From positions 1,014,606 to 1,078,605 of the forward strand of contig MU004196.1 of assembly GCA_010093605.1 (NCBI GenBank): DNA of 64,000 nt, written 5' to 3'. Positions 1 to 64,000 of the stretch are shown in pieces. The position numbers were made by a program, and so were the translations under genes. Positions within the stretch are counted from its first letter, which is position 1, and the number at the start of each line of letters is the position of its first letter. The notes beneath the pieces are model-generated. The model was not told where the DNA came from, ran no database searches, and saw nothing but the letters and a program-made list of their open reading frames with translations. This DNA comes from Lophium mytilinum (Eukaryota).

Positions 1-3000
1 TATAGCTACTAAAGTAGTATATAAAGCGTAGCTAGAAGAGTATTAGCTACGCCGATTTAGTATATAGCTTTATTAATATAGTCCTCTAGAATACTAAGTC
101 TAGCGTTGCGGGTAATAATATATAGTAAGTTTAAGTTATTATAGATATATATAAAGCTTGCGTTAATATTAATAAGATAAGTATATACTCTATTCTTCTC
201 TCTAAGCCTAGGGTAGATTAATATAGCGGGTATAAATAGGTAGTTCTAGTTAGGCAGCCGTTAACGCCCTTATATAAGCATTAAAACTATTATAATAGAG
301 TATATAGCTACTATTATTACCGCTTTAGCTCTTATAATATAGTATTTCTTAGAGACTAAGACTACTTTATCGCGGGTGTATATAGTAATAGGTACTTTAA
401 GGCTCTAATAGCTTTCTATTTACAGCCTTTAAGTCTTTAAGTTAACTGCTATAGCCTTAAGGTATATAATATTAGAGCTAAGAAGAAGGTTTACCTTTAG
501 ATAGTTAATAATATAGGCTTTAAATTAAAGTACTATAATAGTTGCGCTATTAATAGATAGAATATATAGGCTTATAATAGTAAATTCTATTAATAGGGTA
601 AGCTTATTATCTATACCTTATACTATAACTTTATAGTCCGTTATAATAAGCTTATATAGGTTATTTTACTAGGCTAGAAAGTTCCTTTCTATAAGTATTA
701 TAGTATTACTAGTATCTAGTATAATATCTATAAGCTCTCCTAGTTCTATTAGGGCGGCTTTTATTATAACGTAGTAGTAGCTATAGAAGGTAAGTTCTAA
801 TCTAAGCGTTAGATATATTACGAATAAGGTAATTAGGCAACTACTTATAGCGGGCTAAGTACTTATAATAAGGGTAAGGCTCTAATAAGCGGCTTATTTA
901 GCGGCCGGAGTCTATATTTAAGACGCCTAAGTCTAGTATACCTTTATTTAAGACGCCTTTATATATTAGGCGCGTTAATATACTAGAGCGGGGTAATATA
1001 TACTTTAGAGGTGCTTATATAGAGCGGAGTTTAATAGAAAGCTACTCTTATAGGTATAGTATATCTTCTTAGGCTGCTAGAGGGTAGCTAGTAATATAGT
1101 AGCATTAAGTACTATAATACTACTATTAATAAACCCTACATCTATAATATTATTATCTTTAACGCCTAGTTTACTATAATTCTAATTATTATTATAGTTT
1201 ATATAGCCTATCTAGATAAGCTATTCTTTAATACCTATATAGATATTATACTAGTAGTAGTTATCTTAGTTTTAAAGGGGCGGCTTCTTAAAGTTACTTA
1301 TAGACGTATTATTTATAGACATTCTATACTACTACTTACTATAATAATTATTACTAGCGGACCTATAGATTCTTATACCGCTAGAGGCGTTTAAGCTATT
1401 AGCTATATAGCGCTATTTATTACCGCTTATAATCTATAGTAGCTAATAAGCTAGGGGGAGAGCTAGTCTTAATATTATTATATTAGCGTTTTATTACTAT
1501 AGAGTATAAGTATTAGAGTAGTTATTAGAGTAGTAATAGTTACTACGTCTTCTAAACTAGTTTAAGTAGCTGCCTTAGTACTACTAGGCGGAGCTATATA
1601 AAGGGTTCTAACTCTAGCTCTAATAATATTAGAGGGTAAAGAAAAAAGTATACTAACCTCTAGTAGTTATATAGAATAAAAAGCGGAGAAAGACGTTAGC
1701 TAGATTACTCTAGTTATTATATCTAGCTTCTAGCGTCTATATAAAGTTATAGACAGCAGTAGTAGCTATTAGAGGGGAAATACTATTTCTAAGTAAGGGG
1801 TTAATCTCTTTCTAGATATATGCAAGCCTATTACTGCTATTATTAATATTAGAGTTTAAGTTAGTAGACTTTATATAGCGCAGTATATTATAGATATATA
1901 TTAATACGCTTCTATAAGTATAAGTATTTCTAAGAGTATATATTAATAATATAAGCTTTATAAGAGACTATATTAGTAGCTCTTTAAACTAGCGTATAAG
2001 GGTTTTATACTAGCTATTCTTAAGAGTAGTATAGCTTATTCTAAGCTTCTCTATATTAGTAAGAGTAGAAGTATACTATATAAGAGCGCTACTATATAGG
2101 TACTATAGAAGCTTTACTTTAATAACCTCTTCTATATATAACTAAGCTATATTTTTAACTTACTCTATAAAGATATAGATATTATAGATATAGGTATTAC
2201 CTCTACTATAGATAATATTATCTTAGACTAGTAAGCTACTTATTTTAAGCTTAGGGTAGAAGAACCTAATCTTCTAGATTTAAAAGGTACTAGTAGTTTC
2301 TCTAGCTCTATTTACGCTATCTTATCTAGGGGGCCCTATAGGGCCTTAAGGTCTAGATAGCCCTAGGGGTTCTAGCACGGCTTAACTAGCTTACCTAGCG
2401 GCTATAGCTTACTAGATAAGGTTATTTAGCTATTAGAGCTAAGCAGCGTTAAAGGCTATATCTAGAAGGGGGTTCTAGATTTTATTATAAGAAACGTACT
2501 TAGTAAGATTAGAGCTAGTAGAATAGGGAGAGTTAATAGTAATAGTAAGCTATTATTACTTAAGCTACTATAAGAAGTTTCTAACGTTAGCCTATAGAGT
2601 ATAGGCTAATAATAGCTACTTAGATAGGTAGGCCTAAGCGCTAAGCGGCCTATCTATAATAGGAAACTAGGTAAGAAAGCCGCTTCTAAGAGCTATATTA
2701 AGTAACTAGGGGGTTATTAGATAATAGCGGCCTATATAATAGTAACGGCGGCCTATATAATAAAAATAGCTACTTAAAGAATAAGGGCGGCCTTAAATAT
2801 AATAACGCCCTTAAATATAATAATAAGTTAATAGCTTCTAAGAACTTAATAGCTCTAATAAGGCTATAGAGCTTCTTAATAATAGCGTTAGAGAAGCGGG
2901 TAATAATAAAGAGTTTATATATAATAAAAGGGAGTTAAAGTAAATAACTTAAAGAGAGGGTAGTGTAGAGAGAAGAGAATAGAGAGATAGAAGTAGAAAG

Positions 3001-3688
3001 GCGGAAGTAGAGAGATAGAGAAAGTAAATAATAGAGTATTAATTATAAGGCTTCTATTAACTATAGAATACTTTTTTTAAACTAAGGGTCCCTTCTATAT
3101 ACCGCTACGGGCTATTTCCGCGCTAAGAGGTGCGCAACTAACGCCGCTATTACTATTAATAGTGTTTAGAGCTTCTACTAATAGTTCTAAGATTCTAAGA
3201 AAAGTTTATAAGTAATAGGCAGCTTATAAAGAAACTAGAGGCTAGTTTAAATATAAGAAACTAATAGAGCTTAATAGAGTTAATAACGTTGCATATACTA
3301 GAGGCGTTTACGGACGTCTAAAGGCTACGGAAGTAGTAGAGTTATAAAGTCTAGACCTAATTCTAGCGACTAGATATTAATAACTAGATATTAATATCTA
3401 GATATAGGCGTCTAATAGGCTCTAGAGCTTATAGAGGTCTACGGATCTAGTACTTATAATTTATAAAGCTAGCGAGCTTATATATAAGCTTTACTAGTAG
3501 TAAGTACTAAGCTACTATATAGTATAGATTTGTAAAAGTAGAGGTAAAAGGTATTCTATTACTAGCTAGCAGGCGTAGCCTTAAGGGCTTGCGGGCGTCG
3601 GCGTATAGGACGCCGGCGTCCGGCTAGGCGTGCACGTGAACGTCCTGCACGTGAACGTCTATTACGTGCTGTACGCTAGAGCCTGTCA
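1..3688 (-). mobile_element. RIP-degenerate Ty3/Gypsy LTR retrotransposon (gag-protease region, truncated by the left window edge)
   Basis: Very AT-rich, TpA-saturated and CpA/TpG-depleted, with no ORFs. The minus strand reads ILDTSNTIILIERNFL (DTS at 716-708) and KAYIINYLKVNLLLSSN (~520-470). Reversing C>T/G>A changes gives the Gypsy protease motifs LDTG..LI.R.FL and AHVVD.LKANLLLGSD. The putative 5' LTR start TGACAG at 3688 is tentative. Confidence 0.75.
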
Positions 3689-4555
3689 TGCATAGAACCG
3701 TAATAGAGATATAGGCCTAGAAACTATAAAGTTAAACTCTAGATATATATACTAATTAATCCCCTAAAGTACTATATAAAGGCGTTATTCTTTACTCCGC
3801 CTATTAACTTACTAAGGGTAGAGGCTAATAGTACGTCTTAATTTAGTTCCGAATTGCTTTAGAACCTCCCTCGAGAAGGGCCGGACCTGTAGTGTTAAAC
3901 GCTGGCGTGTAAACCCACCCGACGGCCAAAGCAAGACGGACGCTCATCAAATTTGAGCCAGATCGACGCAGATCGACACGCGGCACAGGGTTCTGCGATC
4001 CCAGCAACTATCCTGAGAGAGATCAATACATGAAACTAGCTACATCCACCTATGAGAGGAGGAGAATGACAACGCAGCGAGATAGCGAAAAGATTTCAGG
4101 TTGCTGCAAAGCCGAGGCGTCCTTGCAGCTGCATTCGCGCTTTGGCATGCCGTGCGGAAGCCCGAGGGCCAAGACTTAGTCTAAAAAAAGCCAACTTTCC
4201 TTCCTCTGGCATCGCACGAGACAGCAAAAGTCAGTGCATGATGGCAATTGTAAGGCCGTTCAAGGCTTTTGCCCGCAGCGATTATGTTTTGTACGATATG
4301 TAAGCCAAGACGAATTGAAAGATAAGACGTCCCCCGCGGAGGTATGGCCGCGAGCTCACGGTCCTCAAAAGAGGCACCCGTCGGTGCCCGTGAGGATGCG
4401 GAGGGGACAATCTTGAGCGCACGGACTGCCCGCATCAGGAGACCTAGCCCAGGAATCGAGCTAGAGACATGCCGTAGAAGGTCGCCGAAGTGCAGACACT
4501 TCACTTGTGGCGTTTTTGCAGATTAGATCCGCAGAGCCGGGATTAAGCTTATGTA

Positions 4556-4751
4556 CCGTATCTTCTGAGATTATAGAGACGGGGCTCTTGGCACGCCTAA
4601 ACCTATCCAAGTTACTACTGGTCTAATATTGGGCTATCAGGCGCCGATAGGCCTATATTTCAGCTCGATCGCGGCGAGCTGATACGCCAGATTAGGTATG
4701 GTTAAGATAGCGGTGCCAAGAGCCCCGTCTCTACGATCTCAGAAGATACGG
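4556..4751. mobile_element. 196-bp MITE, Tc1/mariner-type, with ~39-bp TIRs and TA target-site duplication
   Basis: Left arm CCGTATCTTCTGAGATTATAGAGACGGGGCTCTTGGCAC; the reverse complement of the right arm differs at only 2 positions. TA at 4554-4555 and 4752-4753. Confidence 0.85.
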
Positions 4752-5989
4752 TAGGTTACAGCACCTTCTCACGTCCGGTGGTACAGCGCTAAAATCAAGC
4801 CACAGAATTACCGTATAGGGTAACGATTCCGGACGCCTTTAGGGGGAATAACAGCTGCCTGGCCAATGAATCTTCAAGTAGGCTCATTATTAGCCCAAAA
4901 AAGGAGGTTTACAGGGGTCGACTTAGTTTCCACGCTAGGTCACCGGACGTGGGAAGATGCTGTACCACGTATCGAGTAGTGGCGCTTTTCGGTAACGCGA
5001 TGCGGGGCCGTCCCCGTATTGCGCCTGTCTTCTGTTGAGAAGCGCTTGATTCGGAAGTGCTCTTATCAAGCTTCGAGACACTCTTTTATTACACTCTGCA
5101 CAGCTTCGCAAGTTTGCTGGTTTTGTTTTAACAGAGACCAGACAAGTACACGAAGCGAAGCAGAGGAAACAGTGTCTTACGATTGCAAAGAGACTGAGCA
5201 ATGCGAATGGTAAAAGGGGAGGTCATTGAGAAGCTATTATTGATGAGGCTATTGGCGTACATGTTTCCAGCAAATCCCTTGGTGTGGCGAACTAACACAT
5301 TACCAATTTGGCGTCATAGTTCGGCCGGATCCGTACTATTACCAAGTTAGCGCCATAGGGATTGGTACAAATTCGGCCAAATCTAGACGCTGCAAACACT
5401 GCCATCTGATTGCTCACATCAAGGTCCTTAGGCGGAGTCGATCCAGGTTGTCGGGGTTCGGGTCCGGTAGGCCTCGGGCGCCCATCAAGGCTAGAGGAGA
5501 AGGTTAGTATTTATCGCCTGTGGCGATTGAGTCCTGTAGAGCTGTGGTTTCTGCGTAGTGGCTGCATCGATTCGTCTTGGCGGAGGACTTCGTCAAGAAG
5601 CGGGTTTCGCTCTCTCGCCATCTCCCTTGCTGTAGATAGGTATGGGAGAAGGTTCGTAGCGAGGAATCAGCGTGCTACCGTTTGGAGTCCCTTTGGGGTG
5701 GAGAGTAGCTCGTTGTACGCGGCTGTGCCCGCTCGAATATACATCTGCCCTCTCCCTTCCCTATATAGGGAGCACTGGGTTACCACGTGCTTTCCCGTCT
5801 GTTTCCGGTGGCCACAAGGGCAGGCCGCCGTACAGTGGCCCGGCACCCTCATGCGCTTTAGGTAAGCGTTGAGAACTATGTGCTCTGTGCGTCGGAGGGT
5901 GGCGATTGTGCTTTCGACCTTGGTTAGCCCGTGGTGCCTCTTGTGTAGCTTCTTGTTCCATTGGGTGGCCAGGGCCGGCGTATGGCCCG

Positions 5990-6600
5990 GCCTTGTCCTT
6001 CGATAGACCCCCCATTGCTTTTCCCACTGCTCTTCGTACGCTTCCAGATAACAAGTAGCTACAGTACACTGCGAGGTTCCGCATGGCTCGCCTGCCCGAG
6101 CCCCTCGCCATAGTCATGGCTTGATTATCCCCTATTCCATGTGCACCTGGTTTGCTCCATAAGCCCACCTCGCAGCTTGCCTCTGCCTCTCGATAAACCG
6201 ACACGCGCATCCGTCCTTTCGGGCTGTACAGACAGTGTCGCTGGCAAGGTGTTGATCATTTCTCCAAGACAGGTCCACCAAGAGTCAGAGCCCAGCAAAG
6301 GGTTGAGGGTCTTGGAGCCAACCGTCGCTACCATTGTACACCACGCCCGCAGCTCTTTGGGTCCCAGCAGCTGTTTCGCGTTACCTGTGACGCTCTCGCG
6401 ACACAGGCCGACCGCGTCTTGCAGATGGAGGTATTGGCCCAGCAGCAAGCCCAGTAGTCGCTGCCGTCCAGGTACAATAACCCAGCGCCGTGCGGCTGTT
6501 GACCCTCCCGTCCACTATTCAAACTTGCTTTCCTCCCGCTTCCTCTTTGTCCGTTCCAGCATCAGCCCCAGGTTCGTTCCAAGTCCTTACTGAGTCCAAG
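5990..6600 (-). pseudogene. Degenerate coding frame of unknown family
   Basis: One protein-like frame (MLERTKRKREESKFE*WTGG...LLGQYLHLQDAVGLCRE...WNRG*SSHDY...SVL*LLVIWK) is broken only by TAG 6515-6517, TAA 6125-6127 and TAG 6059-6061. Confidence 0.35.
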
Positions 6601-6942
6601 GCCTGCACCAAGCCGCCCAACGCCGCCAGAGGTTCAAGGCCCGCGTGACCAACGCGGTCCCGGGTGCAAGGACTGCACCTGGCCGAGCAGCGTCGCCAGC
6701 TCGAGAGGATTAACGCCGCCGGTTCGATGTGAATTAACGTCGTCCAATGTTGTCCGTGGTTTCCCTAGGCCCTGTCTGCCCCCGCCGTGGGCTGCCGATC
6801 CTTGTCGCGACCTGTCTTGCTTGGGGTCCGTAACAGTCGTCACGACGAAGCCGCCACAACCTGTGAATCTCACTTTCCATTCCAAACGCCAGTCATTCAT
6901 CTCATGGCGCAGAAGAGCGACAAGAGCCAGAAGATCCCTCAA

Positions 6943-8083
6943 TTATTTGACGCAGTGCTCAGTGATCCAGGGATGACGTAAGACCTCATCTAGTGAGAGT
7001 CGCTTCGACGGTTCAAGAACAAGTATCTGGAGGTATAAATAGTTGGTGACAAACACAAAAGTTTTTGGATTAAAGATGCATGTACCGAATGGATGAAGTC
7101 TCTAGCAGTTGGCGATACGGAATTCGGGAGTGGTTTTATGTCGTTCCTCACTATCCGTCTCTGAGTCATGACATGAGAGTCTTCGAATGGTGCCACTCCC
7201 GTCAAAAACTCATACGTTAGAACGCCTAGGGCCCATATATCAACGGAGCGAGAATAGTGTGATCTCTTTGATCCTAGCATCTCCGGTGGTAGGTAGTCCA
7301 AGGTTCCACACATGGTTTCGCGTCTGTTGCTCGTCGAATGAATGCTATATCCAAAATCGGCGAGCTTGAGCTCTCCGTGAAAACCGACCAAAATGTTTTC
7401 TGGCTTGATTTCTCGGTGCATAACATTTTTGTTGTGCAAGTACTGAAGCGCCTGTGCAACTTGCGCTACGTACTTAGCCGCCTTTTCTTCGGTGAAGGTG
7501 CCCTCCTGTCGCAAGCTCTTATATAGTTCGCCACCTGCGGCGTATTCTATGAGAAGAAATATGCGCTTGGCATCGTGAAACCAATTGTAGAACCGCACTA
7601 TGCCCCGGTGTTGGACGTTGCCGTGAATCTCGATCTCACGTCTGACGAGGTTGGCGGCGCCTTCACCATATCTGATCTTTGTACAACACCTTCATTGCAC
7701 AGATGAAGCCGGATTTTCTATGCCTAACAAGATAATTCTGCCGAATTTTCCTTTTCCGAGTGGTTTCCCGATTTCGAACATGGCAAGGTGAAAATTCGGT
7801 GGTGGGATTAGCTCGCTAGCTTACTTGTATTCCTCTGTGACATTCTTTGCGCCAGCAGAAGAGTTTCTACTTGGAAGACGCTGAGCTGACGCAGGGGAGG
7901 CGATGTTGCGAAGGGCGATTTTGAGCATTGAAGGCTCGGATGTCGAGAATGCGGCGGATAGCGGGCCCTACTTTAATAACTAAGCCGAAGGAAACGACAT
8001 TGCGATCCAGATGTACTCACCTTCTTTGTGGGTATTCCGAAATGATTGACTGGCCGAGGAGGCGCCATACATGCCGATGCCAT
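6943..8083 (-). pseudogene. Aurora/Ipl1-family kinase pseudogene
   Basis: Aurora motifs FHLAMFEIGKPLGKGKFG, RREIEI, DFG, TMCGTLDYLPPEM and HPWI; introns at ~8020-7968 and 7085-7027. Lesions: in-frame TAA at 7821-7823, frameshifts near 7735 and 7668, and HRD changed to HRE. Confidence 0.85.
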
Positions 8084-8568
8084 GTTAAGAGATTGTTTAT
8101 TGCAGTAGGTATCAGGAAATAATTGTTGCGTTGTTGTCTTGAGGAGCGACATGCGGCGAGGCGAGGAGCTGCCCTGGTGTTTAGGGGCCCGGTCGCCCGA
8201 GCAACAGCTACCCAATTGGCCCCGTTTTCGCTTACAACGGCTGACAAAAAGGCTATACCTGAACAGGTTTAGTAGTCCCGCGGTACCTGCCAACACTGCC
8301 CAAAATACTTGGCGCTTAGTTAGTTTTGTTACCGAGTTTTCGCTGTTTCCCCGCCTAACCGTGATTTTGATTTTCGTTTCCCCTCAAATTCCACCTAACC
8401 AGTTAGGTGGCGGCTTTTCGAGATTGGCGCGGTGGGGTCGGCAGTGATCTAATAGGATGTTCTTCGATGCGGTAATTCCAAGAGGAGCCGCCGAAGACCC
8501 AGTAAAGACGCTAACGGTGTGCCAGACGGCGAAGACGGTCACGGTGCGCCAAATGGCGATGATGGCGA

Positions 8569-8623
8569 CGACGGCGACAACGACGGCGACAACGACGGCG
8601 ACAACGATGGCGATAACGACGGC
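8569..8623. repeat. 12-bp minisatellite (CGACGGCGACAA) x ~4.5
   Basis: Three exact units at 8569-8604, one variant unit CGATGGCGATAA, then a partial unit. Confidence 0.85.
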
Positions 8624-9564
8624 TGGCAGTGCAACTCAGCTTTGACAGGTGACAGCTGGGCGAGGTCAAACAAGTGAGAAGGCTTAATGAGAGATCGTGC
8701 TAATGGAGATAGAATAGATAGACAGGAGACATCACAGTCGCGATAGATAGGAATGACGACTAGACGCGTGTGGAGGTGGAAGAACCTTGGTGAACATTGC
8801 GAGGAAGTGGGTGAGGGAAGACATTATTCAACCAAAATGAGATCTCTTATCGAGTATAAAGCCTCACGATGCATGAATGTACATACAAAAACACACGCTT
8901 CAGAACTCAACTCCAAATGTACGAAGTAGCGAGAGAGTGAAGGAATTGCAGTTGCGAGATTGAACACAAAGGTTCACTTATGGCTTAGATAAGCAGGGTA
9001 GAGAAACGTCCCGCCCAACAACAATGATCTTTCAAGTCAGAATCAGAAATCATTTACCGCGGAGTATCTGAGGGCTTCATTCTAGCGACTGAGAAGGAGA
9101 TGCGCTGCAATGCCGACGTGTTCATACTCACCAATACAGCCTACCGATTTAAGCAAGTCTAGAAAGCTCCCAGAACCAGCTTATAGTGCATTCATAAAGT
9201 CTATGAGTTGCGACATAGACAGAAGAAGAGGGTTTTATAGTGATGAGAGGCCTAAGCGGCAGCCCTAATTATCATCCTTACTTCTTTAGGTAGGCTACAT
9301 GAGTGTAAAGATTTCGGAAGGGGTTGAATCCTGACTTCACGATGGGGCGCTACAGAGAGAACCACTCACACACGATCGGTTAAGGATCGGCTACAGAGAC
9401 CCGCTACTCGCCCGCTACAAGGGTACAAATGCGGAGTTGTGTAATCATGTTGTGGAGCACAAGTACAGTAAGACACCTCGAAGCACAAATAAAGCCTGAA
9501 CGCCTGGATTCCATTTGGCGCAACCATTCCAGCACTTCAAATTCTACAGCACTTCTCCGTCAGA

Positions 9565-10346
9565 ATGGAAGTTCCAACCGGCCCTGGCATAATCGTCTCT
9601 CGATTCAAGCTTCGCGACTCTTCTGAAGTCTCCCAAGAGTTGCTGGAGAAGTGGTACGACGAAGTTCACATCCCCGACGTTCTCGCAACCGGCGGCGTCA
9701 AATCTGCTTGGAGATGGAAGGCCGCAGATCCGGAATATGGGAACCAGAACATGGTCCTCTACAAGCTTCCAGATCTGACCTTTATCAATGATCCTAAATT
9801 TCAGGCTATCGGGATGACTAGTGACCTGTTACCTGGGAGCAGGTCGATGCTGGACTTCACGGCATTTGATTTAAGGTTCTATACCATGGAGCAGTTATTC
9901 CAGACGGAACATCAACCAGAAGGTTTGTCAACCCTTCCCTTCATCTTCCGTACCTGATTCTTGAGTACCTCTATTGGGCTGTTGTCTCATAGGTCGCAGA
10001 CGCAACTTCAACAATCGTATGGGCGGCTATGGAGCCCGCTGAAGGTGGAGCCGCGGAGTTAGACTCGTGGTATCGTGATGAGCACAACCAGCAAATGTCA
10101 AAGGAACCCGGATGGAAGCGAACGACGCGCTTTAAGATTGTCGGTCAACTGCACGACATTACACCTGCGAATGATGCGCCAAGCTTCTTGACCATCCACG
10201 AATTCGGAGACGGGCACAAGATCGGGACGAAAGTGCTACCGTTAGAACCAAAGACGGAGTGGACGAAGAAGGTAATGGGGTCCGCGAAGACGATTGATGC
10301 AGGGGTCTATCACAAAGTGAAGAGTTTTGGCAAAGCTGCAGCATAG
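9565..10346 (+). CDS. EthD-like / dimeric alpha-beta barrel protein with two tandem domains (2 exons)
   Basis: Repeated motif WYDEVHIPDVL / WYRDEHNQQM; intron ~9923-9999 joins ORFs 9565 and 10029 in frame. Confidence 0.7.
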
Positions 10347-10787
10347 ACTGGGATACGAGCTAAATTGCTCAGAATGATATCACAATTTGCAGCCTTTGTG
10401 ACCAGAACGAACAGTTGCACTGCGCCTCTTCTCCCAAGATGGAAACTCGCATCCCATGTGTGGTGAAAAGTGTGGAAGACCGACGGAACGGACATCCACC
10501 AATGAACTTTAAGCCCAGCCGCTCGAAGCCTCCTTTGTCGAACCCCGTCACGATACCTATGTGCAGTGCTAAACGGGCTAGGTAGTGCTACCGCCAAGGC
10601 AAGGCTGTTCGTGGCTCTGCCGAAGAGCTCCGCAACAATGACGTTTTGACGGTGGTGCGATCCCTAGCTCGAACCAGCTGGAATGCTCTTCCATAAGAGC
10701 TCCCAGTTGCTTCAAAAGCCCTGGAATCAACCCTAATAACATTTCCAACCCTCAAATTATCACCAGTTCACCCAATCGCACTCCAAG

Positions 10788-11484
10788 ATGTCTTCCGAAT
10801 CACTCGCCGCCTTCCGCAAGAATGCCAGCGCAGATCTACGAAAACTAGCTGAAGAGCACCTACAACATGAGTACGAGCCTCTACTACCAAGAAACTTCTC
10901 AGATGAACGAAGTTAACAGCTTCATAGCCTCCAGCAATCCGACCGCGACACCCTCGAAACCGCAGCCAAGAAAGTCTCCACCCACGCCACGATCGGCTCC
11001 GCGATAGGCATCGGACTAGGCCTTTTCCTCGCCATCAGAATCCGCACAGCGCGCAAGGCAGTGTTCCAAGCTTTCCGCGCAACAGAGAAGCCAAAAGCAG
11101 TGCAATTCGCGGATGGAAGGACTGGTGCGTACCCTCAATCCACCCCATCAACTCCACGTTGCCAGCAAAAACTTACTTTTCTTTTGTTTCATAGAAGCAA
11201 TCCCTGACCTTACTCCCCTCCTTCAACCCACTACTTTCGGGGATATCGCGACCTACACCTTCTTCTCCGCGGGCGGACTTTTCCTGGGCGGCGAGACTGG
11301 CTTCCTGACGGGTTCGGCGTCGGCTGCGCGGACTGTCACGTCGGATCCGGAGTCGAAGAAGAGGATTGAGAGCGCGTTTCGGAAATACAAGATTGATGTG
11401 TTGAAGAAGGAGATTGATCAGCTGCAGGCGCAGGATAAGGGGAGTGATTCTAGTTGGGGGATATTCAATCAGGGAAGTGATTAG
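10788..11484 (+). CDS. Conserved fungal hypothetical membrane protein (3 exons)
   Basis: MSSESLAAFRKNASADLRKLAEEHLQHD|LQQSDRD...GSAIGIGLGLFLAIRIR...GGLFLGGETG; GT-AG introns; two hydrophobic segments. Confidence 0.7.
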
Positions 11485-11884
11485 AGGCTAGGTAATGATA
11501 ATGGTAATGCGAGCGCTTGTAATGATTAGGTGGCCTTCAATGTGAGCTTCAAGTTCATTGTCTTGTATCAACATTTTAAAAGTGCAGATGCGTTTGGGGA
11601 TTACTGGATGACAACGCGATGTCTCATCGCGGGATGAGCTGATTGGGTTCTAGGATGCATTGTGAGGAGGATCACTAGGTAGAGTTACGCAGCAGACAAG
11701 CTATCCTTCGAATGCCTTCCATTTATAAGTAGTGTAATATGAAGGACACTTTGATAATTATGCGAAGCGAAAGAAAGTAGACCTTAAAGTCTCTACGTTC
11801 ACTGAACATGTCCCCTCCCCATACAGCGTATGATGACTCGGCGTGTGAAACGCATCGCGCGGTCCCAAAGGGGAAAGGTCGCTA

Positions 11885-11890
11885 ACGCGT
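11885..11890. promoter_or_regulatory. MCB-like element (ACGCGT) upstream of the RecQ gene
   Basis: ACGCGT ~240 bp before the RecQ ATG; MCB boxes mark G1/S and DNA-repair genes in ascomycetes. Confidence 0.35.
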
Positions 11891-12125
11891 GACTTCACTC
11901 GACGTCAATTCTCCACCCACGATACGTGCGGTCAACTCATTAAGTCGCATCCGCCTGAGAATCAAGGAAGAAATCAAGAGCTTGTTTGATTCCACATTTA
12001 TGGCCTCTTCTGTTTGCTAAAGACCGTAGTGGAGTTCGGCAGCTTGCGAGCGGTCGGGAGGCTATATTCTATTGGTGGTGTCATTTCTCAAACTCAGACA
12101 TCTTCTTTCCTTCTCTTGTTCGACG

Positions 12126-13717
<1,592 letters not shown>

Positions 13718-14043
13718 GGGGAGTGGTGTAGGAAAGGAGCTCAACCTCTCAATGTGAAACTATAGAGGTTCTGTGGAATGTGGGTTGTCGTGGTACTCAG
13801 GTTAGCCCTGCGCACATCTTCAAGGCACGAATAGGGGTAGTTGTAACATAGTCATGGAGTAAAATACTCTACAGCAGATCCTTGTATGTATCTACTTACT
13901 TCGAGATAGCACGACCTGCCGCAGCTCCAAATTAATGGATATCATGCATATGTGAACTTTGTTCACATTTTTTAGTTTCTTCCTCCCTAGCCCTTCATCA
14001 TGAGCTCGTAAGATGCCGTAAGATTGCCAATTCGTAAGCCCCT

Positions 14044-15069
14044 CTATTTAACGATAAGCATCGCACTAGGGACAAGACCCGCCTCTTTCAAAGTCTGCCC
14101 AAAGTCGGTCCTATCAAAGACTTTCTTGGGGAACGTCTGCGTGAACGTTTCAACCTCGGGTATGGTCTCCGAAAGCGCATGCGCGACCTCAAACAGCGTC
14201 GTCTCCACGGGGAAGCTCTTGGTGATTCGTCCCCCAGGAGTCTGCAGCGCCAGCCTCGTCTCAGTATACGCACTCGCCGGCTTCGACGTCGTAGGCCCAG
14301 AAGTCGTTGCATACGTAGGCTCAACCGCCGCCGGGGGAGCCTGGCCCGCCCTCGCCGCCTTCTCGAGCTCTGCCTTCCGCCTCCGCTCCGCCTTGTCCGC
14401 CTCAATCTTCTCCAGCGCGCGCTTGCGGGCGTCAATTTCCAGCTGCTTCTCGCGCTTCTTGGCCTGGGCCTCCTTCAGCCGCTCCTTCTTCTCCAGCGCC
14501 TCCTTGGCCTCCTGCGACTCCTTGGTGTTCTTCATGCGGATCTTCTCGTTGTTCTTGCGGTCGATCTTGTCTTGTTCCGCGAGCAGGGCTTTCTTCTCGG
14601 TCATTTTGGCGCGGAGTTCCTCTAGCTTGGCTTTCTTCTCTTCTTCGGTGAGGGGCTTGATTTCTTCGGTTGACTCTGAGAAGTTCTCGTGGTTTCTATG
14701 AGGGTAGAGAATTAGTGAGCAGCTATGAATGCTAGATAGGTGATGATCATACGTCTTGGTCGCGTGGAATTCAGCTTGAGCTGCGCTTCGGAATCGCTTC
14801 CCGCAGTCGTCGCAAACCAGGCTCTGGGCGGTTTCGCCATCTTTGAGAGGTTCAGGCTCTGCGCCAGCGTCTTCGTCTTCGTTTATCTGCTCTATGGTCT
14901 TCTCCTGGTTCTTGTCAAGCCAGTCGATGGCGCCTTGCACTGCTTCGGAGTTAGTAGAATCGGGTGGAGGCGGGGCAGTGAACGTACGGCCGCCGGTCTT
15001 CTTGACGGCGATTTGGGCTCGCTCCTTGTCGAAGCCCATATCGAGAAGCTGTTCCAGGTCGGTGGCCAT
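14044..15069 (-). CDS. UBA - C2H2 zinc finger - coiled coil - UBX protein (UBXN1/SAKS1-like Cdc48 cofactor)
   Basis: LLDMGF (UBA), CDDC..H..H and C-terminal UBX (FPKKVF..TLKEAGLVPSA); introns 14987-14940 and 14752-14696. Confidence 0.85.
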   Translation of the reverse strand: MATDLEQLLDMGFDKERAQIAVKKTGGRTFTAPPPPDSTNSEAVQGAIDWLDKNQEKTIEQINEDEDAGAEPEPLKDGETAQSLVCDDCGKRFRSAAQAEFHATKTYDHHLSSIHSCSLILYPHRNHENFSESTEEIKPLTEEEKKAKLEELRAKMTEKKALLAEQDKIDRKNNEKIRMKNTKESQEAKEALEKKERLKEAQAKKREKQLEIDARKRALEKIEADKAERRRKAELEKAARAGQAPPAAVEPTYATTSGPTTSKPASAYTETRLALQTPGGRITKSFPVETTLFEVAHALSETIPEVETFTQTFPKKVFDRTDFGQTLKEAGLVPSAMLIVK

Positions 15070-15604
15070 CTTGGTGGTATGTAGAGTTAGTTGTGGAGTG
15101 GAAGTCGATTCGTGTAGTGAAATGTGGCGTGGAGCTGCGAGAACCTTAAGTAGGAAGAGAAGTGGTAGTGGGGTTTATCACCGGAATCATAGCAGAAGAG
15201 TGAAGTTTGAATATTAGGCAGTTGGCAATCATATTTGCACGGCAAGGCTACCGCTAGCTGCCTGTTGATATGGCGAAATACCGTTAGTTAGAGTGATGAC
15301 GAGGTTTGTTATGGAGGCCTGGCTTGCTTTCTAGACTTACCTAGCACCTGCACGGCCGACGGCTTTAACTTGTACTTTGTGGTGACGACAACCGAGCCGC
15401 CTCCAACAACCCGCATCACTGCCGCATCGACTCCTTATTGCTTCCTGTACTCGACGATCGCCCGCTTCCTCTACTTTTCACCTCCTGTGTCACAAGCCAC
15501 CTACTGCGCCCACCCACACTACCACCCCCATCCTCGTCGCGCTACGCCCACCTCATATCGACAATTAACAATCAACACGCGCACCCCCGAAGACACCCGC
15601 CAAC

Positions 15605-16781
15605 ATGTCTGTCGAATTAGACCCGGTCGAGCTGGGCTTCAAGCGTACGTCGTTGATATTCCAATCCACGATTCGTGCATTCACTGACACCCTCTAGGTC
15701 CCTTTACCCAGGAAGTCTCCCAGACCCTGCGTCTCAAGAACCCCAATACGGATCCCGTGGCCTTCAAGGTGAGCGATATACACCTCCTCCCAATCCCACC
15801 CATATCCCACAGCTTCACCGATAACTGACGCCCTGCAGGTCAAAACTACTGCGCCTAAACAGTGCGCACCCTCCGCGCCCCATCCTACCCCACACAAGCT
15901 GATCACGGTGATGTAGATATTGTGTCAGGCCCAACTCTGGTCGCATCGAACCCGGCAAAGATGTCGAGGTCCAAGGTAGGGAAATGCCTCATATCACTGT
16001 GGGGGTGCCAGGCCGCTGACGTGCATCTCTAGTCCTGCTGCAGGCCATGAAGGAGGACCCCGCTCCTGATGCGAAGTGTCGCGACAAGTTCCTCGTGCAA
16101 TCAGTCGCTGTGACGGCTGACAAGGAATTCCACAATATCGCGTCTATCGTATGCTACCACCGCCTCGAGGCTCGAAGGCTGTTACTTACCTTGCATCTCT
16201 AGTGGTCCCACATCGAGCAGACCTCCAAGTCGTCTATTCAGGAGAAGAAGATCCGAGTCATCTTTCTCCCCGCCGACGGATCCACGGCTACTCCCGCCAG
16301 AGTCAATGGCGTGAAGCACGAGGACGAGTCGACCCTTCTGTCTCCCTCCCCTGAGGCCGTCACCCCAATGCGATCGAGCGCCACCCCCGTGGGATCCGTA
16401 TCCCGTCCAGAAGACCGGCCTGCAGACAATAAGCACCTAGGCGACGCCGTTGCATCTGCACATAACCCCGCCACGTCCGGAGAGCGATCAACCGTTGGCG
16501 CGGCAGTCGCTGCAGTCACCAACGCCGTTCCAACTTCGACTGCCGAGCTTCAGGCACAGCTCACGGATGCTAAGGCTCAGATCCTGAAGCTGAAGCAGCA
16601 AGTCGAGCAGCACGGTCTCCGACAGCGAAAGGGCGAAGCCGTTGCCCAGGACTCGTCGAACAGGGTTGCATCTGGCACGACTGGCATGGGGGTGCAGCAT
16701 GCACCTGCAGGCGGCGTCCCAGTCCAGATCGCGGCTGCGCTGTGCCTCATTAGCTTTCTCCTTGCATATTTCTTGTTCTGA
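15605..16781 (+). CDS. SCS2: VAP/Scs2 ER membrane protein (MSP domain, coiled coil, C-terminal TM)
   Basis: Spliced AFKVKTTAPKQYCVRPNSG and CRDKFLVQS; C-terminal transmembrane segment ALCLISFLLAYFLF. Confidence 0.9.
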
Positions 16782-17478
16782 TTCCCCGCAAAGTGCAAGC
16801 ATCTCCCACCTGCCAAGACCGTTGGAGTTGCGCAAGCAGCGGCCCTGGTTTGCCGTTTGAAGAAGAGAGTGGGATGTTGGCTGCTGCCGATCATGCCACG
16901 GGAAAAGCGAGCTGAGGATGGAACGGGAACTGAAGGTACGGTTCTTTTGTTTCTTTTTCTGGTTTCTGCGGCGTGATAATCGTGGGGAATGCTTTTGGAG
17001 CCGGTGAGCGTTGTATGTACTGCTTTTTGGCCTATAGCGACTATGGCAAGCACTGGGCAACGGAGCTGTGGAGCTAGGTAATGAATGAGGCAGCACGATG
17101 TTCACTCGGGGGGCCACACCTGTATCAACAGTTTACACAAATCGAATTGATGCGTCATGAGAACGTCCATCACGTACATTTCTTTTCATGTCACGGGAGC
17201 TGTATATTGCCGCTTCGTGGGGGATAGCTCCAGCCTGCAGCCGTGGCGGTTCACGATGATGCGGGGAAGAGGCACCCCTCACTGGAAATCCCACGATCCC
17301 ACGATGCTACATTATCGGCGCCCCCAATTTCCATCACGAGTGCGGTCACGATGAGGTTTGAAGTGAGGCCCGATAGCATGGACGCACGCTGCAGCAGGGA
17401 CAGGCATTCTAGTAGTGGCGTAGTGGGGCGCCGCCCTTTGACTGCAGGCCGATTACCGCTGGTGGCCGCAACGGCCGT

Positions 17479-17485
17479 TGACTCA
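17479..17485. promoter_or_regulatory. Gcn4/CpcA (cross-pathway control) site TGACTCA
   Basis: Perfect consensus ~110 bp upstream of the asparagine synthetase ATG, an established Gcn4-regulon gene. Confidence 0.65.
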
Positions 17486-17592
17486 GGCCATAGACAAAAA
17501 AAGTCGTCCTTGCCCACTACTTAAACACCACCACCACCCGCCTCAATTTGCCCCAGTACACATTCTACCGATTCCTCTCACCAGCCGCCAAT

Positions 17593-19810
17593 ATGTGTGG
17601 CATCTTCGCCTGCCATTGGTACGTCACACCGTCCGGTGCAGCGCACTGCGTTGCCCCTCCACTGCCCCTCGCCCGCGCCCTGATAAGTTACTAACACTCC
17701 ACCAGTCATCCTGATGTGCAAAAGTTCAAGCCTACCGCCCTGAAGATGGGCAAGGCGTGAGTTTCTCCCCTTAAGATAGCAATGAACCGCTGCTAACCGT
17801 GCTACAGCGTCCGACATCGGGGCCCTGATTGGAGTGAGCAAGCATACCCTCAGTAACATTCGAGCAATCCGCTGAAGCTGTATAGGTGGGAACTGGATAG
17901 CAAACAAGACGAGTAAGACCTGTCAAGCCCTAGACACTTTAGAGGGTATGCTAATCATACTCCAGTCCTCGTACACGAGCGTCTCAGCATCGTCGGTGTT
18001 GGTATGCGCCTCAACTTCCTCAACTCTATTACTCCTTTCTCATATCGACCCAGACTCCGGGGCACAGCCTTTGCTCAACGAAGAGAAGACGGTATCGCTG
18101 GCTGTCAACGGCGAGATCTACAACCATCGAATCCTCCGCAAGGGCCTCAAGAATCCGTTCAAATTCAGCACACATTCGGATTGCGAAGTCATAATTCCTT
18201 TGGTACGAGAAGCCGATATAAGCGAGAGAGGCTGTTGCTGATATGCGTGGCAGTATCTTGAACATGATATCGACGCGCCGAAATACCTGGACGGCATGTT
18301 CTCCTGGGTCCTGCACGACAAGATCCAAGATAGGGTGATTGCAGCCCGAGACCCGATTGGAATCACCTCATTCTACATGGGCCGATCTAGCACGACCCCT
18401 GGAGCAGTCTACTTTGCTTCCGAGCTCAAATGTCTTCACCCCGTGTGTGACGATATCATCTCCTTCCCCCCTGGACACGTATACGACTCGAAGATGGACA
18501 AGTTGACGAGGTATTACACGCCGAAATGGTTGGTCGAGCCCAGCAACATCCCGACAACGCCCGTAGACTATAAGCTTTTGAGGACAACATTCGAGAAGTC
18601 GGTGCGAAAGCGATTGATGGCGGAAGTGCCGTTTGGAGTTCTCCTATCTGGTGGTCTTGACTCCAGCTTGGTTGCTTCGATTGCCCAACGTGAGACGCTA
18701 CGACTGAACGCACTTGCGGCGAAGCGATCGACGAGCACCAACGGCACCAACGGCACCAACGGCGAGCTAGACGGCCACGCTGCTGGACATCTGGTGGGAA
18801 TTGACGATGGCGATGAGCTTGCCACTGTTCAGATTCTCCCTCAACTTCATTCGTTCTCCATCGGTCTCCCCAACGCGCCGGATGCGATTGCTGCTAAGGA
18901 GGTTGCCGATTTTCTAGGCACCAAGCACCACACGTTCACCTTTACTATCGAAGACGGACTCAACGCTCTTTCAGACGTCATATACCATCTCGAATCCTTC
19001 GATGTCACCACCATTCGAGCGTCCACCCCCATGTTCCTACTCAGCCGGAAAATCAAGGCCTTAGGCGTCAAGATGGTTCTCAGCGGCGAGGGCAGCGACG
19101 AAATCTTCGGCGGCTACCTCTACTTCGTCAACGCGCCAGACAAGAAAGCGTTCCACGAGGAGAACGTGCGGAGAATCAAGAACCTCCACCTGTCAGATTG
19201 TCTCCGAGCCAACAAGTCTACCTCCGCCTGGGGCGTGGAAGCTCGCGTGCCGTTCTTGGACAAAGCGTTCCTCGACGTGGCAATGAACATCGACCCCGAA
19301 GACAAGCTCATCAAGAAAGACCAAGGCCGCATCGAGAAGTACATACTCCGAAAAGCATTCGACACCACCGACGAGCCAGAAACGGAGCCGTACCTTCCAG
19401 ATAAGATCCTCTGGAGACAGAAGGAGCAGTTCAGCGACGGAGTCGGGTATGGGTGGATCGATGCGCTGAAAGACAACGCGGAGCTGCAGGTCACGGACGA
19501 GATGATGAAGAACCCTAAAAAGGAGTGGGGCGACGATATCCCAGATAGCAAGGAAGCGTGCGTACAAATCTGGACGTCTTGGTTTCTGGCGTGGGCTAAT
19601 TGTGAGATAGGTACTGGTACCGAACCATCTTCGACGAGCACTTCCCTCCCTACTGCGCCAAAACAGTGATGCGCTGGACCCCGACATGGTCGGACCAGAC
19701 GGATCCTAGTGGACGGTACGAATTCTCCATTCCCTCCGTTTGATTCACACATACTAACACCCACCAGCGCAATCGCCTTCCACGAGTCCGCCTACGAAGC
19801 AAAGAAATGA
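17593..19810 (+). CDS. ASN1: Asparagine synthetase (glutamine-hydrolysing), multi-exon
   Basis: MCGIF N-terminus, [50 protein letters not shown] and DPSGRA; several 26-51 nt 5' exons. Confidence 0.95.
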
Positions 19811-20240
19811 AGTCTCTCATAGCCTCCAAACCGTCTGCTGTCGCTAACGGGAGGGCACAATGTCAAGGTTCCCAATCTGTTGTTTCCATCAGTCTCCTTG
19901 GTTTTCTTGGCGAATATCAAACTGCGATAGATCTGGATTCGGAGGGTGGGTGCAATCTAGTGGACACACTTAATCCCCACAAGCGTTTGTACATATAAAG
20001 CCACGATGTACTTTTGGTGACTTGTAATATGGCCTTGATTTGTGTGTGAGGTTGATGTGATGATTAGGGGTGCGCTAGTGGTGCTTCAGATGTGTTTCAG
20101 GCGGTTGCGGTGGCGGAGGGCGACTGTGCTGTTTCCTGTTGAGAAGATAAGGTTCGTCGGGGTTGATTTGGGATTGTTTCGGGGGCGTGGAGTCTATGAC
20201 ATGGCGTATTGGGCCGGTGGGAGAGGGGGGGCTTGGAGGG

Positions 20241-20600
20241 GTGAGATGGATGAAGTGGAGCCAGTCCGTGCGATTTGGGCACCGTTTTGGATTGTAAACG
20301 CCGCGAGCTGCGGATTTTAAATATTTATCAATACATATCAATTGCTGAAGATCCTGAATTGGACCATCGAAGTAGGTTTGATTTGAGAGGGGTGAGATGT
20401 ATGATGGGGGGCCTGTCCGTACGATTTGGACCCGATTTGGGCATACTATTGGTGCAGCCTGCAAACAACAACGATTTACAAGTATCAATTGCCGAGAAGT
20501 CTATATCAGACCCTTGCAGTAGGGATAATTTGGGTGTGGTGAGATGTATAAAGTGGGGCCAGTCCGTACGATTTGGACTCGGTTTCGGCACATCATTGGC
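20241..20600 (+). repeat. Array A of the GTGAGATG...CGATTTGG repeat family (3 units)
   Basis: 38-nt cores start at 20241, 20392 and 20539 (periods 151 and 147). Confidence 0.85.
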
Positions 20601-20943
20601 CTGGGCTGTAAACCAGACTCTCGGAGGAGTCAGATACCCGGGGGAAAGTATCAACGGAAGCCAGTCCATGTCAATTCGACTCTTTTCGGTATGTGATGTC
20701 CATAACGCTGTTAACCAGATTGTTGGAAATGGGCTACAAATTGATAACGAAACTAAGGATAATCGAAGAAGTTGTGTCCACGCGGAGGGCACGCCACGTC
20801 TATACGAATGAGTAGATTTTGGTACAGTGACTTACACTTACATACAAGTACTAATACATCTTCTCCCAAATGCCTCACTTGCCCAAGAACGCCAGTCTAA
20901 TATATACCCTCTCGTTTACCGGCCTTTCATATACTCATTCTCG

Positions 20944-21785
20944 TTATAACCCGAATGTCTTCAGCGCCCTCATCTTCCACCCTTCAAAGCTGTTCAGCTT
21001 CGGCCTCACATCCAGGTAAAAGTTTAGGGCTCTTCCCTGATTCTCGTCCTTCCCCGCGTAGAAATCAATCACGTATTCAATCTTCTTGCCGCACCGGTCT
21101 ACAACCCAGTCGTGCCGGTCGAAAGGGGGTTGGTAGCCCATCCAGGTATTAATGCGTGCTTTGGGTGTCAGAGCAGAGGAGAGGCCGCTGAAAGATTCAA
21201 GTCTCGGACCACCGCATCTGAATACCGTCAGCACCGAACCCCAGAATTTGCTCTTGTTTCTGCAGAGCATAATTGTACTCACGCGTCGGCACCCCGCCCC
21301 TTTTCCCAGTCCTTGATCTCCCCCCACGCCCTCTCATTCACGGCGTTATGGATTGGCACTATCGACTTCATATCCGTGGCCTCGGGGTCGAAGTTCTTCC
21401 GCTTCATGGCGTTGAAGAACATCTGCTCGGACGGGTATATCCAATTCCCGCTCTTTTTATCGGCGCCAGTTTCTTGCTCATTATTCGCGAGCTTCGTTGC
21501 AGCTTGATCCGGTACTGTGCGCGGGATTGTAGAGACCTCGCGGTCGGTGCCTAAACCCGACCAGAGGCGGGATACATATGATTGTGACTGTGCGGGGGAT
21601 TTGTCGATTTCAGAGGAGTCGCAGCTCTGGGCTACAAGAGGGGACGGAGATGGTGAGGGTGCTGTGGCAGCCGGATGCGGGTGTGGAGCTTGTTGCCCGG
21701 CTTTTTTTGCCTGTGCAAGCCAGGCCTCCCGTGTAGTGGGGTCGACGGGGCAGGCATCGGGCGCCGCTTCAGTTTCGTTCGCCAT
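20944..21785 (-). CDS. CYT2: Holocytochrome c synthase (cytochrome c1 heme lyase type), 2 exons
   Basis: CPVD..TREAWL, REVSTIPR, NWIYPSEQMFFNAMKRK, IHNAVNERAW, PFDRHDW, YVIDFY and LDVRP. Confidence 0.9.
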
Positions 21786-22196
21786 GGCCGTGATCCAATT
21801 GTGTATCGAGAGTCGTGAGGTCCAAATTGAAGTTGAAGTTTTGGACAGGGATGTCGTGATCATTCAATTGCGGCAGGAACGCTAAGACGATAGCGGGAAG
21901 GCTCCCGTGCAAGGGTCCTCTTCGTTCCTGAGGCGGTGAAAGAGTGAATTGAAACCCACCCCAGCTTCTTTCTTCACTGCCTACTCAGACTTCTCCCAGT
22001 GGTTGCCAATTGCTCTCCTGCGTTGTTTCAGGGGAGTCAGTAATTGGCTTGAAACAGTGTCCGTCTCCCGTCAGCATTGTTCTCGGACTCCGCGTCACCA
22101 ATTTCCCCGGTCTAGAAATACTATTCTATACCTCGCCCCGCCGTTGATCTTCTCTTTTCTCAACTCAACCTTCTCCAGACCATATCAACCGCAACA

Positions 22197-23467
22197 ATGG
22201 CAGACACCAAAGTATACCGTGCGAGCACCACTGCTCCAGTCAACATTGCTGTTATCAAGTATACTTCAACCCTCCTCTGCCCCACCAATGCCCCTCATTT
22301 CTAACAAACATCAGATACTGGGGTAAACGCGACCCAAAACTCAACCTCCCCACCAACTCCTCCCTCTCTGTAACCCTCTCCCAATCCGACCTCCGCACCC
22401 ACACCACCGCCTCCTGCTCCCCCTCCTACCCCACCTCGGACTCCCTCCTCCTCAACGGCTCCCCCCAAGACGTCTTGGGCGCCCGCACCCAAGCCTGCTT
22501 CCGCGAACTACGCAGCCTCCGCCAGAGCCTCGAAGCCTCCAACCCCTCCCTCCCCAAACTCTCCTCCTACCCGCTCAAAATCGTCTCCGAGAACAACTTC
22601 CCCACGGCCGCCGGCCTCGCCAGCTCCGCCGCCGGCTTCGCAGCCCTGGTCCGTGCCATCGCCGACCTCTACGAGCTGCCCGCCTCGCCGACCGAGCTCA
22701 GCAAGATCGCGCGCCAGGGCAGCGGCTCGGCATGCCGCAGCCTGTTCGGCGGCTACGTCGGGTGGGACAAGGGCACGGCGGCCGACGGCTCCGACAGCAT
22801 GGCGTACGAAGTCGCGCCCGCGGCGCACTGGCCGACGATGCGCGCGGTCATCCTGGTCGTGTCGGCGGCGAAGAAGGGCGTCAGCAGCACGGCGGGGATG
22901 CAGACGACGGTCGCGACGTCGTCGCTGTTCCCCGCGCGTGCGAACGAGACGGTGCCGCGGCGCATGAAGGAGATGGAGGCGGCGGTCAAGGCGAAGGATT
23001 TCGAGACGTTTGCGAAGGTCACGATGCGCGATAGCAATTCGTTCCATGCGACGTGTCTGGATACCGAGCCGCCGATTTTTTATCTGAATGATGTGAGCCG
23101 GGCGGCTATTAAGGTGGTGGAGGAGGTGAATAAGAAGGCGGGGAAGACGGTCGCGGCGTATACGTTTGATGCGGGGCCGAATGCGGTCATCTACTATCTT
23201 GAGGAGAGTGAGAAGGAGGTTGCGGGGTTGTTCAAGGCGATGCTTGGGGAGAAGGAGGGTTGGGAGGGTGCTAGGGGGAGCAAGATCGAGGCGAACAAGA
23301 CCGCGCTGGAAGCGGCGGAGAAGGAGGCTGGTGTCGCCATTGCTGGACTGAAGGAGGGCGTAGCGAGGGTCATCTTGACCGGTGTGGGCGAGGGCCCGCT
23401 CAAGACGGAGGAGACCCTGATCGATGAGAAGGGCGAGCCTGTGAACGCTGTCACGAACGGGTCCTGA
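22197..23467 (+). CDS. ERG19: Diphosphomevalonate decarboxylase
   Basis: APVNIAVIK|YWGKRD, NNFPTAAGLASSAAG, GSGSACRS and AYTFDAGPNAV; intron ~22259-22315. Confidence 0.95.
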
Positions 23468-23871
23468 GTAAGTGCCGCCGCTTTGGATTTCTCTCTCGAC
23501 ATAAGCGTGAAACGTGGAGGCGCAGCTACGGCTTTTGTGTGCAAAAGAAGGCATTTGATAGAATACCCGAAAACAAGAAAACACTTGAAGACCTCACAGA
23601 ATCGCATAGAGCAAACATGCAAATGATTGACACAACACGTGGTATCTCTGGCTCTTCAACTGCACTCACTCCCCCTTTCGTCCTCGCAGACGCTGCGTGC
23701 ACCCCCGAAAAACGCCTTCTACGCCTCCAATCCCGCTCATAATGAAGGGTCATGAGCCGCTATAACAGAAGACCAAAGCGTACAACGTATGTAACCAAAG
23801 AAGCCTCAATCCGAGTGAAGAGAATTGTTGGCGTTCCCACTTGCTCTATCAACACACCCCCTCCCCTCCCA

Positions 23872-25302
23872 TTAATTATGAGGATTATACCCCAGCTCTC
23901 TCAGTCTTCTACAACTCTTCATGTCGTACTTCCGCGCCTTGGCTAGCTTCTCCTCGTCTGGGAAGAACCACCCTTGCGCGTCTTGCACTAAGCGGTCCCG
24001 CGTGTCCTTCTCCCGCTCGCATAATATGTTGAGTTGGTGCACGAACTTGATCTCGACGGTCTTGTCTAGCTCCTTCCATTTCTTCGCGCTGTAGTCGGAA
24101 ACCTCTTCCGGGTTTACCCAGTATGGAACTTTCATGCGGTAGGATGTGCGTTCGTAGGTTTGGGGTGGGTTGGCGCCTTCGAAGCGCACCGAGGGGCCTT
24201 GGGGCGCGGGGCCGCCGGAGAAGAGGGAAGAGAGGAGGGGGATGATGAAGAGGACGAGGAGGGGGAGGAGGGCGGAGAGGGCGGAGGAGACGGTAGGGGC
24301 GGGCTCGGAGCCGGGGCTGGAGAGAATTTAGTTATGATAGATGTGAAGAAAGGGGGTATAATTACGGTTGTGCGGTTGCGGGGCGTCGTCGAGGTCGTCC
24401 GCCGCCGAATTGGTGGACACGGATGCCGGGACCGCCATTGAGGTTGAACACGAAGCCGGGGCCTGTGTCGAAGAGTCCGCCGCCTGGGAGCAAATGTCAG
24501 TAAAAGCTCGTAGGTTTAGGAAGCTTGAGAGCAGAGAACACGTAAAAAGGTATTAGTTCTTTAGTGTGCTTCTCTACCAAAACTGATCGAAATTGAAACA
24601 GTGCTGGCCGTGCTGTCGGATTGTAGTCTTCGTAAGGATTTTGAGAAACACAGGAAGTCCTACCAAATGGTCCTCCAAAGCCTCCCCCGCCACCCCCGAA
24701 GCCTCCGCCAAAGAACTGCCGGAACATTTCCTCTGGCGATATCTCCTCTTCCCACATGGGCCCCTGCCGACTCGCACCACCACTCTGCGAGCGCGAGAAA
24801 TTGCTAAACGGCGACGCGCCCGCATTCGAGGCGCCCGCAAACCGATTATCAGGATCCCCGCCAAACTTATCGTACTTCGATTTCTTATCCGGATCCGACA
24901 AGACCTGGAAAGCTCTCGAGACCACTGTTTCAAACATCAGCACAACCATCCCATACCACCAAACCAGCGATCCAGAAAATAGTCAGACACCCCCCTCCCC
25001 AAACTACACTCAAGAAAGTAGATATACGCACACTTGAACGCCTCATCCGCGCCATCATAGCCATTTTTATCCGGATGTGTAAGTAAGCTTAGCTTCCGAT
25101 ACGCCTTCTTGATCTCCCCCTCCGACACCGTCAACTTGACCTCCTCGAGCCCCAGGATCTCGTAGAACGCCGTCGGCGAGCACCGCTTTATCCGTATCAC
25201 CGCCGTCTTCTGCTCGACTGTGAACGCGCGCCCAGAGCTGCCGTCGTGGTGCGCGCGGTGCTTGGCGTCGCCGCTGTCGGCGCCGCTGGCTCTTGCGGAC
25301 AT
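23872..25302 (-). CDS. ER membrane J-domain protein (Hlj1/DNAJB12-like with DUF1977), 4 exons
   Basis: YRKLSLLTHPDKN J domain, G/F-rich linker, EISPEEMFRQFFGG, a TM segment and C-terminal CEREK...SCRRL. Confidence 0.85.
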
Positions 25303-25589
25303 GGTATAGGTACTGCGGCCCGGCGGGCGCGGTTAAGGTGGTAGAAGCAGTGTGGGGGGGTGGCGGGTTGCGGGATTGTAGTGAGCGGTGGTGGAGGGCG
25401 GAGGGGTGTCACGGGGGTGATGATAGAGAGGTGTTGTTGTGGGGGCTCGGTGTCTGTATGGATTGAGAAGAGTGGACGTTGCGGTTTGGAGGATGGGGTC
25501 CGTGCGTTCTTTATAAGTCCGCTGCCGTCATCGCGGGTTGCTCGTTTCGCCAACTTCAGTTCACGATTCAAGCACTGAGTACCGCGGCT

Positions 25590-26147
25590 ATGGCAGACAA
25601 GCCCTCCGAAGAGCAGGTGAAAGCTAGCACGATTCATACGCTGCAAGCATGGGGTGGTGAGTTTCAATTTCTCTGTGAGAGGTATATACCTATGCGCGAG
25701 CTCATGCATTTACCAGAAAACCCGCTTCCCCCGACGCTGCTCGCGACCCTTATTACCGCACAGCATATGCGCCCGTTCCAAGCGCTGCCGATGATGTTCA
25801 CGCCTGTTCTGCTCGCAGCAAGCTACGCGAATGTGAGCGGGTATAAGATTGATGCGGCGGGGGTTACCGGCGCATGGAGCGGGCTATATCTGCTATTGGC
25901 GAGTCGGAGGAAACAGGTACGTCTAGCATACTTTCAATTGTATCATGTGTGGTTCCGGAAGGCGGCACTAGTGTCACTACTGATCTGAGTTTATACTGAC
26001 TAACTGGTATCACAGAGAATCGTGCAAAAGTTTGGAGCGCGGGGAATAGTTCGAGGGGCGACACTAGGTCTTTGCATTGCCAACGTAGTAGGATGTGGGG
26101 TCGCATACGGATTTGGTCGGAGGAGGAAAGAGGAAGAGTCACGGTGA
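25590..26147 (+). CDS. Small membrane protein, Aim19-like (3 exons)
   Basis: LQAWG|ENPLPPTLLATLITAQH...GYKIDAAGVTGAWSGLY...KFGARGIVRG; divergent from the J-protein gene across ~290 bp. Confidence 0.65.
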
Positions 26148-26757
26148 TAACCGAGGATACTTCTGAGCTTTATGAGTACAGTGGCGGTCTTGGGCGGGCT
26201 TTGAGTATCGATGTATCAATATAGACTCCCCCGGGGGGATTGTACAATGGATTTTCATATATATATATATCTGCACGCTCGTGTACTGCTGCGTCAGAAG
26301 CCTCACAGTACTTTCAGCATTTCGAGGAAGAGGAATTCGGCGTTTTGAAGAACCACTAAACTCGGAAGGCTACATTGGAAAACGCTGGCAGGGTATGCCT
26401 AGATTAGTAGTGCCTTCGTCGCTCACGGGTTTTATTAGTATTCTGGAGGCCCACGTACAATGTCTGGAAATTGCACGGATATGTATGAGAAGCCACTGTA
26501 TTCACTGTCTTTCTCGTCATGTAGGCACGGCGCCCTACCAGTAACACAGCCCCTTAGAATCGCTAGATTTACGAGCCGGAAGTGATCTCATGCGGCACAG
26601 TGATTACGCCAACACCTTTCTAGGTCTATATACGGCCACCGTAGCCAAGTGACCGCTTCGGGCCTCCCCGAAATCCACTTTAGATATGAATCAGCATCCC
26701 AAACGCCCATGTATGCACCCATTCGGGTAGAAAAGCCAAGCCCATCAGCTTCGCCAA

Positions 26758-29700
26758 TCAGCCCGATGTATCCATCGGCTCTCCCCCATCCGCCTTCTCG
26801 GAGAGGACAGACTCCCGAGCAGCCTGGGCCTCGGCTCGCTTCTGAGTCTTCCAGGCATTTATCTGCGCCTTCAATTCCTCGTTCGGAATTACATCCTCGA
26901 TCTTCAGAGGGGAACGATTGAAAGGGTCGTTCGGATCACTCAGCAAGTGACTCTGGATAGTGCTGCGGTCGATGGTGACTTTGCTCGTTGGCAATATCAC
27001 TGGATCTTCCATCAGCGAAGCGAGCAATGGATCCGTGAATTCGTCGGGGACTTCGCCGAAATCAAGTTCCTCTTGATCTTCGGCTTCCTTGGTGTTCTGG
27101 ATGACGATTGCTAATTGCTCCCACTCTTTCATTTGCTCGGCGGATTTTAATGCGTGCTTTTGCATGATTGAGAGAGCGTTGGTGAAGATCTGAGGTTTAT
27201 ACGATCTTCCATCGCGAGCAACGGCCTTCTGGAAATTTTCTTTGTATTGGAGATTGAGGTAAACGTCCGAAATCTCAGAGAGCATAGTCTTAGGATTCCA
27301 GCCGTACTCCTCGCCATTTTCGACCTTGAGGTTCGAGCTTTTCGGTCCTACCAAAGCATCCAGGTTGTAGTCGAGCATGTCCGCCAGTCGCTGAACTATC
27401 TCGGATTTCGTGAAAGAGTCACTCAGCGCCTCGGTGAAAAGCTTGAGCATAGAAACGGTTTCGTTGGTCAATTGCATGTAACTTTTAGCCTTGCTTTGCG
27501 CACTTGCAAGAGCTTCTTCCTTTTCTTGTCGAGTAGTCTCTTCCATAGAATCTCGAGCCTTGAGTTCTTTATGGAGATCGTGAATCTGTTTGAAGGCGGT
27601 GAACGATTCATCCAGGACGAATGTCACGTCGTTAAGTAGGAGATTGACAAAGCGGACGAAGAAGTCGAGGTTGACCCTATCATATATTAGCTGTGATTAT
27701 GTGGCTACAGTCTGAGGATGACTGACCTTGCCTCCGTAGCCAAGTTGTCGCGGTAGATCGTGTTCGCCCAGACACACTTGATGACTTGGAAGATCTCGTA
27801 GCGAATATTGAATTTATCAAAGAACTGAGTATGTGCCCCAGTGCTTTCGCATTCAATGTAGAATTTCATCAGAGCATGCAGTAGATGGTCGGTCGCGAAA
27901 TCGGAACCATAGAGGACATCTCCGAGAACACCTTTGGCCCGTCCGCGCACCGGCCAGACACCATGAAATAGGATGGTGATTAACCCAGACTTCAAGTACG
28001 GATTCTTTATGTATTCCGAGCTCCGGAGGAACGTGATACACACCACTACTAACTCCTCGCACTGAGTTGATGTGATGATGTGGGGTATGTTGCGTGTGAT
28101 AAACTTGAAGTTATCGACTACGTCTTCAAGGAAGTACTCCGGTAAGCACTTGAAGACTTCAGGCTGATCTGCGTTGAGCGGAAGCGGTAACGCTTTCTTG
28201 GGGAAAACCGAGCCTGGAGAAACAATCCGCAGCAGCCACACAATGACATATCGCATAAACTGCATGGACCTAGATTGCGCGAGCTCATCAAAGAGGACCC
28301 CTTGTGTTGCCAAAATGGTGCATTGGCCCTTTTCCAGAGCGGTCTTCAGTTTCTTCACGTGGGCTTCGTACAGCGCAAGTTGTGTGGGGTTCTGGATAGG
28401 ATTAGTCTGGGCCACCTCCTGTATGCTGTGAGATTACCTGTGAGAACTTGTGTCGCTCTAGCTCGAACTTTTCTAGCTGTTTCTCCATCCATTTGACGTC
28501 TTTTTGGAGCTGGCCAAGCTTGGTGTTGACGGCCTCGGTTCCATAATGGTGAGCAGCGACTGTAAGGAAGAATATTTCTGTGATGAAGTTATTCTTCCCA
28601 CTTGCAACATGGCTGTAAAATTCATCCGACTCATGCTGATCAGCGTTGATCTTGGTCTCGTCTTCGATTGAAACGCGAGGGTTCCTTCGAAGATAATCCA
28701 CGTCAATACGGTCGACCTTCGAGAATGCGGCGTCCATAAAAGGCTCGCAGAGGCGGTCTAGGACCACCGTCACATTGACCATGAATCCATCCGAAGACAC
28801 AGTTTTCTGGTCGACCTGTATGGCTCTACGTTTGTGATTTTCGTTCACAATCAGAGCAAGCCAGTCCAGGATTTTTTCCCGGGACTCTTTTGTCTTGAGG
28901 AAGCAGTTTGCAATATCGAGCAACTCGTCTTGGTGAGTTGCAAGGGTCATACGTAGCGCGTTCTGGGAATTGGCAACATAAGCCTTATCTCGTGTTTGGG
29001 AGCCAGTGAAATAGTTGAGAGCAACTTCGGCCTGCATTGGAGAGAGTCTGAAGAAGGGTCCCAACAAGGTGTCGGTCTCGATTGCCTCTGGAGGCAAATC
29101 CGGAGGAAGAAACATCGGGGACTCCGTCATGGCCACAAGAAGCGGATGATAGCGTGCAAAGTTACGCATGGCCTACGGCTTGTTAGTGGACTCCAGTAGT
29201 GTCGATAAGTGAGACTCACCAGCATATATGGCTTCGTGTTATCGTTCATGGATAACCTGGAGAGCTGTTGACTCAGAGCTTCCATCGCCGCAACCAATGC
29301 CTCCTTGACAGTCTCGTCTTCGTTGAACCTAGTCACAGCTTCGGTCAAGAACTCGTGGCAGATTCCACGATCATTCTCAGAGTCTACCAGGAGATGTTGT
29401 GCTAGAGCGTTTTCTGAGGGCTGTTCCTGTCCAAACATCTCTGGGATGGTGGCTGCAAAGATGCAGTAACTAAAGCATAATCGCCGAGCCTCCTTCAGAA
29501 CTTTGAATCGAGGATCGTCCTTGTTACTGCCTCGCATGCCGCGAAATAGTTTAGAGACCCTCTTCCAGCATCCTAGTAGATAATCAAGGGGCTTCCCGTC
29601 TGGCAGATTGGATGCAGCCTCAACTATCGCCTGGTCCAGCACATCGGTTTGAAGCTGAACAGGTCGTTCATTCTCCTCCAACTCCTTTCTAACTTCCTGA

Positions 29701-30160
29701 ACATATGACAAGCGATGGCCGTGGAGGTCCTTCGTGGCGCTGGGATCCAATGTGATACGGAATATGCTGCTCAGCGTTCTATCCGCCCATGCGCCAGGCT
29801 GCGGGTTGGGGGTGGAGCGTGTATCTGAGGTTCCGTCACCCACCAGTGGCGGAGAAGCCTTCCTCTTGATGTTGATACGGGGTTTCGGGTCTGTTTTTAT
29901 GCCGAGTTGGGAGAACGGGTTGCTCGGCGCTGGCGACTGCTCTGGTGGCGGGGCAGCGGTGCTCTCGTCGAGCTTCGGGGTTGAAGGAGTATTTGGGGAG
30001 TTCTCTTGCAAAGGAGTCGTGCTAGAGCTTCCACTAGCTGCGGGCGGTCCACCGAGCTTCGCCAGGCGCTTCATGCGGATCTATATTGTGTTAGTCGCAC
30101 CTCGCTCGTGAGCTTATGCGAGTAGCCCACCTTGTCCGCGTCGGACATGGAATCACCCAT
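26758..30160 (-). CDS. UFD2: Ubiquitin conjugation factor E4 (U-box)
   Basis: DADK|IRMKRLAKL, QFFDKFNIRYEI and U-box VPDEFTDPLLASLMEDPV...DPFNRSPL; four introns join the ORFs. Confidence 0.95.
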
Positions 30161-32067
30161 GTTGAGAGATGGGGGAGAAATAAAGGGCTCCTGTGGTCGG
30201 TAGAGGCGTAGAGGTAGGTGAGGGCGGCAATAGAAGCGAAGAAGGTTGGTGGTTGGTATGAAGGTAGGCTGCAAGCTGTTCAGCCTTGAGGTCTCGATGA
30301 TGCACAGTAGGCGCCAGCAAGGTTAGGCGAGTGGTCGGAAATAAATGTTCCAAAAGTTCCCCGCCAAACAATGCGCGGAGATTGAGCTTGAGGGACGGAG
30401 GTAGAGTATTTACTACACGAAGCCGCACAGGGCTCAGGGGCCTTTGTAATGAATTAGAAGCTTCGATGGGGTTCTGCGGTTTGTTGCCGCCGACGATTCC
30501 CATATCGCAATCACTGTTCGCAGTCATAAGCGGTATCTAGTCACTCCAAGTTACTGCTCGAATTCATCAGATACCTGGCCAAGGGGCAGTATCTCACCAT
30601 TGAAGAGATATTAAAGTGTTACGAGTGGCTGATGGAACTCTATTTCACTATCTAGACCGTCCTGTCCAATCAGAATGCCTAGCTCAAATGATACTTCAAC
30701 ACAACAGCAAGTCCCAGCGATAGGCCCATAAGTCGCGGTAGACTAATAATCCGAGCTCTTTTACAATGGATGCAGAAAGCACGTGCCCTTTCCTAGAAAG
30801 TCGCGAATCACATGGATAGTTTCACAAGATCTTGTCCCAGCCCTCATCTATTCCTGTCAAGCATGCAAAGCGTTCTACGTCTGACGATGTCTATTTTGAC
30901 TACCATTATACTCCATGTCTACTTAATACTACTGTAGATTCTTCAAGAGCAAGGTACAATGAGACCACACGTGAGCGCCAGGTCCTAAGAGCGAACCTTC
31001 ACCGCGGGACGCACGGAGGCCTCATGCGGGCATGGAGTCTAGCTGAAGCGTGGCTGGTGCCAAGCCAATTGGGGGTCTGCGAGAAACGTTGAGCCGCCCG
31101 GCTGAGTGAGACTTTGGAGTGTGAGGGAACATGTGAGACGGGAGTGACGGAGGGTTTGTTGCAGATTAGCACAGCGGGCGTTGCTCCATGACGGAGCTGT
31201 CAACTGCGCCACAGGGCCGTAAATGTGCTATCAATTCGTCTGCCTGAGACACACAAAGACGTGGAGGCCGAGAAGCCCTCCGGAGGGGGACATCACAGCT
31301 GAGTTGTGGTCATCTGGCAGCCTGAATGCACCGCAGCAACATCTGGGGGCCCCTTATTGGCAAAGAAAATGCCGCGAACCACAGGATATCAGACCAGGCT
31401 GCTCTTTAACTTTTCTAACGCCAAAGGTCGAGAGGTATCGCAACGGAGAGTCGCCAATGCTGCGGCGGATGAAGCGGGTGACGCTGCACGCTAGTTCTGT
31501 TGTGAAGGAGAGGACAGACAGCTCCAGGATGCTCCAGGGAGCTTTTGAGGGCTGGCGGTGAATACTGGTAAGCAGGATAGACGTCTGGCAAAGAGAGGAG
31601 TCGGTGGAGAGACGTATGGAGCGGAAAGCCTCTGCCACCCGGCGCGCACCGCTTTATCAGTTGCGTGGAAGGGCGCCTTGGAAGCTTGCTGGACACCGCT
31701 CTGGGCTGCCTACCTACTCCCCCAGCTGCAGCATAAACAGCAGCTCTGCAGTTCCCCTCTCCCGCTCAGCAGCATCATCTTCACCTCTTCAGCATTCTGT
31801 TTTCTGCCCGCCCGTAGCATCAGTACCAGCCCCCTCCCCCCCGTGCCACGCCTCTTCTTACGCCACTCGCTCGCTGCGGCTGTGTTTGTCTCTGCGACAG
31901 CAACCGAACCGTGCCCAGGTGCGTCCCTGCCGCTCAAGGCACTCCTCCACACCCAAACGAACCTACTTCAACAACCTCCTCCCCATCACCGTCGTCTCTC
32001 ACCCGCCGACGCCGCTCACTCTCGCACTGCTCGCACATCCAGCTCACACTCGCAGCAGCTTCTCACC

Positions 32068-32995
32068 ATGACTTCTGAAATCCGACGCAAGCTCGTCATT
32101 GTCGGCGACGGCGCCTGCGGCAAGACCTGCCTGCTCATGTAAGTTCACCACCTCCAGCGCCCTGGCCGCCGCCGCCTGGCCATCGAGCAGCATTGTACTG
32201 ACTGCCGTCTGCTGCCAGCGTCTTTTCCAAGGGCACCTTCCCTGAGGTCAGTCGATTCGACCCCGTCCTCTCCCAATCCGAGCTGCGTCAGCCTCCAGCC
32301 TACTAGCCCAGCGTGGCTATCATACCATTCATTACTCGCCCCATCACCCTGATCGACACTGACGATATGGCGTGCATAGGTCTACGTTCCCACCGTCTTC
32401 GAGAACTACGTTGCCGATGTCGAGGTCGACGGTAAACACGTAGAGCTGGCTCTCTGGGATACTGCTGGCCAGGAGGATTACGACCGTCTCCGACCGCTAT
32501 CTTATCCCGACTCCCACGTCATCCTCGTCTGCTTTGCCGTCGACTCCCCAGACTCGCTTGACAACGTCCAGGAGAAAGTAGGAATCCCCGTCTCGGCTCA
32601 CGTGCCGATCATGCATGCTAACAATCAACGCTATCGTAGTGGATCTCCGAAGTCCTCCATTTCTGCCACAGCCTCCCCATCATCCTCGTCGGCTGCAAGA
32701 AGGATCTGCGGTACGACCCAAAGACCATTGAGGAGCTGCACAAGACCTCGCAGAAGCCCGTGACGACTGAGCAGGTTCGTCACCTTATCTCCGGCACCAA
32801 CCCCGAACCACATTCACTAACACATATCAGGCTGAGGAAGTCGCCAAGAAGATCCAGGCCATGAAGTACCTCGAGTGCTCGGCCAAGACGAACGAGGGTG
32901 TCCGGGAAGTCTTCGAGCACGCCACCCGCGCGGCTCTAATGAACAAGCAAGGCCGTGGCAGTAAGAGCAAGGGAAAGAAGTGCGTGGTGTTGTAG
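32068..32995 (+). CDS. RHO1: Rho1 GTPase (5 exons)
   Basis: [39 protein letters not shown], polybasic tail and CaaX motif CVVL. Confidence 0.95.
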
Positions 32996-34716
32996 GTGGT
33001 GTTTGCTTACTGTCGACCGCGATGGGTGGTGCATACCTCAGCATCCCACCCAGCCATTGCCTGTGGCGGTCAATGCTCGTTTTGCGGTGGTCTCCTGGGT
33101 GGAAAGTTCCTTGTGGTATCGATGGATGAATTTTGGTAGTGGAACGTTGTCTGGTTCTGCGAGTTAGAACTTTCTTTACGGCAACCAACGAGGCGTTCAC
33201 AACTGTGGGTCGTTTGAAATGGCACATCTTGGGGTAGCTCGTGGCCAAGTCTATTCTCAATCAGGAACATGGAAATGAAGTGGAGAGAAGATGGAGAAGA
33301 AGAAGCACATCTGTCTGGATTTTCCTCGCTCGATACCCTCCCCGCATTCGGTCGCTTTCCACCGAATCCCCATGAGCGAAATAGTTTGGCACGGCTAGCT
33401 TTTCTTCTCGAACTATCAAATTTCCCTTTTCTTCATCTCTTGGGAAATGTTTACTATTTCGAGAGCACGCAAAGCAAAGCACAACAATCACCCCCCCAAC
33501 GATCTAGTCTGTTTTTCCCCCTTGCTCATTTCCCTTTTTGCACAACCCACCACTCCACCCCCCACGCTGTCTTTGTTGTCGTCGTAGTCGATTTACTCTT
33601 TCATGGCCTTGCGTTATTCTACATGCGCATTCCTCAAGGTGTAATACTCTTTATCTTACTATGTTGTTGTTTTGTGTTGTTTTTGCGAGTGTCCTACCCC
33701 CATCTGTCTTGTGCTGTCCCCTGTCCGTAGGAAAGAGTCGAATTGAGCGAGTCAAGTATGTTTGTCATGGCTTGTGAAGATGTTCAGTGATGACCTTTTT
33801 GCAAAGGACCCCTGTTCTACGAAATCTTACTTTGGATGTTGATAGTGCTTGGTGCCTTGTGCGTTTGCCTGATTGTGAGGATGGTTGCTGTGACTTGTTG
33901 TGGTGTGTGGTGACGGCGAGCTCGTATTGATCCTGGTCGCGCGAGGCCCGCTGCTGGTGTTGCATGTGCTAATGGTGGGTAGGTCGCACCGCATTGCCTA
34001 GATTTTGTCGTGTTAGGATTGCGGAGTCAGGTCCGTGGGGGCCTGGGGTGGTGGTGATTCTTGGGTATATAGGTGTAGACATGGTATAAAGGTAGCTTGC
34101 TGCCCACTAACTACATGCGTGTATTACAAGCTGCAAGAGTCTATTACTTCGACTCGCTTGTAAGGAAATGTCCAACCTAGTCACGGATATTACCGTACTT
34201 AGATATAATCTACAGACACACTTTTATCTCTCTTAATTCATATCTACGCTACATAAGTATAGAGCGAAAAGAAGTTGCATCTAAGAAGCAACAAACCACC
34301 CTCTCCCGAGGGGTGCAGCCGCCCGGGATGGGGTTTCGCGAGATCCAAGTCCGCAAACTCTTCAATTTGTCAAATCTTCACCAGTTCACGCACTAACTGC
34401 ATACCATACCGTCTCTTCACCAGGCTTCTACGCCGCTCTACGAAACCAGGTCTTCCGGGGTCGGGTTCTATTGAGGAACGATGCCAGCTTTTTAACAGCG
34501 CAAGGTCGAGTCGAGGACTAATCTCGAGACTAACTAGCGACTGGGCCTAGGTGAGGTTCGTCGTCGGTGGTTGTTGGCAACCGCCTCGGGAGGTATATGC
34601 CTGAATTCGATCGTGGGTGTATAGCAAGGAAAAGAAAGGAAGAAAGGAAAAGTACATGAAGTGTGGCCGGTCTTTGTCAATCGAGCTGTTGGGCATGGTA
34701 GTGGAATGAGCAGACG

Positions 34717-34829
34717 GAGGGCCACGATACTCTTCCTTCCGATGCATGTTCCCATGGAATTGAAACGAGGTGTTGGAGAGAGGGCCAAGATACTCTTCCT
34801 TTCGATGCATGTTCCCATGGAACTGAAAC
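34717..34829. repeat. 50-bp direct repeat x2 (period 63)
   Basis: GAGGGCCAmGATACTCTTCCTTyCGATGCATGTTCCCATGGAAyTGAAAC at 34717-34766 and 34780-34829. Confidence 0.85.
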
Positions 34830-35135
34830 TGGTTTTCCAAAATCCAGCGTAGAGGCCCCTAAAGTATGAGGTAAGTTCATGCACTGACTTACATGAATCA
34901 AGTTTTCGCCGTTATTCCTCAAGGCAGTAAGGGTCGGTATATAATGCACAGTCCACTGTCCATGCTCCGATGCGGACTCAAAGTTCCGCCATGAACGCAA
35001 AATGGGAAGCACGAGATGACAGAAAGAGCAAAACTGCTGCATGAATTCTCATCTCACATGAACAAGTATTTTCACCCCAATCACACGGCCATATCGTTAT
35101 AACAATTAAAGCTTAAAAGTCATTCCAGTCTACTT

Positions 35136-38100
35136 TTAGTTACCATCCCGCCCCTTCCCCTTCCACGCCCTAAACGCATCGCCAAAACTCCTCTCATTAG
35201 AAGCAGCATCACCCCGCAACCCCCCCAACGCGGTTCCAAAAACCCCATCCCCGAACCCGGCATCCCCGTTCCTCGTCCCGATATTCACCAACGGTACCAT
35301 AGACGGGCGCCCGTGAGCACACTGAAACGGGAACGCGCACGCACCCAGCTTTCTCACCAACTCCTTGCACTCATCTACGCTCAGCTCGTCATTGAACATG
35401 ATTGCGCTGCGACAAGCTCTTGAGTTCACGAGATCCAACAAGCCCGAGGGACAAGAGCCGATGGAGCGAAGCCAGGGATGAGTTGTCGTAGGCTCTGTAT
35501 CCGTTGACTTCTGGGTAAGACGGGTTAGAGCTTCGGCGAGTTTGTAGACTTCGGAGCGGAGGAGATTGATGAGGAGTTTTGGATCGGAGGTGCAGCGTTC
35601 GGCGATGGCGGGGGGGAGAGTGATGACTGTGAGTGTTGATGGTAGACTGTTGCCTGGAGGCTTGGGGAGAGACTGGATAGGCGAGGTGAGGTTGTATAGG
35701 ATGCCCCAAGCAGCGAAAAGTGGGGCATGCGTGCGGAATAGCTGGCTTTCGTGGGAAGAAAGGGAGAAGCGGAGTGGACTGCTCAGAGTTGTGAAATTCA
35801 CCCGAGACTCGTGGCCTAGATTTGAGCAGAAGGGTACGCGTTTTGATTCAGGAATTGGCATACAGAGGTCGGAGAGCAAGGCTTCGACACGGATGCGTTC
35901 GTCTGCTGCGTGTTGATCGATAAGTACCAACACTACCCCATGACTGTCGTCAAAATTGCCCTTCATCTTAGCAAGGATAAATTTCCTATCCACCTGCGCG
36001 ATCACTGTGGCATGTTGAAGAGCATCCTTTGAAAGTTTACTCGATCCAGAGAGCGACACTTGTTTGAAAGCCTTGTCGAGATCGAAACGGCCGCAATCAT
36101 GTTTTTCAGGGCCAACCTCAGCGGCTTCGACAGCCGGGCCGCTCAGCGAAACTTGTGGTATGCTCAATTCCGCTTGCTTGAAGACAGGATTGTCCCACTC
36201 ATTGAGGACCCCGTTCAGCCATAGATTAGAGGTCTCATCTGTCGTTGCTGGCCTCTTTCTTTGGTGCAGGCGAAGTGATTTATTGTAATCAATTAGACTT
36301 GTAGGCTTCGACGACAAAGATGATTCGGTTTGTGGTCGCTGAGATTCTTTGGGGACAACAAATCCAGTTCTAGCATTGATCAGGAAGGTTTGTCTCGTGG
36401 ATGGATTCGTCCACGTAATCGTCTCGTCAGAGCGAGACAATTCCTGTTCAGATTCGCGCTCATGTGGGCCAGCAATAGTAGGAGATTGCACTTCCATCGC
36501 TCCCGTCGATTCAGCACTGGATAGCGCTTCCGGTGGTCTTAAGCCGCCAAGAAATCCTTGCAAGATAGGCTCAACAATGCAGGGTGAAAATGTGATGGTA
36601 GACGCTTGGTTCTCCTGATCTTGAGAATCATTCTTTCTAAGGCCTGATCTAGTGTTCCAGATCGTGTCGTAGAATCCGCTGTAACCGCTCTTGATTCTGC
36701 TCCATTCTGTAAAAGGCTGAGGTTGGCGCTGTCTCCTAGCTTTTGACCTTGATTTAGTGACAGAATCTGCGGTAGATGGTGTTGACCTCTTCCGCTTTTT
36801 CATGTTCGCGTCTGGTGTCGCCACTCGCACAAGATCTGGATCAGTTTTACTGCGGCCGAAGAAGCTGTGTGTCGCCCTAGGCGGAATCTCCTCTCCTTCA
36901 GGCGGTGAGGGAGACTCATCCGGTTGCTTTTCGAGAGCCTTCCGCTGCTTGCGTGGCCTAAAATGATGAACCGAGAGCCATTGAGTCAACATAGCGCGTA
37001 AGACCTCGACGATCGACTGCAATGTGCTGTCACTTTCTAAAGGCGAAGTCTCAGGTACAGGAGCAGCAGATTGCTCTTTTAGACAGACCCGTAGTGAGAA
37101 CATTGGCCATTTATCGATCCCTTTTCGTGCACCTCTCAATTGACGGTTCGTGAAGCCATCGGTTCTGAATCGCTTGTCGCGCTTCCTGCGTTCTTTCTCG
37201 TGATCGTCGACGTCGGAGGCATCCTCATTTGCACCAAAGCTGGAAAGATTAAAGAGGCGATTGATTTCATCATACAGCTCGTTATGTCCAGATTCTGCGG
37301 ATAATGGTCGAATCCCAAGAGAAAGAAACTGCACTCGTTTGCTTGGCGCTGGCTCAAGAGATATTGCCCCTTTTATACTGATTTGGGATGTGGAAGCAGA
37401 AGCCGGCACCCATGACTTCCAGTCATCTCGTGGAATGTATGAGGCTTGCGTCAGTATGGTAAGCATGTACTGCAGCTCTGGTGCAATCATCTTCTCGCCA
37501 ATGGGTTTTTGCTTAGCAGAAGCCCTCAATGATGCTAGTGATTGTCCGTTCAGCGTGAGATTCCGCATTTTGTCGGCATCCCTGATTCTGATAGAACACT
37601 CTCCTTGCCACCCAAGGACGAGACCAGTCACATCCTTCTTTAAGGCTTCCCAGAGCCGGTCGTGTTCTGCTCCCTCCTCAAGCAGCCGGACTCTCTGCTT
37701 TACTCGAACAGGCATGTTTCCAAAGAGGTCGCGAACAGTCACTCGGGTGCCGTGGTCACGCCAGGTAATATCGTGGTGCGATGGGGCGGGTGTCTGCCTC
37801 GCGATGGGCTTGCAGTGGTGCAGAGTCATGGTGTTGTGAGAGCGATGCTCGTGGTGGTGGGAGGTGATGGTCAAGAGAGACATGGCAGCAAGAGAAGCAA
37901 AGAAGGTCCCATGTCGGCCAAAGGTAGTATCTCCAGAGTTGTATCTTGAAGTATCTACTTTTGTAAGTTTATATACCACGCAAGGTTAGGGAAACATACA
38001 GTACATCCTAACCAAACCGCCACCGTCCCTGAACTCTTGAGGCGCTATACCGAGGCCATTGTCCTCTACAGTACATCCCCCTCGACCGAAGTCGACAGTG

Positions 38101-38323
38101 GCCTCTAGCTTAGTAGCTCCGGCATCCAAAGCATTTTTGAAGAGCTCTACAACCACGCCAGTGAGGGAAGTGACGGCAGTGGATGACTTGATCTGGGCGA
38201 TGACGTCGGCGGGCAGAGGGAGAATAGCTCCAGGGGAACGGTTTCTCAGGGCATCTTTACTGGTGTTCATGCTGCAGCCATTCGAAGTCTGGAGCTCAGG
38301 CATGCGATGGGATGTTGATTGTG
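35136..38323 (-). CDS. MLH3: MutL-family mismatch repair / meiotic crossover protein Mlh3
   Basis: GHKL motifs ELFKNALDAGA and DNGLGI, endonuclease motif DQHAADERIRVE, and SRACRSAIMFND, FQCAHGRPS; one intron near 38.0 kb. Start codon uncertain (38323 or 38270). Confidence 0.92.
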
Positions 38324-39026
38324 GCAGTCCATGCTGATGCATGCAGGTAGAAGTGGCTATCCTGACGTTGACTGGCAAGGAGGAAGCTGCATCCGGCCAT
38401 TCTCAGAGCGTGAAATAGTCAGGCTCGAGGTTTAGCGTGAGATATCTTGGAGGTTGGGCATTCTTTCGGTCATCGGTGGGATGGCAGATCGAAGCTCCAG
38501 CACGGGCCGTTCCTGAGAAAGTCGGGGGCGCAGTGTGGCCCAATGCGTTCAAGACAAGACAGCCTCAACTCCACCAACGTCGCCCTCTCCAGCCATATAC
38601 ACACCCAACTTCCTCCACAGCCTCGCCATTCTTACAGGCTGTCGACCTCCAAACTTATTCACCTCCTCACGCGCTCCCTACCGCGTTGCCAATCACGTCT
38701 GGCGCGCCTAACTCCTGCGTAGCCTCGTCATCGCCAATAAATTCCACGTGGAGCTCGTCGACACCTGTGAATCCACCGCCCAGCTTGCACAACGTCGTCC
38801 GCCCGCCATTCGAAGACTGCCAGCAGGCTTCCTTAGCACAGTATCAAGTTCCTAGCGACTAGTCGGCATGGCGACTGCTGAGCCTGCCGCGCCTCCGCAT
38901 GGTATGCTTTGTCGTCCAATTTAGCGATTGCTTTCGTTGCTTCTTCTCAAAAAGCCACCTGCTCTTATCCGGCTCCAATGCTTCAGCACCTCTAGCTTCT
39001 TTTGCTTTGCTGCTCGCTAACACTTC

Positions 39027-40244
39027 ATGGCGAAAGACCGCCACACCCGCAGACGGCCGTTCGCGGCTTGGATGAAGCGCCTCGCGAACCTCAAGAACTC
39101 ATCTTCCTCAGACGCCCCTAACGGCACTGGCAAGAAGAACCAGTCCGCGTCACAATCGAAGGGCAAAAAGGCTGCTGCGAAGAATAACCCATACCCCGAG
39201 TCAGGCCACTTCCGTAGCAGCAACAATGGACACCTCTCCTTTTCCGATCCGACGTCTGCCTCAAATACCAATGGCAGCTACACATCGCTAGAAGAAGCTA
39301 GCCACCACCGCGCTTTTGCTACAAGCAACAAATCTACCGCGCCGACTGTCGCCACGAACAATGACACGGTTCACTCCGAGACTGGCCAGTCGAAATCAGG
39401 CACAACAAACACCGCAGGGGGTGGCAACAGCACCTTCTCCTCTCCAAACCACTCCGAACGCTCTCTCACAACCACTCTTACAACCATTCAATCGACGGCT
39501 CCGTCCAACCTCCTTGCGCACCCGCACCATGGCCAGGGCGCCCAGGCGGCAGGTTCTGCAAACGGGCCCCCTGTACATTTTTCACACCAGTACCCCATAT
39601 CTCCGCCTGCATCCGCGATTCCCTCGCACCTCGCACCCTCGTCCAATCCGAACACGTACCAAGCGGCAACGGCGAACAACATCCTCACGGATAACGCTTC
39701 CATCCTTACCTTAGCATCGTCGTCTAAGCGCCGCCGCCGGCACTCCGTCGACACCGACGCTTCCGTGCGTGCTTTGGCACCATCCTCGGTATGGGGAGGG
39801 AGTCGCGAGTCTCTTCCTCTCAGTGTGTTGTCCTCAAATGTCGACAACTCCAATATATACAGTCCACAGGGCCGACCAAGCGTCGGCGGTCTCGCTAGTG
39901 CAGAACGCGCAAGTGTGTACTCCTCCTCCGGAGTCGTTGCAGCCGCACCACTCAGCGAGCGCAACAGCTACTATGCTAATAAACAGGGAGTAGACGGCGC
40001 TAGTGTCCGTAGTGGGCTTCTAGGCCATGGCAGGACAGAGAGTATCACCGGGAGTATAGGGGCGACGACGACTACTCCAGCCAGCCCTCTGGCTAGCCCT
40101 ACAAACCAGACTGCCCCTGGCAGGCTGACTCGGCGCAGCTCGGAATGGAAACAGGGCGAGGGTAGTGACGGGGAAGACGAAGAACCGTCTACAGTGACGC
40201 TGACTGAGGATGTGAAAGGAAAGGGCAAGGAAATTGCGGTTTGA
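39027..40244 (+). CDS. Ser/Thr-rich, likely disordered conserved fungal protein
   Basis: 405-aa intronless ORF with low-complexity sequence and motif DNASILTLASSSKRRRRHSVDTDASVRALAPSSVWGGSRESLPLS. Confidence 0.75.
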   Translation: MAKDRHTRRRPFAAWMKRLANLKNSSSSDAPNGTGKKNQSASQSKGKKAAAKNNPYPESGHFRSSNNGHLSFSDPTSASNTNGSYTSLEEASHHRAFATSNKSTAPTVATNNDTVHSETGQSKSGTTNTAGGGNSTFSSPNHSERSLTTTLTTIQSTAPSNLLAHPHHGQGAQAAGSANGPPVHFSHQYPISPPASAIPSHLAPSSNPNTYQAATANNILTDNASILTLASSSKRRRRHSVDTDASVRALAPSSVWGGSRESLPLSVLSSNVDNSNIYSPQGRPSVGGLASAERASVYSSSGVVAAAPLSERNSYYANKQGVDGASVRSGLLGHGRTESITGSIGATTTTPASPLASPTNQTAPGRLTRRSSEWKQGEGSDGEDEEPSTVTLTEDVKGKGKEIAV

Positions 40245-40542
40245 AATCAAATTGTTAGGAAAGGCGCAAGGGGTATATGATATCATGGTGATGGTGCTAT
40301 GGCATAGTTGGAAATGGTGCTCCACACGGATGAATAGCAAAGGCGTGGAATGGGAATCGGGATAGTTATTGGTCAGTCCATGTGGAAGTGGGCATCGTGG
40401 TGCATGGAGCAGTCGTTTGAAACCGGCGTACGGATGGATATCCTTCTATCACTGATACCCTAGGGCACTTTGGGATCGCTACCTGAGATTTGAGCGCTGA
40501 TATTCAATGGGATATCGGGACTTGATTGGGTTTTATAATTGA

Positions 40543-41608
40543 CTACTTTAACCTCCTGTGATGCGTGAGCTTGCGAAACAGACTTGATTGATATAATAAT
40601 GACATACCTTTTTGTCGCTTTCAACTCATCTAGCGGGTCCTGAGCTACAACCTTTCTCTTACTCCGCCGAGGCTCCTCCCCTTTGCCAGCCTCATGGATA
40701 GCCTTCCCACCCCCTTTCGCGGTCTTCTTCTTAACCTTCCCCTTTCGATCCTCCTTTACGCCCGTCCCTTGTTCTGAAAGTTCCTCTTCCCCCTCCTCTA
40801 TCCCATCTTTTACCTCATCTTCCCCCCCATCTTTACCCCCGACTTCCAGCTCCCCCAACTCTCCACCCTCCCGCCCCAAAACCCACGCAACCCTCTCCAC
40901 CTCTCCCGCCCCGACCCCCAGCCTCTCCACCACCTTCCCAACCCCCTCAACCACCGCCTTATACTCCTTAACCGTATACCCAATCTTCCTTTCCCACCCC
41001 CTCCCCTTCGTCCCCGGCTCCTCCCACATCACCCACCGAAAGACCTCATCCGAGAAAAACGGCGCCCTCTCCGGCGCCGCCACAGCAAGCAGGAGCGATG
41101 CCGTCGCGGGCCCGATGCCAGAGAGGGGCGTGAGGAGGGGCAGGGCTGCGGCTGTATCAGGCAGCGCAGCGAACGCGTTGCGCGTGCTCTCTTCGATTCT
41201 CTCGGCGGGGTTGCTGGCGACGAGTTTAAGGAGGGTGGGGCGGAAGGTGCCGTGTTTTCTGATATTGCCTCGCGTCAGTAAAGGAATCCTGGTACTGCAC
41301 GGAGGGGCTAGATGTCGCGAAGAGAAGCGGGGTGGTGGCATGCGAGGACGTAGAGCGGAGTTAACGAGATAGGAGATGGTTCAGGGAGCGGGCGCGTACA
41401 GTTTCCATTCTACGAGTTGGAGGACTTCGGCTTTTTCTAGCCAAGTATCTCCGCTATTTTGGTCTCGCCGTTTCGCGACGGTGGCGGGGAGGGTGGTGAA
41501 GCGGGCGGTGTCAAGATCGTGGAGTTTTGGGGGAACGGCGGCAGGGTAGCGGGATAGGAGTTCTTTGAAGGCGGGGAGGGTAATTGCGGAGGGGGTCAGG
41601 GGAGGCAT
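40543..41608 (-). CDS. Uncharacterised helix-hairpin-helix (DNA-glycosylase-like) protein (3 exons)
   Basis: LVEWKL|KHGTFRPTL, HhH motif LSGIGPATAS, PFFSDE and a charged K/E tail; introns ~41399-41259 and ~40607-40556. Confidence 0.7.
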
Positions 41609-42358
41609 GGTTATGGTTTTGAGTAGATTCGTCGAGGACTTGGTAAGAGGTGAGGTTGGTGATGGTGATGACGTTGGCCAATGAACACGCTTGGGCACGG
41701 TCTCACGTGAAATCGTGATATACGAGCACGCTGGGCATGAAAAAGTTGGCACACTCATCAAGATCTGTCTTTTGCAGTTGTGTGTACACCTGTCTGCCAC
41801 TGCTTGAAGTCCTTCATCAAGTTTCCAGATAGTCCAAAGCTAAGAGGTTTTACCTCTTTTACTTTTCGAGAGATATATTGGAGTACTTTCAACAACGGCA
41901 GGCAAGTGTATAGGAGGCAGAATGCGAATGGAATGTGCCACCCTTTTCATGCCTCGCGTGACGAGTTGTAGGAGGATTTGTTCACGAAGGGGTATGTAAC
42001 TTATGCTGCGTCGATTGATATTTAAGACCGTTTGCATTCAGGCTCTCTAGCTCTGCACATATTTTCGACTAGTTCAGTTGTAACAGCAACAATCTCGGAA
42101 GCTCTCCATCCAACCTGCCAAAATCCCCAGTCAGCAGGCTTTTGATGACCTTGTCGAGGAATCAGCCAACATAGCTCTTGGGAACACCTAGAAGAAAACC
42201 AAAACCCGCAAGCCCTACACCATCTCTGTCCACCCCAAATACATGGTGCCTACAGCAAGAACCATGGGTAGGCGCCCTGAGGAAACTAGCCAGCGCCGAG
42301 CCAAATTAGGATGTGACGCTGCGCCAAAAAAGGTGAATTTAATGTTCAGAATACCAGC

Positions 42359-45300
42359 CTACTTCGGCTTTGGCGGACGTCCTCGACCACGCTTTGCGGC
42401 CAGATTCACTGGTGTGAAACCTGAAGTGGTCAGGGAAGGTCTCCCAATCGAAGGCCTGCCAACCTTTGCCTTCGGTGCAGGCGCAACAGCCGGTATTTCG
42501 TCACCACTGTCACTATCAGAAGAGTCCGACAGCTGTACTTCTGTTGGTCCACTAGATTTACGGTTCCCATTTGTCGTGATTGAACCAACTCTTTTTGCTG
42601 GAGTATTCGACTTTGGGGTGCTGCTTTGTTGTTTACGGGAAGCTGCAGACACAATCTTGATCTTCCGACCAGCCATTCCAGGCCTTGAAAGAATCGAATT
42701 GCTGGACTTGGTAGGCTGTGCAGTAACTTCTGGCGGTGGCGGCGATGGTGACGCAGACTTCGGTGGAAGCACCTCCGCACCAGCAATCGTATCAATGTAC
42801 GCGTCCAAGCTACCGTCATCAGAGTGCTGGCTTTCTTCGCCGTCCATCGCCCACTCGGCAGCAGACATTTTCGCCCTCATGTTCTCCTCGGCTTCTTTCT
42901 TCTCGTCTGCTAGCTTTTGCGCTTCAAGTGCAGCCGCCGCTGACTCAGCTAGACGTAAAGTTGACGCTGAAGGAGCCGGTCTGGTAGGGGTGTCATCGTC
43001 TTCATAGACACCATCGTCTTCTGAAATTTGGCCTGAATTGACTCGCACAGGAGGGGCGCCCGGTGGTCGAATTTGTGCACCTACTTTGGGGTTTGGCATG
43101 GTCTTCCTGCGCTCAGTTCGGCGATGCGGGTTTACATCTCCGTCTTTGAAGTTCTCGGGCAGTTCCGTTGGCATATCACCATCCTCCTGGTTCTTACGAG
43201 CGAGCCATGAGGAAACCCTCCGTGAGTGACTGTTGCCATTGCCAGTCACTTGGTGCGAGTCTTCCTCTTCTTCGGAGTCTACCGTGATTTCCTCATAGCG
43301 TGGTCGCGACTTCGGCTTCGTCGACCCGTCAATTCCGTTCGATATCCTCTTGCGGCTTCGGGAATTGAAGTCGCCATCGTCGTCTACTCGATATCTGAAT
43401 GCGTTCGGTTTCTTTGCCACTTCCGTGTTGACTTCCTGCTGCGGCGGAAGAACGTCTGACTGGATTATTGCCCTAGTCTCCTCGACAGCACCGCCAGCAC
43501 CGCCAGCAGCCGCCGAAGCAAGCTTGGCTGTTTGTTCGGCCAGGAAACGAGTCAGCCTATCACCACTGATAGACAGTTTCACGACCCTAGATTTGCCTTT
43601 CATAGCTGCAACGACCATTATGAATCGTCCAGCCTTGCGAGCTTCATCTAGCTTGCGTTTCTCTTGCTCCTTCTGAAACTGCTTCGTCGCTCCACTCTTC
43701 GCCTGCGAAGAAGGTTGTGTTCCAAGGTTGTCCTTCTTTTGTCTCTTCGCCTTGTTGCCCACTACTTTGACTTGTTCATTGTCGTCGTAATCTCGAGCTC
43801 TCTTTTGGGATGAACGGTTCCTAGGTATTTCATTGCTTGGATCCGTGTAGAACAGTGATGGTCCGCCGTCATCGTCAATAACATCTACAGGTTGGTAGCC
43901 ATCGTGGTAAAGGGCGGATGGCTGCACGAAATTGCTGTCATGTTCATAATGTGAGGCCCTGTGATGTGAGTACGGTGACGGCCCAGTAGCATCCTCTCCA
44001 CCCAAAGACGGGTCGATGAGACCATCATGGATTACCTGAGAAGAACAGTACGGATCCTCGATTGGGGAATACTCAATCCCATACCGATTCATACGATGCG
44101 AGTCGGTCTGGTCGTAGTAGTCTTCATCCAACGTCGGATCATTTTGCTTTTCTCGCTCAGCTTCCGCTTGTCGATTCAGAAGTCGTGATGTTTCCAAAGG
44201 CCGATCCGCGTCATCACGAAGCCAATTTTGATTGGAGACACTGAAGTCCACGAGACATTCTACGCTTCTGACATCAGCGACTTTCTTCGTGTCGTGCCCC
44301 AAGAGAGTCATTTTCGGCTCGTAAGGATGTTGTCGAGGATCCCGACGACAGGCTCCAGTATTGCAAACACGGCGGCAGTGCGGACATTTCCAATTTGGAT
44401 CCGACATTACTGTCAACGGCATCATGTCGTGTGCCCTGAAGAGAGCACCGTAGCAGAAGCCATAGTCGCAATTCGTGCACGTGGCCATCTTCCACTTTGG
44501 GTGCTTCTGCAAGCACACATGACAGGACTTGTGTGAAGCCAACCATTGCTTGGACTTCTTTTTGACCATTTTCCTCACAGTGCCATCCTCGTTCACTTCG
44601 ATTTCTTCGTCACCGGATTCATCGTCGTCAACGGGTTTCGGTTGCTTTACATCTACCCATGGCCGGGCCTTGAGCTGTATTTGACAGACCTGGGCCAGGG
44701 TCTTCTTTCCGAGATACCGTCGCTCTTCTGGCAGTGGTAATGGAGTCTTCTCATTGCTGACGCCTCCATCAATCTCAACAACCTGTACTCTCCACTCCTC
44801 GTATTTGTGAAGCAGATCTTTCCATTTCCATTGTTCAACCCATGTCAGGTTCGATTGGCAGGCACAGCTTCGGCCCATAGCGTAACATTCCATGCAGACA
44901 TCGTATGGCTCCTCATTTTCAGTACCGAGTCCGTTCACACATGACTTGCACGTAAGAAATCGGTTGAAAATATTCCCTCTGCAGTAAGCACAGGTAACAT
45001 TGCTGTCGAATGGAATGAACTCGGGGTGTTCCCGCGTGTCTGGTCCAAACATCTCGGAAAGCATAATCGACTTATATAGATCCAGGAGTCTTTTGAAGTC
45101 TTTCTGGACTTGACGGATTTTGTGGCTAGTTTGCAACGCCTCTGCCTGTTCGCCACCCAATTCAACTTGGGCGCGAGCTGTCTTTAGAAGTCCAGAATAC
45201 TTCGCCAGGGTATAATACACAATGGCCTTATTTTTGTACTGTTCATCGCGGCAGACCAGACGTGCGTTTGGCAGAGCTTCAGTAAGGGCCATTTGCAAGG

Positions 45301-46361
45301 TCTCCACGGTCGTTCGATTCCACGCGACTTTCATTGTTCGTGTGCCCCGATTCCAGACTTGATGGGGTGCGAGAGGTGGGATTAGTATGAGGTCTCCCGG
45401 ACGCTGCTCGACAACGTAGGTGGTGAATTTTGCACGTTTCCATGCAATAAGCTGGGCAAAGTGGTTCTCTACTTCGATGTCGTGGGCCAAGATCGATAAC
45501 CAGAATTCCGAGACAACATGCCGGTCTTTCGATTCCGTCATAAACCAAATCGAGGAACCGCGTTGCTCGGGTTTTCCACCTTCTCCCATGGTATCAGAAG
45601 CCTCGACCATGATGTTTTGACCCAACGAAGCGCACATCTCGCGATGCGCTGGTGTATAGGTGCCCTCGTGTCCGATATAGCACATTAAGTTATCTGCCCT
45701 CATTTCAGGAGGAAGACTGCTCATCAGATCACCAGCCCGCGCGATTCCACGGCCCTTTCGTACCCGGGTGGTTTTCGGAATCGGCTCGTCCACTGATCCT
45801 GGTCCGTCCACTTCCCCGGTGCTCTCGTTCAGGTAATTGAGAAAGGAAGGGATGTGTTCCTTGATTTTGTCTTCCCACACTGGCGGACAGTCGATGTCCT
45901 TGAGATAGATCCGTTGACGCTTCTTGTCACGATAATTCTCAGGGCCGTCGAAATATTGGTCGGTCAACCGACCCATGTTCTTCAAGTAATGCTTGATGGT
46001 GAGTGGGATATTCTCCTTGGTGGTCAGATTGCGTGCATTCTCGACTGCAGGACTGGTAAGTGAGTGTCAATGAAGTGCAAGTCGCAGATGTACCTTTGTC
46101 CCCGCAGTTATCTCTTAGCCACTGAGGAGTGAAAGTCCATGGGTCTAACACTTCATCGAACCCATCAATGACGAGCGGCTTGCCGCCAATAATAACGTGG
46201 AGAAGGACCAGTTTCTCGAACTTCTCGATACCCTGCTCAGCGATCATCTCGTACGAGATACGGTCGACGTATTGGAAGTTGTCCGCATTTTCGACAAAGG
46301 TTCGCAGGTCGAAGTCGGGTGGTATGGGCTCGAAAGAGGCCTTAGGCCTACGAGCCGGCAT
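42359..46361 (-). CDS. JmjC-domain protein with Cys-rich zinc fingers (zf-4CXXC_R1-like) and C-terminal AT-hook
   Basis: TPAHREMC...GDLILIPPLAPHQVWN (HxE...H metal ligands), several CxxC pairs and terminal KRGRGRPPK; one intron near 46.05 kb. Confidence 0.85.
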
Positions 46362-46997
46362 CGTGTTGGGTGCTTCGGCGCAAACCTCAGGCGTGCAGCG
46401 CGGATGGTCACAGCTGTCGCATCGCAGGGCTCGGCAATGCGCGTTGTGAAGGGTCAACTGAAGCTAGGCGCATGAAGTGGTAGGCGGTGGCTCGTCCGTA
46501 GTGAGACTTGTTCGAAATATAGGCAGTGGGTTTGGATTTGAGGACGCGACGAGAGTGCGGAGAGTCCAGAAGTGATGTCCAAAGTGAGTAGCTGCATGAT
46601 CCTTGTCAAGGAGATCCGTGCGCTGCTCGTCACGTGTTGAAACAACCCATGTTCAATACCTTTCAAGCTTCGCCCTATGCATCTCTGTAGTTCCAAGGGA
46701 ACCAATTCCATCAACTGTCGGAGGATGTTTCTCCCATAGCTATTTCTCGTTTTATCATTACCAATCCACGACCATCATATCTGTGGTCACGTACCCTCAA
46801 CCATCAAGCTGTGCTTCCCTTTATCAAATCTCAGCTGCTAGACTGCATCTTTGGCACACCTGCGAACTCCACTGTCACTCTCGAGTAGTGACAGGCAAAA
46901 GGCCTAGAACTTCTGTCTGAAGGAGGGGGTTGGTAGACCTCCTTCGAGTGGGCTTATCTACACGAAGACGCGACTCGATCAGGTCCCCGGAATTGTC

Positions 46998-48293
46998 ATG
47001 GCATCGACATCCCCATTCAGACACGTTTGCTCTATATCAGGGCACCGAATACCTCATGGCTGCAAAAACTTCCTGCGTCGACCGTTTCATTTGTCCTCAT
47101 ACATTTCGCAAAGGGACTCGTCATGTCATGTTCCCGCCACTCGTCGGACACCTACCACTCATTCCACTTGTAATGGCGCAGATCGGTCTCAAGCCTCGAT
47201 TCCTCGACATCAGGTACAATTGATTAAGGGATCTATTCTCCTGCGCGAGTGCCGACGCTCTGTGGTTTCTTCAACGGCACAGCACCCCATCGCCGACTCC
47301 CCTTCGCTCCCAATATACGTCCCCCCTCAGAGCGGCTTGCTTTCGCGTCTTCCCAAGTCAGTCACCCCTTACGCGGAGTTGATTCGACTAGACAAGCCTG
47401 CCGGAACCTACTACCTCTTCTTCCCATGTCTTTTCAGCACTCTCATGGCAGCAAGTGTCGCTGTTCCCATTGCCTCTCCTCTGTCTGTTTTAGGCACATC
47501 TGCTCTGTTCCTCACAGGTGCCGTCATCATGCGGGGAGCTGGATGTACTATTAATGATCTCTGGGACCGTAATCTGGACCCGCAGGTGGCACGTACTCGG
47601 CTGCGTCCTATTGCCAGAAGAGCTATCACTCCCGAAGCAGCCATCGTCTTCACAGGCGCACAGCTGCTCACTGGTCTTGCTGTGCTACTGCAATTTCCGA
47701 CTGAAGTATTCTGGTACGCCACGCCATCGCTCGCGTTTGTTGCGATGTACCCTTTGGCCAAGCGAGTCACGCACTACCCTCAATTCGTCCTCGGCCTTAC
47801 GTTCTCATGGGGCGCGATGTTAGGGTTTCCGGCTCTCGGTGTAGATCTCCTCGCAAATCAGTCAGTTCTCATCGCCGCAGCCTGTCTTTATTCGAGCAAT
47901 GTAGCTTGGACCGTCCTTTACGATATGATTTACGCCCACATGGATATCAAAGATGACGCGAAAGCCGGGATCAAAAGCATTGCTCTAAGGCACGATAAGG
48001 ATACTAAGACCGTGTTGACCGCGCTTGCAGCTGTACAAGTCGGTCTCCTTGGAGTAGCGGGCACCGCGCTTGGCATGGGGCCGGTCTTCCTTGTAGGCTC
48101 ATGTGGCGGTGCTGTTGCTACTCTGGGCACCATGATTTGGAGAGTCAAGTTGAAAGATGTGACCAACTGCTGGTGGTGGTTCGTGAATGGTTGCTGGATC
48201 ACCGGTGGCGCCATATCCGCTGGACTCCTAGGTGAATACTATACTCGCCTCTCCGCTGCTTCTACCCCTCCAGGCGAGCCAGGAACGACATAG
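46998..48293 (+). CDS. COQ2: 4-hydroxybenzoate polyprenyltransferase (UbiA family)
   Basis: RLDKPAG, GAGCTINDLWDRNLDPQVARTRLRP and YDMIYAHMDIKDD; basic N-terminal presequence. Confidence 0.92.
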   Translation: MASTSPFRHVCSISGHRIPHGCKNFLRRPFHLSSYISQRDSSCHVPATRRTPTTHSTCNGADRSQASIPRHQVQLIKGSILLRECRRSVVSSTAQHPIADSPSLPIYVPPQSGLLSRLPKSVTPYAELIRLDKPAGTYYLFFPCLFSTLMAASVAVPIASPLSVLGTSALFLTGAVIMRGAGCTINDLWDRNLDPQVARTRLRPIARRAITPEAAIVFTGAQLLTGLAVLLQFPTEVFWYATPSLAFVAMYPLAKRVTHYPQFVLGLTFSWGAMLGFPALGVDLLANQSVLIAAACLYSSNVAWTVLYDMIYAHMDIKDDAKAGIKSIALRHDKDTKTVLTALAAVQVGLLGVAGTALGMGPVFLVGSCGGAVATLGTMIWRVKLKDVTNCWWWFVNGCWITGGAISAGLLGEYYTRLSAASTPPGEPGTT

Positions 48294-49028
48294 TCTGCAC
48301 CATCTTCGGGGACCCTATCCTAATATCCTGGCTGAGACTGTTCTGAACTCATGTATGAGTGACAATGGACCCCATCTAGAAGGCGTTACATGTACATTAA
48401 CGAGCTTGGGGCCAGGTGTTGTGAGCCCTGCGTTGTAATATGTTAAAATGATCTCGCTTATACTGCAGAAACATGCCAAGAGTCCCAGTTGTAGAACTTT
48501 CCTAGCACTAATCTAATCAATGCCATGTCGAGGCTAAATTATACTCGACATCTTACTAGAACACCATAATACCGAGGACCAATGGCCCGATCCTTGCCCT
48601 TTTAATATTCCCGTTGGAATTGATTAATTATGTTTTTCGAATCAGAAGGCCGTATCAAGAAAAGTCCTATCGTTCATGCAAGTATATTCTGAGATTTCAG
48701 CCTCCACAAAACACCTCTAAGAACCTACTATGTCCAGATTACATGAGCAGAATCGGGCCAAGGTGATCAAGATGAATCCGTGTCCTCCCCGGGCCTAGTG
48801 TTTCCCATGCATTTCGAATGTATCCACCATGAGCCGGTAAATGCCACTAGGGATGATATACGTCGCCTACAGAATCCCCTAACCGTGAATATCGCACTCG
48901 ACATAGATACCAACCTCGATCATGTGGCCAACTTACTCATTGCCGCCGCTGGTCTACATCTCCCTCGACCTTACTCTCACCTCATCCCGACCGTCCAGAT
49001 CGTTCCTTCCTTGACCGCCATCCCCAAG

Positions 49029-50591
49029 ATGCGCTCAAGCATCCTTTTCGCGGCCCTGCTGGGCGCAAAACAGCACGTCCTAGGTGGCTATACGCTCAGA
49101 GATAATTACTCTCCTTCGAATTTCTTTTCCATGTTCGACTTCTGGACGGTATGCGCGAAATCCCCTAGCTTTCAATACAAACTGACCTCCTTAAGGCCGC
49201 TGATCCTACGAATGGGGTTGTTAAGTGAGTTGCTATCTACTCAAAAGATTTTGATTAGCCACTTCACTGAAAATGAGTACATCTAACAATCAACCCCTGT
49301 GCAGATACCTAGATCAGTCCACAGCCCAATCTCAAGGCATAATCTCGACCGATGGCTCAAGTGTCTACATCGGCGTCGACCACACCAACGTAACGCCACA
49401 GGGCCGGAGCAGTATCCGTATCGAGAGCAAGATCCAGTACACGCATGGGTTGTTCATTCTGGATCTCGGGCACATGCCCGGGAGCATTTGCGGTACGAAT
49501 CAGACCCATATGCCCCGAAGTTAGGTACTCAACAAGCCGTTTTACTAAGATACCGATGACACAGGAACATGGCCAGCTTTCTGGACACTCGGCCCCAACA
49601 ACTGGCCGCAAGATGGTGAAATCGGTAGTACCTCTCTTCCCTCTCTTCCAAAGCTCCCCTCCTAACCACGAAAACAGATATCTTAGAAGGCGAATGCTAC
49701 GCCTACTCCCTTAAGCCCTAATTCCAATCTCAACTCCTGCTATAGGCGTCAACACCCAGTCCCGCAACAGCATGGCCCTCCACACGACGGAAGGCTGCAC
49801 CGTCACCGGGCAGGGCGAAAGCGGTTCCCTCACGACATCCAACTGCTGGGTCAAAGCACCGGGACAGGCCTCCAACGCCGGCTGCGGCGTCTCTAGCAAC
49901 ACCGCCGGCTCATATGGTGACGACTTCAACGCTGCGGGCGGTGGGGTATATGCAATGGAATGGTATGCATAACCTCTCCTCTCCGTTTACCTCGCCATAA
50001 ATCTGTGTACTTTCCCGTCACGCCCAAAAGCCTTGTAACAAGCTTCCTGTCCCGATGCCGTTGGAAGGGGCCCAGCAAGCCTCAGGCTGTCCAGATCAGA
50101 TTTTCCCATCTCCTTCATATCTTCAAAAGCGTATCAGCACACCCCAGACATCACCAGCCCAACCCACCACCCCACACACACCCCATCTAACACTCCCCAG
50201 GACCTCCTCCGCCATCAAAATCTGGTTCTTCACCCACAGCACCACTCCCCCCGACATCCTCTCCAACGCCCCGAACCCCTCGCAATGGGGCGCCCCGCAA
50301 GCCAACTTCGCCGGCAACTGCAACATCGACAGCCACTTCGCCAACCACCGCATCGTCTTCGATCTCACCTTCTGCGGCGACTGGGCCGGGAATGTGTGGG
50401 CGAGTACGCCGAGTTGGTGAGTCGCGTATCCCTACCGCTTTCTGTTTTGGCAGAGTTGGGGGTTGGGTGAAGGCTGATAGGAGTGCAGTGCGAGCAAGGC
50501 GCCGACGTGTGCGGATTGGGTGATTAATAACCCGGGGGCGTTTGCGCCGTCCTATTGGAGTATTATGTCGTTGAAGGTTTACGGGCAGTGA
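49029..50591 (+). CDS. Secreted GH16 endo-1,3(4)-beta-glucanase (8 exons)
   Basis: Signal peptide, DPTNG, GRSSIRIES, CG|TWPAFW, WPQDGEI|DILE|GVN, GGGVYAMEW and TFCGDWAG. Confidence 0.85.
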
Positions 50592-51036
50592 GGGTTGGGA
50601 GGGTGTGGTTTCGAAAGCGGGACTGAGAGAAGAGAGCGTTAGGCGAGGCCATATGGTTAGTTACTTTTGGCAGTAGGGCTCTTTCTCATCATATTTGAGG
50701 AGTGTATCTACCCTGGGAAGTAGAGTTTGGAAGCGAAGATTCGTGCATGGAGAATATGTCCTCTATCGATTCGAAAAGAGAGTGTCGTCTGAGGTGCATA
50801 TTTAGGCACGTATACCACGCGTCCAATCAAGAGTATTGTTTTCCGGTACGTAACGACCTAGAATGCAAGATTTTCAATCTATATGCGTCTATGACGAGGC
50901 AATTCAAACTTCCATACCCCTTTTTGATGTGGCCCTAACGAGCGCCGAGATCCTGTGCAGTAGAATACAGTACAGTCCATCCAAACACATACTTCTTCGC
51001 GCCATACCTAACTTCTCACCATCTCATTCTCCACGT

Positions 51037-52306
51037 TTAAGCCTTATATCCCACCTCGGTCAAACCCTCCTTCAATCCTTTCAGCGCCCTATCAATATCA
51101 TCCCTCTTCGGATCTGTCACACTGACGCCCATATGCCCAAACCGGATATACTTCGTCGCGATTTCCTTATGCAGTCCACCCGCGAAAATAACGCCCTTTT
51201 TCAACAGGCTCGGGAGGACTTGGGGCGGCGCAATGCTCTCGGGGAGGTAGATAGCGGTCATGCCGTTGGCCTGGTTCTCGGGCTTAGCAGCGAGTTGCTT
51301 GAGGCCGAATTCGCCGATCGCTTTCTTGATCTTCTGGGACGCGGCTTTGTGGTCCGAGAAGCGCTGTTCCAGGGGCCGAGAGAGGATCTGAGTTAGGGAC
51401 GTATGTAGCGCGTGGATGAGCTGAGGAGAGGGGGTGGCGAAGTAGCTGGGCTTCTTGGCTTCGTAGTTTTGCATGACTGTAATGATCCAATCAGTGTAAT
51501 TCTGGAGTCTGAAAGTGTTTCAGGAGTTGGTGACATACTCGGCAACCAGTTCTTCCACGATCCAAAATACGACGTCGGCCGTGTCTTCCTCGCCTTAAAT
51601 ACTTCGATCGCGCGGCCAGAGGCCATCAAGATGCTCAGACCAGCCGGGCACCCAATCGCCTTCTGGCTGGCAGTGAGCACTACGTCGAGGCCCCAGTCGT
51701 CGAACCGGATCTCCTCGCAGCCAACACTGCACACGCCGTCCACGACAACGAGGGTCTCGGGGCTGACTTTGTGCACGAGCTCCGAGAGCGCCTTGAGCTC
51801 GCTCAGCACACCGGTGGAGGTGTCGACGTGTGTGACGGTGAGGACTTTGTACTTCTTCTCCTTCAGCGCTTTCTCCACCTCGTCCAGTTGCGGCCGGTCT
51901 CCAATGGGTGCTTTCAGTTGTGTAGCATTCACGCCATATGTCTCGAAGCAGTCGGCGAACGAGTCCGCAAAGTAGCCAGTGTGTAGCACGAGGGCCTCAT
52001 CGCCCGGCTCGGTGAGGTTGGCCGCGACCTGGTCCCATCCCAGTGTTCCAGAGCCGGAGAGCACGATTGGTTGCGATGCGGCGTCGGTGGTCTGGAACAG
52101 CTGCCGTAGCATCGACAGGACCTCGCTGAAGGTGTTCACGAAGGGTGCGCCGACATGGGATTCGCTGGACTGACATCAGCGGATGTATTAGGGGTGATTG
52201 CAGGTGTATATGCGTACCTGTAATGGCTCATAGACTGGAGCACCTCGTCATCGAACTCAATTGGGCCCGGGATGAGCAGTGCAGCATGCGGCGGCTGGGA
52301 AGACAT
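51037..52306 (-). CDS. AGX1: Alanine-glyoxylate aminotransferase (class V PLP), 3 exons; possible non-AUG N-terminal extension
   Basis: LLIPGPIE, GSGTLGWD, THVDTSTGV, DGVCS, TASQKA (PLP lysine) and IRFGHMG; first in-frame ATG at 52306. Confidence 0.92.
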
Positions 52307-52756
52307 GGTGGGCGGTGGAGGCGGAGGCTTGGGGCGGTTTGCAGGGTAGCCAGTTGCGTCTTCAGGTACAGCAGAGCGCTCAGTAGAGAAGGGCGTGTTC
52401 AATTCAAAGGGCTTGGAGTCGAGGTGTCTGGCGATCAGACTCAGACGGGAGCGAGGGGAAGCCACCTTGAAGGAGGGGTACAGTCGAGCAAATCGGCTGC
52501 GGGGGGAAGCCAGGATGCCGGTTTCGGAGAGAAGGGCTAGGAGCGCGTGTGTTGGCAATGAATTGCACGTGTAGTTGCTGCTTTTCGGGCGTGGGGACTG
52601 CGGGCGTCGATGTTTTCAAGTCACGATGCGCGTGCTGGGTGTATTGTAACAGGAGAATGTCGCGAAACATTGCCGTTCTCAGTGGCTAACGGGAAGGTTT
52701 GACTCTTCCAAGCTTCTTCTTTTTCTCTCTGGAGCCACTTCGGCCAGCGCCGTTAA

Positions 52757-52795
52757 CGGCGTCTGCTCAGCGGCGTCTGCTCAGCGGCGTCTGCT
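52757..52795. repeat. 14-bp tandem repeat (CGGCGTCTGCTCAG) x ~2.8 in the AGX1/VPS29 divergent promoter
   Basis: Units at 52757, 52771 and 52785. Confidence 0.85.
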
Positions 52796-53017
52796 TACTC
52801 GACATGGGGTCTAGACGTGGAGGCTCCCGGCATCTCTTGAGCCGCAAAAGCAGCCCTGTTCAACAGTCACAGTGAATACATGCAGTGACGTTGCCCCCCT
52901 GCCAAGCCACCGCCCAAGCTTCGAGGGAAGCTCGTGCTCCACCTCCACCACACTTCGCCAGCCAATTCAGTTCGTGGGGTTGGTCACGGTGCGCTGCGGG
53001 AGAACAGAAACATCGCC

Positions 53018-53803
53018 ATGACCTCGAGACTGGTCCTCTGTCTTGGAGACTTGTTCATTCCAGACCGAGCTGCTGTGAGTCCTGTTCGCGCTACACTCCC
53101 CTCGCTCAAATGCTCACCGTGATGCCAGGACATTCCCACAAAGGTACCCGCCAACACTCCTTCCACCTCTACCTGAGGTTGCACGCATCCACAGACGCTT
53201 ATACAACCCCCTAGTTCAAAAAACTCCTCGCGCCCGGCAAAATCGGCCAGATCCTCTGCCTAGGCAACCTCACCGACAAAGACACCTACGAGTTCCTGCG
53301 CGGCATAGCCCCCGACCTGCAAATTGTAAAAGGCGACTTCGACGTCGAAGCGCCCAATCTCGCCCTCTCGAAAGTCGTCACCCACGGCTCGCTGCGCATC
53401 GGCTTCACCCATGGCCACACCATAATCCCCCCGGGCGACGGCGACAGCCTACTGATCGCCGCGCGGCAGATGGACGTCGACATCCTACTATGGGGCGGGA
53501 CCCACAAGTTCGAGGCCTATGAGATGGAGGGCAAGTTCTTTGTGAATCCGGGGAGTGCCACGGGCGCCATGACGACGGGGTGGTGGCCTGAGGAGGAGGA
53601 ACCGACGCCGAGTTTTGTACTGATGGATGTGCGTATTTCGCTGGAGATGGACTGGGAAGTGGGGTTTAGTGCTGACAGTTTGATAGGTCCAAGGCGATGT
53701 CCTCGTGATATACGTGTACCAGCTCAAGAAAGACGACAAGGGCGCGGAGAACGTGGTCGTCGAGAAGCTGTCTTTCCGGAAGAATGGCGGTGGTGTATCA
53801 TAG
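53018..53803 (+). CDS. VPS29: Retromer subunit Vps29 (4 exons including a 15-nt microexon at 53129-53143)
   Basis: LVLCLGDLFIP, ILCLGNL, VKGDFD, GFTHGH, GGTHKF and FFVNPGSATGA. Confidence 0.93.
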
Positions 53804-53959
53804 CGAGCGAAAATAGTTTGATATCCAGTAATCAGAGATTGGTCATGCAAAGATTATGGGAAATTCAGAAATGTGGGGTCTCATATACTGATTTTATTGT
53901 CAAGATACAACCTGTCCACATTGTGTCAATGGACAACTCAAGCCAGACCTTGCGTCTTT

Positions 53960-54570
53960 ACGTCCGTGCGATTTGGACACGAGTTGGGCATATTATTGGC
54001 GCAGCCCGTGAATCACACTATTCAGTGGTGTTGATTGCCGAAGACTCTGTTTTGGACTCTCGAATTGGAGTTGATTTGGGTGTGGTGAGATGTATAAAGT
54101 GGAGCCAGCCCGTGCGATTTGGACTTGATTTTGATATATTATTGGAGCAACTTGTGAATTAGGCTACCTGAAAGCGTTGATTTCCGTAGGTCTTGAATCG
54201 GATCATAGAATTAGGGTTGATTTGGTGTGCTGAGATGTATGAAGTGGAGCCGGTCCGCGCAATTTAGGCATGATTCTGGCATGTTATTGGAGGACGCTCC
54301 TTATCAGGCTCTGAAGTTGGGGTAGATTTGGCGGCGTTGAGATGTATGAAGTAGAGCCAGTCCGTACGATTTGAACTCGATTTGGGCATATTATTAGAGG
54401 ACGCCGCATATCACATCATGGATTTGGGGTATACTTGGGTGTGGTAAGATGTATAAAGTGGAGCCAGTCCGTGCGATTTGCAGTCAATTTAGGCATGTTG
54501 GTGAACGGCCTATATTAGATCTTGAATGTAGGGTATATTTAGCTGTGATAAGATGTACGAAGTGGAGTTG
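53960..54570 (+). repeat. Array B of the GTGAGATG...CGATTTGG repeat family (4 full and 2 partial units)
   Basis: Cores at 54085, 54230, 54337 and 54444; a 3' half-core at 53962 and a 5' half-core at 54548. Confidence 0.9.
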
Positions 54571-55363
54571 TGAAATTTTCAGGTCATAGAATAAGATCCC
54601 CATTCTGAAATAGAAGCGCGGCGCAAAGCAAAGATAAGGCGGGAATGTGTTGTTGAATAGTCTAAAGTGAGTGAACCAATCGTGATTATAATTCAGGCTG
54701 CGATGTGAGCTGCAGCGCTCTCTTTCCTTCGTAATCTTTTTTTGGAGATGATTGTCCATCGTATGAATTGATATAAAGAAAGCCATTTCTATGATCTGAT
54801 ATTCATTTCAACATGGCCTACTATTGAATGTACGTAACTAGCTCTGGAGATAATGGGTCGTTCAACGTGCTACTATAGACTGCGCTGGCTAGTGAATGTA
54901 AGCTGGATGTAAATCAATCGCAACGTGGCACCTGTAGGCAGGGAACTCGTGCATGGAAGTAAGTCGTCTCAGACGACATCGCTATTCAAGAGCCTCGACT
55001 AGAAACACTCACCTCTTATGATTCAACAAGCAATGATGTAAAAGCCAAAGACCGACTCGTCAAGGCACGAACCTCTTGGTGCCTGATGTCCCTAGTTGCA
55101 CTCGGCTGCGTCGTCGAAGCAACCCCGATCGTCAACAAACGCGCCCGTGCTCGATCAACAGTTTATCCCTGCCCGAGCATCTGGGAAATCTCCGAACCAC
55201 AACCTCACTCCTCCAACACCACACACACCCATCATCCGCGTCCATTGTGCCGCCGCACCACGCGTGACTAATAAAACAACTACACTAACATATCTACTCC
55301 AAAACCACCCAATACACCACGCGCGCAGCACCACCTCCTCGTTCTACGCGTCCGCGACCAAGT

Positions 55364-57396
55364 ATGCGCCAGACGCGCTCTGCATTGCGCGCCGAAGTCA
55401 TCCACGTCGACGACAGTAGCTCGGCTGCTGTGCCACTGCCCTTCACGCCTTTCAAGGAGCGTGCGCCGCTAGGAGAGATCGCGGGAAATACTGCTGTTGC
55501 TGAGGCTGAGACGGGGGAGGAGATGGCGCAGAAGAAGGTGAAAGCCGCCAAGGGTGGACGGAAGGGGAAGAAGGGCAAGAAGATGGAAGAGGAGGTCGAG
55601 ACTGAGCAGCAGCAGGCTGTGGTGCTGGAGGATGAGAGACAGGCGGCTGGCAGTCCGGCGAGTGATGGCGCTGCGGAGGAGCTCGCGAAGGAGGCCAATG
55701 GAGGTGAGTTTGAGGCGTATATCTGGGACTGGGGGTGGATGTTGACTGGTGTGTAGATGCTGTTCAAGTGCCTATGCTAGAGGAGCGCCCCGTCTCTCCA
55801 CCGCGCGCGGTACGCATGACGAGGCGGCAATTGGCGAAGGCGGAAGAGGAGTTGTCCAAGTCGCAGCACCAGGCCCCGCCAGTTGAAGAGCCTGTTGAAG
55901 AGAAGGTCGATCAGGAAGCATCAGCTTCTGAATTAGAGACTGTTGAGCCTGAAGCGGAGGTCGTGGAGCCCGAAGCACCTGTTGTGGAGCCTAAGAAAGC
56001 TGCTCCTGTCCAGCAAGAAGTTTCACAACCGGTCCAAGAAGAAGTACTACAGCCGACAGTCGAGGTCGTCCAATCCCCGGCTCCTGAGGTAACAATCACA
56101 CCAGACCTTTCAGAGCTGAAAGTCCTCATGTCGGAGAAGCCATCAGAGGAGGAAGTGTTTAGCGTACGCAGCTCGTCAAGGTCGCCTGGCAAGTCACCAA
56201 TGCGTCTAGAGGATTCAATCGAGGCTCTTGATGCGCTCGACGATGCCATTGAGCAGGTTGCTAAAGCATTCCCCCAAATGGATGCCTTGGAATCGGGCGA
56301 GAAGTCTCCTACGAAGAAGCCAACGACGAGGAGTACTCCCAAGGTGCGAATAGCAACAGTGAAGCCCAAACCAATAGCCACCAAAGCGCCTGTCACAAAT
56401 AGAGTATCACGGAATCCAACGGTACCCAAATCGCTCAAAGAAGGCCCTACCACCGCAACAGCCACCAAGACACGACCACTCTCAGCGGCGAGACCGTCCC
56501 TCGCCCGGTCTGCTAGCGTACGAAATGCCTCGAGAGCCAACGAAACAAAGCCAAAGGCTGCTTCTGGCGAAGTCACGGACTATCTAGCATCGAAGCGCCG
56601 TCCCATCAGCGTCTCCTTTCCTACCCCTCCGCCGCCACCAAAGTCGACAAAGCCACCGACCAAATCGACCTTCCAGCTCCCCGGGGAAGCTGTGGCTGCT
56701 AGGCTCAAGGCCCAACGCGAGGAACGCCAGAAAAGGGAAGAAGAGGAGGCCGCCAAGAAACCTACCTTCAAAGCTCGTCCCGCCCCCGTCCGCAAGGCCC
56801 CAGCACTGGTCAAGCAGACAGCAGCCAGCAAAGCCCGTGAGAGCTTGATGCAAGGCGGCAGCACCGACGAAAAGGAGAACAAGTCCGCCAGCACCCTCCC
56901 ATTGAAACGCACAAGCCCAATCACCATCGCGACAGGCGCAAAGCGCCAGAGCACTCTCATGAGCAATCCCAAGCGCCAGTCTAGCCTGCTCAGCGGCGCC
57001 CATATATCGACAAACCCAGCCGAGAAGCGTGAGCGTCCTGCGTTCAATCTCTCTACCACGAACAATGCCGCAAAGCGCGTCAGCAGCATTGGCGGCCCAA
57101 CGATTCCCCCGCTGAACAAGCCCGCCCTGACGCTAGCGGACATTGCGACGAACCGTGCCAAGGGCCGCGAAGTCTTCAACCGCGACAAGATAGAGAACCA
57201 GGAGCGCGAGCGGGTGAGGCGCGAGAAGGAAGACGCGGCCAAGCGAGCGCGAGCAGAGGCGGCGGAGAGGGGCAGGATCGCATCACGGGAGTGGGCCGAG
57301 AAGCAGAAGATGCGGAAGGCGGGATTGCCTGCGGCGAATGGAGGCGTCAAAACAGCTGCGGCGGGAGTGGGCATGGAGCAAACCGCCAACTCGTGA
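55364..57396 (+). CDS. Basic, low-complexity coiled-coil protein, putative microtubule-associated (TPX2-C-like FKARPAP motif); 2 exons
   Basis: KEN-like RAPLGEIAGN, acidic N-terminal half, and basic C-terminal half with TFQLPGEAVAARLK...TFKARPAP; intron ~55704-55757. Confidence 0.6.
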
Positions 57397-57929
57397 AGGG
57401 ATGGTGTTGAGCTGGGTTGCGGGTATGAATGTCTCTGGGATGAGACACCTGCCTCCCTCGAACGGACCTTTTCCTTCCGTGGTCCTCTTGTTTCCTTTTC
57501 TCTGATACTCTCTTTCTCTCTCTCGAATCGGCCTATGGCCTCTCTGCATCCAATTCGGCGTCCACGGCGCAGATACTCTGAGGGAACAATACCTTGGAAA
57601 AAGCCTCTGGGTTGGGCACGTTGGGTGTCCTTGGCGTCAACGACGCTCACGTTCGTTCTGAAAGAGCGAATGGCTGCTGTTCTACTACTGTTTTGGTTAT
57701 TGATTTGGAGCCTGCGGCTCGAGTATCAGGTGCTTTAGCTTGAGCCTCAGAGCTGTGGAAAACACTTGAGCGAGGTGTTTGTTATGGGCAGTTCCTTGAT
57801 GAAGTACTATAGGTAGCGATTACAGTGACATTCAACTACATTGAGAGTGAGTTTGGTGGTGGTTGAGTGAGTCAAGAACTAGGAACGGTAATTTCCGATT
57901 CGCTGAACGAATGCGCCCATGACTGTCTA

Positions 57930-58115
57930 CTTCAATAACTTGGCCAAATCGACTTCAAATTGCAGAGTGGCTCCCGTTACCACATCTCACGAACTCAACA
58001 TCAAGCCTCTTTCTGTCGCCTAATCTGAAGTGAACTCCAATAACACGCCCAAACTGACTTCAAATCACACGGACTAGCTCCCGTTAGTACATCTCACCAC
58101 CTCAAAATTAACTCT
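57930..58115 (-). repeat. Array C of the GTGAGATG...GATTTG repeat family (2 units, reverse strand)
   Basis: Minus-strand cores start at 58097 (GTGAGATGTACTAACGGGAGCTAGTCCGTGTGATTTGA) and 57990; period 107. Confidence 0.8.
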
Positions 58116-58422
58116 ATTCCTGTAGTCTGATTCCTAGTGTGTAAGGGAGGGCAATGCACCAACACGGGCGAGAGCGAGATCTCAAATACTAGGATATAGA
58201 ATTATCGTCTAGTCATCGCTATAGAAAATTCCCAGCATCTATAAATGCCATGTTAAGTACTCCTCCAATGCCGTCTTCCCGCACAATGTGTATCCTGTGT
58301 ACTCCTTTTCCCAACCAAATCCAGCAAATGCAATGCATGCGATTCCGAGCCACAATCTAGAAGAGGTAGAAAGAAGCTAAAGTCGTCGGATAAGAAATAA
58401 GTCGGATAGATCAGCCGTGTCG

Positions 58423-60659
58423 TCATCTAGAAACCACTTGGCCATTCGCTTGGGGCTGCCAGAGGGGCCAGTAGCTTTCAGAGCCTTTCGCCAGGGCGCC
58501 TCTTTCCCATATCAGTGACGGCTTAGCCGACAGAGATGCGAGGTGGTTTGATCGGAGGTCGTTGAGCGCGTCGCGGAGCTCTTTCACGCCGAGTATGACC
58601 CAGCCGAGTTCACGAGTTTCGTTTTTTCGCAACGCGATAGACGCATGAAGGCGTTCCATGAGCGGGACCAGCCGAGAGAGGTTTGGTGGGAGACGATACC
58701 CTGATATACGTTAGAGCTGCCTCTACAAAGGTTGCTATTTATAGAACTCACTCCATGATGATTCCACCCATGCCGTCACCGCCAGTCGATCGAGTAAGAA
58801 CTGAGACAGTACAGAAACCCAACCAAGTTGAGATTCCGTAATCGCAGACGTGGAGAATGAATTGTGTGGCTGGTGGGCTGCATATTGAGAAGCCTGGCCA
58901 TTCTGTGCTGTTGCTGGGGACAGCGTCAGGCTTCGACTCAGGTGGACTGGCCAGCAGAGCACCGCGTATCGGAGTAGAGGAAATGCAGTTTCAAAGTCCT
59001 TCTTGTCGGTTACGATTTCCATAGGGACGTCCTCGTCTGAAGACTGGCTGTAAAAGCCACTGTCCCCGGACCGCTCGGTTTGGACGGTTCGTAGCGAAGC
59101 ACCGGAGCTTATCGAAGGCCCTCGAAGCTGCTGGAGCTCAGAAGCTTCTAGGGGTTGTTTCGGGATGTCATGCGCCAGATACGAGATGCAGCGCGAAGCG
59201 AGATGAGCATGCATAGCGCTTTCATCGAACAGAGAGAAATCAAACACAACGCACTGATTCGACTGCAAGTGCTCCTTCACAGATCGATGAGTGAAGACCG
59301 GGGTTCCGTAGGGGTCCAAACCAGCCAGGCCACCTGTAATTTCTGCAACACATTCCGGGAAGTTGGGTAGATATTGCGATTCGGTGGTTGGCTGTCCTGG
59401 AATTAGAGCGAGCGCAGTGTGGAGAGCTGGGATGGTGAGCGGTTTGATGGGATGAGCAAGCCATCTGAATATGTCCGCCGTTATGGTCTTCTCTCTCTCG
59501 TTCCTTCGGGTGAGCGTATGGAGAATACCGTTGTAGAGAGCGCCAAGTCCTCTCAGATGGTTCTGTCTGTGCAGTGTGTCATATCTTTCTTGGGGAGCCA
59601 AAGCAGCCGAATTAAGGAATTGCTCAAAGAGAGTCGCCCACAGGAACACTCCGTCTGCTCGGCGCGTGACTTCCTCTGTGACTGCTAGGTCGATAATTTG
59701 CTCCCCGAAAAGGCCTCTGGATTCCATTGACTCTATCCCTGAATGAAGGAATCTTCCAATATCCTCAAAGTTCTCGTGATTGCTCAGCACCACCCGCCAG
59801 TTTGAAGGGGGCCCGCAGTTCTGATATTCCTGTGGAAAGCTCATGGAAGGTCGCCCCAGAAGGAGTATTTTGCACTCTTCAGAGCTGCACAGGTCATAGA
59901 CGGCGGCAAGAAACAGCTCGTTGTCATAGCATTCGTCCACTCCGTCAAAGACCAAGAAGGTCGGGCAATGCCGCACAAGAATCCGAACGACACAAACTAC
60001 ATCGTCGAACGATGGCTGCTGCTGGCCACTAGACTCCTTCTCAATCCAGAAAGCCAAGTGATGCATGGCGTCGCGGTCATGTTGATGGGCTTCAAGCAAC
60101 TGGGTTGCAACCGCGCGGAAAGCCTGCATCGAACTCCTGTGCGTGTCCGGATTCCTGCCAATGAAATGGAAGAAAGCGACGGCGTGCTTCTCCGGCCGTA
60201 CGTGGTGTAGGGGCCCCTCGGGAGCCTTCAGGTCATCGACAATGATACTAGAGAGAAAAGTCTTGCCAAAGCCGGGTTTCGCTTCAATCAATCAATATCA
60301 AAAAAACACCAGGACTTGTATTGCTTGCGGACACACACCTTCGACGGCGAGGATGCCGCGGACATTGATTGGCTCCTTGCCTCGAAGCTGAGCAGTCCGC
60401 CATGCTTGATACCTGCGGTCTGCAAGAAACCACCGCCCCGTCCCATCCCATCGCCGGCGGACGGTCTGTTGGTAGGAGGTTTTCCAGTCCGGGGCCGACA
60501 GCCATGCCCGGATGCGCTCGACTCGCTGTGCTGCTTCCTGTCAGTGCCAAATCCAATTGCGCAATGGAGGGGGGACATCGGACCGGCAGATCTGCGCTGC
60601 TTTAGAAATTCTTCGGCAGTTCGGTTTTCATCCAGCTGGTCTGGATTGGGCGCAGCCAT
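58423..60659 (-). CDS. NACHT-domain (STAND/NLR-like) protein without a recognisable repeat or effector domain
   Basis: Spliced IRAWLSAPDW...GTGRWFL...YQAWR...ILAVE|AKPGFGKT (Walker A), LVFDGVDEC (Walker B), ADGVFLWA and HRSVKEHL. The 5' end is uncertain (possible extra exon near 60830). Confidence 0.8.
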
Positions 60660-61228
60660 TCCCTGAGCTGGAGAGGAGTTGTGGCAGACATGGGGAAGCA
60701 GACGGCGCGCGCGATGCAGAGTCTTTAGCAGAGGGCGGAGAGCGATCCATGGTGCAAACGGGCAGCTCCCACACTGGAGGCTGAACGATTGCGAGCGCGG
60801 GTCGTACCTTGCAGAAGCAATTCAGTAGTCATCGACGCCGGATCCGTCGTGGGGGACGGGAGCACCACTTGTCCGCCGCGGGCACCACCCCACGCCAATG
60901 CTGCCAGGTGGTCCCGATTCACAAAGGTGGAGCGCTGCCAGCCCGGGGTGGGATTGATGGGAGGGGAGACGCTGCGGGTGGCCAGCGGGTGGCCAGCGGG
61001 CAGCATGCGCCTGTCCGCCGCAAAGCGTCCCGATTCGGCGCCGTGGTGGCATTTGGTAATGAGAAAAAGCAGCTCTTGGCACGCTCAGATATAGGTAGTA
61101 GGTAGGCAATGTCTGCTCAGGGTATCTCCAACCACCAGCCTCGCGGCTCCTCCCGCCGCCTCTATAGTACAATACAGACAAAACGCTGTCTACCGAACAA
61201 TGCTCCAACCCGCACTGACACACCAGCC

Positions 61229-62922
61229 TCACGCCGTCTGCGGCTGGCCCAAGCGCAGCGCCAACAATGCCCGTACGTCCGTCACGTACTGCAGGCCCTC
61301 TAGCAGTGGGATGAGATGCAGCAGATCATTGTCCGTTGGGTCGCTTATCCAACCTTCAATGGGTATGGCATTGTCTGGAGATCAGGTCAGCGGGCGGCGA
61401 CCGTATTGTTGGGCCGGAAGCAAACATACCTTCGTTAAATATGTAGCTCATTGGACTGTTGTCCACGATCATGACTTTGCTCAGGTCCGGCTCAACTTGC
61501 GCGAGGTCTTTGATATATGCCCCGTTCCGGAACGTGCAATGCTGGCGGTAGTATCGTCCCGCAAAGTATTTCCTCTCCACTTCAAGCCAATCGATGACCG
61601 GATCGGCGTACTCCTGGACCGATGCAGTGAAGACAATCAAATTGTACCATTTGCAAACCTGATGCCGACATGTTAGCTGCGGCCGTTAATGGAATTCGAT
61701 GACTACAAACCTTGCGCAAGAACTCGTCGCAATGTGGTCGCTTATGCACGTAATACAGAATTGGAACCTGGGGGCCGATCATTGTGCCTCCCGCGCCGAC
61801 AGGCTGTTGAAGCTTGACTTCCACCATGTGGCCAGTAGTATATCTACCGCCTTTAGCCATGCTGTGTATTAGCGTCTCATCTAGATCGATTATGAGGGTT
61901 TTCTGATGTGGGCCGACTGCTGACACCCCGGACGTGGTGTATGAGGGCTGCCTTCTCGGCACCAAAGGCCGTGGTGGCTGTGGAGCTCGAGGGAATTTAG
62001 TGAGCTTCGCGGACGAAGCGGGACTGGTGGGTGACTTCAAGGCAGCTGCAGCTTCTGCCGATACCTGCTCTGTCGAGCCGGATGCGCCTCTTTGAGCCTG
62101 TCCCTTCTTTGCCTTTCGCTGTCTCAATGCGTCTTCGTTGTGAAGTTTGATGCGGATTGATCGCTTGGCCGGTGCAATTTCCTCTGCCGAGGTTGATGCC
62201 ATCGACTTCGACCGTGTATGGCGCGAGGGTGTATCATTGTCCTCGTCCCGGGTGGGAGGTCTCTCACTGTCGACCTCGGAGTCTGACGTTATTGCTGTCG
62301 ATGTTGACGCGATGGATGGGGACCGTCTTGTAGGTCTCTTAAGACGCGGCTTCCCTGTGTTGACCCTTCGGGCTTCGCGGTCTTCCCTCTCTGCCGAGTC
62401 CGAATTATCCCGGCTCTTCAGTTTTTCTGCCACAGGTCCCCGCCGCTTGCGAGAGAATGGACGCGCTATTTTGTATACCGGAGAGAGGATGGAGAAATGG
62501 CCTTCGTCATCGTAGAAACAGGCAATGACATATGTGCCGGGTGCTACTATAGCCGTGATTAGAACCTTGAGCGTCCCCACGACGGCTTGTGAAACGCGCT
62601 TTGGTATGAGCCAAGTCCTCGACACATTGGGCTCTGGATATGACCCGTCCCGTGAATCGCCGAGTAGGGGGGACTTCTCATCGAATTGGGATGCATAGGC
62701 GTCGTCTCCGTTGGAGGCAAGAGCCTCCGCTTTAGTGGCAACCATGTCGCCTTTATCATTTACAGCTTCTATGCCAGACAGACCCTCATCATTCTTGTGT
62801 TGTGCTGTGTATGTAGGCCGAGGATCCGCTGTGAGGATGTTGCTTTCTGATCCCGCGCGTGACCGTTGAGGGCTAGGAGGGGGAGTTGAGCCGATGGCGG
62901 AAAGGATGTTCAGAGAGTTCAT
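61229..62922 (-). CDS. NEM1: Nem1/CTDNEP1-type HAD protein phosphatase (3 exons)
   Basis: KTLIIDLDETLIHS, VHKRPHCDEFL, FTASVQEYADPVIDWL, YIKDL...DNSP and WISDPTDNDLL. Confidence 0.9.
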
Positions 62923-63344
62923 GCTCCGGGGCAAGCCATGAACGAGTGAATGACGACCTCCAAGAGCTTCTACGGGGATAAAATGGCGATGCGCCTGGGT
63001 TCGGATACGAGACTCTGCGCTTGTTGAGGCGCGCTCTGGGTGAGATTTGCGGCGCGGAGTTCGGAAGGGCTGGGAGGACAGGCGCGGAACGGTTTCAACC
63101 CGTGGCACCTCTGGAGAACCTTGAGCGGGCCGGGGGTTTGATGAGCCACGAGCGCAGACGAAAGAGGCGTTGGTTGAAAGGCAAAATATGCAGAGTGCTG
63201 GTCGGGCGATGTTTCGAAGCAATAAGCAATGACGACGGCTCTCCCGAGGCCCGTGGGCTTCCACGTGATATCAATATTGACTTCATATCGCCGAGGTACG
63301 CCAATGAACTTTCAACACCCGTCATCAGATAAGCAAAACAATCG

Positions 63345-64000
63345 CAATTCACAGGTTCGTAAACGTTACATCCTATCGTAGATTAAGAAAATAGGCCAGG
63401 GGACTCCAGACAGCGCTACCACACATCCAAAGCGATTCCTATCATCAAGTCAATATACTGTACACATACCTCTGAAGCTCTGAATTGAACAAGCCGAGTT
63501 CTCGAACTGTAGCCCTCCATGAGGAGTTGAAGCGCTTCGATAGCGTAATAATACCCCTTCAATGCCTATCAGATTCACGTAGTCCAAAACGTTACATCCT
63601 ATTTCAATCTCGTATACCAAGCTAGAGGACTTCAGACGGCGCTATCACACCGGCAAAGCATCTGCGTGCAGCACCTGATTCTATCGGGCTGGTAACATGA
63701 ATAGATTTGAAGGCCTAGAATCTCATTGTTGAGTTTTTGAGATTATCGCCCTTCCTGAGGAGTTGAAGCGCTTCAATAGCGTAAGAGTACCCTTCCAATG
63801 CCTATCTGATTCATGTAGTCTGAAACGTTACATCCTGTTCTGAATTGGTGTACTAAGCCAAAGGACTTCAGACGGCGCTATTACACCGGCAAAACGACTG
63901 CGTGCAGCACCTGATTCTATGATGCTAGAAATATGAATAGATTAAAGGCTTGAAATCTCACTGCTGATTTCTTTACATTATAGCCGTTGATAAGTAGTTG
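63345..64000. repeat. ~230-bp tandem repeat, about 3 units, running off the right edge
   Basis: AAACGTTACATCCT at 63361, 63587 and 63823 (periods 226 and 236); GAGGAGTTGAAGCGCTTC at 63521 and 63757. Confidence 0.9.

Follow-up and report, generated by a model that had tools for sequence, protein, structure and literature searches.

The AGX1 locus of Lophium mytilinum raises the question of whether one mRNA could supply the same enzyme to mitochondria, peroxisomes and the cytosol through three successive start codons, only the last of which is an AUG. The locus lies in the window, by which we mean the whole stretch of 64,000 nucleotides analysed (contig MU004196.1 of assembly GCA_010093605.1, positions 1,014,606 to 1,078,605), and an initial annotation had proposed that CUG, GUG and AUG starts yield mitochondrial, peroxisomal and cytosolic isoforms, respectively. 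The gene itself occupies three exons on the minus strand (51037-52306): exon 1 of the core (52218-52306) opens with the annotated ATG at 52306, which has A at -3; exon 2 (51539-52164) carries the PF00266 domain and finds 2bkw as its best PDB match; and exon 3 (51037-51476) ends in YKA-stop. Both introns are confirmed by RNA contigs, the joint of the 53-nt intron 1 (52165-52217) in runs X1 and X2 and that of the 62-nt intron 2 (51477-51538) in run X1. The spliced product of 384 residues is identical to the L. mytilinum database protein P0001, which starts at the core Met, and a protein search with exon 2 returned a single match in the genome. By its Aminotran_5 match (86 bits) and its closest solved relative (2bkw, "alanine-glyoxylate aminotransferase 1", E 3e-91), the product is a class V alanine-glyoxylate aminotransferase, this activity being predicted.

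The open frame upstream of the core AUG

Upstream of the ATG at 52306, the frame stays open for 103 codons, back to an in-frame TGA at 52618-52616 (minus strand), and contains no in-frame ATG. Within it lie two near-cognate codons that share A at -3, G at +4 and a following ASPRSR. The first, which we term site 1, is a CTG at 52511-52513 with GCT as the next codon (context ggcatcCTGgct), and initiation there would give a predicted form of 453 residues; the second, site 2, is a GTG at 52463-52465 (context ttcaagGTGgct), with a predicted product of 437 residues. Six codons 3' of the GTG, at 52421-52447, the frame encodes RLSLIARHL, so placed that the motif begins at residue 7 counted from the GTG. 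This nonapeptide fits the PTS2 consensus (R/K)(L/V/I)-x5-(H/Q)(L/A) (PMC3798809; this and the other papers given by PMC number are cited from excerpts of their text). The 16 codons between the two sites (52466-52513) form an Arg-rich, acid-free, presequence-like stretch with four Arg/Lys and no Asp/Glu, and the 31 residues that begin with the CTG and close with the PTS2 hold seven Arg/Lys and again no Asp/Glu. Downstream of the PTS2 follow a conserved peptide, LNTPFSTERS (52373-52402), and a variable Pro-rich linker to the core Met (52307-52372) that lacks the pattern R-x-[FLY]-S-[ST] carried by many orthologs. All of the elements on which the initial annotation had built, namely the ATG-less frame, the exact R-L-x5-H-L motif six residues from the N-terminus of a GTG-started form, the twin start contexts and the Arg-rich, acid-free segment added by a CTG start, were thus recovered.

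Chance is a poor source for this arrangement. The pattern R-L-x5-H-L occurs four times among the 127,996 six-frame residues of the window, corresponding to about 0.003 expected in 95 positions, and the loose PTS2 consensus has a window-based expectation of 0.014 in the same number of positions. Similarly, 0.017 occurrences of A-N-N-[CG]TG-GC are expected per 38 in-frame codons from the window-based frequency, and two are observed. A further near-cognate codon, the TTG at 52558, was considered and set aside, as it has T at -3, a poor context, and gave no sign of use as a start. As a separate observation, the ASPRSR repeat exists because the 14-20 nt that follow each start codon are almost identical (52494-52513 and 52446-52465, minus strand), reflecting either a local duplication or convergence.

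Conservation of the extension and of its start sites

Conservation was examined in two sets of proteins, for which the core was the sole basis of selection, and in one set of DNA loci. Protein set 1 comprised the best 120 of 5,244 matches to AGX1 exon 2; an extension of roughly 45 residues or more is annotated in 60 of these, and 46 of the 60 carry a PTS2. The 14 extended proteins without it include some His-Val or His-Ile variants and some apparently truncated models. Set 2 comprised 119 further proteins retrieved with a Sordariomycete core only, of which 74 are extended and 69 of those bear a PTS2; three of the five exceptions are Trichoderma proteins (P0216, P0221 and P0224) that have kept an Arg/Ser-rich extension, a possible loss of the peroxisomal form. 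For the remaining proteins of both sets, annotation starts at or close to the core Met, which makes them uninformative on the extension. The named sources span Dothideomycetes, Sordariomycetes and Leotiomycetes.

The DNA set consisted of the best 80 of 153 confirmed loci from a metagenome scan. An in-frame PTS2 is present in 71 of the 80; five loci are cut too short, and four of the 75 that can be judged lack the motif. As both the PTS2 and the LNTP motif were part of the query, the conservation of these two in the DNA set is partly circular; the query held no sequence upstream of the GTG. Removal of PTS2-less loci and exact duplicates left 67 rows, and exclusion of two with little upstream DNA left 65, forming 52 clusters. 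Across these clusters the codons of the PTS2 and of the LNTP peptide vary freely at silent positions, which points to selection on the protein. LNTPFSTERS is present in 47 of the 52, with T and P invariant and all four codons used for them; it is absent from many Sordariomycete extensions of set 2, and a Pfam search with it returned no matches. Contact with a co-receptor, processing or phosphorylation are guesses as to its role.

Start-like codons upstream of the PTS2 are largely confined to the coding frame. In the 114 nt 5' of the motif, R-N-N-[CG]TG-GC occurs 52 times in frame and four times and once in the other two frames, and ATG occurs 38 times in frame and once and not at all in the others, whereas the former pattern is absent from the 6,744 nt of linker 3' of the PTS2. 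Because Leu-Ala codons of a coding sequence would be in frame anyway, codon usage was compared with that of the core CDS. Leu before Ala is encoded by CTG in 45 of 63 cases upstream vs 29 of 103 in the core (Fisher p 7e-8), and Val before Ala by GTG in 11 of 15 vs 19 of 116 (p 1e-5), p-values that treat related clusters as independent. Moreover, with no filter on context applied, A stands at -3 in 47 of the 56 in-frame [CG]TG-GC. On these comparisons, near-cognate codon and context both appear to be conserved beyond the need for the amino acids.

By a fixed rule, site 2 carries ATG in 24 clusters, CTG in 18 and GTG in seven, and is absent from three, so that 49 of the 52 clusters have a start-like codon just 5' of the PTS2. 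Site 1 carries CTG in 26, ATG in 11 and GTG in three, and is absent from 12. Both sites are present in 39 of the 52 clusters by rule; manual review adds three (L023, L065 and L072), after which ten clusters have site 1 either out of frame or missing. No in-frame ATG lies between the upstream stop and the PTS2 in 22 of the 52 clusters, and there the PTS2 form could arise only via a non-AUG codon. Changes between ATG and a near-cognate codon number at least five at site 1 and at least six at site 2 on a tree of 43 loci and 23 named proteins that leaves out nine clusters with fewer than 280 core residues; the tree is a quick one with SH-aLRT support only, and 18 of its 63 forks are open. The ATGs differ in context according to position: a pyrimidine stands at -3 in eight of 11 site-1 ATGs, nine of 24 site-2 ATGs and none of 51 core ATGs, all 51 of which have a purine there, while A at -3 is found in ten of the 24 site-2 ATGs (two ATGs were reassigned to the other site after these tallies). 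The check on conservation called for at the outset thus turned out positive for the two start sites as well as for the extension and its PTS2, across the 52 clusters and the two protein sets. As a side observation, the site-1 CTG of loci L007-L009 and L015, 50-56 nt 5' of the PTS2, retains a strong context but, compared with L019 and L033, lies out of frame; this lineage may have lost the mitochondrial form, with the CUG now opening a short upstream ORF.

Three predicted forms and the competing readings

The reading we consider probable is that one AGX1 mRNA is read via leaky scanning, with CUG, GUG and AUG starts giving mitochondrial, peroxisomal and core forms. A minority of ribosomes would start at CUG 52513 and make the 453-residue form, whose Arg-rich, acid-free N-terminus would direct it to mitochondria; others would start at GUG 52465 and make the 437-residue form, which would enter peroxisomes via Pex7; and the remainder would reach AUG 52306 and make the 384-residue core, which, having no N-terminal signal, would reside in the cytosol or partly in peroxisomes. 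Alternative transcription starts possibly back up the leaky scanning. Such a scheme demands that both upstream starts stay leaky, hence near-cognate codons in strong context, or AUGs often in weak context. What we infer about initiation, organelle import and isoform ratios differs in strength from step to step: judged from sequence, the extension is almost certainly translated, a peroxisomal form is very probably made and a mitochondrial form is likely made, and the balance tips slightly toward a substantial cytosolic pool. Triple targeting, as proposed in the initial annotation, therefore fares unevenly, in that support is best for the peroxisomal arm and good for the mitochondrial arm, on the grounds of composition and of AUG-started orthologs, and the cytosolic arm is no more than plausible. 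As for the amounts to be expected, the non-AUG form of Ustilago maydis Pgd1 has a share of about 2% (PMC7214817), and non-AUG initiation on a cpc-1 reporter was under 1% in vivo and much more in extracts (PMC5487733).

Of all the links in this explanation, the least secure is the idea that the core form stays in the cytosol. A canonical PTS1 ((S/A/C)(K/R/H)(L/M)) is found at the C-terminus of none of the 239 proteins in the two sets, the L. mytilinum enzyme ending in YKA; this tripeptide also closes 33 of the 120 proteins of set 1, and QKA closes 69 of the 119 of set 2. Relatives of AGX1 are dimers, and piggy-back import would offer the core a second peroxisomal route if the AGX1 enzyme is dimeric. 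Import of oligomers into peroxisomes by piggy-back has been described (PMC3798809). For Magnaporthe oryzae AGT1, excerpts of PMC3338719 report that a QKA-ending fragment took GFP to peroxisomes, that a promoter-only construct was cytoplasmic and that full-length fusions gave no signal. From the behaviour of that fragment, the core form may be partly peroxisomal, and the earlier statement that YKA is not a PTS1, while correct as to the canonical signal, was too firm given the peroxisomal report for the similar end QKA.

RNA evidence bears on how the leader is presented to ribosomes. In run X1, the contig of record 1 spans the leader and exon 1 (52218-52696, minus strand) without a joint while both internal introns are removed from it; the RNA nature of this run is presumed, and the removal of both introns supports it. 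Some RNA therefore reaches 52696, a position that is a contig end and not a mapped transcription start. This contig includes an out-of-frame ATG at 52670 that opens an 88-codon ORF with its stop at 52404 (52404-52670, minus strand), overlapping both near-cognate sites, and translation of this ORF would lower the output of every form from the longest transcripts. A conserved regulatory upstream ORF was considered and rejected, as the positions of upstream out-of-frame ATGs vary among the 52 clusters. An RNA structure aiding initiation was likewise not persuasive, with z of -2.1 for the 114 nt 3' of the CTG as against +0.7 and +0.6 for two other stretches.

Several further features of the surroundings were noted in passing. 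In the stretch 50600-51037, the AGX1 RNA contig, with a total length of 5,164 nt, continues toward the neighbouring gene, through either overlapping 3' ends or an assembly merge. On the other side, some 260 bp (52696-52959) separate the RNA contig ends of AGX1 and of a divergent gene, which suggests a compact two-way promoter, and this gap holds a short tandem repeat near 52755-52795. The divergent gene starts near 53018, has a Metallophos_2 match and is presumably VPS29; RNA contigs from runs X1 and X4 reveal in it a 12-nt micro-exon (53130-53141, plus strand) between joint ends 53075 and 53213. A degenerate repeat with a unit of about 120 bp in four to five copies, counted by eye, lies at about 53950-54500.

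Transcription, rather than leaky scanning alone, might select the isoform, the same proteins being made through a promoter switch. Promoter-level switching of isoforms has been described for other dual-targeted enzymes, and several features of the locus would suit it. In run X2, a depth-2 contig stops within the PTS2, at 52429, a weak hint of a shorter transcript, and the loose end of 8 letters that it carries there resembles a template-switch tail; this contig comes from a relative, runs X2-X4 representing other organisms with small shares. The leader is also pyrimidine-rich at 52540-52421, the longest transcripts would have the ATG at 52670 as an obstacle, and the site-2 ATGs in strong context (A at -3, ten of 24) would starve the core AUG unless shorter transcripts were made. 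However, near-cognate codons, and the weak context in which most site-1 ATGs stand, are features that leaky scanning requires, and the 22 clusters without an in-frame ATG would still need a non-AUG codon for the PTS2 form. We regard selection by transcription starts as possible but unlikely; it is, moreover, compatible with leaky scanning, if long mRNAs carry both sites and short ones have their 5' end downstream of site 1 or of the PTS2.

Two leaky starts need not mean two organelles. Both might lead to the same peroxisomal protein, site 1 merely lifting the yield of the PTS2 form without any mitochondrial isoform, since even the CUG form has its PTS2 inside the N-terminal 31 residues. The loss of site 1 in several lineages would agree with such a role. 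It also means that a mitochondrial arm would not be universal. What makes a single destination rather improbable is the composition of the segment between the sites. In 39 such segments, that of AGX1 included (744 residues), Arg accounts for 15.6% and Asp plus Glu for 0.3%, as compared with 7.7% Arg and 4.7% acidic residues in equal lengths just upstream; acidic residues are thus nearly excluded and Arg is doubled, and the mean helical moment, 0.62 between the sites vs 0.38 just upstream, indicates an amphipathic pattern. The AGX1 segment itself, at 16 codons, is short. Additionally, many orthologs carry 3' of the PTS2 a motif, R-x-[FLY]-[SG]-[STAQ], that resembles known mitochondrial processing sites. 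It occurs shortly 5' of the core Met in 15 of 51 linkers (mean 0.5 and maximum 7 in 1,000 shuffles) and near the core Met in 42 of the 74 extended proteins of set 2, counts to be read with the knowledge that the pattern was picked after the sequences had been viewed. Cleavage at this motif would strip off the entire extension, PTS2 included, after import. Such a motif is absent from the linker of L. mytilinum AGX1, which speaks for the peroxisomal-only alternative, but the three Trichoderma proteins whose extension is Arg/Ser-rich yet devoid of a PTS2 speak against it. Separate mitochondrial and peroxisomal forms thus remain the reading we favour.

The converse proposal, that the entire extension is a mitochondrial presequence in which RLSLIARHL is part of an amphipathic helix with no import by Pex7, is very improbable. 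PTS2 signals have helical features in common with presequences, and either can be ambiguous (excerpts of PMC4585086), and the GUG form has three Arg within its first 14 residues. On the other hand, 69 of 74 extensions, whose flanks diverge freely, retain the R-L-x5-H-L spacing together with His at position 8. Presequences usually keep no exact motifs. A second start lies immediately 5' of the PTS2 in 49 of 52 clusters, and a thiolase of the L. mytilinum genome (L085, about 1140-1200) starts MAERLSSILSHI, a PTS2-like sequence with Ile at position 9. Finally, splicing of an upstream AUG into frame, for instance that at 52670 via the 88-nt intron (GTGACT 52624 to TAG 52537) which the initial annotation had named as refuting its proposal, would make a non-AUG start unnecessary and can be drawn on paper with 13 GT-AG pairs that give an open frame, but it is scarcely credible, as no joint within 52218-52696 is among the RNA-contig joints listed and the one informative contig runs unspliced over this interval, which argues against the intron as the main route (contigs drop rare variants, such that minor splicing could escape), the donor GTGACT is poor, and upstream ATG positions are not conserved, in contrast to the CTG/GTG codons and their contexts.

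Comparison with known systems

If leaky scanning operates as proposed, one gene would supply several compartments in a manner missed by annotation; many AGX1 gene models would be truncated, P0001 among them as it starts at the core Met; and the site of fungal glyoxylate transamination would need rethinking. The pairs AUG/AUG, CUG/AUG, CUG/CUG, CUG/GUG and GUG/GUG would also furnish a natural series with which to probe the effect of start strength on organelle partitioning. Fungi are already known to use non-AUG starts for appending a mitochondrial signal and, in one case, a PTS2; an enzyme given two N-terminal addresses by two stacked non-AUG starts would be new in the literature searched. In that search, which covered titles and the starts of abstracts and few subscription journals, no report of a non-AUG or PTS2 extension of a fungal AGT was found. 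AGX1 is unmentioned in PMC6582344, as are AGT and Agx1 in PMC9549241, and glyoxylate is unmentioned in the main texts of PMC5487733 and PMC7049704 and in one supplement of the latter, whose tables keyed by gene id could hide a match.

The closest precedent for the peroxisomal arm is the 6-phosphogluconate dehydrogenase Pgd1 of U. maydis, whose cryptic PTS2 arises from non-AUG initiation, as shown experimentally (PMC7214817). The likeness extends to an in-frame PTS2 in an apparent 5' leader that has no upstream AUG and is conserved in relatives, and to a minor peroxisomal form beside the AUG-started one (excerpts of PMC7214817). However, Pgd1 is another enzyme from another phylum and starts at AGG AUU, as opposed to CUG and GUG in strong context; AGX1, known from its sequence, has in addition a second start further upstream that would add a presequence-like segment. 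For the mitochondrial arm, the parallel is with dual-localised fungal aminoacyl-tRNA synthetases, where a leaky upstream start likewise adds a mitochondrial presequence, and weak AUG and near-cognate codons interchange across fungi (PMC7049704). In the portions of that work consulted, the synthetases have two forms for two compartments, whereas AGX1 would have two leaky upstream starts in series, the second exposing a PTS2.

Within the enzyme family, the ortholog M. oryzae AGT1 is reported as peroxisomal and modelled from the core Met with 385/386 residues (PMC3338719); in the excerpts of that report, targeting is credited to the C-terminal QKA and the N-terminal extension is not considered. 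A Pyricularia ortholog, P0145, is annotated with an AUG-started PTS2 extension. Mammalian AGT uses two AUG starts, chosen largely by the transcription start. Mammalian AGT (AGXT) is mitochondrial and/or peroxisomal depending on the species, and thus shares with AGX1 the enzyme family, the pair of organelles and the lineage-specific gain and loss of addresses, but its peroxisomal signal is a C-terminal, non-canonical PTS1 (excerpts of PMC4585086 and PMC3798809), in contrast to AGX1, both of whose predicted addresses are N-terminal, stacked and dependent on non-AUG starts. We tentatively suggest, in a generalization that may well prove too broad, that filamentous ascomycetes have conserved a three-step ladder of AGX1 starts on one mRNA, yielding mitochondrial, peroxisomal and untagged forms, from which lineages lose single rungs. 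If so, it would represent a fungal parallel to the shifting location of mammalian AGT, reached by other means.

Follow-up and report, generated by a model that had tools for sequence, protein, structure and literature searches.

A dispersed family of short, diverged tandem repeats with a better-conserved 38-nt core, located behind genes in a Dothideomycete genome

Results

Gene context and detection of three repeat arrays

The DNA analysed here (the window, a stretch of 64 kb) belongs to a Dothideomycete whose mevalonate-diphosphate decarboxylase ORF is 93% identical to that of Mytilinidion resinicola and 84% identical to that of Lepidopterella palustris. The array under study (array 2) starts 158 bp past the stop codon (53802-53804) of the VPS29 gene. 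A scan of the window with an nhmmer profile built from seven repeat units, with a reporting limit of E<=10, identified 12 complete or partial units, all of them at one of three loci, namely 20207-20696 (+), 53962-54567 (+) and 57925-58132 (-), and outside these loci no further profile match was obtained at that limit in the 64 kb. Eleven of the 12 matches had E values between 1e-29 and 4e-6, the remaining one, a tail unit at 20647-20696, being weak (E 0.021). A prior reading made from the letters alone (the sequence-only reading) had placed related arrays at 20 kb and, inverted, at 57.9-58.1 kb, and the profile recovered both. The features referred to below are as follows.

20150-20727, + strand: array 1, from the repeat finder and the profile, with a degenerate left edge judged by eye
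20207-20356, 20357-20503 and 20504-20650, + strand: firm long units of array 1
20241-20278, 20392-20429 and 20539-20576, + strand: cores of array 1
About 20150-20206 and 20647-20727: degenerate edges of array 1
53019-53804, + strand: VPS29 gene (Metallophos_2 domain), directly upstream of array 2 and co-oriented with it
53941-54595, + strand: array 2
53962-54050, + strand: part-unit of array 2, followed by the long unit 54051-54195
54196-54301, 54302-54408 and 54409-54512, + strand: short units of array 2
54513-54567, + strand: half unit at the distal end of array 2, with a unit-start fragment at 54579-54591
54085-54122, 54230-54267, 54337-54374 and 54444-54481, + strand: cores of array 2
57925-58133, - strand: array 3, two short units of ~107 nt, inverted, with cores at 58097-58060 and 57990-57955

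The conserved element of approximately 38 nt that had been proposed at 54085, 54230, 54337 and 54444, together with half-cores at 53962 and 54548, was found at each of these positions. With up to three mismatches allowed, the 38-nt consensus matched at five positions of the window (20241, 20539, 54085, 54337 and 54444), as compared to none in 100 dinucleotide-preserving shuffles. The cores at 54230 and 20392 carry five and four mismatches, respectively, and represent diverged but genuine copies, while those of the inverted array carry seven (58097-58060) and ten (57990-57955). The proposed core spacings of array 2 (146, 145, 107, 107 and ~104 bp) were likewise reproduced, the 20-kb array showing 151 and 147 bp. 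At 54202-54567, Tandem Repeats Finder detected repeats with periods of 107 and 104 bp (74-77% matches), and a direct-repeat search returned an 88-nt segment present seven times, with spacings of 151, 147, 145, 107 and 107 bp and an inverted partner at ~58035-58131. The arrays are therefore far beyond chance and consist of head-to-tail units at three loci.

All three arrays are situated downstream of gene 3' ends, in agreement with what had been claimed for them. Array 1 lies between an asparagine synthase ORF (+, stop 19669) and a cytochrome c heme lyase gene (-), which form a convergent pair; array 2 lies between VPS29 (+) and the next + strand gene, a tandem pair; and array 3 lies between that same + strand gene (RNA contig 55039-57775) and a NACHT/NPHP3_N gene on the - strand (RNA contig running upward from 58260), again a convergent pair. 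Two of the three intergenic regions are thus convergent and one is tandem, and no array occupies a divergent promoter region. Each array is oriented like one of the genes next to it, the 3' end of that gene being turned towards the array. With n=3 this is only suggestive, the chance of such agreement being 1 in 8; moreover, the sense partner is ambiguous for two of the three arrays, since these are located between convergent genes. As a separate observation, the + strand gene at 55039-57775 has a single 53-nt intron (55702-55754), a spliced RNA contig of 2,684 nt and a 560-aa main ORF that carries no Pfam domain.

Architecture of the unit and of the array ends

The basic unit measures ~107 nt, and a long variant of 145-151 nt owes its length to an extra segment of ~40 nt. 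Array 1 contributes three of the five long units and array 2 the other two, which are its first; the extra segments can be aligned between the two arrays. Arrays comprise two to six units, arranged head to tail. The sequence-only reading had described a layout of core plus spacer, and this description did not survive alignment, as the supposed spacers belong to the unit itself, being portions of it that have diverged, and homology extends over the whole unit length. The same finding bears on the likeness to CRISPR, which consists in a conserved segment of ~38 nt that alternates regularly with more variable DNA. The resemblance had been called superficial, and so it proved: the DNA is fungal, the 'spacers' align with one another as homologues, whole units are only 52-74% alike, and none of the nine flanking ORFs that were scanned belongs to a Cas family, these ORFs yielding only ordinary housekeeping or NACHT families or no match. 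A CRISPR array was rejected on these grounds.

The array edges are degenerate rather than sharp, and the phase within the unit at which an array starts and ends differs from one array to another. BLAST of the flanks of the three loci detected no shared sequence and no homology outside the arrays, and a search with seed 8 and a minimum length of 12 found no inverted repeats flanking any of the three arrays, which bears out the claim that terminal inverted repeats and target-site duplications are absent. Arrays 1 and 2 align best over a stretch of 185 bp, at 76%, that crosses from one unit into the next, and this points to dispersal as multi-unit blocks.

These observations are relevant to the proposal that a non-autonomous transposon, either Helitron-like or MITE-like, supplied the arrays, whether from its interior or as head-to-tail pieces. 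Canonical Helitrons begin with 5'-TC and terminate in 3'-CTRR, preceded by a subterminal hairpin. In the present family the junction between units would fall inside the core (...GCCAG|TCCG..., with CTAG|TC in one unit) and would have been generated by rolling-circle read-through or by tandem insertion; the unit at 58097-58060 indeed reads CTAG followed by TC, at the point of the unit where array 2 begins (GTCCG at 53962). It is also pertinent that Helitrons are described in PMC12692304 as frequent carriers of short euchromatic arrays. Against this, just one of nine cores ends in CTAG, six ending in CCAG and the other two in CCTG and CCGG, no hairpin precedes the putative Helitron end (the sole predicted stem has 3 bp and crosses the junction), the right end of array 2 falls 4 nt short of the putative junction, and array 3 has both its ends at another phase of the unit. 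The three loci furthermore share no flanks, terminal inverted repeats or target-site duplications. A Helitron-derived array was consequently rejected on the single CTAG|TC among nine cores, the missing hairpin and the differing phases of the array ends, and a MITE on the lack of a flanking inverted-repeat pair and of shared termini in the BLAST of the flanks. The family does resemble MITEs and Helitron-borne repeats in being non-autonomous, non-coding and dispersed near genes, where such elements are often co-transcribed in UTRs, yet it differs from them in having neither terminal inverted repeats nor target-site duplications, common termini or shared flanks. We regard a transposon origin of this kind as distinctly unlikely. 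Of the earlier suggestion of a mobile element carrying a minisatellite, the part that is favoured below is a selfish repeat of minisatellite type; no transposon hallmarks were found.

Sequence conservation, base composition and helical periodicity

Pairwise identity between units ranges from 52 to 74%, and units of one array resemble each other (68-74%) no more closely than units of array 1 resemble those of array 2 (61-74%); judged by such values, the units appear to be old. The core (alignment columns 36-73) has a mean pairwise identity of 81% as compared to 57.5% for the rest of the unit, and none of 5000 column permutations gave a best 38-column window as extreme as that observed. The superior conservation of the core over the spacer, on which the idea of a functional element had been made to depend, was thereby upheld.

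When units were compared to their consensus, 106 transitions and 103 transversions were counted, and RIP indices within the arrays were normal. RIP mutation of the arrays was ruled out by these two results, the second of which confirms that the arrays bear no RIP signature, as had been stated. The sense strand is poor in C in all three arrays (13-18% C, with a GC skew of +0.28 to +0.41).

A further possibility is a role at the DNA level, in which arrays behind genes, by binding protein or through unusual mechanical properties, would serve as roadblock terminators, boundaries or insulators. The three GATTTGG-type motifs of each unit would in this case recruit a DNA-binding protein or bend the DNA. 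The motifs lie 43 and 11 bp apart within the unit and are thus roughly in helical phase; GATTTGG itself has 24 copies when the two strands of the window are counted together, of which 12 are located in the arrays in sense orientation; and among periods of 5 to 20 bp, A/T dinucleotides in arrays 2 and 3 recur most strongly at 10.5-10.7 bp, five of nine single units surpassing 95% of their own shuffles. The position of the arrays between transcription units would suit such a role, and an analogue exists in Caenorhabditis elegans, where Helitron minisatellites act as insulators according to a preprint (bioRxiv 10.64898/2026.08.08.743475). The periodicity is, however, weak, being absent in four of nine units and in array 1, and the 10.7-bp period is confounded because it is the tenth harmonic of the 107-bp tandem repeat; in addition, no known binding motif was identified. 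A further argument, namely that the long unit approximates the length of nucleosomal DNA, lost weight when the flanks of other genomic copies were inspected, as all five readable ones were of the short type of ~107 nt and not 146 nt. A DNA-level function accordingly strikes us as rather improbable.

Coding potential and structured RNA

A coding repeat was excluded for arrays 2 and 3 by the presence of 5-13 stops in every frame, and two stop-to-stop ORFs over array 1 gave no Pfam match. Unit lengths are mostly not multiples of 3, as had been noted for the spacings.

Processed small-RNA cassettes were among the functions originally put forward for the family, and under this explanation the arrays would be structured RNAs (snoRNAs, milRNA precursors or similar) that are processed from the 3'UTR. 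It may be said in favour of such cassettes that array 2 is transcribed (see below) and that the repeated unit contains a conserved core. The window, however, produced no Rfam hits at gathering thresholds, the two hits at 53800-54700 being at chance level (E 3.1 with 15.5 bits and E 7.8 with 12.3 bits, where the gathering scores are 51 and 40). Fold z-scores of seven units on both strands lay between -0.98 and +0.98, none being better than shuffles, and the alifold consensus attained merely -1.62 kcal/mol with 13 weak pairs, 2 of the 13 showing a double change. The fold z-scores, the weak alifold consensus and the absence of an Rfam match led us to reject a structured RNA; having neither a stable nor a covarying fold, the cassette interpretation is largely refuted and we consider it very improbable. 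A tRNA or SINE origin was also discarded, as ARAGORN predicted no genes in the window, Rfam supplied no gathering hits there, and a head related to tRNA, 5S or 7SL was not encountered.

Transcription of array 2 and copies elsewhere

Contigs of public sequencing runs were aligned to 52800-58400; the runs are designated X1 (possibly the source DNA), X3, X4 and X5. Among the X3 contigs are some that skip three GT..AG introns, and X3 therefore holds spliced RNA. In one X3 contig (record 10, 753 nt), the intron 53629-53686 is spliced out, so that 96 nt from the preceding VPS29 exon are followed directly by 53687-54343; these last 657 nt align with no mismatches and no gaps. From this contig it follows that the VPS29 3'UTR is at least 539 nt long and includes ~3.5 repeat units, in sense orientation and unspliced. 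Array 2 is thus shown to be transcribed within the VPS29 3'UTR; we infer that this transcription is passive. The depth of contig 54555-55037 is 5.4 as compared to 582 for the VPS29 contig, which hints that the VPS29 transcript ends at or in the distal array, albeit contig depth is a poor guide that cannot rank gene parts. X1 and X3, which both cover the array 2 locus, have no listed difference there.

In X1, 178 contig pieces aligned to 52800-58400, with 126 of them below 95% identity. Seventeen X1 contigs have a T at core position 54109, where the window has a C, and there are therefore at least 17 further copies of the family, which probably amounts to several dozen units genome-wide. The characterization of the family as dispersed and non-coding is in keeping with the three loci of the window, the at least 17 further X1 contigs and the stops in all frames of arrays 2 and 3. 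In X3, 13 contigs carry other core copies at position 54109, and other family members are probably transcribed too, DNA admixture in X3 being possible.

X4 represents a related species, its coding parts being about 95-98% identical to the window (about 95-97% for VPS29). X4 and X5 contributed few contig pieces on the arrays. Two X4 contig ends listed at array 2 match the window only at 54442-54480, which is the core; their flanks diverge from the window, and to the eye are still unit-like. In X4, the VPS29 RNA contig departs from the window 6 nt beyond the stop codon, with only 35 further letters available (window 53805-53845), and the start of the 3'UTR therefore differs structurally between the species.

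The transcript also separates the family from the introner-like elements of Dothideomycetes, which it resembles in that both are non-coding sequences of ~100 nt that have multiplied through unrelated genes and are present in transcripts; GTGAGA opens the core, CAG or TAG closes it, and TACTAAC is present in one unit. Introner-like elements are spliceosomal introns that lie within genes and are removed from mRNA, as stated in PMC4457414. They are single and spliced, whereas the units described here are tandem, follow a stop codon and are unspliced in the mRNA contig, and the GT...AG span in the core is merely 24 nt. An introner-like element was rejected for the reason that the VPS29 RNA contig retains 657 nt, including ~3.5 units, with no gaps, and that the arrays lie past stop codons.

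Placement of the array in a 3'UTR lends appeal to another explanation, according to which the core is a selected cis-element at the RNA level that was spread by the repeat into many 3'UTRs, where it would bind an RNA-binding or 3'-end-processing factor and so influence how the host mRNAs are polyadenylated, how stable they are or where they are localised. UGUA is a fungal 3'-processing motif, and every unit possesses a UGUA-containing AGAUGUAU(A/G)AAG stretch on the G/U-rich sense strand; the candidate 3'-processing stretch of the unit reads AGATGTAT(A/G)AAG, and each unit has an invariant AGATG followed by TAT(A/G)AAG. The explanation further draws on the sense orientation of array 2 in the VPS29 3'UTR, on the better preservation of the core, which is the sole part to match the two listed X4 contig ends, on the 13 X3 contigs with other core copies, and on the C-poor sense strand and the co-orientation with an adjacent gene that are seen in all three arrays. 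Weighing against it are the absence of a conserved RNA structure (alifold and fold z-scores), the conjectural nature of the RNA-binding motif, the ambiguous sense partner of the two arrays between convergent genes, and a VPS29 3'UTR that is not obviously conserved between species, given the divergence of the X4 contig 6 nt past the stop. We consider an RNA-level element of this sort unlikely, though worth keeping in mind.

Searches for relatives

Metagenome contigs contained no match to the strict core pattern. Four metagenome loci (L001-L004) that were found with a 20-mer are attributable to chance, since the unit profile fits only the 20-mer region of each (21-31 nt). No description of the core 15-mers or of such a fungal family was found in the literature, the 15-mers having been sought in open-licence papers only. 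Within the searches made, this particular repeat family appears to be undescribed; the kind of element to which we assign it below, a short-array satellite or minisatellite, is already well known.

Discussion

The explanation that we favour, with restrained confidence, is that the family represents an old, lineage-restricted short-array satellite or minisatellite of euchromatin, which is tolerated behind genes and transcribed passively. This reading is adopted because the units are tandem, head to tail, non-coding and heterogeneous, and because the arrays extend over a few hundred bp, lie near genes and have no defined termini; the family moreover occupies several dispersed loci, three in the window and at least 17 further contigs. 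Euchromatic short arrays with heterogeneous units, and dispersed satellite 'seed' arrays that are often spread by transposons or rolling-circle products, are described in PMC12692304, as are units of ~100-150 bp, arrays of a few hundred bp, a location in gene-rich DNA and restriction to particular lineages, all of which the present family shares. Such satellites are described mostly in animals and plants, and no report was found for this fungal lineage. The family here differs from them in having one 38-nt segment whose conservation far exceeds that of the remaining unit, and in the location of its arrays in 3'UTR or 3'-intergenic positions.

Under the satellite or minisatellite reading, arrays would grow and shrink by slippage or unequal exchange, and would be dispersed as multi-unit blocks by some vehicle, be it a mobile element on which they hitch-hiked or circular DNA that re-inserted; no dispersal vehicle was found. 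The arrays may persist mainly behind genes as insertions there would be least harmful. RIP has thresholds of both length and identity, as established in Neurospora, and the units may have escaped it by being short and too diverged (<80% alike). On this view, what propagation or exchange requires would be the 38-nt core, perhaps as a site to which a protein binds, and the core would not serve the host.

What speaks against the favoured reading is the core itself, as neither its better conservation nor the fact that the X4 contig ends match the core only is predicted by simple neutral decay. The orientation that all three arrays have in common with an adjacent upstream gene (1 in 8 by chance) and the failure to find a dispersal vehicle tell against it as well. 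A better-kept core can arise in a sequence of no function to the host, if the machinery of propagation or exchange needs it, but a cis-element under selection would present the same picture. The more far-reaching version of the latter, namely that a selected core was spread by a selfish repeat into the 3'UTRs or 3'-intergenic regions of dozens of genes in the Dothideomycete lineage, appears to us slightly less credible still than the unlikely RNA-level element discussed above. If it were true, the family would constitute a regulon carried by a repeat and directed at the formation of mRNA 3' ends, at mRNA stability or at the termination of transcription, in which array length would set a tunable dose of binding sites, and a functional core would furnish a fungal example of a tandem repeat that distributes a regulatory site to many 3'UTRs.

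Taken simply as another lineage-specific repeat, the family can help to repeat-mask and annotate Mytilinidiales-like genomes, may provide a VNTR marker, and shows that short, diverged tandem units can persist in an otherwise RIP-mutating genome.

Other features of the window

The first 4500 nucleotides of the window (1-4500) are AT-rich (GC 35%) and carry a strong RIP signature, with a TpA/ApT of 1.86 and a (CpA+TpG)/(ApC+GpT) of 0.31, as compared to 53% GC and normal RIP indices in the remainder of the window; this block is probably a RIP-degraded transposon remnant bordering the gene-rich region. At its border lie two adjacent structures of ~200 bp, 4554-4753 and 4757-4964, which both begin with TAC...CTTCT and whose inverted arms measure 46 nt (91% complementary) in the first and 43 nt (74%) in the second; by their sequence they look like MITE-like or foldback elements.

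Two 50-nt direct repeats at 34717-34829 are 94% identical and start 63 bp apart. A 236-bp tandem repeat occupies 63361-63985, with at least 2.1 copies at 81% matches and a third, partial copy, and reaches the window end. Kinship of the 107-nt family with this repeat (63.4-64.0 kb) was rejected, as local alignment scores equalled those of shuffles. Finally, VPS29 contains a micro-exon of 15 nt (53129-53143), which reads DIPTK and is placed between two short introns, and contigs of X3, X4 and X5 join 53075 to 53213 with the letters of the micro-exon between them.
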